NCBI RefSeq assembly: GCF_947568905.1
Contig: NC_079172.1
Location: forward strand, 64,790,001 to 64,854,000
Source of the DNA: Ostrea edulis
Taxonomy: Eukaryota
Reading direction: 5' to 3'
Length of the DNA: 64,000 nt
This document shows, piece by piece, positions 1 to 64,000 of this stretch; position 1 is the first letter of the stretch, and each line of letters opens with the position of its first letter. The position numbers and the translations under genes are program-made. Below the pieces are notes generated by a model. It ran no database searches. It was not told the origin of the DNA and saw only the letters and a list, made by a program, of their open reading frames with translations.

Positions 1-201
1 TGAATCTGTCAACATAAAACAATTGACTAAACATGGATGCAGGACTTAATAACGAGAATGAATTATTCAGAGTAATCGTTCTTCAGACTTTTATTGGACA
101 TCATTTCCTTATTGATTTTTGACATGTTTATGAGTTTACCTTCAGTATGTGGGACCCCTCTATCAACTGGACCAAAGTTTATACTTTGTATATATTGCTG
201 A

Positions 202-266
202 GTCCCGTACTGGGTTAGAATAGGTCCTTAGTACCCCTTGCTTGTTGTCTTTGGATGAGACCGCAT

Positions 267-299
<33 letters not shown>

Positions 300-324
300 C
301 AATAAAGATCCCTCCCTGCTTAAA
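202..324 (+). mobile_element. SINE fragment, same family as 63520-63780
   Basis: ggttagaataggtcct.agtaccccttgcttg...gtcacagcag.tgtggcacaataaagatccc is shared with the reverse complement of 63520-63780. Confidence 0.75.
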
Positions 325-1204
325 TTTATTTTAGCGTAAATGAAGGTTGTCTGTTTGTCTATCTGCAGCATAAACCATTGTCATAACCTTTGAACAATAC
401 AAGATAGCAGCATTAAAAAGTCAAGGTTAAAGCTTTGTGACTGGTCAAGGTCAACACGGTCAAGGTTATGTATCAAGGTCAGCATCAGATTTACCACAAT
501 TGAACTTGCTGAGAGGCATGGTGTTTCACAAACACTTTTTGTTCAACACATGAAATATGACACAGCTGTTAACTTCCCAGAGCAGTTATGTAACTTTGCT
601 ATTTCAATAGAATTTGTATGTCCTTTAGAGATCATTATAATGTAGGAAATGTCCTCCTGTAATTGTACTGAGCTCCACAGATGTGTAAAAATGAATAGCT
701 TTAATGGAAATTTTATAGTCCTAGTCAATTGAAGTGATGTAATAGATATTGACGTCCATCAGCTATTCGTGCCAGTTTAATTGTCTAGAGCAATGAAGCA
801 TTTAGCTCATAGCTTTATCATTTCAGTGTCTGAGAAAAGAAAGGGAAGCATTTATTTTTGTTTGATGTATTAGATTATTATGAAAGCTGATTGGTGAAAA
901 AAAAATTCATTGGGGACCATCATGTAAATATTCAGTGACCACCTGGTATTTATGTGGTGGCCACCAGATAATCATATGGTGGCTGTCAGAATAATTTTAT
1001 TTGGCAGCTTCCTTAAAATTTATTTGGTGATCTCCTCCAGAAATTTATGCGGCAACCACCATATCATTATATGGTGGCCATCAGAAACTTATTTGGTGGC
1101 TATGGGATAAAATATTTTTCTTATCTGGCACCAAACAGCTTCCTTAGCTTAGTTATGGCATAGTGGTATATTGTGTTTTATTAGGATGCAGTTTCCATTC
1201 GAGT

Positions 1205-2006
1205 TAATGGCTAGTTTTGTCTGTTTACAGAATACAGAGTTAACAGCTAGTCTTGTCTGTGTACAGGTTACAGTCTTATCTGTTTACAGGTTACAGTCTT
1301 GTCTGTGTACAGGTTACAGTCTTGTGTGTTTACAGGTTACCGTCTTGTCTGTTTACACTAGTATTGTCTGTTTACAGGTTACGGTCTTGTGTGTTTACAG
1401 GTTACAGTCTTGTGTGTTTACAGGTTACAGTCTTGTCTGTTCACAGGTTACAGTCTTGTCTATTTACAGGTTACAGTCTTGTCTATTTACAGGTTACAGT
1501 CTTGTCTATTTACAGGTTACAGTCTTGTGTGAATACATGCTACAGTCTTGTCTGTATACAGGTTACAGTCTTGTCTGTTTATAGGTTACAGTCTTGTCTG
1601 TTTACAGGTTACAGTCTTGTCTGTTCACAAGTTACAGTCTTGTCTGTTTACAGGTTACAGTCTTGTCTGTGTACAGGTTACAGTCTTGTCTGTTTACAGG
1701 TTACATTCTTGTCTGTGTACAGGTTACAGTCTTGTCTGTTTACAGGTTACAGTCTTGTGTGTTTACAGGTTAAGTCTTGTGTGTTTACAGGTTACATTCT
1801 TGTCTGTTTACAGGTTACAGTCTTGTCTATTTACACTAGTCTTGTGTGTTCACAGGTTACAGAGTTAATGACTAGTCTTGTGTGTTTACAGGTTACAGAG
1901 TTAATGACTAGTCTTGTGTGTTTACAGGTTACAGAGTTAATGACTAGTCTTGTGTGTTTACAGGTTACAGAGTTAATGACTAGTCTCGTGTGTTTACAGG
2001 TTACAG
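1205..2006 (+). repeat. 23/36-bp minisatellite built from the exon A splice acceptor
   Basis: Unit gtcttgtctgtttacag|gttaca, roughly 30 copies, last copy is the real junction. Confidence 0.9.
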
Positions 2007-2203
2007 AATACAGAAGGGATTATTTCTGATGGACATGGGAATTACTCAGAAGACAACAAGTGCACCTGGTTGGTGGATACCAGTAACCATAGTAACAGCT
2101 CCTTGTGGTTCCAGTTTCATCAGTTTTCCACCGAGTGTGGCTGGGATCATCTGTACATCTACGACGGAGACTCTGCCTTCGCTCCTTTATTGGCAGCTTT
2201 CAG
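2000..2203 (+). CDS. ATRN: ATRN exon A, CUB N-half
   Basis: tttacag|G TTA...TTC AG|gtgatt; LQNTEGIISDGHGNYSEDNKCTWLVD...TECGWDHLYIYDGDSAFAPLLAAF. Confidence 0.9.
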
Positions 2204-5200
2204 GTGATTAGTCTGACCCTGTTGTTTACTGATTTCATGGAAATTCTGATCATCAGTATCAGTAATCAAACATTTGATCATGTGCAAGAAAATATCCACA
2301 TGACGTGCTACATGATAATAGTTCATAGAACCAGACTGACCAAACCATATTTCACATTGGAATAGAGCTTTTTGTTAGGTTAGGTTCATATCAATCAATC
2401 TTGATGTAAAATATCCTATAGCGATAGCTGAATGAATAGAGAATTAACAACAACGAAAAAAAAAAGAATGCTAAAAGTTTATATCTCTAGTGTAATGAAA
2501 ATCGCACAAAAAGAAAAACATCTCTATTTAATTGCTACATCTCTATTTAATTGCTACATTGTAAATTTTTCTTGTAATAATCCTCTTATAGCATTGATGA
2601 ATTTTATAAAGGGTAAATTAGAACAACATTGTTTATTATACCTCAGCATGAAAATTCTATGCAACATGTAATCTGATTGGTCTAGACAGTCACGTGCAAG
2701 GGAGGACAAAACTTCATACCTCCCTCAAACATTACACCTTTCCATCATATTACACCCCTTCAGCAGCCTCGTGCATTTTCTATAAACATAGTTTATTGTG
2801 ACGTCACAATAAGTCCAAGTCTTCACTTCCATAGTTCGTAAGGCACAAGAGGAATATTTGTTTACACACGGTTTTCTGATACACAGTTATACCACCTGAT
2901 TTTTGTTGATACAAAAACTATGCAAGTAATCAGCATTTAAGGAAGGAAATACAAGAAATGGTTATCATATCACTGTATTTTGTTTTTTGTACCTTCCCAT
3001 GTGGTGTTACCATTAGGGCGATCTCAGCTACATACAATGTATAGATGAGCGGACTCCAATTTTTCAAATGCATTTTTGTAGCCTTGCTTTGTTTCGGTAT
3101 GATAAACAATTTATTGCATGAATGTTCGGGAGATATGAAGATTTATTTATCCAAGAAAGATCATATTCCCCTTGGGCGTTTCCCTCGAGGAATATGATGT
3201 TTCTTGGGTGAATAGATCTTCATATCATCCTCACTATCATGCAAAAGATGTGTAATGGTACAGAATCTTAATCTGAAACAAAGTGAATGAATATTTCAGA
3301 ACTCGCATAAAGTAATATATATTCAAGTTTGCTGCCAGCATTGAGATCTAACCAGAAGTCTAGAAATGATCAAGCTAATTACATATGTATAATCATTGGA
3401 TGTCAAACTTCCAGTTACATATATATAGACATAGTAATTATCTATATAGACATAGTAATTATCTATATAGACGTAGTAATTATCTATATAGACATAGTAA
3501 TAATATATAGACATAGTAATAATATATAGACATAGTAATTATCTATATAGACGTAGTAATTATCTATATAGACGTAGTAATTATCTATATAGACATAGTA
3601 AATATCTATATAGACGTAGTAATTATCTATATAGACGTAGTAATTATCTATATAGACATAGTAATTATCTATATAGACATAGTAATAGTAATTATCTATA
3701 TAGACGTAGTAATTATATATATAGACATAGTAATTATATATAGACATAGTAATTATCTATATAGACATAGTAATTATCTATATAGACGTAGTAATTATCT
3801 ATATAGACATAGTAATTATCTATATAGACATAGTAATAGTAATTATCTATATAGACATAGTAATTATCTATATAGACATAGTAATAGTAATTATCTATAT
3901 AGACGTAGTAATTATATATATAGACATAGTAATTATATATATAGACATAGTAATTATCTATATAGACATAGTAATTATCTATATAGACGTAGTAATTATC
4001 TATATAGACATAGTAATTATCTATATAGACATAGTAATAGTAATTATCTATATAGACATAGTAATTATCTATATAGACATAGTAATAGTAATTATCTATA
4101 TAGACGTAGTAATTATATATATAGACATAGTAATTATATATATAGACATAGTAATTATCTATATAGACGTAGTAATTATCTATATAGACGTAGTAATTAT
4201 CTATATAGACATAGTAATTATATATATAGACATAGTAATTATCTATATAGACGTAGTAATAATATATAGACGTAGTAATTATATATATAGACATAGTAAT
4301 TATCTATATAGACGTAGTAATTATCTATATAGACATAGTAATTATCTATATAGACATAGTAATTATCTATATAGACATAGTAAATATCTATATAGACATA
4401 GTAATTATATATATAGACATAGTAATTATCTATATAGACATAGTAATTATCTATATAGACATAGTAATTATCTATATAGACATAGTAATAATATATAGAC
4501 ATAGTAATTATCTATATAGACGTAGTAATTATCTATATAGACATAGTAATTATCTATATAGACATAGTAATTATCTATATAGACATAGTAATTATCTATA
4601 TAGACATAGTAATTATCTATAAGACATAGTAATTATCTATATAGACGTAGTAATTATCTATATAGACGTAGTAATTATCTATATAGACATAGTAAATATC
4701 TATACAGACATAGTAATTATATATATAGACATAGTAGAATTTTCCTGTTATAGTAAGTAAGATACTATAGACATAGTAGAATTTTCCTGTTATAGTAAGT
4801 AAGATGGCACAGTTAATCTTCATCATGTGTGTGCAAGCTACACTAACCCTAAAGCAATATTGAGGGGACTGTTTCCATGTGTCACATTAATGTGTCCTTA
4901 TCAACTTATCCAGGAATTGAAACAGGGAATATGTTGTGAGCTGTTACTATTTGTACTGAGTTTATCAACTTATCAAGGAATTGAAACCAGAAATACGCCG
5001 TGAGCAATTACTATTTTTAGAGGTAGAAAAACTAGAAAGTTTATTTTCTTCTGATACACAAAACAATTTCTTCAATCAGATTTGCTTCATCATCATTTGT
5101 ATTGTGTTATGAAAACAAAGACCTTGACTTCTCATCTGTCATCTTGTCTAGGTCGTGATCGATATTGCATTTCGTTAGGTGTACTCATTTCCAATAAACA

Positions 5201-8200
5201 TGAGGCCATGCATTGTGCAGGGGATCACAAGAGTAGAGATGAGGAAGAAATTTGAGAAAATCTACATAAAAGTTCATAACATCAGAACAAAGAGTTGTGT
5301 CTGCATGATTGAAAAGGCCGGTCAATAGGATCATGTGTGTTGTTAACTTGTTACTCAACGTGGAAAAATTGTTGGATGAATGTACAGATTTGAATTTCCT
5401 CTATCCTAATCTTTAGAGCACTTGATAAGGGAGATGTAGAAATTATAACTGTTTAAAACAATGGAATATTGATTATGTTTGAGAATTCAGTGCATCCAAA
5501 GCATGGAGTACAGAAAATACCAACCATGAGCCATCACTCATCCCCCCCTCCTCCAAAATTAAATCCTTCTGAAATGTGCCATCCTACTTTGTCAAGAATT
5601 TATCGGTACCTTCTCTGTAGCTGATATTCAGTCCTATTTCCGATCAAACATAGCCCCAATTATTCCAATTTGTGGATAAAAATTCATGATAAAAATGTTA
5701 AGATTAAGATGTATATGACTTTGCCAAAATTTCATCAGTCATGAAAGTTTAAGCCTTCTTGAATGAACTGATTTAGGTGGTGTAAATCGGTAAATCATGT
5801 CATACACAAACTGTTCAGAATTCTGTACTTAATGACAGACGTAAGGGAGATCTTCAGATCACATCCGAGAACACTGCTATGAATGGAAGAGAAGGTTACG
5901 TACAATAAGTGTTGTCAAAAAGGAATTAGAAAATGTGTCATATCTGATTCCAAATAAATGACATGAAATTGATGGTGCATATTGTCATGAATTTTTTTTT
6001 TTTTTTATTGTAGTGGTTTGATACACAAAGATTACACCTCAACCAATGATCTCCAGGAGATTCGCACCAGCTCAGGGAAAGCCTACCTATATTTCTACAG
6101 CGATGCAGCTTACAACATGTCAGGATTTAATATTACCTACAGGTTAGTTATTGTACATGTCAGGATCTAATATTACACACAGGGTATTACTGTACAACAT
6201 GTCAGGATCTAATATTACACACAGGGTATTACTGTACAACATGTCAGGATCTAATATTACACACAGGGTATTACTGTACAACATGGCAGGATTTAATATT
6301 ACATACAGATTATTACTGTACAACATGTCAGGATTTAATATTACACACAGGGTATTACTGTACAACATGTCAGGATTTAATATTACACACAGGGTATTAC
6401 TGTACAACATGTCAGGATTTAATATTACACACAGGGTATTACTGTACAACATGTCAGGATCTAATATTACACACAGGGTATTACTGTACAACATGTCAGG
6501 ATTTAATATTACACACAGGGTATTACTGTACAACATGTCAGAATCTAATATTACACACAGGGTATTACTGTACAACATGTCAGAATCTAATATTACACAC
6601 AGGGTATAACTGTACAACATGTCAGAATGTAATATTACACACAGGGTATTACTGTACAACATGTCAGAATCTAATATTACACACAGGGTATTACTGTACA
6701 ACATGTCGGAATCTAATATTACATACAGGTTAGTTACTGTACAGGTCAGGATTTAATATTACATACAGATTATTACTGTACAACATGGCAGGATTTAATA
6801 TTACATACAGATTATTACTGTACATGTCAGGATTTAATATTACATACAGATTATTACTGTACATGTCAGGATCTAATATTACATACAGATTATTACTGTA
6901 CAACATGTCAGGATCTAATATTACACACAGGGTATTACTGTACAACATGTCAGGATCTAATATTACACACAGGGTATTACTGTACAACATGGCAGGATTT
7001 AATATTACATACAGATTATTACTGTACAACATGTCAGGATTTAATATTACACACAGGGTATTACTGTACAACATGTCAGGATTTAATATTACACACAGGG
7101 TATTACTGTACAACATGTCAGGATTTAATATTACACACAGGGTATTACTGTACAACATGTCAGGATCTAATATTACACACAGGGTATTACTGTACAACAT
7201 GTCAGGATTTAATATTACACACAGGGTATTACTGTACAACATGTCAGAATCTAATATTACACACAGGGTATTACTGTACAACATGTCAGAATCTAATATT
7301 ACACACAGGGTATAACTGTACAACATGTCAGAATGTAATATTACACACAGGGTATTACTGTACAACATGTCAGAATCTAATATTACACACAGGGTATTAC
7401 TGTACAACATGTCGGAATCTAATATTACATACAGGTTAGTTACTGTACAGGTCAGGATTTAATATTACATACAGATTATTACTGTACAACATGGCAGGAT
7501 TTAATATTACATACAGATTATTACTGTACATGTCAGGATTTAATATTACATACAGATTATTACTGTACATGTCAGGATCTAATATTACATACAGATTATT
7601 ACTGTACAACATGTCAGGATCTAATATTACATACAGATTATTACTGTACATGTCAGGATTTAATATTACACACAGATTATTACTGTACAACATGTCAGGA
7701 TCTAATATTACATACAGATTATTACTGTACATGTCAGGATTTAATATTACATACAGATTATTACTGTACATGTCAGGATCTAATATTACACACAGATTAT
7801 TACTGTACAACATGTCAGGATCTAATATTACACACAGGGTATTACTGTACAACATGTCAGGATCTAATATTACACACAGGGTATTACTGTACAACATGTC
7901 AGGATCTAATATTACACACAGGGTATTACTGTACAACATGTCAGGATTTAATATTACACACAGGGTATTACTGTACAACATGTCAGAATCTAATATTACA
8001 CACAGGGTATTACTGTACAACATGGCAGGATTTAATATTACATACAGATTATTACTGTACAACATGTCAGGATTTAATATTACACACAGGGTATTACTGT
8101 ACAACATGTCAGGATTTAATATTACACACAGGGTATTACTGTACAACATGTCAGGATTTAATATTACACACAGGGTATTACTGTACAACATGTCAGGATC

Positions 8201-11200
8201 TAATATTACACACAGGGTATTACTGTACAACATGTCAGGATTTAATATTACACACAGGGTATTACTGTACAACATGTCAGAATCTAATATTACACACAGG
8301 GTATTACTGTACAACATGTCAGAATCTAATATTACACACAGGGTATTACTGTACAACATGTCAGAATCTAATATTACATACAGGTTAGTTACTGTACATG
8401 TCAGGATTTAATATTACATACAGATTATTACTGTACAACATGTCAGGATTTAATATTACATACAGATTATTACTGTACATGTCAGGATTTAATATTACAT
8501 ACAGATTACTATACATGTCAGGATCTAATATTACATACAGATTATTACTGTACAACATGTCAGGATTTAATATTACATACAGATTATTACTGTACATGTC
8601 AGGATTTAATATTACATACAGATTATTACTGTACAACATGTCAGGATCTAATATTACACACAGATTATTACTGTACAACATGTCAGGATTTGATATTACA
8701 TACAGATTATTACTGTACATGTCAGGATTTAATATTACATACAGATTACTATACATGTCAGGATCTAATATTACATACAGATTATTACTGTACAACATGT
8801 CAGGATTTAATATTACATACAGATTATTACTGTACATGTCAGGATTTAATATTACATACAGATTATTACTGTACAACATGTCAGGATCTAATATTACACA
8901 CAGATTATTACTGTACAACATGTCAGGATTTGATATTACATACAGATTATTACTGTACATGTCAGGATTTAATATTACATACAGATTACTATACATGTCA
9001 GGATCTAATATTACATACAGATTATTACTGTACAACATGTCAGGATTTAATATTACATATAGATTATTACTGTACATGTCAGGATTTAATATTACATACA
9101 GATTATTACTGTACAACATGTCAGGATCTAATATTACACACAGATTATTACTGTACAACATGTCAGGATCTAATATTACATACAGATTATTACTGTACAA
9201 CATGACAGGATTTAATATTACATACAGATTATTACTGTACATGTCAGGATTTAATATTACATACAGATTATTACTGTACATATCAGGATTTAATATTACA
9301 TACAGATTATTACTGTACATGTCAGGATTTAATATTACATACAGATTATTACTATACATGTCAGGATTTAATATTACATACAGATTATTACTGTACATGT
9401 CAGGATTTAATATTACATACAGATTATTACTGTACATGTCAGGATTTAATATTACATACAGATTATTACTGCACAACATGTCAGTATTTAATATTACACA
9501 CAAATTATTACTGTACAACATGTCAGGATTTAATATTACATACAGATTATTACTGTACAACATGTCAGGATTTAATATTACCTACAGATTATTACTGTAC
9601 AACATGTCAGGATTTAATATTACATACAGATTATTACTGTACAACATGTCAGGATCTAATATTACACACAGGGTATTACTGTACAACATGTCAGGATCTA
9701 ATATTACATACAGATTATTACTGTACATGTCAGGATTTAATATTACATACAGATTATTACTGTACAACATGTCAGTATTTAATATTACCTACAGATTATT
9801 GCTGTACAACATGTCAGGATTTAATATTACATACAGATTATTACTGTACAACATGGCAGGATTTAATATTACATACAGATTATTACTGTACAACATGTCA
9901 GGATTTAATATTACATACAGATTATTACTGTACAACATGTCAGGATTTAATATTACATACAGATTATTACTGTACAACATGTCAGGATTTAATATTACAT
10001 ACAGATTATTACTGTACAACATGGCAGGATTTAATATTACACACAGATTATTACTGTACAACATGTCAGGATCTAATATTACATACAGATTATTACTGTA
10101 CATGTCAGGATTTAATATTACCTACAGATTATTATTGTACAACATGTCAAGATTTAATATTACATACAGATTATTACTGTACATGTCAGGATTTAATATT
10201 ACATACAGATTATTACTGTACTTGTCAGGATTTAATATTACATACAGATTACTATACATATCAGGATTTAATATTACATACAGATTACTATACATATCAG
10301 GATTTATACACACAGGTTATCATATATACTGTCATATAAATCTTTTCGCGTGTAAGTCACAGACCCCCTTTGCAGACAATGTTTATGCCCCTGGAATCAA
10401 AGATTTGGGGACATATAATTTAGGCACTCTCACAGTTTCAACCACCCTCCAGTAAATTAAGTATGATCAATTAATTGGATAATTAGTTAAATTATATTTA
10501 TGTCAGTTCATTGATATGAAGTTATGCTTATTGTTTTCACAGAACTGGCGGTTGCCCGAAAAACTGCTCAGGACAAGGGGATTGTTCAGGAGATGTTTGT
10601 AATTGTCACATGGGTTACCATGGAGATGACTGTAGTGAGGTCACATGTCCCAATAACTGCTCTAGCAATGGGGACTGTGTCTACAAACAGTGCCAGTGTC
10701 ATTCAGGATTCAAAGGTTCGTGTGGTGTCCTGATTCCTCTTCTAAACCAACATTTCAGAACGTTGGCTGGCTGACAGTGTACACACTAGTTGATTTTTAC
10801 AAATATATTTTTATTATTATGTAAAAAAAAAATTTCACGATTTAGCTCCCGATTATCTTGTTGAGTTGTTTGAATTTTGATTCTATGCTTCTTATCATCT
10901 GCATTCTGAATCAAATCACGATCTTAGATTACCGAAGTTTGACATGCAATTATTCAAGACCTCTTTACAATACTCAGGTGTGGACCTGTGGAACAAACTA
11001 CCCCAACACATATAGGGCTTTCTCAGCCTCAGTATTTGTGATTGTCATTGATATTTAATTATAACAAGTGATATAAATTGGGTTTGGTGGTGTGCTCTTG
11101 TGTTTGTGGTTTTGAGACTCTGATTTAAATGATAGTTTTTCTGTCATGTTAGCTCATGCAGTGGATAAAGTGCTGGGTTAATGACCCACAGATCCACCAG

Positions 11201-14200
11201 TCTTTTGTTCATATTTATTGCAATAATTTTTTATCCAAAATTGCATATTTTCTGCTTTATTTACTTATATACTTATTATATATATCATCATATCTTTCAT
11301 GATTGAATCATTTCTTGCTGATTTGAGAAACTCTATAAAGGTGTATGCCACCTTAATACCGTATAAGCAGAATTTTAACTAAGATTTAATTTTGGCATTA
11401 TTAGCGGCAGGGGCCTCTGTGGCCGAGTGGTTAGAGCATTGTGCTCAAAATCACACGGCCTCTCACCTCTGGTAAGTGTGGGTTTGAATCCCGCTCGCAC
11501 CGGTAAGTGAGAAAGTTTCCCAGTTTACTTTTGGAAGGTCGATGGTCCAGTGCTCCCACTGGACCAGAATTCCCTTTCGCCACTTTTTCAGGGAGTGGCG
11601 CGGCACAAATAATCACATGCTTTACAATTATTTCATCATATTATATATTATTTTACTCATTACACTTATTTTAGCATTTTGAATCAGTTACATTACTTAA
11701 TCATATCCAGCTACCATACCTAAACATTTCTTTCTGAAATAATAAGAAATTGATTTGTTTGATAAATTCTATTATGGAAATCAAAATTCAGATAATAAAT
11801 CATATAAACTTCATGATGCTACAGCCCTCAGTGAAAACATTGTGTACATTGACCGAAATGCAGATGTCACAAAACATCAATTCCAATTTATAGTCGTATC
11901 TCAACCATTCCCTATTAACATGATTAACAGTGATTAAATTTCCGTTTTTGTATGGAAGATTTTTGCAATTTGGATAGAATCAGATGTTTGAGAAGGTGGG
12001 GTTGACTGTAAAGCCAAACATAGATATTTTTTAATTTTAGACTGACTAGGGTCAGAAGCTACAAGTTTAGTGTCAAAATAGAATGGGTGCAGTCTTATGA
12101 GATTAGCATTTTTATACTGTTGCGCACCGAACTTCAAAGAAAATTAATTATTAAAATTGCTATGTCCATATCAATGGTGACCGACCGCATTGTTTATGAA
12201 ATATTCGAACTAAAATCAAACACATCAAAATCAAAATCTTGTAATCAACGAGTTTGGCCGCAAAAACAAACAATTGATGTATTCATATATACATTATACA
12301 TAATAATATGGCCAATTTAATTACCGGTCGGTTCTCTGCTTAAGAATTGACATTAATGTGGAAATGATAACACGATAATGAATAAGACTTTAAATGTTAA
12401 ACAATTGACCACAGCAGGGTAAACAGCTGACTGATGTACTTTATTACATAATCACCGACTTTTTTGCAGCCATAAATTACCTGAGGCTGTGACCAGCTCT
12501 GTGTTCACTGGAGCGACGCGAGATTTCCGGTCGCACGCGTTGACAAACAGATTTTGACTACATAAACAAACAGGCGATAATGTGTCACTGACAAAGGATT
12601 AAAAATACAACTTATTGCAAAAAGGGATTTTCGCCACTTTCAATTTTTTTCGCCATTTTTGAAAAAAATTCGCCATTGGCGAAAATGGCGAAGCCCAGCT
12701 CGAGCACTGCGATGGTCTCTTCCCAGGTACATTGTATCTGGGTTCTCTCTTCCACCAATAAAAACTAGGCGCCACCAGATAACTGAAAAAATTGTTGAGT
12801 GTGTCGGAAAACAGCTAAAACAAACAAACTATTAGCGGCAATGTTGAGTTCGAGATAACGGGGTTTGACTGTATTTCTAATATATCCCACTCAATAACCA
12901 GAAAATTCTTTTGACGTAAGCAGATGATATTAAATCTGATTGTGTTTCTAGGCAAGGACTGTAACTTTACTGCTGACAAGGCCTCCTGGGAACTGAACTT
13001 TCTACAGAGTGACCTCCTGGCTCGCGTGTCCGCAGGGGTAGCCATGGTGGGGGAGGATCTGTACCTTTTAGGGGGGTACTCCTTCAACAGGACACAAGAT
13101 TTCCTCATAAAGTGAGTAGTGGACATTACTGTGTAGTGGACATTACTGAATGTGAGTAGTGGACATTACTGAATGTGAGTAGTGGACATTACTGAATGTG
13201 AGTAGTGGACATTATTGTGTAGTGGACATTACTGAATGTGAGTAGTGGACATTACTGAATGTAAGTAGTGGACATTACTGTGTAGTGGACATTACTGAGT
13301 GTGAGTAGTGGACATTACTGAATATGAGTAGTGGTCAATACTGAATGTGAGTAGTGGAGATTACTGAATGTGAGTAGTGGTCAGTACTGAATGTGAGTAG
13401 TGGTCATTACTGAATGTGAGTAGTGGACATTACTGAATGTGAGTAGTGGACATTACTGAATGTGAGTAGTGGACATTACTGTGTAGTGGACATTACTGAA
13501 TGTGAGTAGTGGTCAATACTGAATGTGAATAGTGGACATTACTGAATGTGAGTAGTGGACATTACTGAATGTGAGTAGTGGACATTACTGAATGTGAATA
13601 GTGGACATTACTGAATGTGAGTAGTGGACATTACTGAGTGTGAGTAGTGGACATTACTGAATGTGAGTAGTGGACATTACTGTGTAGTGGATATTACTGA
13701 ATGTGAGTAGTGGTCATTACTGAATGTGAGTAGTGGACATTACTGAATGTGAATAGTGGACATTACTGAATGTGAATAGTGGACATTACTGAATGTGAGT
13801 AGTGGACATTACTGAATGTGAGTAGTGGACATTACTGAATGTGAGTAGTGGTCATTACTGAATGTGAGTAGTGGACATTACTGAATGTGAATAGTGGACA
13901 ATACTGAATGTGAGTAGTGGACATTTGTATAAATTACTGACTGATTAAACTACTGTAACATGTTCCAGTGCTGTGTTTAGACAAGTTTTGACGAGTATCT
14001 TTCTGTAGATATGTGTTCACAATCTTGTTTATCTAACAAACTACATCCTTGTTTCATTTTTCTGTAGATATAAGATGTCATCAGGGAATTTAGAGGCTGT
14101 AAATCCGGTTTCCTCGGAGAACCCCCCTCCGCGATACGGACACTCTGTCGTGGCCTATCAGGTATGTGCCCCTATTGACGGTTTCTGTTTGTCATTATAA

Positions 14201-17200
14201 GTACATGTAGCAGATCTTTAAATTCTTATTCATGTACAAAACGTGTAACATGATTATTCCTGAGAAAAGTTTCAGATTTCTCCAGATTGTTGCATTAGAT
14301 ACTTAAGAGTGGTCTGGATAAGATTTACGAATTTTTGAGTTTGTGAAATGTGGCATTAAAGGCCCACTGTGGCTCAAAAATTAAGTTCTTTCTTTGTGTG
14401 TTTTGCAATGCAAAAAGATAGAGCTGTTAAAATATAACCATATTGAATATTTGAAATACGCGACACAATCCGTACAGATAGATCCTTTGTGGTTAGCCTC
14501 TAATCATTAACATTTAATAACATAATTAATACGAAACATGATACAGCTTAAAGACATTTATAAATCATCCGGAATTAAGAAATCAGTTTACAGATTGGAT
14601 AGATTTTAACATGTGTGTGTGTATCACATGATAGTGTTTGACAGTAACTGGTGCAGAGAAAACATTGTAGCGCGAGATTAATAGAATCCTTCATTAGTAC
14701 GAGTGTGGGATAGAGAAATTCCACCGAGGGGACAAGATTCGCAGTCTAGGACGAGGCTTTGCCGAGTCCTAGACAGCGAATCTTGTTCTAGAGGTGGAAT
14801 TTCCCTATCCCACACGAGTAAATAATGAAGGATTATTTTTCTCACATTTTACCTACAGTTTAGTGCATAAATTTGGGAGCTTTGAGAAAATTCTAAATTA
14901 TCAAAATCCTCATTTCAACTTCGATGCAAAAATTAATTAGATAGACAGAAAGAGCATACCCGAAAATGGTTTACACTTTAAGTGTAAACTAAAAAACCCA
15001 AGGTTGTCCAACAGAAAGCTATACACATTAAAATTTAAAGATAACAAAGCAAAATAATTTTACTTTACCGTGTAACGTAAATCTTCACCGTGTAACGTAA
15101 ATCATAGAAAATATATGATGTCACAATCAAATGACGTCGCAGCAGTGTGAGACAGAAAAATCTCACATGGCTGTCTCACATGGGTAAAGTCGATCTCACA
15201 CTGGTGATAATGTGAGATAAATCTGTCTTGAGTACGATTGCTTTGTTTCATTCACCTTTTACTGATTTGGTAAGAACTTGTGGTCTTCTCACTGGATGTA
15301 AACGCTGGACGTCGAGCAGCAATGATTTGGATTTCTCTGCGTGTACTTGACATTAGGAAGGGGAGAGGGTTGGAATTGATAACATTTTTGTGCTGGGCTA
15401 AGATTAAATTGTTTACTTTATAACTGGAATTGTTAACTTTTGTACCTTGTCAATGCTTTGAAAGTTAAGTTAATATTTTCAAGAATGAAATAAAAATTTC
15501 ATAAGTCCTGTTTAAATCTTACTTACCCTGTTTTTACATATGACTAAGACGGAAGCAGGAATTCGTAAACTTTGGTTTTGATTTACAGAACAAACTGTAT
15601 ATGTTTGGAGGAGTTCTGGGAGACGAAACATCGAAAGATCTGTGGACGTATGATACGATGACACAGACCTGGGTGAGGCAGCACTATAACCGGACAATTC
15701 CCATGGGAGTGGCCGGTCACTCGGCACATGTCGTCAAGGGAGTCATGTACATTCTGTTTGGGTACAGTCCCTTGTATGGCTACCAGAACAGGATTCAGGA
15801 ATACAATATAGGTAAGGACATTGCAGGATAGTTAGTAATGTAGAAATACAGAGATTGTGCTCTCCTTAGTAATGTAGAAATACAGAGATTGAACTCTCGT
15901 TAGTAATGTAGAAATACGGAGATTGAGCTCTCGTTAGTAATGTTGAAATACAGAGATTGAGCTCTCGTTAGTAATGTAGAAATACAGAGATTGAGCTCTC
16001 CTTAGTAACGTAGAAATACAGAGATTGAGCTCTCCTTAGTAATGTAGAAATATGGAGATTAAGCTCTCATTAGTAACGTAGAAATACAGAGATTGAGCTC
16101 TCCTTAGTAATGAAGAAATACAGAGATTGAGCTCTCCTTAGTAATGTAGAAATATGGAGATTAAGCTCTCATTAGTAACGTAGAAATACAGAGATTGAGC
16201 TCTCCTTAGTAATGAAGAAATACAGAGATTGAGCTCTCCTTAGTAATGAAGAAATACAGAGATTAAGCTCTCCTTAGTAATGTAGAAATACAGAGATTGA
16301 GCTCTCGTTAGTAATGTAGAAATACAGAGATTGAGCTCTCGTTAGTAATGTAGAAATACAGAGATTGAGCTCTCGTTAGTAATGTAGAAATACAGAGATT
16401 GAGCTCTCGTTAATAAAGTAGAAATACAGAGATTGAGCTCTCATTAGTAATGTAGAAATACAGAGATTGAGCTCTTGTTAGTAAAGTAGAAACTTTTTCC
16501 TATTATTCAACACTACCTGTTGGTTGTAATAGTAGAACTGAAAGTAAGGACATCTGTTGGTTGTGAGATTAAAACTGAAAGTAAGGGCACCTGTCAGTTT
16601 TGTGAGGAGTATTCTGTGGTGTCAGAGGTGATGGCATAGAATTCCAGATTCTGTAAGAAAACTGTGTTAGTTTTGACAAAGTATAGCATCAATGTTTTGT
16701 GAAATTCATTATGAATAGCATACTTTTCATTTGTTTTCAGCGAATGAAAGCTGGATTGTGCCACGGACCTATGGTGCCCTGGTTCAGGGAGGGTATGGCC
16801 ACTCCAGTGTGTATTACCCAGCCCTAGGTAAAATCTACATTTATGGGGGATACCATGCCCGCAGTACCTCGAACTATGACCTCACTGATCAGCTGTACTC
16901 GTTTGAGCCGGCCACAAGAACTTGGTAAGTGTTCGATAGAAGGTCCCTCAGAGGAATTAAAAACTGATTATAAACCATAAAAATTTTGAAATATTTTTTG
17001 AAAAATCTGTTACAAATTTATTAGAAGTATGCACTATAAGGATTGAAATTTAAGAGAAATCTCGAGATTTGGTATATCTTTTTTCAAACTTCAATGTTTT
17101 TTAGACCATTGTTACATCATTTCTTATTGTTCGTCATTATAATGCAAGCATTTTATCGTGTCTGGTTTTTTTGTTGTTTTTTTTTACCAAAAACGTGCTG

Positions 17201-20200
17201 TTTGAGTGGGTTTTTTTTAATTTCACAAACATTAAATGTGATGGATACTAAATGATATTTTTCTGCTGTTGACCTAGTTTTGAATGCTACACACACAGAC
17301 AGTATTCAGTAACAATGAGATACTTGTTTGTGTAATCACTATATTTAGTGAAAGGAAATCCCTAACCAATCCCTAACCAATGAGACACTTGTTTGTGTAC
17401 TCACTATATTTAGTGAAAGGAAATCCATAACCAATCCCTAACCAGTGAGACACTTGTTTGTGTACTCACTCTATATTTAGTGAAAGGAAATCCCTGCAAA
17501 AGGTTTACTTTTTCATTGGGCAATGTAACTTTTGAAAAATGAAATAAAGCTGTACATTTGAGCCGTTCCTAACAAAAAAGGGCCCTTCAGTATATTAGTG
17601 CTAAAGTGTGAACTATAGAGAACATCCCTCAAAATATCAGAGCAATGTTGATTGTCGTTGAAATATTACAGTCAATCAAAGATGACAACCAACTTGTGAT
17701 TGGTAATCATGACCTTTTTTTTTTTTTTTTACAAGTATGCAAAAAATGACGTTACATTTTTTCATTATGACGTTTTTTGAAAAACGTTGGATAAGATAAG
17801 GGCCTTTTTTGCTAGGAATGGCTCATTTTATGATTTTGAATCATATCATTATAAGCATTGCTCAATAAATATATATCAGAAAGCTCTACATACACTCTTC
17901 CTCAAAATGGAGTCAAATATGCTTACATAAAATCGTTTTTGGGCCAGATTGGGTCTGATTGTCCTTTACAGCAGAAGAAATACGTACATTTGTATGTTGT
18001 TGTTAATGTTGGTGTGTTGTGTATGCGGGTATGTTAAGGCAGGTCATACTCCATTTAAGCACATAAACTACATAATTTTTAAAATCTGCCCTACACAGAG
18101 AGAGGGAGCTACTAACTTTTAAAAACTATTTTGGTTGTTTTCATGAGAACATTTTGTATCATAACAACATGACAAACATATGCTTATGATGTCATTACAT
18201 GACTGTTATAAATAGATCACGGATGTACCTTAATAGAAAATGGAAAAGTAGCACACTACCCCAGGATTTAAATATTAGTCTAACTGGCTATAATGGCGGT
18301 AAAACACCCATAGTTCATCAAGATTGCTGCTAGAATCCTACCGCTTTCAGTAAGAAATGATTATTAAACATTTATAAACGAAACCCTCTAGCCTATGTTT
18401 CACATTTTACACTGATGCTATGCAGTTTTCTTTGAAAGTTTTCATAACAGACAATTCTATCAGTAATAACCACATACATTGGTTTATGACTTTTCACACG
18501 GTGTATAAAAAGTCTCCAAAAGTATGCGGCGTAGTGTGTTACTTTTGCAGTTTTATTTCAGTGTGTGACAGAGGAAAATCGGATCGACATGCTAAATGGA
18601 ATGTTTTCCAAGTTAAACAAAATTGTCAATCAATGAAATCAACATAACTTCATAATGTCAATAAATTCTCAGTGTTTTACAAGTATATTCCGTATATCCC
18701 ATGTCATATACTCCACATTTTCTCCATATTTGCATGGCACACATTAACAAATTCCTTGCATGTGTCAACGTCATTCGATGTATAGTTATGACGTCATCAG
18801 TTTACTTTCATATTGATCAGACAGAAATTACACAACAGCAGTATAACATTCCATATTTCTTTGGATCTTAGTAGTTGCATGGTTTATTTTATGCATAAAT
18901 AAAACTCACATAAAAATAAAATCCGAATTTAACATATATACATGTACATAGTGATATACTTCTGTGACAGCACATAGTTTCGCGGATTTTATCTTAGTAA
19001 TGATTTTCATAACCTGCCTTAACGTACCTGCATAGGTGTGTTGTTTATGTATGTTTGTTGTTGTTTATGTATGTGTGTTGTTGTTTATGTATGTGTGTTG
19101 TTGTTTATGTATGTTTGTAGTTGTTTATGTATGTGTGTTGTTGTTTATGTGTGTTGTTGTTTATGTATGTTTGTTGTTGTTTATGTATGTGTGTTGTTGT
19201 TTATGTATGTGTGTTGTTGTTTGTTGTTGTTTATGTATGTGTGTTGTTGTTTATGTATGTGTGTTGTTGTTTATGTATGTGTGTTGTTGTTTGTTGTTGT
19301 TTATGTATGTGTGTTGTTGTTTATGTATGTGTGTTGTTGTTTATGTATGTTTGTAGTTGTTTATGTATGTGTGTTGTTGTTTATGTGTGTTGTTGTTTAT
19401 GTATGTTTGTTGTTGTTTATGTATGTTTGTAGTTGTTTATGTATGTGTGTTGTTGTTTATGTGTGTTGTTGTTTATGTATGTTTGTTGTTGTTTATGTAT
19501 GTGTGTTGTTGTTTATGTATGTGTGTTGTTGTTTGTTGTTGTTTATGTATGTGTGTTGTTGTTTATGTATGTGTGTTGTTGTTTATGTATGTTTATAGTT
19601 GTTTATGTATGTTTGTTGTTTATATAGGTGTGTTGTTTTCCTATACGTGTATATTTTCTGTAACAGGACAAAACTTCGCAGTAACCAGCTGCCCCGTTAT
19701 CTTCACTCGGCTGTGATCATCGACGGAATGATGGTTGTATTTGGGGGAAACACACACAATGACACGTCGGTCAGCCTGGGGGCTAAGTGTTACTCTCCGG
19801 ATGTTCTGCTGTATGACATAGGTGAGAATATATTTATATGTAGACACTACAAAAGTGGGTAGGAGATGTATTCATTTTCATTTCACCTTAATCCTTCTAC
19901 TGAGATAATTTCATTGGGGGTAGGGTCACCTTAATCCTTCTACTGAAATAATTTCATTGGGGGTAGGGTCACCTTAATCCTTCTACTGAAATAATTTCAT
20001 TAGGGGTAGGGTCACCTTAATCCTTCTACTGAAATAATTTCATTGGGGGTAGGGTCACCTTAATCCTTCTACTGAAATAATTTCATTAGGGGTAGGGTCA
20101 CCTTAATCCTTCTACTGAAATAATTTCATTGGGGGTAGGGTCACCTTAATCCTTCTACTGAAATAATTTCATTGGGGGTAGGGTCACCTTAATCCTTCTA

Positions 20201-23200
20201 CTGAAATAATTTCATTGGGGGTAGGGTCACCTTAATCCTTTTACTGAAATAATTTCATTGGGGGTAGGGTCACCTTAATCCTTCTACTGAAATAATTTCA
20301 TTAGGGGTAGGGTCACCTTAATCCTTCTACTGAAATAATTTCATTGGGGGTAGGGTCACCTTAATCCTTCTACTGAAATAATTTCATTGGGGGTAGGGTC
20401 ACCTTAATCCTTCTACTGAAATAATTTCATTGGGGGTAGGGTCACCTTAATTCTTCTACTGAGATAATTTCATTGGGGGTAGGGTCACCTTAATTCTTCT
20501 ACTGAGATAAATTCATTAGGGGTAGGGTCACCTTAATTCTTCTACTAAGGTAATTTCATTGGGGGTAGGGTCACCTTAATTCTTCTACTGAGATAATTTC
20601 ATTGGGGGTATGGTGACCTTAATTCTTCTACTGAAATAATTTCATTGGGGGAAGGGTCACCTTAATTCTTCTACCGAGATAATTTCATTAGGGGTAGGGT
20701 CACCTTAATTCTTCTACTGAGATAATTTCATTAGGGGTAGGGTCACCTTAATTCTTCTATTAAGGTAATTTCATTGGGGGTAGGGTCACCTTAATTCTTC
20801 TACTGAGATAATTTCATTGGGGGTATGGTGACCTTAATTCTTCTACTGAAATAATTTCATTGGGGGAAGGGTCACCTTAATTCTTCTACCGAGATAATTT
20901 CATTAGGGGTAGGGTCACCTTAATTCTTCTACTGAGATAATTTTATTGGGGGTGGGGTGGTGGGTACACATACAGAGTGAGTGTATGAAGCAGGACAGGG
21001 CGGTACTTTGCATGTTGTGTGTGAAGGCTGTATTTCTCTAATAAGTTCTTAAGTCTGTGGTACCTTATGTAAGAAGATAAAAATATTGATAACCTTTCAG
21101 TTTCTCCACCAACAATTTACAGGTCTTTAGGAATATGGGGGTAGGAAATTGAAAATTTGTTACCCATTTTTGGGAGTTGAACTATGTTCAATCTCCCTGG
21201 GTCATCACACACTTTTCTGCGCAGTAATTTGTATTGATTTGTATAGTGGTCGTCAGCGGGGGTTCTGTGTCAGCTGATTTACTCTTAGGTAAATCAACAT
21301 AAACTTTTATAAACATCCGCCTTTAAATAATCCATGTAACTTTTCTGAATTAATCTAATTTTGATAATTGACATGTAAATAAATGCAATGATATTGTATT
21401 CAAATCAATTTGAATACAAGATTTCGATCAAATTGATACTGATATACATAGAAAAATAAAAGATAAGGTTGAAAGTTGTCGTTTGTAGCGCAGCGTCACC
21501 TATAAACATTGATAGGGAAACGAACGACAACTGCACGCAAGCCCTATTGACACCGTGGCGCGAAATATCGAATATGGTGCGAAACCTCAGAAAATTTACA
21601 AGAAATAACTCTACAACATTGTGTATGTGTATATATTTGGTTTTTTTTTTAATGTGATATAAAAAATGCTTGATGTTACATGTAGATTGAATTAAAACAC
21701 GTCATTCCCAGTCAACAACTTTCGATTGGGATCGGAATACGAAATAAAACTTCTTATATCCGGTGGCAAAGTGAAACTGCTTCATGCTTCAAGTTATTGA
21801 ATTACGTAGTAATTGCACGTTACACATTAGAGAACTGTTCCTTTTAATAAAGAAAGTCACAAAATAGATACAAAATGAGTGTACCTTATTCATTACTGTT
21901 ACCGAGCTTTCGTCGACTACAATCTCGAAATGCCGTGTTTCGCTGCGCTTGATGACGGTAAGGTCCACATTTTCTACGTGAGTAGTGTGATATTTGTTTA
22001 TGAATTTTTTGCGCATACATGGTATGTCTCGGCTAGGAATAATGGAAACTTTCTCACCTATGTATGTAAAGACATATTAATCTCTATTTTTAAAAATGTA
22101 GAACACTTTTATCAAATGACAATGTTTGAAAACGCTTAGAGCCCCGATGTCAGAATTTCCTTTTCCAAGACATCAATATGTCAAATTCATTATCCTTTTT
22201 GAATAGTATGTACCATATTTTGTACCAGTTATCCATTTTGAATCCCCTATTACAATGGGATTTTGCTGCACTCTGTAATGTTTGAGTGGATGTCATGAGT
22301 GTGTGTCAAACAGAAATTTTAAGAGCATGGGATAAGGTGCTGCCATGTATTACTTCACTATCAAAGTTTAACCCAGTTGCCACAATGTTGAATTTATGCT
22401 ACAAAAAGGATTGGAAATTGCTCTGGTCAAAACACATTGTTTATTTGTCTACAGATGAAAGAGACATGAGGATTCTCCCTCACAAACTGAGAGAAAAAAA
22501 TAGTTATGGATCTTGTACATGTATAGTTTATTAATCACTATAGATTTCCAGCATCACAAGTCTGATTCCACTATATGCTTTCCATACTGTCAGGTTCATT
22601 CACCCCCTGTTTGAGCCACAGTATAATATCCCAAATACCTTGGCAATAAATAACATTATTTGACTAGTGTTTCATTTTTAGCGGAGTTGCGATGAAGTCG
22701 AACTCGGCTTATGATCTGATGAAGTGCCTTTGGGCGGGCAGGCGGACACGCATCAACATTTCATTTCCGCACCATAGCTCTTGAACGAATTATAGGATCT
22801 CAATCAAACTTAGATCGATTAAGTAAGACAAGAAGCCTATCGATTCCGGGGTCACAAGGTCAAAGTCACAGTGGATATAAATAGACTGAAATTTGGAGAA
22901 AATTTTGTTTTCTGCACTATAATTTTTTAACAAATTATAGGATCTCAATTAAACCTAGATGGATTATCGCCCTTGATGAGACAAAGAAGCCTATTGATTT
23001 TGGTCAAGGGTTAAAGGTCAAGGTCACAAAGGATTTAAGTCGGCTGAAATTTATGTACGCAAAATTTTGCTCCCTGCTTGATAATTCTTGAAAACTTTTC
23101 TGCCGGTTCCCTCTATGCCCATTCCTTGCGCAACTCGGCTTGTGCATTTCCGATGCCCGACAATTTCTAATTTTTTTGCATTTCATTTATTTTAAGTTAT

Positions 23201-24857
23201 TATACAATTATTTACCATTCCATTGATCCTCTACAGGACTGTAGTATACTCAGGTGACAGTTTAGCATATTGAACTACCTTTTCAAGTAATGAATCCTTA
23301 GAATTAGCTATAACTAGGATTAAACTTGAATGTATATATACAGGGGAAAAACTTCTTCATAACTGCAAGGCATTGATAACCATACTGATTTGAATGTTTG
23401 GGCCATAATATGTGGTCACATTTTTCATGAGAATATAAAAGGGTGAAATTCTAGAAAACAACAACACGACTTCAGTTACTCGAGGAGCGTTGTGGTCCAT
23501 GGGCCTTCCATTATCCATGTTTGCTGTTGTAACGCTTTGAAAAACAACAACAGTTGATTTGTATCTAAAATCATGATAATATTCAGTCATTTATCCCCCT
23601 ACCCTTCCAGCACTATCTTTTCTAACTGAATTTCCACAATGTTCAACTCCCATGAGTACTTTAAGTACTTTGATTCATTTGTGGCCCACTTTCCCTTTTG
23701 AATTGCTCCTATGGGGCAAAAATGGGTGGATGATATTGTATCTAATTGAGAAAAATATACTGGTAGCATAATGATGTGTTGTTATAATGGTGTGTTGTTT
23801 TCAGAGTGTAACAAGTGGTCCCAGCTCCAGTCAACTGTCTTGACATCACACGGTGCACGCTACGGTCACGCGGCTGTCCCGGTGGAGAGGTGAGTTTTGA
23901 CTACATTGTGTGCTAGTTATTAACTAGAGGTGAAATGATACTGTATCTTTTCGATTCGATTCAATTTTCAATACTTTAGTCTCGATTCGATGATTTTCGA
24001 TTTGATACAATAGCATGTACCAAATTCTTTATAATGCTAAGATTTTTTTAATGTTTCAATGTATTTATTGCTCTCTGCAAATAAATTCTACATAATATAA
24101 AAGCGTTTAAGCATTTTTCAACTCAACTGCGTCCATTTTGATACAGCAAAGTTTTCTCGTACGTTGAATGGGCAATTTGCAATTCCATTGACCAATCAGA
24201 AACCGTGTTATCAAAAACAATGTGTGCTATGATACTAGAATGGTATCGAACCAAAACAGATCCGAAATAAATCAGAACATCGAATCGAAACCACTACATC
24301 GCGATTCGGCTGAATCGCAATGCATTGTTTCACCCCTATTATTAATGTGTCTCTCTGTTTATCTGTCTGTCTCACATTCTGTCTGTCCGTCTGTCTCACA
24401 TTCTGTCTGTCCATCTGTCTGTCTGTCTGTCTCACTTTCTGTCTGTCCATCTGTCTGTCTCGCATTCTGTCTGTCCATCTGTCTGTCTCACTTTGTGTAT
24501 GTCCATCTGTTTAAAAGCAAGGTAGTTTTCTCACAGAAAATTTCAGGATCATCAATTTTGAAAATAGGTGATATGCAGGTATTCATTTAATATTAACACT
24601 AAATAATCTAAATCTACTGGACACAATTCTATATTCTGTTGATTGTCACTAATCTTACTTTTGTATCTTGTAATAATTACTGTACAAACAAGTATGATGT
24701 ATTGGAATTCTTTTTGATAATGTATGTATCTGTTTTGCCTCAGCAGTGGTTTTTAGCTCACCTGAGCTGAAGGCAAGTGAGCTTTTCTGATCAAAATTTG
24801 GCTGCTGTCAGCGTTGGGGTAAACTTTTCACATTTTCATCTTCTCCAGAACCACTAA

Positions 24858-24901
<44 letters not shown>

Positions 24902-27900
24902 TCTTTCAAGTCTGTTCAAATGAAGGGCCAAGCCCTCTTCAAAGGGGAGATAATCACCAAAAAATGCAAAAATATTCTTCATAAGAACCACTGGACCAGA
25001 GGAGTTGAAATTGACATGAAAGCTTTCTGACATAGTGCAGATTCAAGTTTGTTCAAATCATGGCCCAAGGGGTAAGTTGGGGCCACAATAGGGAACAAAG
25101 TTTTACATACAAATATATAATGAAGGTCATTTAAAATCTTCTGAAGAATCACCGGGCCAGGAAAGTTTACATTTACTTGAAAGCTTCCTGCCATAGTGCA
25201 GATGCAAGTTTGTAAAAATCATGGCCCCCGAGGGAAGGTTGGGGCCACAATAGAGATCAAAGTTTTACCTGCGAATATATAGCAAAAATCTTTAAATATT
25301 GGCCAAGGTGACTCAGGTGAACAATGTGGCCCATGGGCCTTTTGTATATATGTATTTACTGACATCACATTCTGATAAGAACAATGACAATGTGTTTCCA
25401 TCCTTTGCTGTAGGAATGGTGGGATAGCGATGCTGGTTTTAGGCGGGTTCAGTGGAATCATGGAGCCCAATGCCATTTTGTTCTCCCCAGGTAAAACACC
25501 GAAATTGGTTCCGGCAATTATGCCCCTCAGAATACGGAGTTGAACTTTCTGCAAATGATAGTGATTTTCAAATTGCCAAGAAAATTTTAAAGAGGTTTAG
25601 GTTGACCTTGCCAGCCAGAATCTTAGTGAATTTACCCATAAACATGATATTAGCGTAGATAGTGAAATGATAATGATTTACCAGATTTATTCCTCTGTTT
25701 GAATGTCTTAACATCAATTTATCAATGTACTTAATAATAGTTATTTACTAGAGTTATCCCTCTTGTATTAACGTCTTGTAATCGATTTATCAATGTACGT
25801 AATAATAGTTATTTACTAGAGTTATCCCACTTGTATTAACGTCTTGACATCGATTTATCAATGTACGTAATAATAGTTATTTACTAGAGTTATCCCTCTT
25901 GTATTAAAGTCTTGACATCGATTTATCTATGTACATATTAGAGTTTGATACTTTGTAGTACTTCATTAGTTTAAGAATTATTTCTCTTATCAGAGGGACA
26001 TTTGTACCTTACATGTGTCAAAGAATTATTTCTCTTATCAGAGGGACATTTGTACCGTACATGTGTCAAAGGGAGAGAAGGACATTAAGTGTTAGATCAC
26101 GTTTTAAAAGGTTTTAGATGGCATCATTAAAGATCATATGAAATGGTTGATTATTATATTCAGCTTAGAAATAAATTACCTTCTGTTCACAGGATCTAGG
26201 TTTAGTTATGTCGTTTTATATTACATCATGTGATTCTTTCTCACAGGAAACTGCTCCTACTACACGTCTAAGGACGACTGTGTGAACTCCGTACAGGGCA
26301 GGTCGTGTGTGTGGAGGGCGGGGCAGTGTCTGCCTATAACACAGGTCAACCCACAAAGCAGTGGAGTGGAGAAGAAGACATGTGATCCTACAGAAGGTAG
26401 GTCCCTCCTGATAGTAAAACAAACTCACTCAGAAGGTAGGTCTCTCCTGACAGTAAAACAAACTCACTCAGAAGGTAGGTCTCTCCTGATAGTAAAACAA
26501 ACTCACTCAGAAGATAGGTCCTTCCTGATAGTAAAACAAACTCACTCAGAAGGTAGGTCTCTCCTGACAGTAAAACAAACTCACTCAGAAGATAGATCTC
26601 TCCTGATAGTAAAACAAACTCACTCAGAAGGTAGATCTCTCCTGACAGTAAAACAAACTCACTCAGAAGATAGATCTCTCCTGACAGTAAAACAAACTCA
26701 CTCAGACTCACTCAGAAGATAGATCTCTCCTGATAGTAAAACAAACTCACTTAGAAGGTAGGTCTCTCCTGATAGTAAAACAAACTCACTCAGAAGATAG
26801 ATCTCTCCTAATAGTAAAACAGACTCACTCAGAATGTAGGTCTCTCCTGACAGTAAAACAAACTCACTCAGAAGATAGATCTCTCCTGATAGTAAAACAA
26901 ACTCACTCAGAAGATAGATCTCTCCTGACAGTAAAACAAACTCACTCAGAAGGTAGATATATCCTTATAGTAAAACAAACTCACTCAGAAGGTAGGTCTC
27001 TCCAAATAGTAAAACAAACTCACCCAGAAGGTAGGTCTCTCCTGACAGTAAAACAAACTCACTCAGAAGGTAGGTGTCTCTCTAAGAGTAAAACAAACTC
27101 ACTCAGAAGATAGATCTCTCCTGATAGTAAAACAAACTCACTGAAAAGGATAAAGATCTGAAATGTTGCTATTGGGATTGAGTAGATTTAGAAACTGAGA
27201 ATTTAATGAGTATTGGGGGTCGATTCGATGCAGATGCTCCTTGTTTTCTGGGGTTATTGTAGTGTGATGTTCATTGCCTATAAAAGTTTAAGTAAGTAAA
27301 CTGATAGAAAATGTTGATGATATTTTGACACTGACAATTGTGTTTGTGTTTTGCAGGTCAGGATAAGATTTGTGGTTCCTTCAGATCATGCCCGACGTGT
27401 CTCTCTACTGCGTTCGGTTGTGTGTGGTGCGTCAACAACTGTACAGCTGCAGACAAGTGTAGCAACACCAACATAATGGTAGGATATCACACAAAATGTC
27501 AACTCCAAGTCGGATTTAATGTAAAAGATATTTCTCGCTCTCAGTTCTTACTGTACAAAAAAGTTTCATGATTAATTTCTTGGAAAAAGTTTTAACAGAT
27601 TGGTTTGTAAGAACAGGAATTGTATAAATAATGATGTAGAAAAGATACAGAACTTTTCACTTCAGATGAGTAACACCATTGTAGCGTTTTGTTTTGGTAG
27701 ATCATATTCAGATCTTAAGATATTCACATACGTTTCCCTGTGAACAGGGATGAATGGAAAGTTTATGCAAGTGGTCGTAAATTTTAATATTATCTTTATT
27801 TTTTCGCTCCTTTGAAGATTACCGTGTGTGTTATTATTTTTGATGTAGTCAAAGACTTAGTTATCAGTTAGATCTATCAAAGAAAAGCCATGTTAATGAA

Positions 27901-30900
27901 TTGTTATAATTTTTTTGGCTTTCATTAGAAGCACTGCCTATAATGCAAAGGCACCAAAATGTTCCTCAACTATTCTAGGTACACATGCAGTATCTGCCCA
28001 GAAAACAAAATATTAACTCATTCATTCACAAATTCAGAAATTCCTCTACAATTTACTGATATTTATAAACCGACTTTTATTCTTAAATCATGGATGGAAA
28101 TCATGTGCATATTGAATACCAATATAATTGATATTGCACAGAACTTAGGCATAAACAATGGCTAGTTTGTAGTGACAAATATTCGCAAGAAAGATATGCA
28201 TGCGAATCTTGTGAATATTTTTCGCAGGCAGATAAGGCTTTGTTGGCAGTGTATATCATCTGCTTGTTTATGTATTTCGCTGTTGCACTTTTGAGTTATT
28301 CCCCTTGGTTTTGATTTGGTTGCTTTGGTTTGATTTTGGGCTTGTTTTATGTTGTTTCTTTAGAAATCTGCATCAGCCAGCGATCTCTCCAAGTGCTCCA
28401 GCCCTGGAGAAAAGCCATGTCAGGAGCAACATAAGTGCTTAGGTTGTCAATCTTTCCCCGACTGCGACTGGAAGGGGGAACGATGTCAAGTTAAAACAGA
28501 GAACATTGACAGAAATGGTAATGATCATTATCCTACTATTAATTTGTGTTTGGTAAGTTCATATGTACACCCTTCTGTGAAACTGATTGGTTTATTTCTT
28601 TATGCTCTTTGAATGATTTTACACTCCTTGTCTAATGGATGAAGTTGAGTGGTTAATTTCTTTACACTCCTTGTTTAATGGATGAAGTTGATTGGTCTAA
28701 TTTTTACACTCCTTGTCTAATGGATGAAGTTGATTGGTCTATTTCTTTGCACTACTTGTCTAATGGATGAAGTTGATTTGTTAATTTCTTTACACTTCTC
28801 GTCTAATGGATGAAGTTGATTGGTCAATTTCTTTACACTCCTTGTCTAATGGATGAAGTTGATTGGTCGATTTCTTTACACTCCTTGTCTAATGGATGAA
28901 GTTGATTGGTCAATTTCTTTACACTCCTTGTCTAATGGATGAAGTTGATTGGTCAATTTCTTTACACTCCTTGTCTAATGGATTAAGTTGATTGGTCGAT
29001 TTCTTTACACTCCTTGTCTAATGGATGAAGTTGATTGGTCAATTTCTTTACACTCCTTGTCTAATGGATGAAGTTGATTGGTCAATTTCTTTACACTCCT
29101 TGTCTAATGGATGAAGTTGATTGGTCAATTTCTTTACACTCCTTGTCTAATGGATGAAGTTGATTGGTCAATTTCTTTACACTCCTTGTCTAATGGATGA
29201 AGTTGATTGGTCAATTTCTTTACAATCATTGTCTAATGAATGAAATTAATCCGTTTACTTCTTTGGATTTCTTGGATTAAAGGTTTATTTATATCTCACC
29301 TTTTCCAGGGGTAGACATAAATGGTTTTTTTTTTTACTTTCTGTCACCGTCAGTCTGTCTTTCTGGTGAATGCGTTTCCTCCTGTATGGCTTATCGAATA
29401 AACTTGAACTTTGTACAATGTTTCATTACCATTTATTGATGTGCATATTGTCGTAATGTGAGGATCCAGTTATTGCCTTAAAAGTTATAGTGGATCTAAG
29501 AGCGTGGAGGTGTAAAATAGCATGTGAACACTTCTCATCCTATATGACATAAGTACATGTGACATAACATGATGATGGACTATTTACATGTGACAGAACA
29601 TTATTTATTGACTAGTTACATGCGACATAACATTATGATGGACTAGTTACATGCGACATTACATTATTATTGACTAGTTACATGCGACATAACATTCTGA
29701 TGGACTAGTTACATGCGACATTACATTATTATTGACTAGTTACATGCGACATAACATTCTGATGGACTAGTTACATGTGATATAACATTATTTATTGACT
29801 AGTTACATGCAACATAACATTATGATGGACTAGTTACATGCGACATTACATTATTATTGACTAGTTGGGGGTATACTGGAATCGGGTTGTCCGTCTGTCA
29901 GTCCGTCCGTCCATCTGTAGATGCAATGGTTTCCGGGCTCTAAAGCATTATCCTTTCCACCTACTGTCACCATATCATATATATGGACTACCCATGGGAT
30001 GAAGATCTTCCCTATTGATTTTGAGGTCAAAGGTCAAGCGCACTAGACATCGAAGTAGCAATATGGTTTCCGGGCTCTAAAGCGTTATCCTTTCCACCTA
30101 CCGTCACCATATCATACATATGGACTACCCATGGGATGAAGATGTTCCCTATCGATTTTGGGGTACAAAGGTCAAGCGCACTGGACATCGAAGTAGCAAT
30201 ATGGTTTCCGGGCTCTAAAGCGTTATCCTTTCCACCTACCGTCACCATATCATACATATGGACTACCCATGGGATGAAGATGTTCCCTATCGATTTTGGG
30301 GTCCAAAGGTCAAGCGCACTGGACATCGAAGTAGCAATATGGTTTCCGGGCTCTAAAGCGTTATCCTTTCCACCTACCGTCACCATATCATACATATGGA
30401 CTACCCATGGGATGAAGATGTTCCCTATCGATTTTGGGGTCCAAAGGTCAAGCGCACTGGACATCGAAGTAGCAATATGGTTTCCGGGCTCTAAAGCGTT
30501 ATCCTTTCCACCTACAGTCACCATATCATACATATGGACTACCCATGGGATGAAGATGTTCCCTATTGATTTTTGGGGTCAAAAGGTCAAAGTTCACGTG
30601 CGCTGGACATCGAAGTAGCAATATGGTTCCGTTTGTCATGCCATTTGTTTTTTACACTCAGAAAAGAGGTAGTTTATACCTATTACCAACACCCTTTGGG
30701 AGATTGGGGTAAGCGGGGGGTATTCTTAGTGAGCATTGCTCACAGTACCTCTTGTTATTGACTAATTACATGCGACATAACATTCTGATGGACTTGTTAG
30801 ATGTGACATAACATAATTATTGACTAGTTACATGGAAATGTATCATCTCTGGGTTGTTTAAAAGCAGGAATCAGGAAGCCTTTGTAGTTATTAATAGCTT

Positions 30901-33900
30901 ATGTTATTGAACCCTCTTATTTCATCAATCTTACACACACCTATATATTAGTGTCTCCACTCTCTCTGTTGTGCTGTGTATTTTGTTGCATGTCATTTTA
31001 ATATTGGTCAAAATTAATGTACACTAGCTGTTTGATGTGTGTGTATGGATAGGATGAAGGTTGTCTTTTGTTGCCTATTTTTTTAGATGTCAGAAAAATC
31101 ATTTTTGTAGTGCTTGTCACAGTATATGTATATGAATATCTTGATCTTGTGGCAAAAATCAAAAGTCTGGGTTTCTTGTAAATGTGAACCAAGGTGTTGC
31201 TTTTCTGGAGAGTGTGGAGCTCCACATCAGAAGGGGGGGGGGAGTTGAACTTGTCAGTTCCAGTTGACTGATTTTTAGAGTGCCACCTCCGCCATTCATC
31301 AGTGCCCCCCTAAACACAGCAGTTCCTGTGGTCTCTTCCACAACTGTGTGGCCTGTGTGCAGTCCAAATCCTGCAAGTGGCATCCGACGGAACAGCGATG
31401 TCAGATGAAGACACATACACTGGGGACTTACGGTAGTTAATTATCTCGTGTGGACCATTCTGTCATCCACTGTTAAGGTTCAGTAATTATTTCGTGTGGA
31501 CCATTCTCTCGTCCACTTTTAAGGTTCAGTAATTATTTCGTGTGGACCATTCTCTCGTCCACTGTTAAGGTTCAGTAATTATCTCGTGTGGACCATTCTC
31601 TCGTCCACCGTTAAGGTTCAGTAATATCTCATTGGACCATTCTCTCGTCCACTGTTAAGGTTCAGTGATTATCTTGTGTGGACCATTCTCTTATCCAACG
31701 TTAAGGTTCAGTAATTATCTCGTTGAACCGTTCTCTCGTCCAACATTAAGGTTCAGTAATTATCTTGTTGGACCGTTCTCTCGTCCAACGTTAAGGTTCA
31801 TTAATTATCTTGTTGGACCATTCCCTCGTCCAACATTAAGGTTCAGTAATTATCTCGTTGGACCATTCTCTCGTCCAACGTTAAGGTTCAGTGAATAAGT
31901 ATTAAATGATTATCTGTCACATTTTCTATGAATTACTTTTAAGATGCGTCCTTTTTCTCATAGATACGTTCAATGACTTTAATGATCCCGATAAGGACAA
32001 ATGCCCTAATCCGTGTCACTTAAAAAAGAACTGCGAGAATTGTACGGAAGGTAAATGTATGTGGTGCAGCAACCAGCAGAAGTGTGTGGAAACTAATGCC
32101 TATGTGGCCACGTTTATTTACGGCCAGTGCATGGAGTGGACCACAGAGAAAGCTAAGTGTCCAGGTAACCATGGCAACTCAAGAAAGTTCAACCTATGTG
32201 CTTCAATGTATAAATGAGAGTAAATTACTGATGAAAAAATTTTTTCTCTTATTTCGTTAGATTTTTCCCGAGTGGTAGAAAAGCAAAATAATTTCAATAT
32301 TTAATACATTTTGTCTGTGAATTATAAAAAAGATCCTTTTGTTTCTAGCCACTCGCTGCTCTGACCTTCACTCCTGTAAGGAATGTCAATCCAATCCAAT
32401 GTGTGGGTGGTGCAATGATCCCAGTAACACAGGGATTGGTCGATGTATGGAGGGCGGAGCCTCAGGACCTGTCAATCATACTGATCACCAGCTCACTGAC
32501 CTCAGCAGATGTCCAGCTAATCAATGGTTTTTCATTGACTGTCCAGGTTAGGAAAGGAACATATTTTGTTCATTTCAAAATTTGCCATGTGATCCATAGT
32601 GTGGAGTTCCTGCCTATATGTATACTTGCATTATTTATTGGAAAGAGATTTGAATCTTGTAAATTAATTTTCTATAAAAGTGCATGTACCCCTGCTTTAA
32701 ATTACATAAATGTCATAATTTTCCAAGGGAATAAAATTACAAAGTACTTGTAGGTATAATTTTTGAAAATCAAAAATTTACATAAAATAACGGACTTATG
32801 GACTTCCTGTTAATATCAGGATATTAGAAATAATAGGAATCAGTGATGAACTATGTCTCTAGATTTTCCTGCTTCTTATGTTCTGGTCTACAGTGTCAGT
32901 CCGGTTAGGATCAGGTTTCAAATCCTCCTAGCAGCATACTGACCCCGAAGAGCGATATTGGGAAGCTTGTTATTGTTACACAGTCAATGAATTTTTAGCA
33001 TTTTTGCCAATCTAATGTATTTGCAAAAATATTCAATGGAAATAGTGAAAAAGAAATGCATAGGAATTTGACCCAGTTTTGTGGAATTTATGTCTTATAG
33101 GAGGCTGTCAAAGGAATAATTTGCCATTGAGAAGTTTTAGAATCGATTTTCAACACCTGCTTTAATTTCAGATTGTCAGTGTAATGGACACAGTACTTGT
33201 CTGAATGTTTCCGGAACGTGTGATGGCTGTCAAAACATGACGGAGGGTAAGACAAATGTTATGTCAGTCGGCAATCTCTGCCGTAGATTTATCCCCACCC
33301 CCACTACCAAAAGATGGGGGCAGGTTGACCACATATCCTTGCGTGTGTCTCTCCCACATTGTGTTTGGGTCATAGCTTTATTTGGAGAAGTTAAACAAAA
33401 AATCTGTAAAAAAAAAATTGAAGTTGTTATTTTTGTTGTGAAGATACTTTGACATAGATTGATGAGAAATTTTTGGGTCAGGATGAATTCATTATTGGAT
33501 GCAGGGAGAGTCAATCTATTTATGATTGTGTTAGAAAGTGTGTGTGGGGAAATGAGAAAATATTTTCTATTTTATTGTTTCAGTAAAATACTTCCTTATT
33601 GATATTTAAAAGTTCTGAATAAAAGATTTTAAAAAATATTTAGATGTACATACTATTTTTGAATTGTTGTTTTTAATGCTTTTTTATATAAAGTGAGTAT
33701 TTAGAATTCTTCTGTTTTCATTTTTAGATAAAAGATGTCATGTGTCGGACAATTTCTGTGTGTTTCTTTGGAAACAGTTTACAATGCTTACAGATTTTGC
33801 AGCCTATTTAATGCTTTCCATCAAAATGATCTTATGTTAGTTTTGGTCGAGTTTGTGAATGTTTTCATTGTACATGTACATGTATTTGTTTCAGGCAAGT

Positions 33901-36900
33901 ATTGTGAGAGATGTGTAGAGGGTTACTATGGCGATGCCAGTAATGGAGGGAACTGTACGGGTGAGTAGTCGGTAATATTTTACACTGTCATGTTTTCTTC
34001 TCTACTTCATTTATCTACAAATAAATAGGTCCACTCGACAGTCTATGCATTTCACTGACAATAGGTGTTCAGTATATGTACGAAAATAATTCTAGCAAAT
34101 ATAATTGTGTACATATGAATATTGAATGTACTTATTTACTGGGAATTGTGTATAGAATACTTGTTTAAGATAGTTAGAATATAAGTACTAGTTACATATT
34201 ATCTTTCATAATTAAATCATTTCATGCTGATTTTAGAAATTCTTTCAAGGTGTAGTGAGCTAATGTTAATTTTCATTGCTGTTGTGCTGTAGTTTGGAAG
34301 CTTATGAATGACCAGTCATGTTTGGTAGGAGAGCGTTTACTCAATGCTTTAATTTGTAGCTTGTCAGTGTAACGGACAGGCAGATTCCTGTGACCGGGTG
34401 ACAGGGGCGTGTTACTGCAGGACGAGGGGGGTCATTGGAGATCGATGTGACAAGTAAGTGTTGTACACACTAACCACAATGCATCAGGGTTTCCTGTGAC
34501 TCATTTACTCATTAAACAACTCAAAATGAAAAAATGCAATGCTATAAAGAACAAACAAACCGTTATATACCCTGGATGGGAAGAACAGGTGCTTGTTGTA
34601 TATGGTTTGTCTGTCTACATTAGAGGAACAGGTGCTTGTTGTGTTTGTCTATCTACATTAGAAGAACAGGTGCATGTTGTGTTTGTCTGTCTACATTAGA
34701 AGAACAGGTGCTTGTTGTGTTTGGTTTGTCTATCTACATTAGAAGAACAGGTGCTTGTTGTGTTTGTCTATCTACATTAGAAGAACAGGTGCTTGTTGTG
34801 TTTGTCTATCTACATTAGAAGAACAGGTGCTTGTTGTGTTTGGTTTGTCTATCTACATTAGAAGAACAGGTGCTTGTTGTGTTTGTCTATCTACATTAGA
34901 AGAACAGGTGCTTGTTGTGTTTGTCTGTCTACATTAGAAGAACAGGTGCTTGTTGTGTTTGGTTTGTCTATCTACATTAGAAGAACAGGTGCTTGTAGTG
35001 TTTGTATATCTACATTAGAAGAACAGGTGCTTGTTATACCCCCCGAACGAAGTTCTGGGGGGTATATAGGAATCACTCTGTCTGTCTGTCCGTCCGTCCG
35101 TCCGTCTGTGCAGATTCGTGTCCGGGCCATAACTTCTTTGTTCTTTGACTTAGGCATACCATATTTGGCACACAGGTAGATCACCATGAGATGATGTGTT
35201 GAGTACCTTCATGACCTCTATATGACCTTGACCCTTGACCTCAAGGTCAAAATTAAAGGTTTTTTACAATGGATTCGTGTCCGGGCCATAACTTCTTTGT
35301 TCTTTGACATAGGCATACCATATTTGACACATGAGTGTATCACCATGAGACGATGTGTCATGTACCTTCATGACCTCCATATGACCTTGACCTCAAGGTC
35401 AAAATTAAAGGTTTTTACAATGGATTCATGTCCGGGCCATAACTTCTTTGTTCTTTGACTTAGGCATACCATATTTGACACATGAGTGTATCACCATGAG
35501 ACAATGTGTCAAGTACCTTCATGACCTCTATATGACCTTGACCCTTGACCTCAAGGTCAAAATTAAAGGTTTTTTTACAATGGATTCGTGTCCGGGCCAT
35601 AACTTCTTTGTTCTTTGACATAGGCATACCATATTTGACACATGAGTGTATCACCATGAGACAATGTGTCGAGTACCTTCATGACCTGTATATGACCTTG
35701 AACTTTGACCTCAAGGTCAAAATTGATTATAGGGTTTTGACATAGTCATACCATAAGACATGGGTGTATCACCATGAGACTATGTGTCATGTACATTCAT
35801 GACCTCTTTATGACCTTGACCTTTGATCTCAAGGTCAAAATTATAGGTTTATGCCATGGATTTGTGTTCGGACTATATCTTCCATTTTCTTCTACAAATG
35901 CATACCATATTTTTACACTCAGGAAAGAGGTAATTTATACCTATTAACAACACCCTTTGGGAGATTGTGGTAAGCGGGGGGTATTCTTAGTGAGCATTCC
36001 TCACAGTACATCTTGTTGTGTTTGTCTATCAACATTAGAAGAACAGGTGCTTGTTGTGTTTGTCTGTCTATATTAGAAGAACAGGTGCTTGTTGTGTTTG
36101 GTTTGTCTATCTACATTAAAAGAACAGGTGCTTGTTGTGTTTGCCTATCTACATTAGAAGAACAGGTACTTGTTGTGTTTTTCTGTCTACATTAGAAGAA
36201 CAGGTGCTTGTTGTGTATGGTTTGTCTGTCTATATTAGAAGAACAGGTGCTTGTTGTGTTTGTCTGTCTACATTAGAAGAACAGTGTCTACATTAGAAGA
36301 ACAGGTGCTTGTTGTGTTTGTCTGTCTACATTAGAAGAACAGGTGCTTGTTGTGTTTGTCTGTCTACATTAGAAGAACAGGTGCTTGTTGTGTTTGTCTG
36401 TCTACATTAGAAGAACAGGTGCTTGTTGTGTTTGTCTGTCTACATTAGAAGAACAGGTGCTTATTGTGTTTGGTATGTTAACTTTGCCTCAGCTTTATAA
36501 CTGTTACAGATTTTGTATTTAACATGCATACTTTACAGTGGAAGTTTTTACAAGAGATACCAAGGTCAAAGACATTTTGACCTTGAAATCAGTTGATATC
36601 TGTAATTAACAAACATAATTTGCTTTTCCCTTTGTTGCGTATATTATACAACATTTGACAGGCATGATGAACCTTTGTTGTGTATATTGTACAATGCTAT
36701 ATTTTACAGGTGTGATGAACCTTTGTTGTGTATATTATACAATGCTATATTTTACAGGTGTGATGAACCCCATAAATATTTTGGGAATCCTAAAACTGGA
36801 ACATGTTACTGTAAGTAAAAAATGTTGTTCCCAGACTTTCAAAACATTTTGAAAATTATTGTTACCAATTTTACTGTGCTACTGATGAATCAAATTTCGA

Positions 36901-37662
36901 ATTGATTTTCAACATGCTACTTTCACAGATAATCTGGTAACAGACTACCAGTTCACCTTTAACCTTTCAAAATCGGAGGATAAGTCCTACACACAGATCA
37001 ACTTTATGAACATCCCATCCTCAGTAAGTCTGCTTCTGATCATAAACAACTTCATCAACATCCCATTCTCAGTAGAAACAGACTTCTGATGTTGAAATTG
37101 ATATGAAAGTAAATGTTCGTGTTGGACAAATCAATGTAGGCCATATAAACATTTATTATATGCAGCTTGATTTATTCTTTTAGTTTGTTCTATCATATTT
37201 ATAGTAACAGTTTCTCAAGAGAAGAACATTAAATTTTTATATTATAATGGTGACAAAGAAGCAATTTTGTAAATTTTAGAAAAATATTACGTATTATTTT
37301 ATTGACCTTGTAGAGTGAACGGGACGTTGACTTTAAAGTGAATTGTTCGGGTATAGCCTTTCTGAACATAACAATGAAGAAAAGTAAGTGCTTAAACTAT
37401 ACGGTCACTGTATTTTCTCAGTGTTGTGTTTTGCATTACTTCTATAAACTTACAATGGATTAATTGTCTATTCTTAGAATCTCATGGTGACCACGAAACA
37501 ACGATCGTCAAACAACATTCGTGCAATTACTTCCGGGCCAAGTTCGACCATGGGGAATATTCCTTTGGAGCCAAGGAAAACACGACATTCCTTGTTTATG
37601 TGTATGGGTTTAAAACCCCATTCTGGCTACAGGTTTGTTTGCCCTTTATAATCTTGAAGTTC

Positions 37663-37742
<80 letters not shown>

Positions 37743-40700
37743 GTAGATAAACTTTTAATAAGTTAAAAAAAATTGAAAGATTGATACTAAACATGTGAAA
37801 ACCATTATGTTTACCGCCGGACTCTATTTCACAGATCTCCTTCTCCCAGTTTCCTAAAATCGACTTGGTCCACTTCTTTGTGACATTCTTCAGGTAAGAT
37901 TCACTTAATCTTCAGGTAAAATTAACTTAATCTTGAGATAAGATTAACTTAACCCTTTCTCTACCGGCACATTTTAAAGGTTTTCCAAGGCTAAATGACA
38001 GTATTTTTAAAATTTACTCAAATATATTATGTACGCTGATTTGGGGTAGGCATGTGACATATAATTGTGTTAGGAATTTGACAGAGAACAATTTTTTTTA
38101 TGAAGTTTGTCATGGTATCCCATGATGTCAAAGATGTCTCTGGGGTCAAAGGTCATATAAGTGCACATTTTTTTCAATCTTTTTTTTTGTGAAGTGTATA
38201 TATTATGACCCCTCTCACTAGATTAGAGTCAAAAATAGGAAATTCTAAATGTATGAACTGATGTGTCTTTTGAAATACTTCAAAAACATCACAATCAAAT
38301 TAATCAATTTTATTGACAAACATTTAACATTTTTGGTTGTTAAGTAACAACACACATCGTTCAATTTTGACCATAATTTGCCTTTCTGCATCCATTCGAC
38401 ACAATTTAAACTTAACTAAATTGTATAAAGGATAGTAAATGTCACATTGTTTTAATAGTATAATCTGTAACTAGATCTTAATCATTTTAAAATGTTTTTA
38501 ACAACAGATATGATAAAGATAATGAATAGAATTAAGGTGAAAGGTCATAAAGTGCAAACTTCGTACTTTATTTACGTATCCATCATTTTCTAATGATATG
38601 ATGTTTTGCCATTAAGTTCCACTAAATAGAATAAATATTGCAACATGAAAACAAAATTTTTTACTGTTACTCTGAAAATAACTTCATATTTTGTATTCAA
38701 ATATATTTGGTTGCTAAGCAACAACACCATAATAAATGTTATCAAAAAGTAATATCTGTTTTTCCTCCCCAAGTTTAATGTATACGAATGTTCAAGTCCT
38801 TACTTTCAATCACTTGATTTAAATGTACTTGCATCATATTCGACAAAAATGTTCTTATATTCAACCTCTTAAAGGCCATAAGTGCCGAGCATAGGCCTAA
38901 ATTTTGCAGCCCTTCACCGGGAGTGGTGACATCTCCATATGATTGAAATATTCTCAAGAGGGACTTTAAACAATATAAAATCAATCAATCAACCTCTTAA
39001 AACCTATTTCTAGACATAATTCTTGATGCTGGGTTGTTCTGATAGGGGCATGTGTTAACCAATATCTGTCTATCGACCGAAACTTCACAGCAGACATGTA
39101 TAAGATAATGCCAAAAAATCTAAAACAAAAAGTATTTCTTAAGGAGGCTCTTTACACCCTGAAATTAGAATCTCATGGTGACCACGAAACAACGATCGTC
39201 AAACAACACTCGTGCAATTACTTCTGGACCAAGTTCGACCATGGGGAATATTCCTTTGGAGCCAAGGAAAACACGACATTCCTTGTTTATGTGTATGGGT
39301 TTAAAACCCCATTCTGGCTACAGGTTTGCCCTTTATAATCTTCAAAACAGTACAAATTGATTTAATCATGAAAGATATGATGATAGCGAGCCAGCACAAA
39401 GTGCTGGCGCGTACTGCGAGCTCTAATGACTAGAGCGCGGGAAATAATCCGAGCTAAATCTAAACCTCTAACAAGTAAAACTTTACATTAGACATACGTA
39501 ATATGGCATCAAATACAAATTGTGTATAATCGACTGCAAACCACAAATCTGATTAAAATACTAAATTCTCAATAGGAATTTATTATTCTAACAAGACAAA
39601 AGGTTAAATTGTTAGAATATGTGAGGGAGCACAGGTACTGAATTAGTGCTGTTTAAAAAATTACAAAAAATCGATGGAACTTGGTTGGATTGAAGAATTT
39701 TTTTTAAAATCTTTATTTTTTTTTTGCGACTAAAAATAATAAGTACTTGAATCCATTTCCTTTAAACGTGTCCGGTAATGCGAACCACGATGAGTAGAAA
39801 AAAGGAAAGTAGAGGCAGTCGACTGCTAAGAACATAGTTACAATTCAGAACATTTCGCGTGTCACAGTGAAGGCAGCAGAAATGAAATGTATATATAGCA
39901 TAAAAATATTTCAATCACATTAATGTATACATCTTTTAATGATTTTTAATATAAAACCCTGGGAGAAAACTTAACATGAAGCCACGCTCTCTCAAACGGT
40001 AGCACCGTCAACATATTATGTAATAGGTATGTATGCCAAAAAGGCAGAAAATATGCAAATTTGGATAAAAACATAATTTGCACACAAATTATTTCAACAC
40101 ATATGAACAAAAGGCTCAGGCAGATTTGAACTCGAGATCTGTGGTTCACCAGCCCAATGCTTTAACCACTGAGCTACGATGATAGACAAACAAATCGATC
40201 GATACAAATAATTTCACAAAACATTTAAATTGCCGTCTTGTGACGTAGTATCATAAAGAGTATAAGCTTTAGTATTGTCTGCAGAGCTTTTGAATACTCA
40301 ATTGGCTCTGTAAATGGTTTCTATAATTAAGACTTTCTAAAAGTTATGCATTTAATTATTATGAAATTTTATCAGAGGTAATTATAGTACACATTTGATA
40401 AATGTTTTAGATGCACAGCAAGATTACTTTTGGTAAAGATAATCTTATTATAATGCATTTTATTATTCGTTTTAAACTGGAAATCGTCATAATATCGGTA
40501 CTTTAGAACTAGTAATGCCTGTATAATTCCTCTTCAGTGGGATGCTGCAAACTTTCTTTGGAAGCGCATGACAATCCTTCCCTCCTACATAAAACCATCT
40601 GAGCATAACAGTGGCAACACAGATGGAGAAAACCAAATCTTCTCTCAAAAACGGCTTCATAAAATCTACAGTTCTCTGAACCATCGGGTTCCAAGTCAAT

Positions 40701-43700
40701 ATCGGCAATCATACCCTATTTATAATTAGATTTTTGGTGTTGGGGTCAGGATTAAGCTGTAAACTTGTACACACATATCAGTACTCCATTACATCATATA
40801 TTTCCATATCTACTGTTGTGTCCCACAGTAAGCTTGTCTTCGCCGCTTGCATTTAATTTTCTATAATCGCAATTGCTTCGACTGTAACCGCAATTGTTAC
40901 TCAGAACTTGATCTGAGAGAACTCTTCAATTATAATTACTTTTAAGAGTATATATACTGAATATTACTAAAATGATTAAAATTTAGTGATCATTAAAAAT
41001 ATTCAAAATTAAAATAATTGAAATGTTGATTACTTTTATTACTATTTTTTTTAATCAGTTATAAGCATCGCACATAATTTTGTAATAAAAAAAAAATCTA
41101 GATAAAACACAGGTGTTTCATATCTACACTGTATATTTATCTGTACGCTTTATATACCGGAAGGTTATGGATAACAGCGCTTGGTGATATAGTTCGATAT
41201 TTGACATTTAAACTTTAATTAGACTGATCTTAAGGAGGTATGCTACACCAGAGAAATTTGATATGTATGAAAAGTGGAGAAGGATATGTACAACAATATT
41301 TTGAAATTGAAAACTTTCAAATTTACTTTATTTAGTCAAAAAAAAATGCAGTTTTAGTTGAAAGCAACCTGAGAAAAATTAAAAATCCGTGCTGGACTCG
41401 AACACTCAATCTACAGTTCAACAGTTGACGTGCTAACCTAATGAGCTACTCAGCTAGGCAAGAATTTTTTAAATGAATAGACAAATATTGCTGATATTTA
41501 TATTTTCATCCATGTTTTAAAAGGGAGTCAGCCATTATGACGATGTAGAGTACCTCCTTAAGATAAAAGTTTAAAAGAAATTACTGCTATTACCGTATAC
41601 ATATATGTTAACAATAAAAATTGACAAGTTGTATGAGTTAAATAATAAAACATTACTCAGTCTGAAAAGTTTATTTTTGATGCCTTATCTCAATGCCGAG
41701 GTTGAAGGCAGGGGAATTCAACTGCAAGGGGTAAAACGCAAATATAAGTAATAAACAATGATTATTCAGTGAACATGGAGTTAAGAATAGCAATTGCTCT
41801 GCTGGCATATTTTCCATGATGCGCATTAGCCAATCTGTCAAGTATTGATAACCAGCATATAATGATATTTATCACCATAGTAACTGCTAATCATAATGCC
41901 ATGTTCATTGAATCCAGCGCACAGAAACTATTTGTAATTTTGCGCTTTATTAATGAATAAAATAATAATAATAAATATAGAGATGTCCTATATTTGAACT
42001 GACATTTGTTAAGGGATTACCTGCATGTGTTAGAAATGTATGGAATATTTTATTGTACATTGCGAGTGTAGCAGAGTGTGTAATAAAAATAAGATATGCA
42101 TCATGTAGGTGTCAGCATTATGCCTAGCATATACATGGGAAAAATACTGTAACTCTGAGGGAAAGTGAATGGTCCCAGATTTAAAGTAGAATTTAATTGG
42201 TTCTTTATTGTATAGTGTCTAAATCCCCTTGCATGGTACTCTGATGGAGTGTGGCTTTAGTCGGAATTAGAAAAAATCTAGACAAGAAGGGGGCACATGC
42301 TCATCAGCTCATAGCACTCCAGCACCAGCATGTATGGATCACATATAAATATAATTTATGGTCTAAAGCTACGTACCTAAATGTATACAAAACACATGCA
42401 TTTAGATTAAAGAGAAAACCAAACTTTGATTGATGTTAAACACCCCCCCCCCCACCCACATTTGGCCCAAGCACACATTTAATTTCTATTTTTGTTACAA
42501 TTTGAAGAAAACTCAATTTATAATAATAAATTCTGTTATTATGATAATACAGTAATGTAATATGTGATTCCCTAACAGTTTGTGTTTTCTTTCAAAAAAA
42601 GTTTTTTTTTTATTAAAATAGATAAATCTTGGAAATTAGCCTCCACACCAGCAGCCATGAATGCCCAGTCTGATTAAAACCATCTCACCCCCTTCTCCTT
42701 GTACACTAAATCCACCCCTTTCTCCTTAAACTCGTGCATCAGGTAAGGAGAGAAAAGGGGGTGGGTTAAGGGGGGGGGGGGGGTAAGCAGACTAATGAAT
42801 GCCGGGCCAGGACAGATTAATTGATGCCAGATATGTTCAACTCTTACTGTTAATTTACAGCAAGTAGGAACGACTCAGCTTCTCAAGTTCATTCGCGGCC
42901 CCGGATAGTTGATTTCAAAACAAATCTGTCAATGATGACGCATCAAGGAAAGAACAATCACTGCGATTGGACCGATATTTAAAGGGGCGGGAATAAGAAT
43001 AATTTTAGATGGGCACACATGTCTTTACAATAGCGTGTCATTACATTTTCTTTTAGCACGATGGAAGGGGAAAACCAATACCAACATAAAACAATGACGT
43101 TGATTATAAAATTACATGCCGAGGGTTTATTTTATGGTAAAATCAGTAAGAAATTACGCGTCACAAAGGCCACATGTTATAAAATTGTCGATCATGGGAA
43201 CTCTTGCACCGAAAGTGTTGCCAACGAAGCTCACACCGGATGTACTTCTGTTTATCGAGTATGAAATTAAAAAGAAGTCAAGTGTATATAATAGAGAAAT
43301 CAGACAAAATTTATTAAGAAGAAATATTTGTACCCCTGACAATGTACCATCGGTGTCTTTAATTTGTAGAGCTGCGAGGAATTTTTTAGGAAATGACTTT
43401 CAAGAAACTGCAAACAAAATCCGAAAGAAGCGTATTTCTTCTGAACACAAACGAAGTGTTGAAAACTTCTTTGCTACTGATTTTATTGCAATTTAGGCCG
43501 AGTCAGTTATATATATATATCTATATTTTTGACAAAGCGAGTGTCGTTCGTACAACGCAATCATGGAAATGCAGTTAGGGGTGGACCAGCGATATAGGTT
43601 CAAAGATACGCCAGTAACGCAACATTAACAATCAACCTCTTCTGTGGTTTATTATGACGTTATAGAAGGCGCATCTAATGCTAACGAAATGCGGAATTTC

Positions 43701-46700
43701 TGTAATAATGTGTTACCGGAGAGGGATGGTTTGGGGAATTTAGTTTTTGCTAGAATTCACAAAACTTTCAGTTTTTCATTCAATTAACAGTATCTAACGA
43801 TGGTTACTTACGAAAGTAGAATATCTATTGATCTTATTACTTAATCTGACAAATTTTGATGCACCAGATACACATTTCAACAAATAATGTCTCTTCAGTG
43901 ATGCTCAACCGAAATGTTTGAAACTAATCGATTAACAAGTTAAACAAATGAAAGTGTACATTGAAACTATTAAATGTTTATTAAAATGTATTATTATGTG
44001 CATGGTTTGAAAGTCAGTTGTCTTTTTTTTTTACCACTAAAGTGTAATTGATGTCGGATGACAGAAACTTTTTTTTTTACCCCCTCTTCCCCCTAACTAT
44101 TTGAATTTAGAAATTTTTCTGACATCAATTTTTTTTATCTCTCCCTTATACAATGCTTTGTAAGATTTCGAAAATATCTTCTGAGAGATTTATTTAAAAA
44201 TAACGATATGGAAACTGCGAATGTGAAAGAGACAATAAAACAAAAGCATTGTTCTTAAACGAACAAAATCGCCTATAGAAACATGTACTGAAATTTCTGA
44301 TCACTTAACTGACAAGTATCTACAGGAATTTAAGGGAGCAACCTTTCAATTTTTATTGGGATATAGAGGCAACTGTGGATCCTGCCTTTTCCCGCAGCAT
44401 TTTCGATCCAGTCTTTTTTTTTTCAATATTCAACACTATTTGAATTCTAGGATATTGCCATTCTGCCTTTTCTTTACATATTGGAGCCCGCCTTTTTCAC
44501 CCTGTATCCCGCCTTTTTATTTCAAATTCCTTTCATGCCCCCTCCCATACCTCAGTATTGATACTGTGATGGATTATAAGTATGGCACGTTTATTCCTGT
44601 TTAAAAGATAAAATTTATAAGGTATTACATAAAAGTTATATCTTCTAAAGTTTACGAGATATCTTGTATCTTTTATAAGACATCTTATATTTTTTTTATA
44701 GGATATCCCATTACTTTTATACATGTAGATATCTAGTATATATGATAAACTTTACAAGACATTTTATTAACGTAATCTCAAATCCCCGTTGTCAAATCAA
44801 AACCGATATTGAATCTCATGTACGGTGTAACTTACATTGAAATCAAATAGTGAAACTTACACATGTTAAACACGAGATAATATAATGCCAAATACTTGGG
44901 AACGCCTACCTATAATTTAACCGACCAATCAAAAGCGCTCTTTAAAATCACTCCGGGACTTTCCAATGAACTATCTGGAGCACGTCATGTACTTGCCGAT
45001 ATGTTTCGTTCACACTTACTGTAAATCCACAGTAACAAACAATTGGGTGTTATACACTTGGTTTTGATATCATAAAATATAAATATTTTCTTTCATGAAA
45101 CAACAAATCATGGCATCAAATCGTGAATTTTTCACAACATGACAAACCGCAAACTTTATTTTTTCTAGTCTGCATATGTGGCTACAATAACTTACAGACT
45201 GAATAATCAGGTCGTTTTCAAGATGTAAATACAAGCGTTCGCTGCATTGTTTTCATTGAAACGGAAACACATGCCCCCTGCACACCTTCAGAAAACTCTG
45301 CGGTCGCGATCCCAGTCACAGAAAAAGCATACATAGGCCTATGTGGACTTATCTGTTTTGTTTTCTTTGTTTGGCAAAAAAGATTACTATGAATTTGAAG
45401 TATGTTGGGTTTTTTTTTTTCTTCTTTTTTTTTCAATTTACTCTACCGATGTAACATTCTCAATATATGTGTTTTATGAAGTTACACATAGTTTGTGACT
45501 ATTATATATCGATAATAGTTTTATATATTTTTTGAAAATTAAGGCTGATTATTTCATACATATGTGTATATTATTTTAGTTTATCAAAATGCAAACCGCA
45601 CAGCATGTCCCAATTTTATTTTATCGTAATATAAAAACTACCGAGAATTACGTTATGTATAACACGAATAAGAACCCAGCAAAAAGAAAATTTATTCTAC
45701 TAGTACTTTTACAGGCTGTATTTACTTTTCCCTATTTCCATATATGAATATAGGTAAAACGCCGATCTGTTTAAACATTGAGAAATAAAAGCATAAGAAA
45801 ACTTACATGTGCAAACAATTGCTATTTTCTTATAAGTTTGTCAGGCATTAAAAATAATTTTTATATGTACTGAAAGCAGGGAATATATGCTTTTCAAAAA
45901 TATAAAAAAATGTTGCATTCATGGGGAAAATTTTAATTAAAATCATATCGAGAGGGAAACTGGCCTTGCATCATAACATTGCTTTATATTTAGACAAAGA
46001 TATTTCACTTTAAATGCTTTTACTTAATTGTTTTTCACATAGTTGAAAAATAGAGAAAATTTTCAAAAATATGACATATAGATCATATATCTTATGGCCG
46101 TAGTTTCAGAGATTTAGAGATATTCCTTTTGTGCAGTCCTGTTTTAACGTGCCATCGGTCATATTGACCGGTATGGTAGAGAGAGAGGATTAATCTTCAG
46201 GTAAAATTAACTTAGTCTTCAGGTAAAATTACTTCAGATAAATTTGTTTCAATCTATAGATCCATGTATGTATCAGTAATTATATTTTGAAATTACAAAA
46301 TGATACTGAAGTGACATAATACTGTCAGAGATTCTTGTGTGAGTTGGTGTTCCCTGTCAGAGATTCTTGTGTGAGTTGGTGTTCCCTGTCAGAGATTCTT
46401 GTGTGAGTTGGTGTTCCCTGTCAGAGATTCTCGTGTGGGTTAGTGTTCCCTGTCAGAGATTCTTGTGTGAGTTGGTGTTCCCTGTCAGAGATTCTTGTGT
46501 GAGTTGGTGTTCCCTGTCAGAGATTCTCATGTGAATTGTTTGATTGGAACTCCTCGAATGTCTCGCACACTCGACATAGATCTCAGATGTAATATAATGG
46601 CATCCATTAGGGAATTTGATGCATTGTTAACTATGATGTCACAGCCTACTGCACTATGTTACATACGTCATGGATTACAATGCATCAAATTCTCTCATGG

Positions 46701-49700
46701 ATGTCATCGTATTACATCCGAGATCTAAGTCGAGTGTGCGAGACATTCAAGGAGTGCCGATTGGTGAGTTGTTGCTCCTTGTCAGAGATTCTCATATGAG
46801 TTAGTGTTCCCCGTTAAAGATTCTGGTGTGGGTTGGTGCTCTCTGTCGGTGATTATTGTGCGAGTTTGTGTTCCATGTTAGACTTTCTCGTGTGGGTTGG
46901 TGTTCCTTGTCAGAGATTCTTATGTGAGTTGGTCTGTCAGTGATTATCATGCGAGTTTGTGTTCCCTAGCTGTCAGAGATTCTTGTGTGAGTTTGTGTTC
47001 CCTGTCAGAGATTCACGTGTGAGTTAGTGTTCCTTGTCAGAGATTTTCATGTGAGTTGGAGTTCCTTGTCAGAGATTCTCCTGTGGGTTGGTGTTCCCTG
47101 TCAGAGATTCTTGTGTGGGTTAGTGTTCCCTGTCAGAGATTCTCATGTGAGTTGGTGTTCCCTGTCAGTGATTTTCGTGTGAGTTGGTGCTCTCTGTCAG
47201 AGATTTTTGTGTGGAATAGTGTTCCTTGTCAGAGATTCTCGTGTGGGTTGGTGTTCCTTGTCAGAGATTCTCGTGTGGGTTAGTGTTCCTTGTCAGAGAT
47301 TCTCGTGTGGGTTGGTGTTCCTTGTCAGTGATTCTCATGCGAATTGTTGCTCCATGTGAGTGAGTTTTCTCGTTTTCCATTTTCAGTTGCTTCCTGTCTC
47401 TGCTGATAATAGCCGCGGTACTGTACAAAATCAAACACAAGTACGACATCTACCGCAGAAGGCAGGTGAGTGGTGCAGGGCAAGTGAAAAGTGTTACACT
47501 TTAAAGTAACTTCATACCATCTTTATTTTAAGATGTTTCAAAACAACAGTGTAGATGATTGTGTCCATGTGGCCATAAAACAAAATCAGTTTCAGATGGC
47601 TTGATAGAAGAACGTTTGCTTTAACCTGAGAGGTCATTTAAAAAGTGTGCAGTCATTTGATATCCCGCTTAACGCATGTGTGGAGTCAATTAATATCCCA
47701 CTTTAACACATGCATTTTGTGTCATAATTCAGTTGGATTTTCTGTTGAAAATTGAAAGAAAGTAAGTAATTTTGATGAGTTTTGTTTAGGGAAAGGATGA
47801 GTGGAAACATTGAATAACACTAAACTCACAAACTGTCATGTTCAAACTGTGTAAATATATCAGATCTGTGCTTGATGCCTGCACTCTGTATTTTAGGATT
47901 GAAAAACTGCATGCAAAGACCCATTTTCTGTCAGTTTGATCAAATTACGGTGTAAAGGATGTACTAGTAATAGCATAGTTTAATGATAAATGAGTAGGAA
48001 GATGCCCTGTTTTCAACTCTTTGTTTTGTCTGATCACCCGTAGTCCGGCGTCTGTAAACTTAACATTTTTGACTTCTTCTCAAAAACCACTGGGCCAATT
48101 TCAACCAAAGTTGACACAAAGCATCCTTAGGTAAAGGGGATTCTAAACTGTTAAAATGAAGGGCCAGACCACCTTCCAAGGGGAGATAATCAAGAAAAGG
48201 TAAAAATAGAGTAGGGTCATTAAAAATTTTCTTCTCAAGAACCACTGGGCCAGAAAAGATGAAATTTATAGATAAGCTTTATTAGGTAGTGCAGATTTTA
48301 AATTGTTAAAATCATAGCCCCCTGGGGAAGGGGGTGGCCACAATAGGGGATCAAAGTTTTACATAGAAATATATAGGAAAAATATTTAAAAATCTTCTTC
48401 TCAAGAACCACTGAGCTAAAAAGCTGAGATTTATATGAAAGCATCTTGATATATTGCAGATTCAAGTTTGTTGAAATCATGGCCCCTGGGGGTTGGATGG
48501 GGCCACGATAGGGGATCAAAGTTTTGCATACAAATATATAGGGAAAATCTTTAAAAATCTTCTTCTCAAGAACCACTGAGCCAGAAAAGCTGAGATTTAC
48601 ATGAAAGCTTTCAGACATAGTGCAGATTCAAGTTTGTTCAAATCATGGCCCCTGGGGGTAGGATGGGGCAACAAGGGGGATCAAAGTTTTACATGCAAAT
48701 ATATAGGAAAAATCTTTAAAAATCTTCTCAAGAACCATTGGGCCAAAGAAGTTGACATTTACATGAAAGCTTTCTGACATAGTGTAGATTCAAGTTTGCA
48801 AAAATCATGGTCTCCGGGGGTAGGTTGGGGCCATAATAGGGACTACGGTTTTACATGCAAATATATATGGAAAGTCTTTTGATATGGGCCAAGGTGACTC
48901 AGGTGAGTGATGTGGCCCATGGGCCTCTTGTTTTCTATTGTAAAATGCATTTTGTGACATTCCTGATATTATCTTTGTTTTGCTGATATACAATAGAAAC
49001 TGTACCTGCTTCTTATGAACAGCATTTTAAGAAATGTTGAAGTCAGAACTTGGAATACTTTGTCTTATCTTACACAAAATAAGTGTCATAATATTAAGAG
49101 ACACCCTGTATATCATCTCCTGCACAGAACAAGTGCCATGATATTGTGAGACACCCTGTATATACATCTAAGTGTCATGATATTATGAGACACCCTGTAT
49201 ATACATCACCAGCACAAAATAAGTGTTGTGATATTTTTGGACACCCTGTATATACATGTACATCTCCTGCACAATAGCCCATAATTAATGTGTACCCATG
49301 ATTAATGATGGGGTCAACAAATCAGTCTTTAACAACTTGGGTAGCTTGTATATTGTGACACACATTTGTTAATAGGTCTAATTTTTATGTGGCTAGGCTA
49401 TTTAGGCCTAATTAATTCTAAGTTTGGAAAAAAGAATACATCAAGGTCAACATTTTTGTTGCATATTATACACACGATGTGCATTTTTTTCTCAAAAAGG
49501 CGGGTGTGTATTAAATACGAATGCGTATTATATTCAGCCACATACAGTATTTACATTTTACAATATTCACACTTTACATTATTCACACTTTATATTCACT
49601 TTTTACATTATTTACAGTTTACATTATTCACATTTAACATTGTTCACACTTTACATTATTTACACTTTATTATCCATAGTACAATTTACATTATTCACAG

Positions 49701-50370
49701 TTTAAATTATTCACACTTTATATTATTCACACTTTACACTACTTACAGTGTACATTACTTACAGTTTACATTATTCATACTTTACATTATTTAATTCACG
49801 CTTTACATTGATTCAGTTACATTTTACGTACTTTTCAGGTGAAGTTTTTTGTGTGTGTGTAGATTTTAGTGACTAACTAATGTGTGACTTTAAACATTTG
49901 ACAGCGTATGATGGTGGAAATGGAGGAGATGGCTAGTCGACCATTTTCCTCCATCACGGTGGAGATTGACAGGAAATATGAGCAGATAGGAGCCGAGAAG
50001 AAAGAAATGGACCTCAGAAAGCGAAAAAAGGTATTTCGCGAGTGAAAGGAGTATGTTGTTTTAAGAAAGCGTGATCTATCATTGTCAAATATACAAGCAT
50101 GGTTTTGTAACACTATATGAATATATACCAGGGCATTTTTCTTGATGTTGTGTGCTTTGTCATCACTACCTGAAGTTTTATATATGTATATAAGAATGAG
50201 ACACACTACCAGAAGTTTTATATATGTATGTATAGATAAGATAAGATAAGATAAATTTATTCCAATTTTGGGCCCAGAGGGCATAACAGTAAGACATTTT
50301 ATAAAGAAGGAAATTCAAAAAGAAAGAAAGTTTACAACATTAACTACAGGTTACATAGACTGCAAACTGA

Positions 50371-50405
<35 letters not shown>

Positions 50406-52602
50406 CCAATGTTATTTATTACAATTGTTTTGACTGGACAAAAATAAAGCTGAACAAGAGTTTATACATCAATAAATCCGAAAACGCGATGTATTCATAC
50501 ACACCTGAAAACAAATAACATAGTGCAGGGAAACTATTCAAATTTTTGCAATTGTTAATAAAGTGAACGAATTGGAATTATAAGAATTAAACATTCTTTT
50601 TGAAGAATTTATCGATGTGTAAACTCTGGACATTTTACTCACAAACTTAACATAAAAGTGCTTCGCACTTTTATTCAGTTTGTGAGTAAAATGTCCGGAG
50701 TTTACACATCGATAAATTCTTCAAAAAGAATGTTTAATCCTATTATATATATATATATATATATAGATGATCAGATGGATTTCAATCCTATAATATCATT
50801 TATTTCTTTACAGGCTGTTTCGTAAAGGGGATAGCTCCCCCTCACTCATCAGGAGAAAAATGACACCTATTAAATGAAAAACACCTACATGACTGAGTAC
50901 ATGTTACACAGAAACATGAATACTCGACGAAAAATATCCCGCATGCCGGAAGAACTACGTACCTGAAAAATGTGTCTGTGTAACATGTACTCAGTCATGT
51001 AGGTATTTTTCATTAGGTGTCATTTTTCTCCTGATGAGTGAGGGGGAGCTATCCCCTTATGAAACAGCCTGTAGAGAAATAAATGATATTATGTGATTGA
51101 AATCCATATGATCATCAATTTATGTAGCTCCGTGAGGCCACGCCGAGCACTCTAGAAGATTATATCGGAGATTTATCCCACTATAGATATATATATATAT
51201 ACTACCAGAATATATATATATATATATATAATTATAAATAAAAAATCACCTTTATCATGCTTATAGCAAAGATTTCCATTCCATGTAATTTAAAAACATA
51301 TTATAAACTCATTGTATATAACAAGGTAATGTTTATAAGGAATCAAAATTATTCATCATCAGCACTTCACTATAAGTGTGTTTTACTGTAATTATTCATC
51401 CCCAGTACTTCACTATAAGCGTGTTTTACTGTAATTGTTTGTCCCCAGCACTTCACTATAACTGTGTTTTACTGTAATTGTTTGTCCCCAGCACTTCACT
51501 ATAAGTGTGTTTTACTGTAATTGTTTGTCCCCAGCACTTCACTATAAGTGTGTTTTACTGTAATTGTTTGTCTCCAGCACTTCACTATAAGCATGTTTTA
51601 CTGTAATTGTTTGTCCCCATCACTTCACTATAAGCGTGTTTTACTGTAATTGTTTGTCCCCAGCACTTCACTATAAGTGTGTTTTACTGTAATTATTCAT
51701 CCCCAGCACTTCACTATAAGTGTGTTTTACTGTAATTATTCATCCCCAGCACTTCACTATAAGCATGTTTTACTGTAATTGTTCATCTCCAGCACTTCAC
51801 TATAAGTGTGTTTTACTGTAATTGTTTGTCCCCAGCACTTCACTATAAGCGTGTTTTACTGTAATTGTTCATCACCAGCACTTCACTATAAGCATATTAT
51901 ACTGTAGTACCTATACTGATATGTATGCTGGGCGTCAGTTTGAATATAAACCAGTATACATGCACATCATATGTTGGAACATCAGAACGTCTCATTAATA
52001 CTTACTGATGATTGTATAACAATGTGTTTATCCGGTTTGATCTGGACCAGCCATTCAATACTTACTGATGATTGTATAACAATGTGTTTATCCGGTTTGA
52101 TCTAGACCAGCACTAAGCCCAGCCAGATAGCCTACGAGCCGCTGAATCACCAAAAGGCAGCTGTCATATCATTAATAGTCCAGCTACCCACAGGGGAAGA
52201 TGAGTGGACCCCTAACGGGGCCTCGGGGGTCGCAATCGCCAGTGCTCTAGTGACAGTCGGTATGTGGTCGTGTGTTGGATTACAGATTTATGATTCTTTG
52301 AAAATTAAGATTAGAATTTCCTATTGTTAAACCTAAGACTTGCTTCCTCAACGAACACGAATATTCTTAGTTTGCCATGTATGTTTTAATTATTCGGAGA
52401 ATTAATGTAGTATATTGCTATGTTTTAATTATTCAGAGAATTAATGTAGTATATTGCTATGTTTTAATTATTCTGAGAATTATTATAGTTTATTGCTTTT
52501 TCAGGTCATCACCGAAAGCAGAGCTTGGAGCATGGGGGGAAGGGGGACAAAAACAAGCATAAAAAAGTTTTGTTTCCTGGTACCCAGGATGTGTGTGTCT
52601 AG
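2000..52602 (+). CDS. ATRN: Attractin / attractin-like protein gene, 28 coding exons in window, 5' exon missing
   Basis: Hand-spliced exons all have GT-AG ends and compatible phases. They total 3622 nt (1 nt + 1207 codons including stop). Domain order CUB-EGF-Kelch-PSI-laminin EGF-TM-MASRPF tail is the attractin family layout. ATRN versus ATRNL1 cannot be distinguished in an invertebrate single-copy orthologue. Confidence 0.95.
3114..3244. repeat. Long imperfect palindrome (foldback element end)
   Basis: ttgcatga..gatatgaagatttatttatccaagaaagatcatattcc pairs with ggaatatgatgtttcttgggtgaatagatcttcatatc..tcatgcaa. Confidence 0.75.
3420..4770. repeat. 21-bp AT-rich minisatellite
   Basis: (atatagacatagtaattatct)n, roughly 60 copies, mid-intron. 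Confidence 0.95.
6014..6142 (+). CDS. ATRN: ATRN exon B, CUB C-half
   Basis: ttgtag|T GGT...TAC AG|gttagt; GLIHKDYTSTNDLQEIRTSSGKAYLYFYSDAAYNMSGFNITY. Confidence 0.92.
6111..10306 (+). repeat. 42/39/36-bp minisatellite built from the exon B 3' end plus donor
   Basis: Unit tacaacatgtcaggatttaatattacatacag|attattactg, roughly 100 copies. Confidence 0.95.
10543..10715 (+). CDS. ATRN: ATRN exon C, EGF-like repeats
   Basis: tcacag|A ACT...AAA G|gttcgt; TGGCPKNCSGQGDCSGDVCNCHMGYHGDDCSEVTCPNNCSSNGDCVYKQCQCHSGFK. Confidence 0.92.
11410..12829 (+). mobile_element. tRNA-derived SINE split by a hAT MITE
   Basis: A box (tggccgagtgg) and B box (ggtttgaatccc), (aaac)n tail, 11-bp TSD tattagcggca at 11399-11409 and 12830-12840. 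Confidence 0.85.
11548..12709. mobile_element. Non-autonomous hAT-type element (1162 bp)
   Basis: TIRs CAGTGCTC...GAGCACTG, 8-bp TSD cgatggtc at 11540-11547 and 12710-12717. Confidence 0.85.
12952..13111 (+). CDS. ATRN: ATRN exon D, EGF end and first Kelch
   Basis: ttctag|GC AAG...ATA AA|gtgagt; KDCNFTADKASWELNFLQSDLLARVSAGVAMVGEDLYLLGGYSFNRTQDFLI. Confidence 0.92.
13112..13924 (+). repeat. 23-bp minisatellite starting at the exon D donor
   Basis: (gtgagtagtggacattactgaat)n, with 17-bp variants; first base is the intron +1 G. Confidence 0.95.
14068..14161 (+). CDS. ATRN: ATRN exon E, Kelch
   Basis: ctgtag|A TAT...CAG|gtatgt; YKMSSGNLEAVNPVSSENPPPRYGHSVVAYQ. Confidence 0.92.
14685..14834. 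repeat. 150-bp palindrome
   Basis: aatccttcatta...gtctaggac gaggctttgccga gtcctagac...taatgaaggatt. Confidence 0.85.
15589..15811 (+). CDS. ATRN: ATRN exon F, Kelch
   Basis: ttacag|AAC...ATA G|gtaagg; NKLYMFGGVLGDETSKDLWTYDT...GVAGHSAHVVKGVMYILFGYSPLYGYQNRIQEYNI. Confidence 0.94.
15832..16492. repeat. 34-bp minisatellite
   Basis: (ttagtaatgtagaaatacagagattgagctctcg)n, begins ~20 nt after the exon F donor. Confidence 0.95.
16741..16924 (+). CDS. ATRN: ATRN exon G, Kelch
   Basis: tttcag|CG AAT...ACT TG|gtaagt; NESWIVPRTYGALVQGGYGHSSVYYPALGKIYIYGGYH...YSFEPATRT. Confidence 0.94.
17560..17824. mobile_element. 265-bp MITE, Sola-like termini
   Basis: ~28-bp TIR gagccgttcctaacaaaaaagggccctt, GAG...CTC ends, 4-bp TSD attt. 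Confidence 0.7.
19035..19640. repeat. 20-bp GT-rich minisatellite
   Basis: (gtgtgttgttgtttatgtat)n, ends ~25 nt before the exon H acceptor. Confidence 0.9.
19667..19821 (+). CDS. ATRN: ATRN exon H, Kelch
   Basis: taacag|G ACA...ATA G|gtgaga; TKLRSNQLPRYLHSAVIIDGMMVVFGGNTHNDTSVSLGAKCYSPDVLLYDI. Confidence 0.94.
19882..20950. repeat. 43-bp minisatellite
   Basis: (caccttaatccttctactgaaataatttcattgggggtagggt)n, about 25 copies. Confidence 0.95.
22677..23152. mobile_element. Non-autonomous Helentron/HINE-like element
   Basis: Subterminal IR gcggagttgcg / cgcaactcggc, 5' hairpin, GC microsatellite-like patch and two internal repeats. Confidence 0.5.
23805..23889 (+). CDS. ATRN: ATRN exon I, Kelch
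   Basis: tttcag|AG TGT...GAG AG|gtgagt; CNKWSQLQSTVLTSHGARYGHAAVPVE. Confidence 0.9.
23925..24338. mobile_element. 414-bp hAT-type MITE
   Basis: TIR tagaggtgaaa / tttcaccccta, 8-bp TSD ttattaac / ttattaat. Confidence 0.75.
24350..24505. repeat. (tctg)n-based microsatellite
   Basis: ctgtctgtccatctgtctgtct runs. Confidence 0.85.
24750..25345 (+). mobile_element. Helentron/HINE-type element carrying ~166-bp oyster satellite-like units
   Basis: Starts ttagctcacctgagctgaagg and ends ccaaggtgactcaggtga..gtggcccatgggcct; internal units with gaaagctt and atcatggccc resemble the Cg170/HindIII oyster satellite as recalled, not aligned. Confidence 0.7.
25414..25490 (+). CDS. ATRN: ATRN exon J, Kelch end
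   Basis: ctgtag|G AAT...CCA G|gtaaaa; NGGIAMLVLGGFSGIMEPNAILFSP. Confidence 0.9.
26247..26396 (+). CDS. ATRN: ATRN exon K, PSI-like
   Basis: tcacag|GA AAC...GAA G|gtaggt; NCSYYTSKDDCVNSVQGRSCVWRAGQCLPITQVNPQSSGVEKKTCDPTE. Confidence 0.9.
26391..27143 (+). repeat. 39-bp minisatellite built from the exon K end plus donor
   Basis: (cagaag|gtaggtctctcctgatagtaaaacaaactcact)n, about 19 copies. Confidence 0.95.
27357..27478 (+). CDS. ATRN: ATRN exon L, PSI
   Basis: ttgcag|GT CAG...ATG|gtagga; QDKICGSFRSCPTCLSTAFGCVWCVNNCTAADKCSNTNIM. Confidence 0.9.
28364..28552 (+). CDS. ATRN: ATRN exon M, PSI
   Basis: ctttag|AAA...TTG|gtaagt; KSASASDLSKCSSPGEKPCQEQHKCLGCQSFPDCDWKGERCQVKTENIDRNGNDHYPTINLCL. 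This donor was chosen because its phase 0 fits the next exon. Confidence 0.82.
28617..29245. repeat. 43-bp minisatellite
   Basis: (tttctttacactccttgtctaatggatgaagttgattggtcaa)n. Confidence 0.95.
29545..30835. repeat. ~31-33-bp minisatellite interrupted by a HINE-like element
   Basis: gactagttacatgcgacataacatt units on both sides of 29867-30756. Confidence 0.8.
29867..30756 (+). mobile_element. HINE/Pearl-like element with 141-bp internal tandem repeats
   Basis: (gtcc)n microsatellite near the 5' end, 141-bp units, 3' end gtgagcattgctcacagtacctcttgtt shared with 35036-36017. Confidence 0.75.
31279..31432 (+). CDS. ATRN: ATRN exon N, PSI
   Basis: ttttag|AGT...TAC G|gtagtt; SATSAIHQCPPKHSSSCGLFHNCVACVQSKSCKWHPTEQRCQMKTHTLGTY. 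Confidence 0.82.
31431..31893 (+). repeat. 45/46-bp minisatellite starting at the exon N donor
   Basis: cagtaattatctcgtgtggaccattctctcgtccactgttaaggtt, about 10 copies. Confidence 0.9.
31964..32164 (+). CDS. ATRN: ATRN exon O, PSI
   Basis: tcatag|AT ACG...CCA G|gtaacc; ...CPNPCHLKKNCENCTEGKCMWCSNQQKCVETNAYVATFIYGQCMEWTTEKAKCP. Confidence 0.94.
32349..32546 (+). CDS. ATRN: ATRN exon P, PSI
   Basis: ttctag|CC ACT...CCA G|gttagg; TRCSDLHSCKECQSNPMCGWCNDPSNTGIGRCMEGG...QWFFIDCP. Confidence 0.94.
33172..33246 (+). CDS. ATRN: ATRN exon Q, laminin-type EGF
   Basis: tttcag|AT TGT...GAG G|gtaaga; CQCNGHSTCLNVSGTCDGCQNMTE. Confidence 0.93.
33895..33960 (+). CDS. ATRN: ATRN exon R, laminin-type EGF
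   Basis: tttcag|GC AAG...ACG G|gtgagt; KYCERCVEGYYGDASNGGNCT. Confidence 0.93.
34360..34453 (+). CDS. ATRN: ATRN exon S, laminin-type EGF
   Basis: ttgtag|CT TGT...GAC AA|gtaagt; CQCNGQADSCDRVTGACYCRTRGVIGDRCD. Confidence 0.93.
34578..36475. repeat. 38/43-bp minisatellite interrupted by a HINE-like element
   Basis: (gaagaacaggtgcttgttgtgtttgtctatctacatta)n on both sides of 35036-36017. Confidence 0.9.
35036..36017 (+). mobile_element. HINE/Pearl-like element with ~155-160-bp internal tandem repeats
   Basis: 5' hairpin ataccccccgaacgaagttctggggggtat, (gtcc)n, tgaccttgacc units, 3' hairpin gtgagcattcctcac, inserted after TT. Confidence 0.8.
36657..36769 (+). repeat. 48-bp tandem repeat of the exon T acceptor
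   Basis: acag|gtgtgatgaacc occurs at 36706 and 36754, and acag|gcatgatgaacc at 36658. Confidence 0.9.
36758..36810 (+). CDS. ATRN: ATRN exon T
   Basis: ttacag|G TGT...TAC T|gtaagt; CDEPHKYFGNPKTGTCY. Duplicated in-frame acceptors lie 48 and 96 nt upstream. Confidence 0.88.
36929..37023 (+). CDS. ATRN: ATRN exon U
   Basis: tcacag|AT AAT...TCA|gtaagt; NLVTDYQFTFNLSKSEDKSYTQINFMNIPSS. Confidence 0.93.
37314..37383 (+). CDS. ATRN: ATRN exon V
   Basis: ttgtag|AGT...AAA A|gtaagt; SERDVDFKVNCSGIAFLNITMKK. Confidence 0.9.
37478..37632 (+). CDS. ATRN: ATRN exon W, last fully extracellular exon
   Basis: tcttag|AA TCT...CAG|gtttgt; SHGDHETTIVKQHSCNYFRAKFDHGEYSFGAKENTTFLVYVYGFKTPFWLQ. Confidence 0.92.
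37835..37893 (+). CDS. ATRN: ATRN exon X, start of transmembrane helix
   Basis: tcacag|ATC...TTC AG|gtaaga; ISFSQFPKIDLVHFFVTFF. Confidence 0.93.
38874..38988 (+). mobile_element. 5'-truncated SINE
   Basis: gcataggcctaaattttgcagcccttcaccgg SINE 3' region, (aatc)n tail, 13-bp TSD tcaacctcttaaa at 38861-38873 and 38989-39001. Confidence 0.85.
39169..39323 (+). pseudogene. Intronic duplicate of ATRN exon W (pseudo-exon or alternative terminal exon)
   Basis: 152/155 nt identical to 37478-37632. It has AG before and GTTTG after, plus ~20 nt of copied downstream intron. Confidence 0.9.
41234..41557. mobile_element. 324-bp Kolobok-like MITE
   Basis: TTAA on both sides, TIR ggaggtatgctacacc / gatgtagagtacctcc, internal reversed tRNA-like segment. 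Confidence 0.65.
43061..43750 (+). mobile_element. Degenerate IS630-Tc1-mariner-like transposase fragment
   Basis: Frameshifted ORF pieces KISKKLRVTKATCYKI / KLTPDVLLFIEY...REIRQNLL..NICTPDNVPSVSLI (paired-like HTH) and later FDKASVVRT and YYDVIEGASNA. Family assignment is from recalled motifs. Confidence 0.55.
46322..47350. repeat. 32-bp minisatellite
   Basis: (tgtcagagattcttgtgtgagttggtgttccc)n, ends ~40 nt before the exon Y acceptor. Confidence 0.9.
46546..46758. mobile_element. 213-bp MITE inside the 32-bp array
   Basis: ~47-bp TIR ggaactcctcgaatgtctcgcacactcgacatagatctcagatgtaat, 4-bp TSD gatt. Confidence 0.8.
47387..47465 (+). CDS. ATRN: ATRN exon Y, end of transmembrane helix
   Basis: tttcag|T TGC...CAG|gtgagt; CFLSLLIIAAVLYKIKHKYDIYRRRQ. 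Confidence 0.93.
48028..48932 (+). mobile_element. 5'-truncated Helentron/HINE-type element with ~166-bp satellite units
   Basis: Same internal units and 3' end (ccaaggtgactcaggtgagtgatgtggcccatgggcctcttgtt) as 24750-25345. Confidence 0.75.
49905..50030 (+). CDS. ATRN: ATRN exon Z, cytoplasmic MASRPF motif
   Basis: tgacag|CGT...AAG|gtattt; RMMVEMEEMASRPFSSITVEIDRKYEQIGAEKKEMDLRKRKK. Confidence 0.93.
50580..50744. repeat. ~165-bp palindrome inside a (TA)n tract
   Basis: attaaacattctttttgaagaatttatcgatgtgtaaactc...aaaagtgcttcgcactttt...gagtttacacatcgataaattcttcaaaaagaatgtttaat. Confidence 0.85.
50766..51116. mobile_element. Foldback element with ~150-bp inverted arms in a (TA)n tract
   Basis: gatgatc...gagtacatgttacacaga pairs with tctgtgtaacatgtactc...gatcatc. 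Confidence 0.8.
51358..51895. repeat. 43-bp minisatellite
   Basis: (ccagcacttcactataagtgtgttttactgtaattgtttgtcc)n. Confidence 0.93.
51997..52111 (+). repeat. 60-bp duplication of the exon AA acceptor
   Basis: aatacttactgatgattgtataacaatgtgtttatccggtttgatct(g/a)gaccagc twice. Confidence 0.9.
52106..52259 (+). CDS. ATRN: ATRN exon AA, cytoplasmic tail
   Basis: atctag|ACC...GTC G|gtatgt; TSTKPSQIAYEPLNHQKAAVISLIVQLPTGEDEWTPNGASGVAIASALVTV. Confidence 0.92.
52381..52497. repeat. 39-bp triple repeat abutting the last acceptor
   Basis: atgttttaattattc.gagaattaatgtagtatattgct three times, then ttttcag|. Confidence 0.85.
52505..52602 (+). CDS. ATRN: ATRN terminal coding exon AB
   Basis: tttcag|GT CAT...GTC TAG; HHRKQSLEHGGKGDKNKHKKVLFPGTQDVCV*. 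Confidence 0.88.
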
Positions 52603-53255
52603 TACACGACGCCCCCTGGTGTGAACAGGGAGTAGTCATTGTTGTTGATTTAAAGGGACTAGTTATTGTTACACATTCCTCAGATGCTGTTTACTAAAAG
52701 AGATGGTGCTATTGTGAACATTTATAAACACTAGCTGCATCTGTTTCAACAATGCAAAGTTACTTACAAATATCATACAAGTGTTGATCTTAAAATCAAA
52801 GCATTCCAGTGTAGTAGAATATGGATAGCGAAGAAGAAGCCACACTTTCACTATTAATCTGCCCAGAATGAAGTCATCTGCAGATGTCGTCAAACGAGAT
52901 CAAAAAGTAGAATTGTGTGTGTGATGAATTAAACAGTGTTAAATTAAAGATAAGGTCTGTTTTTTCAAAACTTTGGTATCAGCATGTTACGATAAAAATT
53001 GCAATCTACAGCTTCTGCCCACATTAAGATATTTTATGTATACAGCCACTGCCCACATTAAGATATTTTATGTATACAGCCACCGCCCACATTAAGATAT
53101 TTTATGTAAAGCAATATCTACAGTCTGACTGTGAATACTACATGTTCTTCTTTTTTTTTTAAAGTTAAAATGCTTTGGAAATGCATGTTTTCTGTTAATT
53201 TAAAAAAAAGCAGAAGACTCCACCAGATTTGGCAATATCACATATATCCAACTTT

Positions 53256-53698
53256 TTTTTTTTTTTTTTTATAATTTATTTATTTTTTTGGTTTCATACA
53301 ATACATCAAACACTTACACAAACATACCTTTCATACATGCATACATCTCCCTGTGGTTTAGGTTACTTGCTGTACAATAGTGAAAGTAATAATAATAACA
53401 ATAATACATGTACTAAAAATAATGACAAGTACATGTAGTATTAATTAATCAATTGCAAAAATATTTTCCCACTTCATCCATATTTTATCAAAGTTATGTA
53501 TTTTAAATGCTTGAATTGCAGCATATTTCTCTACATGATATTTAAACTTTAAGTGACATAGTAATCTAACAAGATTTGGTTCTTTATTCTGCATTAAACA
53601 GATAAATATGTATTGTTTAGCATATAAAATTATAAAGTTTATGGCTTTATTATTTAAAGACAGTGGAATTTCACCAAATATTATATTTGACACATATG
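53256..53698 (-). mobile_element. 5'-truncated L1/Tx1-like LINE end
   Basis: Minus ORF IIFG...NFIILYAKQYIF...KFKYHVEKY...FDKIWMKW resembles an ORF2 C-terminus; poly(A) tail seen as the T run at 53253-53270; TSD atatccaacttt at 53244-53255 and 53699-53710. Confidence 0.7.
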
Positions 53699-54310
53699 AT
53701 ATCCAACTTTAGTTATGATATTGTACACAATACCACAGATATCCAACTTTAGTTATGATATTGTACACAATACCACAGATATCCAACTTTAGTTATGATA
53801 TTGTATACAATACCACAGATATCCAACTTTAGTTATGATATTGTATACAATACCACAGATATCCAACTTTAGTTATGATATTGTACACAATACCACAGAT
53901 ATCCAACTTTAGTTATGATATTGTATACAATACCACAGATATCCAACTTTAGTTATGATATTGTATACAATACCACAGATATCCAACTTTAGTTATGATA
54001 TTGTACACAATACCACAGATATCCAACTTTAGTTATGATATTGTATACAATACCACAGATATCCAACTTTAGTTATGATATTGTATACAATACCACAGAT
54101 ATCCAACTTTAGTTATGATATTGTACACAATACCACAGATATCCAACTTTAGTTATGATATTGTATACAATACCACAGATATCCAACTTTAGTTATGATA
54201 TTGTACACAATACCACAGATATCCAACTTTAGTTATGATATTGTACACAATACCACAAATATCCAACTTTAGTTATGATATTGTACACAATACCACAGAT
54301 ATCCAACTTC
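53699..54310. repeat. 40-bp minisatellite in the putative ATRN 3' UTR
   Basis: (atatccaactttagttatgatattgtacacaataccacag)n, about 15 copies. Confidence 0.95.
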
Positions 54311-57300
54311 AGTTTTTGTGATATCATAGGTGATACGACAGGTATCAAACTTCAGTAATTTTTGGCAGTTACCTACCTTTAAAGTATTGTATTGTAGATT
54401 ATCACCAAGTTTTCATTTTTGATGAGCTTACTGAACATACAGTTTAAAACAGGGCAAAGTGAAAGTGTGGCTTGTTCTTTATAGTCATTTTCATGTATGT
54501 CGTAGTGCATCGGAATGAACAAAGTTGTCACGCTTTGTAAACATGGATCAAAGATGTTTTCCAAGTCAAAATGATTTTGTCTCATCGTCATCTTTATTTT
54601 CATTGTCTTTATTCTATGTATTAGATCTGAAGCACCAGTGCTGTGGTGTACTGTGGGGTACCGATTTGTACCGTATAACCGTTAGTCTTCTAAACGAAGC
54701 AGCATTCGTTATGTTGAAAAGTATTCACCATTTTGAAGTTTAGATTTTCATTGTCAAATGTATTAGTGCGATGATCCCATTTTCTGTGATATTTTCCCCA
54801 ATGTAAACTTTCATATAAATTTGTAAATATTTTTATTGCAGGAGCCTATTTCCGCGTTCACTTTTGTTTTGTGATATTGATGATTTGTGCGTGTAGTGTG
54901 TTTATAACATGTAATTTGGAGCTGATTTCAGACACGCATGTATGAAGAGGCCCTGGGAACAGTTTTTGTTAATTATTCAAATATCGTCACGCTTTGGTCA
55001 TTTTCCACATTCAAATTAAGTCGAGTAGTAGTAATTGTACGGGTTTAATTTTACACTCATTGTATGCATTTTACATCTATATCTCCTAAATGATTGTCTC
55101 CTCACAGCGGGGTGGGGGGTGGGGCGTGTGGAACTGATTTTGCGTGCGAGTCGACATCAGATTCTGTGTTGTGTTTATCGCTATGCTTAGTTGTAACAGA
55201 ATTCTTCACTTTGCAATGCTGTTGTTATTTTTCTCTTGTTGCTGTATATATATATATATGTAATTTCAATATCTTCGCGATTCATGTATGTTTCAATTTC
55301 CTTCATTAAATACTGGATGTCTTAAGCATATCTACTGTTCATCAACGGCCAAATGTACGAAAGTCATGCATTAACCTATGTAGAATCAAACATCATTGTA
55401 TATATTTTGATAATTTATTGAATCAAGATAAAAATGTATGTCTGTCTAGTATAGAAGGTGAGTGATTAGTAATGAAAGTGATATAGAAATGTTGTGATCA
55501 CTTACAGGTGCAATGTAACGTGTTGCTTTCGTAGTCAGTTTATTGATATGTACACTTACACTGAAAAATGCTTATGAAATCCAGACATACGTTGTGTGTC
55601 TAGAAATGTGGCCCCCGTAAATGAAGTTGTGGTTATGTAGGGGGTATTGGTCAGAATATTCTGTTGTACAGCACTCTCTCTAGAAGTGTCGGGGTATTTT
55701 GGGGTTTTTTGTAGTGTTTATTTCTTTGTGCACATGTGCAGTATTTTTCTGATAATGTTTGAATCTTCTATGTATTCTTATGTTGTATGAATGGTTGCTG
55801 TTTTCTGTTTGAATCTTCTATGTATTCTTATGTTGTATGAATGGTTGCTGTTTTCTAATTGTTATGTTGAGTATGATGTATGATTATATCAAATTTGATT
55901 GAACAAATGCACAATTTTGTTGTTTAGAAGTTGCATAAAAGTTGAATAAAAGTTTTTTCATGCTTTTCTGATCCAGGTGGGAGATGTTCAGTATGGTGGG
56001 TATTTAGGTGGGAGGTGGGGGGGGTAAGGATATTTTTTAAAATAATAAATATATCTCTAACCATTGTCAAATTTTATATGCTTGAGTTCAAAGGTCATTG
56101 GGGTATATTCCTTGAGTCTGTTGTCAGTTTGCAAAATTAATCTTTTTTATCTACTCTGCCAGATAGAGACATATTTCATAAACTGAAAGGTCAATACAAT
56201 ATTATATTCAAGGTCAGAGTGAAGGTCTTGTATCAAGGTCAAAACTTAGATTCATTGTCACAATAGGATAGTGGCATGTCTGTATGGGAACATTAGAAAT
56301 GGTAGGAACTAGGTGTAACATAACACACACACACACACACCCAACACCACCACTGACATTTGTTCATGATGACATTTATTCTTGATAGTGATGTACTGTA
56401 GATTCTTAAAGATACAGGAGGAATTTATTATTGCGTAATTTCATGAGAAGCATCACTTACAAAATAAAATTACTTTATTTTTATATTCCTAAAATAGGTG
56501 TAAAAACCCCTGTTCCACAGAGTCCTAGAGAATTCATGTTCTTGCAATTTTACATCCAGGAGTCGCCTCGCGATATCAAGTACTTGTGTAAAATTAAGAA
56601 TCTACAGTATTTTTCTTTCCCTGCATCATTTTTCCTGCTGTATTTTTCATTATAACTGTATTTAATTATTGCAGAGAAAAACGGGACTGCAATGAAGTGA
56701 GTTATGCTTTTGCTTGGGTTGTTCCATGAACTTTAAAAACTGGTTTAATGAGAAATTACAGGCTGATTGACTGTATGAGAGTTACCTATATAATTGAGTG
56801 TGTGTGAGTATGTGTTTATGTATGTATGAATATTGTAATTTATCACTGGAGTATGTCAAGTCAAAATAAAAGTCAAAAACAGATGAAGGAGTCTTCGTTT
56901 TCAAAATCATCTTGTAAGATGTATGTATTTTGATTGAACAATTTTTTGCATACAAGCAAGAAGGGATTAAAGTGATTTCTTTATTTATACAAGAATGCCT
57001 AATATTAACCCTGTTTAGAGATCAAAGGGAAGTTTTTCTATTGAGTTGAATATTTACATTGTATTTCTCCCTTTTGAATTTCAATGTTTACGTACAACCT
57101 ACTGAGCTAATCCAGTTTTTGATAACACTATATTGGGGTATTGTTCTGGAGGTACTAAAGAGGAAGTGTCTGTTTCATTATTTAGTCCCTTTCCCTTAAT
57201 TAAAGCACTTTCTCAAAAGATTCCTTTTGTTAGAAGGCAATGCTTATCACTCTTCAGGTGAGCTAATTTACAGAAAAGGGTTTTGCAATATAATTTTAAT

Positions 57301-57720
57301 GGATTGGCACATGAAAATAGGATCAGTCTTGAGATAATAAAGCAACCCACATCTTATAGTTTCCATTATCAGTTATTCTACATAAATCTATTGACCAAGG
57401 TCGTATTATTCTGGCGAGCTAAATCATCAATGGGCATTTAATTTCATGTAAGGTGGTAAAGTTAGTTGTTCAAATGATCAGAAAATGAAAAGTGCGGTTA
57501 ATGTTATTTGCGTCCATCCTTTCATCCCAAATTACTGATATAAATTCAATTCACCATTAAAATGTAACCTCTCATGTGAGCTAAGTTGCTCATACATGTT
57601 GCGATTGACCCTCATTAATTCAAAACATGCACTTGATTTAAAGTTTCCTTTAAAATAGGTTTCAAATTAAACATTCTCTATGAATACTCTCAGTCCTTAG
57701 ATGATTTTACTCAGTGGCTG

Positions 57721-57851
57721 CTAGGTTCTACGGGCTTTGGCTTTCACAAATTTCTCCAAACCAAGTTGGAGGACAGTCACAAAAAAGGAGCCCATCAGAT
57801 TGATGCAGAGTCCACCATTTCTACAAGGACTCGTCAAACACTCGTTGACAT
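57721..57851 (-). pseudogene. Probable terminal calcium-binding EGF-like exon with apparent 1-nt frameshift
   Basis: tttcag|AT GTC: DVNECLTSPCRNGGLCINLMGSFF, then CDCPPTWFGEICESQSP* in a shifted frame across the A run at 57781-57786. Confidence 0.8.
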
Positions 57852-57880
57852 CTGAAAGAAATAATCAAGGTTAAGGTCGT

Positions 57881-58029
57881 CCAGAGGCAGATCCAGTTGG
57901 GGATTCGGGGGGTTGGAAAATTTTGCTAGAATGGTAAAAATACCGCATTTTGAGTGGGTATTTTAGTTTTCAAAACCAAAATTAATGGTAGACCCCACCC
58001 CCTTTCAAAAATTCCTGGATCCGCCCCTG
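57881..58029. mobile_element. Short degenerate MITE with CAG termini
   Basis: cagaggcagatccag / ctggatccgcccctg; no clear TSD. Confidence 0.5.
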
Positions 58030-58741
58030 TTGTTTAATGCCATATGGATATGGTATCATATTTCTTGTGGGGTTACTTTTTTGTGGTAAATTGGTTAAAG
58101 AGTTGTCGTTTCTTGATATGTTACTCACTTGTGTTCATGGAAAATTACAATACATAGGTTTGAACCGCTATAGATATTAATGATTTCACAGTGATAGCAC
58201 ATGTATGTTAATCATTGGGTTCAAATAACGTATTTGCAATCTATGACTAAATACATGATAAGACTGAAAATTAGAGCACCGCTAAACCGGTACATGATAC
58301 GCCCGCATACATTACTGACCCAGAAATTTTATCAAGTAAGAGAGGATTATCCACAAAAAGGATGCAATAAAATGTATTTTGCATTAAATAAATCCAAGTC
58401 CAAGGGCTTTAAATCCTTCAAAAATAGTTGGACAACATTACCCTTGCAATATACAAGGAGTTGCGAAGACAAAGTACTTGCATAAAATGAATCTTAAGTC
58501 CAAGGTCCCTAACTCCTTCAAAATTAGTGGTGCAGCATTCCCCTTGCAATATGCACATCTCCACATTGTGATCTTAATTTGTACCAGGTTTCATCAAAAT
58601 CCCCCCAGGGTTTAAGAGGAGTTGTGAAGACAAAGTTAAAGGGACAGACAGCGGTATAGCAAAATACACCCACATTTTTATGCGGGTGTATGAAAACGTA
58701 TCCGTAATTCATATTTTGCATAAAAAGCTGAGTATATTTCA

Positions 58742-60023
58742 GTTCACGTTAGGTAAGACAGACGGACCTTGTTTACGTTAGGTTAGACAGACGGACCTTG
58801 TTTACGTTAGGTAAGACAGGCGAACCTTGTTCACGTTAGGTAAGACAGACGGACTTTGTTCACTTTAGGTAAGACAGACGGACTTTGTTCACGTTAGGTA
58901 AGACAGACGGACCTTGTTCACGTTAGGTAAGACAGACGGACTTTGTTCACGTTAGGTAAGACAGACTTACATTGTTCACGTTAGGTAAGACAAGCGGACC
59001 TTGTTCACGTTAGGTAAGACAGACGGACCTTGTTCACGTTAGGTAAGACAGGCGGACCTTGTTCACGTTAGGTAAGACAGACGGACTTTGTTCACGTTAG
59101 GTAAGACAGACGGACCTTGTTCACGTTAGGTAAGACAGACGGACTTTGTTCACGTTAGGTAAGACAGACTTACATTGTTCACGTTAGGTAAGACAAGCGG
59201 ACCTTGTTCACGTTAGGTAAGACAGACGGACCTTGTTCACGTTAGGAAAGACAGGCGGACCTTGTTCACGTTAGGTAAGACAGGCGGACCTTGTTCACGT
59301 TAGGTAAGACAGACGGACCTTGTTCACGTTAGGTAAGACAGACGGACCTTGTTCACGTTAGGTAAGACAGACGGACCTTGTTCACGTTAGGTAAGACAGG
59401 CGGACCTTGTTCATGTTAGGTAAGACAGACTTACATTGTTCACGTTAGGTAAGACAGATTTACATTGTTGACGTTAGGTAAGACAGACGGACCTTGTTCA
59501 CGTTACGTAAGACAGACGGACCTTGTTTACGTTAGGTAAGACAGACAGACCTTGTTCACGTTAGGTAAGACAGACGGACCTTGTTCACGTTACGTAAGAC
59601 AGACGGACCTTGTTCACGTTAGGTAAGACAGACGGACCTTGTTCACGTTAGGTAAGACAGACGGACCTTGTTCACGTTAGGTAAGACAGGCGGACCTTGT
59701 TCACGTTACGTAAGACAGACGGACCTTGTTCACGTTAGGTAAGACAGACGGACCTTGTTCACGTTAGGTAAGACAGACGGACCTTGTTCACGTTAGGTAA
59801 GACAGACGGACCTTGTTCACGTTAGGTAAGACAGGCGGACCTTGTTCACGTTAGGTAAGACAGACGGACTTTGTTCACGTTAGGTAAGACAGACTTACAT
59901 TGTTCACGTTAGGTAAGACAGACGGACTTTGTTCACGTTAGGTAAGACAGGCGGACCTTGTTCACGTTAGGTAAGACAGATGCACCTTGTTCACGTTAAG
60001 TAAGACAAACTTACCTTGTTCAC
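58742..60023 (-). repeat. 29-bp minisatellite built from the donor of the minus-strand EGF exon at 60015
   Basis: Minus unit gtgaacaag|gtccgtctgtcttacctaac, about 44 copies; first copy is gtgaacaag|gtaagt. Confidence 0.93.
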
Positions 60024-60128
60024 AGAGTGTCCCACTCCATTCATAAGAGCAACTGCACGCAAAACTTCACAGTGTGTTCAGACATGTGCCTCCGTTAAAA
60101 CATGTATCGTTCCAACATTCGTCAATGT
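60015..60128 (-). pseudogene. Calcium-binding EGF-like exon with in-frame TGA
   Basis: ttatag|AC ATT...CAA G|gtaagt; 114 nt; DIDECWNDTCFNGGTCLNTL*SFACSCSYEWSGTLCEQ; TGA at 60067-60069. Confidence 0.85.
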
Positions 60129-60669
60129 CTATAAATACAGAAAATTATACGAGGTGATGATATCGAACAATGATCAATCACATACACCCCATAGAATACG
60201 AAATTGAGAGCAGGAAAGCACTGACCCCTGTAAACACTAGAGGTGGGATCAAATGCGAAGGAGGAGTAGACATCCCCTGTTGACCGGTTACTCTCACTGT
60301 GTGTCCTAGCCTATAGCTTACCCAAGTGTTTGTATTGTGTTTCTGCAAAAACTTATGAGCAATGTTTCAGTGTAACGTTCTAGAACAGGTAGCTCAGTGG
60401 TAGAGCGTTCGCTTCATAACCGGGAGGTCGTGAGTTCGAGCTCCGCTTGTGTCAAGGCCGCGTCACATCTGTAGTAATTGCTCCTTCGCCAGTTACATGG
60501 CATTCAGAAGTGAGAATGACGGGTCTTTCGGATATGACCTTAAAACAAAATTTCCGTGTCGCAGCAGGCGCTGGCATGTTTAAGAACCCTCACTGCTACG
60601 GCCCTGAGCGATATGTATAGGGCTAGATTTGGCAGCCTTTCACCAACAGCTGGTGACCTCTCAATATGA

Positions 60670-63409
60670 CCATTCCCATCTATAAAGAAAGTAACAAACC
60701 AAGGAAGTTCCCCGACAGTTACAGACCCATAGGCCTTCTTCCATGCCTCCTTAAAACCTTTGAAAAGTTGTTACTAACCCGAATTCGGACTCATATCCAG
60801 CCTTTGATAAATTTTCCAAATCAACAACAGCAAGGTTTTTAACAAAAACTTGGGTGTAACAGTGTCCTTCAACCTTCAAGAGACAATTTACCACAATTTA
60901 GAACATGGAAGTCCCGTCCTTGTAGCCTTTTTTGTTGATACACAGAAGGCATTTGACACGGTATGGCGACATGGTCTAATGTACAAACTACACAGGCTTG
61001 GGATTTCGGGTCGTATATGGAGTCTAATAAACGATTGTCATGTAAACACATCGTTCTCTGTCGTTGTTAACCAAGTCAGTTCTGACTGGTTTCCAATTTC
61101 ACAAGGCGTTAGACAGGGTGGTGTTTTGTCAACCTTTCTCTACTTTGTATTCATCGACGAATTGCTGCACGAAATTCAAAATCTGTGTACAGATACCGGT
61201 ATTTTCAGTATCACGAGCGTTAATCCAACGCTTGCGGATGCTGTTTGTTGTGTTGCGCTTACCCCGCATGGATTACAGGAAATTCTACGCAAAATATACG
61301 AGTATTCAACAAAATGGCGCTTTACATTTGTAATGATTTCATGTTTTTCAATGTTGCAAGAGGCCTACAGAAACGGTGATCTAGAAACTTAACTATGGCT
61401 GATACACAATTAGCTAGCAGCGGGTGATCTAGAAACTGTTGCTGATCATGTGACCCCCAGAGGGTATATATACAGCTGCAGCCAGTCAGTAAGGTTTTTT
61501 AAGTCAAGCGGAGGAAGAAGAAGCATTATAACGGTTAGTTTGGTCAGGTGGATTGCCTAATATTGGAGGCTTGCCACAGGTGGATTGCCTTATATAAATA
61601 TTGGAGGCTTGCCACACTTCTTTGTTATATAGGACCATTTGTTTGGAGTCTGACCACAGTAGTGGCTAGCATTTTAGAGGTTGACCTCCTGGAGGTTCGC
61701 CTATTTATTTGTCATTCTTCCTCGGTTAGGGAAGGTGTAAGGCTTCAGAGGTTAGCAGTTCACTGTCCGTCCTGAATAAGGCATTAACACAGTAACTGCT
61801 GCTTCTGGAGTTGGACCACCTTTATTCGGCTAGGGCTTACCTCTTAGATAGTTGTTACTGCCTGAATAAGGCATATCTCTATCTAGAGGTGTATAAACTC
61901 ATAAAGTAGTAATATAGGTCGACCAAGTGTGATTTTCCCCTAAGTAAGGGAAGGATCTTATTTGTATATATTTGCAGACCAGTAGTTATATATTTAAATC
62001 ACTTTAGAGAGGAAAACTGTATCATTTTGTTCAATCATTTTTACAGAGGAAAATTATTTACTTGTTGAATTAATTCAAAACCCCAGATCCTGGAATCAAC
62101 CGGGTACGAACCCCCTTGACACGTTACACATTCAATGCAAACAAATCCAATGTCCTCCATTTTTATCCAAAAAGGGCAAATCATACGGACTCATTAACTT
62201 GGCATCTAGGCAAGAATGTTATTGAATCTTCCAAGGAATACACGCACCTGGGAGTTTTACTGAATTCCACATTTGATCCCAGTAGCAGAACTTCGAATGC
62301 TTGCATGAAAGGACGCCAAACATTTTGCACTAAAAACATCCGTACAGCTCAACCCAATCACTATCTCCAAGTTATATAAGAAGGTAGCTCTCCCCTCTGT
62401 ATCATATGGATGCAAACTCTGGTGCGGCCTACGACGAAAAGATGTCGAAACCCCTATTTACATTTCAACATTTTATAGCAAAACAAGCAATGGGTCTCCA
62501 TAAGCAAACCAGATCGGATATGTGTGAAAGCCTTTTGGGTATGCTTCCTATGACATCAAGAAACTGCAATGTTTTGGATGTCTTTGTGAACTGGACACTA
62601 ATTATCTCACAAAGTGCATATTTTTCACTCGTCTATTCTCACATATAAGGAACCCCTGTGCCAAACATCGCAGATTTATTCAGGACATCATGCCTCTATT
62701 GACCAAATATAATTTGCACCCCGCTTTAACTCGATATCCTGAAAGTGGCGCTTCTTCTCAAAATCAGAGTGGAAAAGATCTATTAAATCCTCTGTCATCA
62801 CTTACCATTCCGATTCCAGACGACAACGCATGCGTGCTGATCCTGACTTTACCCGATTTATCATTCTTTGCGATGGAATATCACCAACTTTGTTTTGGAA
62901 TATTCCGCACAATAATAACGAGATTCTTCTGTGCAAGTTTATTGTAAAATTATGGACTCTTCTGGATACACCACCCGAAATTGGCTCACTGTGTGCGAGA
63001 CCTTTCACGAATGTGTTTGAGCACGTATCTACTACCTGTTCTGAAACATTCCTGTATCGCAACGCCTGGTGGGAAACTCTAATTGAAGACGGCTGCCGAC
63101 CTATGTGGGTTGTTCCAATATGACTTGTATTTATTTAGAAGGATGGTCTCAAACTTGCCTGATTTTGACATTCCAGAACTACATCTGAACTTTCGTTTTA
63201 TGAGATGCAGCAGCAATGTATTATAACAAACTTCGAGTTACACTGCAACTAAACATTGTATGCTTGTAACCTGTTGTGTAGGTATTTTTGTATTCTTCCT
63301 CTTCCATTGTAATTACTTGTATTCCTTATATTATTTTGCATATGTCTTGATTAATGCACTACCATTGTACTTCTAATGAATCTACATCTGGAGGAAAGAA
63401 AGAAAGAAA
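60670..63409 (+). mobile_element. 5'-truncated, decayed non-LTR retrotransposon (RT domain)
   Basis: YRPIGLLPCLLKTFEK, DTQKAFDTVWRHGL, QGVRQGGVLS and LADA (degenerate YADD), with stops and frameshifts; (gaaa)n tail. Confidence 0.85.
61329..62128. mobile_element. 800-bp solo-LTR-like insertion
   Basis: TGTAA...TTACA ends, 4-bp TSD catt; removing it restores the RT frame WRFTF|NANKS. Confidence 0.75.
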
Positions 63410-63519
63410 GCAGGCATTAGCACGTTTAAGAACCCTCACTGCTACAGCCCTGAGCGCTATGCATAGGCCTAGATTTTGCAGCCCTTCACCAACAGCTGGT
63501 AACATCTCAATATGAGTGA

Positions 63520-63780
63520 TTGTTTATTGTTTAATGTCCCTCTCTCGAATATTTCACTCATATGAAGACGTCATCACTGCCGGTGAAGGGCTGCAAAATT
63601 TAGGCCTATGTTCGGCGCTTACGACCTTTGAGCAGGGCGCGCGGGATCTTTATTGTGCCACACCTGCTGTGACACGGGTTCTCGGTTTTAGCGGTCTCGT
63701 CCGAAGGACCGCCCCATTTAGTCGCCTCTTACGACAAGCAAGGGGTACTGAGGACCTATTCTAACCTGGATCCCAAGGGA
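63520..63780 (-). mobile_element. 5'-truncated SINE inserted antisense into the first SINE
   Basis: Reverse complement matches 202-324 and 38874-38988. Confidence 0.8.
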
Positions 63781-63841
63781 CTCAATTCTCGACGGGATGT
63801 TAAACAAACAAAGAATCAGTCATCGCTCAGATAATAATTAC

Positions 63842-63955
63842 CTTTATCACATCGGTTTCCAGTCCAGCCACTAGGACAGACGCACGTGTAGGACGTTACT
63901 GTATTCCTGCATTTTCCTCCATTCGCACAGGGATTCTTCGAACACTCGTCAACAT
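63842..63955 (-). CDS. Calcium-binding EGF-like exon of a minus-strand EGF-repeat gene (intact)
   Basis: caacag|AT GTT...AAA G|gtaatt; 114 nt, phase 1-1; DVDECSKNPCANGGKCRNTVTSYTCVCPSGWTGNRCDK. Confidence 0.9.
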
Positions 63956-64000
63956 CTGTTGAGTAAATGTATAGATGTGAAGAGGAAAAATCAATTGACT

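What the first reader, a model, noticed from the sequence alone, without database searches (positions are those of the whole stretch)
39169..39557. Duplicated exon W could be a terminal exon for secreted attractin
Seen: a 98% identical copy of exon W (3 changes: one silent, R to W, A to T) lies downstream of exon X with a usable AG. Splicing V to W' keeps the frame, and reading past its donor gives ...PFWLQVCPL* (stop 39336-38), which removes the transmembrane and cytoplasmic parts. An ATTAAA lies at 39552-57. Splicing X to W' gives ...FFRISW*, also truncated. Established: human soluble attractin arises by splicing at about this point to a LINE-1-derived terminal exon. Inference: possible independent, transposon-assisted origin of a soluble isoform. 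It may simply be a dead pseudo-exon.
Basis: partly seen in the sequence, partly recalled or inferred. Interest (0 to 1): 0.75.

Follow-up and report, generated by a model that had tools for sequence, protein, structure and literature searches.

The report
Young intronic copy of attractin exon
An oyster attractin gene holds a real, very recent 178-base copy of one of its exons in the next-but-one intron, wedged between transposon remains. It looks like a tolerated pseudo-exon, and nothing obtainable here shows that it makes a secreted form of the protein.

Summary
Exon W (37478-37632) has a 98% copy, W' (39169-39323). Pfam confirms an attractin-family gene; V+W encode the end of the last ectodomain module, and X+Y encode the membrane span.

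The copied block is only 37474-37655 -> 39165-39342. It is single-copy, it sits between high-copy repeats, and it abuts the terminus of a tRNA-derived SINE. An independent DNA run has an error-free contig over W' and its right flank, so an assembly artefact is unlikely.

The secreted-isoform reading has no support. I could not test it with RNA, because my one run search returned DNA runs only. The sequence leans against it:
- The W' acceptor lost its pyrimidine tract.
- Its donor is intact.
- Poly(A) hexamers in the intron occur at chance frequency.
- W' lies after X, so a membrane-free product needs W and X skipped. The simpler X->W' join stops after four codons.

Caveat: in one run, W' letters sit on W's own left flank, so the three "diagnostic" letters may not be diagnostic.

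The scan noted a similar tolerated splice-site decoy in this genome's anillin gene, but not this copy.

The parts
37314..37383 (+). Exon V (3' part), ending in phase 1. It encodes part of the attractin GBD-like domain.
   Evidence: Open frame SERDVDFKVNCSGIAFLNITMKK followed by gtaagt. The relatives' ORFs P0001/P0002 carry the same peptide.
37478..37632 (+). Exon W, 155 nt. This is the original exon and encodes the end of the attractin GBD-like domain.
   Evidence: Pfam PF24972 GBD_ATRN, 53.7 bits, profile positions 65-112 of 117. Relatives keep R and A/T at the changed residues.
37474..37655 (+). Source block of the duplication: 4 nt of upstream intron, exon W and 23 nt of downstream intron.
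37835..37893 (+). Exon X, 59 nt. It encodes the first half of the membrane span (IDLVHFFVTFF).
39165..39342 (+). Duplicated block holding W'. It is a single-copy island between repeats.
   Evidence: Alignment A1. Raw-read depth is about 1 here, against 10-3400 in the flanks. X2 contig rec 11 covers 39165-39384 with 0 differences.
39169..39323 (+). W', the exon-equivalent copy, with AG at 39167-68 and GT at 39324-25.
   Evidence: Pfam GBD_ATRN gives 51.0 bits, 2.7 bits below W.
39336..39338 (+). TAA reached when the W' donor is read through (…WLQVCPL*).
39179..39181 (+). TGA reached when X is spliced to W' (…FFRISW*). It lies 142 nt upstream of the W' donor.
39552..39557 (+). ATTAAA hexamer, inside a transposon piece nested in the SINE.
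   Evidence: Hexamer frequency in the intron equals the chance expectation.
39331..40190 (-). tRNA-derived SINE, with head near 40190 and terminus at about 39331-39343. A ~630-nt nested insertion (39386-40016) splits it.
   Evidence: Weak Rfam tRNA match at 40119-40177, 21.2 bits, E 0.42, below the gathering score. Other copies lie at 11135-11341 and 34200-34250. Many reads and contigs join 39383-85 to 40017-48.
38700..39164 (.). Left-flank repeat of about 15-90 copies. It holds a nested, very abundant 115-nt element (38874-38988) with a 13-nt target-site duplication.
   Evidence: Depth table and joints 38860->38989. Direct repeat TCAACCTCTTAAA at 38861 and 38989.
47387..47465 (+). Exon Y, the second half of the membrane span plus KIKHKYDIYRRRQ. 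The X-Y intron is 9.5 kb long.

Best explanation
W' is a very young, DNA-level local copy of exon W. It carries 4 nt of upstream and 23 nt of downstream intron. It was pasted 1.7 kb downstream in the same orientation, into a transposon-rich stretch of the X-Y intron.

Both junctions lie in short homologies. The left junction shares TTAG. On the right, about 14 nt (CCCTTTATAATCTT) also align with the terminus of the adjoining SINE. From this I infer repair of a break, or a replication template switch, that used the nearby exon as filler template. I do not infer retroposition or transposon capture.

Functionally W' is most likely a tolerated pseudo-exon that the spliceosome mostly ignores because the copy did not bring a pyrimidine tract. 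When it is used, the expected product is V-W-X-W'-Y, which stops four codons into W' and should be degraded. It is not a dedicated exon for secreted attractin.

Shown: the duplication, its limits, its repeat context, its presence in another DNA run, and the consequences for the reading frame. Inferred: the mechanism of origin and the lack of function.
For: Extent and identity of the copy. Nothing else from 36900-37900 recurs in the intron.

No spliced V-W junction lies at the left edge, and there is no poly(A) tail, target-site duplication or terminal inverted repeat around the block. This argues against retrocopy or transposon insertion.

W' is at single-copy depth while both flanks are high-copy. 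This argues against mobilised capture.

The right edge coincides with the SINE terminus defined by two other copies.

X2 has a contig over 39165-39384 with 0 differences. Its graph breaks at 37503 and 39165, which implies two entries into the shared path.

The acceptor is weakened: pyrimidines at -12..-4 are 0.56 against 0.78 for W and X, with GAAA at -8..-5 and upstream AGs at -24, -27 and -38.

The X->W' stop is shown. Poly(A) hexamers are at chance frequency.

The W' changes move away from the family profile (51.0 against 53.7 bits). The R that changed is kept in all four relatives.

Three changes, 1 silent and 2 replacement, fit neutral drift.
Against: No RNA was examined, so silence is inferred and not observed.

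W' keeps the whole exon body and a donor identical at +1..+5 to a constitutive exon. It also has a plausible branch point, tttAc at -15. Some inclusion is therefore quite possible.

Only two other SINE copies define the terminus, so the homology at the right junction could be chance.

Contigs of X1 and X2 show only the W' letters, which the simple model does not predict unless the assembler dropped the W version twice.
Confidence: 0.65

Rival explanations
1. Poison exon. W' is recognised at a measurable rate after X, giving V-W-X-W'-Y. The 155-nt insert shifts the frame and stops at 39179-81, so the transcripts are degraded. W' would then lower attractin output, either as a mildly harmful young variant or as a regulated switch.
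For: The exon body, and so any splicing enhancers, is 98% that of a constitutive exon, and the donor is the same at +1..+5. An AG and a candidate branch point are present. The stop lies 142 nt before the W' donor.
Against: The pyrimidine tract is lost. No RNA evidence is available.
Confidence: 0.2
2. W' acts as an alternative last exon, with cleavage after the ATTAAA. It would give either V->W' (full ectodomain plus VCPL) or X->W' (ectodomain plus an 11-residue hydrophobic stub plus RISW). This would be a secreted attractin that arose independently of the human L1-based one.
For: The frame and stops are as stated. W ends the last ectodomain module, GBD_ATRN positions 65-112 of 117, so the truncated protein would be a complete ectodomain. 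The human precedent is real. A stop in a last exon would escape degradation.
Against: The acceptor is weak and the donor intact. From general knowledge, U1 binding at a good donor suppresses nearby poly(A) sites. The ATTAAA is at chance frequency and lies 214 nt after the TAA. The V->W' route needs two good exons skipped. The copy is too young for selection to have shaped it. R>W falls at a conserved residue.
Confidence: 0.06
3. Assembly artefact. W' would be a piece of the second haplotype, or a mis-join, and would not be present in the real chromosome.
For: W and W' differ by about 1.7%, which is in the range I would expect for allelic differences in oysters (my own knowledge). In X1 the W' letters sit on W's left flank.
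Against: Only 178 nt are shared and both flanks are unrelated to W's flanks. X2 holds W' with its right flank at 0 differences and shows two entries into the shared path. The X1 contig stops exactly where the W and W' right flanks diverge, which points to a branch. X2 could, however, be the sample the assembly came from.
Confidence: 0.04
4. Transposon capture. A Helitron- or Pack-type element picked up exon W and carried it to the new site.
For: W' is embedded in transposon remains, and a GC-rich hairpin lies at 39389-39407.
Against: W' is at single-copy depth. There are no terminal inverted repeats or target-site duplication around the block. The flanks belong to different repeat families with very different copy numbers. 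The hairpin belongs to a separate insertion nested in the SINE. The copy landed only 1.7 kb away, in the same orientation.
Confidence: 0.05

Closest known systems
Human ATRN soluble isoform made by an L1-derived terminal exon (Tang et al. 2000, as described in PMC3554611 and bioRxiv 10.64898/2026.01.30.702498)
   Same: It is the same gene family. An intronic insert near the membrane-span exons could in principle end the message before the cytoplasmic part, and any poly(A) signal would lie in transposon-derived DNA.
   Different: In human the L1 supplies the exon end and the isoform is documented. Here the candidate exon is a copy of the gene's own exon and no transcript is known. It also lies after the exon that starts the membrane span, one intron too far, so a clean ectodomain needs two exons skipped.
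Cryptic last exons and pseudo-exons (intronic AG...GT segments that are mostly skipped)
   Same: W' is an intronic segment with AG and GT, a stop on inclusion and transposon-rich surroundings.
   Different: Most pseudo-exons are chance sequences. This one is a 98% copy of a constitutive exon, so the exon body and donor are of proven quality and only the acceptor tract is poor.
Tandem exon duplication giving mutually exclusive exons (Kondrashov and Koonin 2001; Letunic et al. 2002; from my own knowledge, not checked here)
   Same: It is an intragenic duplicate of one exon, with the same length and phase.
   Different: The copies are not adjacent, because exon X lies between them. Swapping W' for W would also drop X and break the frame into Y.
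Templated (filler-DNA) insertions at repaired breaks, or microhomology-mediated template switching
   Same: A short, same-orientation copy of sequence from under 2 kb away. Short homologies sit at both junctions, and there is no target-site duplication.
   Different: At 178 nt it is at the long end for filler DNA. The mechanism is inferred from the junctions alone.
Splice-site decoy repeat in this oyster's anillin gene (scan note s1-292101)
   Same: It is the same genome. A young local duplicate of exon-edge sequence lies in an intron and is reported to be skipped by the cell.
   Different: That case is a tandem array of acceptor regions. This one is a single dispersed copy of a whole exon. 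I did not check that note.

Membership tests
Attractin family gene (ATRN/ATRNL1-like) | CUB, EGF, kelch beta-propeller, PSI repeats, laminin/attractin EGF and GBD-like domain in order, then one membrane span | tested here: met
   Pfam hits along the + strand: CUB at 1980-2204, EGF at 10520-, Beta-prop_ATRN-LZTR1 at 15544- and 16719-, PSI at 27335-, 31279-, 31906- and 32321-, EGF_LMN_ATRN at 33141-, and GBD_ATRN on W and W'. The membrane span is in X+Y. A C-type lectin domain was not looked for.
Alternative/cryptic last exon giving a soluble receptor (human ATRN-L1 type) | Intronic 3' splice site that is actually used | not testable with these tools
   No RNA run was offered. The sequence shows an AG with a poor pyrimidine tract.
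Alternative/cryptic last exon giving a soluble receptor (human ATRN-L1 type) | Cleavage/poly(A) site after the exon, with transcripts ending there | tested here: inconclusive
   ATTAAA is at 39552, but the hexamers occur at chance frequency in the intron. Transcript ends could not be examined.
Alternative/cryptic last exon giving a soluble receptor (human ATRN-L1 type) | The product lacks the membrane span but keeps a complete ectodomain | tested here: inconclusive
   V->W' meets this, because GBD_ATRN is complete through profile position 112 of 117. X->W' keeps 11 hydrophobic residues of the span.
Mutually exclusive duplicated exons | Adjacent copies that can replace each other without changing the frame | tested here: not met
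   Exon X lies between the copies, and V-W'-Y is out of frame in Y.
Poison exon / pseudo-exon | AG...GT-bounded intronic segment whose inclusion brings a premature stop | tested here: met
   AG at 39167-68 and GT at 39324-25. Inclusion after X stops at 39179-81.
Poison exon / pseudo-exon | Measurable or regulated inclusion, and conservation | not testable with these tools
   No RNA was available. Run X21, from another species, laid nothing on the exons, which proves nothing.
Transposon-captured gene fragment | The fragment lies inside one element with defined ends and occurs in several copies | tested here: not met
   W' is at single-copy depth. The flanks belong to different repeat families, and there are no inverted repeats or target-site duplication.
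Processed (RNA-mediated) copy | Spliced exon junctions, a poly(A) tail and a target-site duplication | tested here: not met
   Intron bases are kept on both sides. There is no V or X sequence attached, no A-run and no flanking direct repeat.
Assembly artefact (haplotype duplicate) | Homology continues into both flanks, and the copy is absent from independent data | tested here: not met
   Homology ends 4 nt and 23 nt beyond the exon. X2 contig 39165-39384 is identical to the window.

The most novel reading that the evidence does not exclude
W', with the transposon DNA behind it, is used as a cryptic last exon from V or from X. The oyster would then secrete an attractin ectodomain. That would be a second, independent origin of soluble attractin, this time seeded by a self-copied exon next to a SINE instead of by an L1.
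Probability: 0.06. Interest if true: 0.6.

Novelty: new member of a known kind. Interest (0 to 1): 0.2.

Why it matters
As it stands this is a small, clean example of how a whole exon can be copied into a neighbouring intron and then sit there as a near-perfect decoy. The same gene has several other local duplications of exon edges. The genome therefore looks prone to such events and could serve to study how spliceosomes ignore high-quality decoys.

It would matter more if RNA showed use of W'. That would give either a new route to a secreted receptor, convergent with human ATRN, or a young poison exon segregating in a natural population.

The practical point for any follow-up is that the three "diagnostic" letters may also occur at W itself. 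Tests should therefore rest on junctions and flanks.

Tried and rejected
- Run search with kind 'any' on 38950-39750. It gave 20 DNA holders from 8 studies and no RNA run. Kind 'rna' on exonic sequence would have been the better choice.
- The ~0.5 share of words in those holders is not evidence for W'. Most of that stretch is high-copy repeat.
- X21, another species from the same study, laid nothing on the exons. There is therefore no information on the age of the copy.
- Protein word search with the W' frame. It returned only four genomic ORFs from related species, with no fragment from this species and no transcript-like product.
- The 12-kb contig of relative P0004 could not be read because no DNA is held. 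Only one GBD_ATRN-bearing call is recorded on it.
- ARAGORN found no tRNA. Rfam gave only a weak tRNA match for the SINE head.
- Tang et al. 2000 (PMC18552) is not held. I used two papers that describe it.
- I did not use the large representative-protein search.
- I did not build or type a spliced full-length protein, so I could not look up annotated isoforms of this gene.
- Retrocopy, Helitron/Pack capture and a larger tandem duplication later broken up were each considered and rejected for lack of their hallmarks.

Full report
**What is there**

The window carries, on the + strand, a gene of the attractin family. Pfam finds these domains in order:
- CUB at 1980-2204.
- Teneurin-type EGF at 10520-10771.
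- The attractin/LZTR1 beta-propeller at 15544-15828 and 16719-16925.
- PSI repeats at 27335-, 31279-, 31906- and 32321-.
- A laminin/attractin EGF at 33141-.

The exon in question scores as the end of the attractin GBD-like domain: PF24972, profile positions 65-112 of 117, 53.7 bits.

The local exons are as follows:
- V ends at 37383.
- W is 37478-37632.
- X is 37835-37893.
- Y is 47387-47465.

Joined, they read ...NITMKKKSHGDHETT...PFWLQ / ISFSQFPKIDLVHFFVTFF / SCFLSLLIIAAVLYKIKHKYDIYRRRQ. W therefore closes the ectodomain, and X plus Y hold the membrane span.

**The observation**

- Block 37474-37655 recurs at 39165-39342 in the same orientation, with three substitutions and one GTTT indel in the intron part.
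- The substitutions are T>C (His, silent), C>T (Arg>Trp) and G>A (Ala>Thr).
- AG and GT flank the copy.
- V->W' keeps the frame, and read-through ends at TAA 39336-38.
- X->W' ends at TGA 39179-81.
- ATTAAA is at 39552.
- Nothing else from 36900-37900 recurs in the 9.5-kb X-Y intron, even with 7-nt seeds.

The event copied about 180 nt and no more: 4 nt of upstream intron, the exon and 23 nt of downstream intron.

**Context**

Reads and contigs of four DNA runs were laid on 37300-40299. Only 37300-37899 and the W' bin 39200-39299 are at single-copy depth. Everything else from 37900 to 40299 is repeat, at 10 to 3400 reads per bin per orientation in a run read at low coverage.

To the right, W' abuts a tRNA-derived SINE on the minus strand.
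- Its head is near 40190. Rfam gives a weak tRNA match at 40119-40177.
- A ~630-nt nested insertion at 39386-40016 splits it. Many reads and contigs from other copies join 39383-85 to 40017-48.
- Two other copies in the window, at 11135-11341 and 34200-34250, place its terminus at about 39331-39343.

To the left lies a different repeat of lower copy number. It holds a very abundant 115-nt element with a 13-nt target-site duplication.

**Origin (inferred)**

- There is no spliced V-W junction, A-run, target-site duplication or inverted repeat around the block. A processed copy and a transposon insertion are therefore both unlikely.
- Single-copy depth argues against a mobilised captured fragment.
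- The left junction shares only TTAG.
- The last 14 nt of the shared block (CCCTTTATAATCTT) also align with the SINE terminus in the two other copies (alignment A3).
- I read this as a templated repair or template-switch event at a break next to the SINE end, using the exon 1.7 kb upstream as template.
- This rests on two extra SINE copies and could be coincidence.

**Is it real DNA?**

Run X2 has a 220-nt contig over 39165-39384 with no difference from the window. The contig coming from W's own left flank stops at 37503. Those are the positions where a 31-mer graph must break if two different left flanks enter one shared path.

Run X1's contig stops at 37637, the last base shared before the indel, which points to two right flanks there as well. 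A haplotype mis-join would also share its flanks with W, and this copy does not. I put the artefact reading at about 4%, noting that X1 or X2 could be the assembly's own sample.

**An unexplained point**

In X1, the only contig over exon W is joined to 338 nt of W's unique left flank yet carries exactly the three W' letters. In X2 the only path through the exon also carries W' letters, at about 1.7 times the depth of its neighbours. The raw-read run X22 has one read with the reference letters on W.

There are two possible explanations:
- The contig builder dropped the W version twice.
- C/T/A also segregates at W itself, either because W' was copied from that allele or by gene conversion.

Four related species have Arg at the first changed residue, and Ala (three) or Thr (one) at the second. 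The reference W letters are therefore ancestral.

**Function**

I could not test expression.

The sequence argues against a dedicated role:
1. The copy did not bring W's pyrimidine tract. Positions -8..-5 are GAAA. Pyrimidines at -12..-4 are 0.56, against 0.78 for W and X. AGs lie at -24, -27 and -38, which leaves only a branch point about 15 nt from the AG.
2. The donor is the same as W's at +1..+5, so splicing onward to Y is more likely than read-through and cleavage.
3. AATAAA and ATTAAA occur 12 and 13 times in the intron, against 11.7 and 12.1 expected.
4. W' lies after X. The simple path X->W' stops after four codons. If W' is internal, that message should be degraded. If W' is terminal, the product keeps an 11-residue hydrophobic stub. 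A clean ectodomain needs both W and X skipped.
5. With about 1.7% divergence the copy is too young to have been shaped by selection. Its two replacements lower the fit to the family profile by 2.7 bits.

Against that, the exon body and donor are those of a constitutive exon, so low-level inclusion would not surprise me.

**Comparison with what is known**

The human precedent is correctly recalled. [quoted passage not shown]

W' resembles that only in place and gene family. It fails the test for mutually exclusive exons, because it is not adjacent to W and the frame breaks into Y. It fits the formal definition of a pseudo-exon or poison exon.

The scan's notes describe other local duplications of exon edges in this same gene (s1-302331, s1-302143, s1-302045). 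They also describe a skipped splice-site decoy array in this genome's anillin gene, where the genome is called the flat oyster (s1-292101). I did not verify those notes.

**Verdict**

The duplication is real, young and of a known kind. The secreted-isoform idea is untested and, on sequence grounds, unlikely at about 6%. Poison-exon use is possible at about 20%. A silent pseudo-exon is the most likely reading at about 65%. Interest is low to modest.

Noticed in passing
window 37300-37637 (run X1): In one public DNA run, the contig joined to exon W's own left flank carries the three W' letters. In a second run only the W' version of the exon appears in contigs. This may be an allele at W, gene conversion or an assembler effect. 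Either way, the three letters may not distinguish W from W'.
   Followed up: partly
window 39331-40190 (minus strand); also 11135-11341 and 34200-34250: A tRNA-derived SINE family. The copy next to W' is split by a ~630-nt nested insertion at 39386-40016, which most other genomic copies lack.
   Followed up: partly
window 38861-39001: A very abundant 115-nt element (38874-38988, thousands of copies by read depth). It is flanked by a perfect 13-nt target-site duplication, TCAACCTCTTAAA. Other copies of the host repeat show the empty site (joint 38860->38989). A related piece lies at 63513-63636 on the minus strand.
   Followed up: partly
window 37663-37741: An (TA)n microsatellite of about 80 nt starts 30 nt after exon W's donor. 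Reading through W's donor would run into it as a long (IY)n tail, whereas W' stops after four codons because of the GTTT deletion.
   Followed up: no
window 34450-36520: The intron upstream holds several tandem arrays: 38/43-nt units at 35976-36516, ~159-nt units at 35077-35912 and a 119-nt periodic frame at 34450-35100. A 48-nt duplicate of an acceptor region at 36646-36741 was noted separately by the scan.
   Followed up: no
proteins P0001, P0002 (relatives): In related oysters the V-W intron is short and free of stops, so a single ORF runs through V, the intron and W. In this genome the intron is 94 nt and is not open in frame.
   Followed up: no
window 39389-39407: A perfect 8-bp GC-rich hairpin (GCCAGCAC aaa GTGCTGGC) at the left end of the nested insertion. 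It sits in a segment present at several hundred reads of depth, so it may be the terminus of another mobile element.
   Followed up: no
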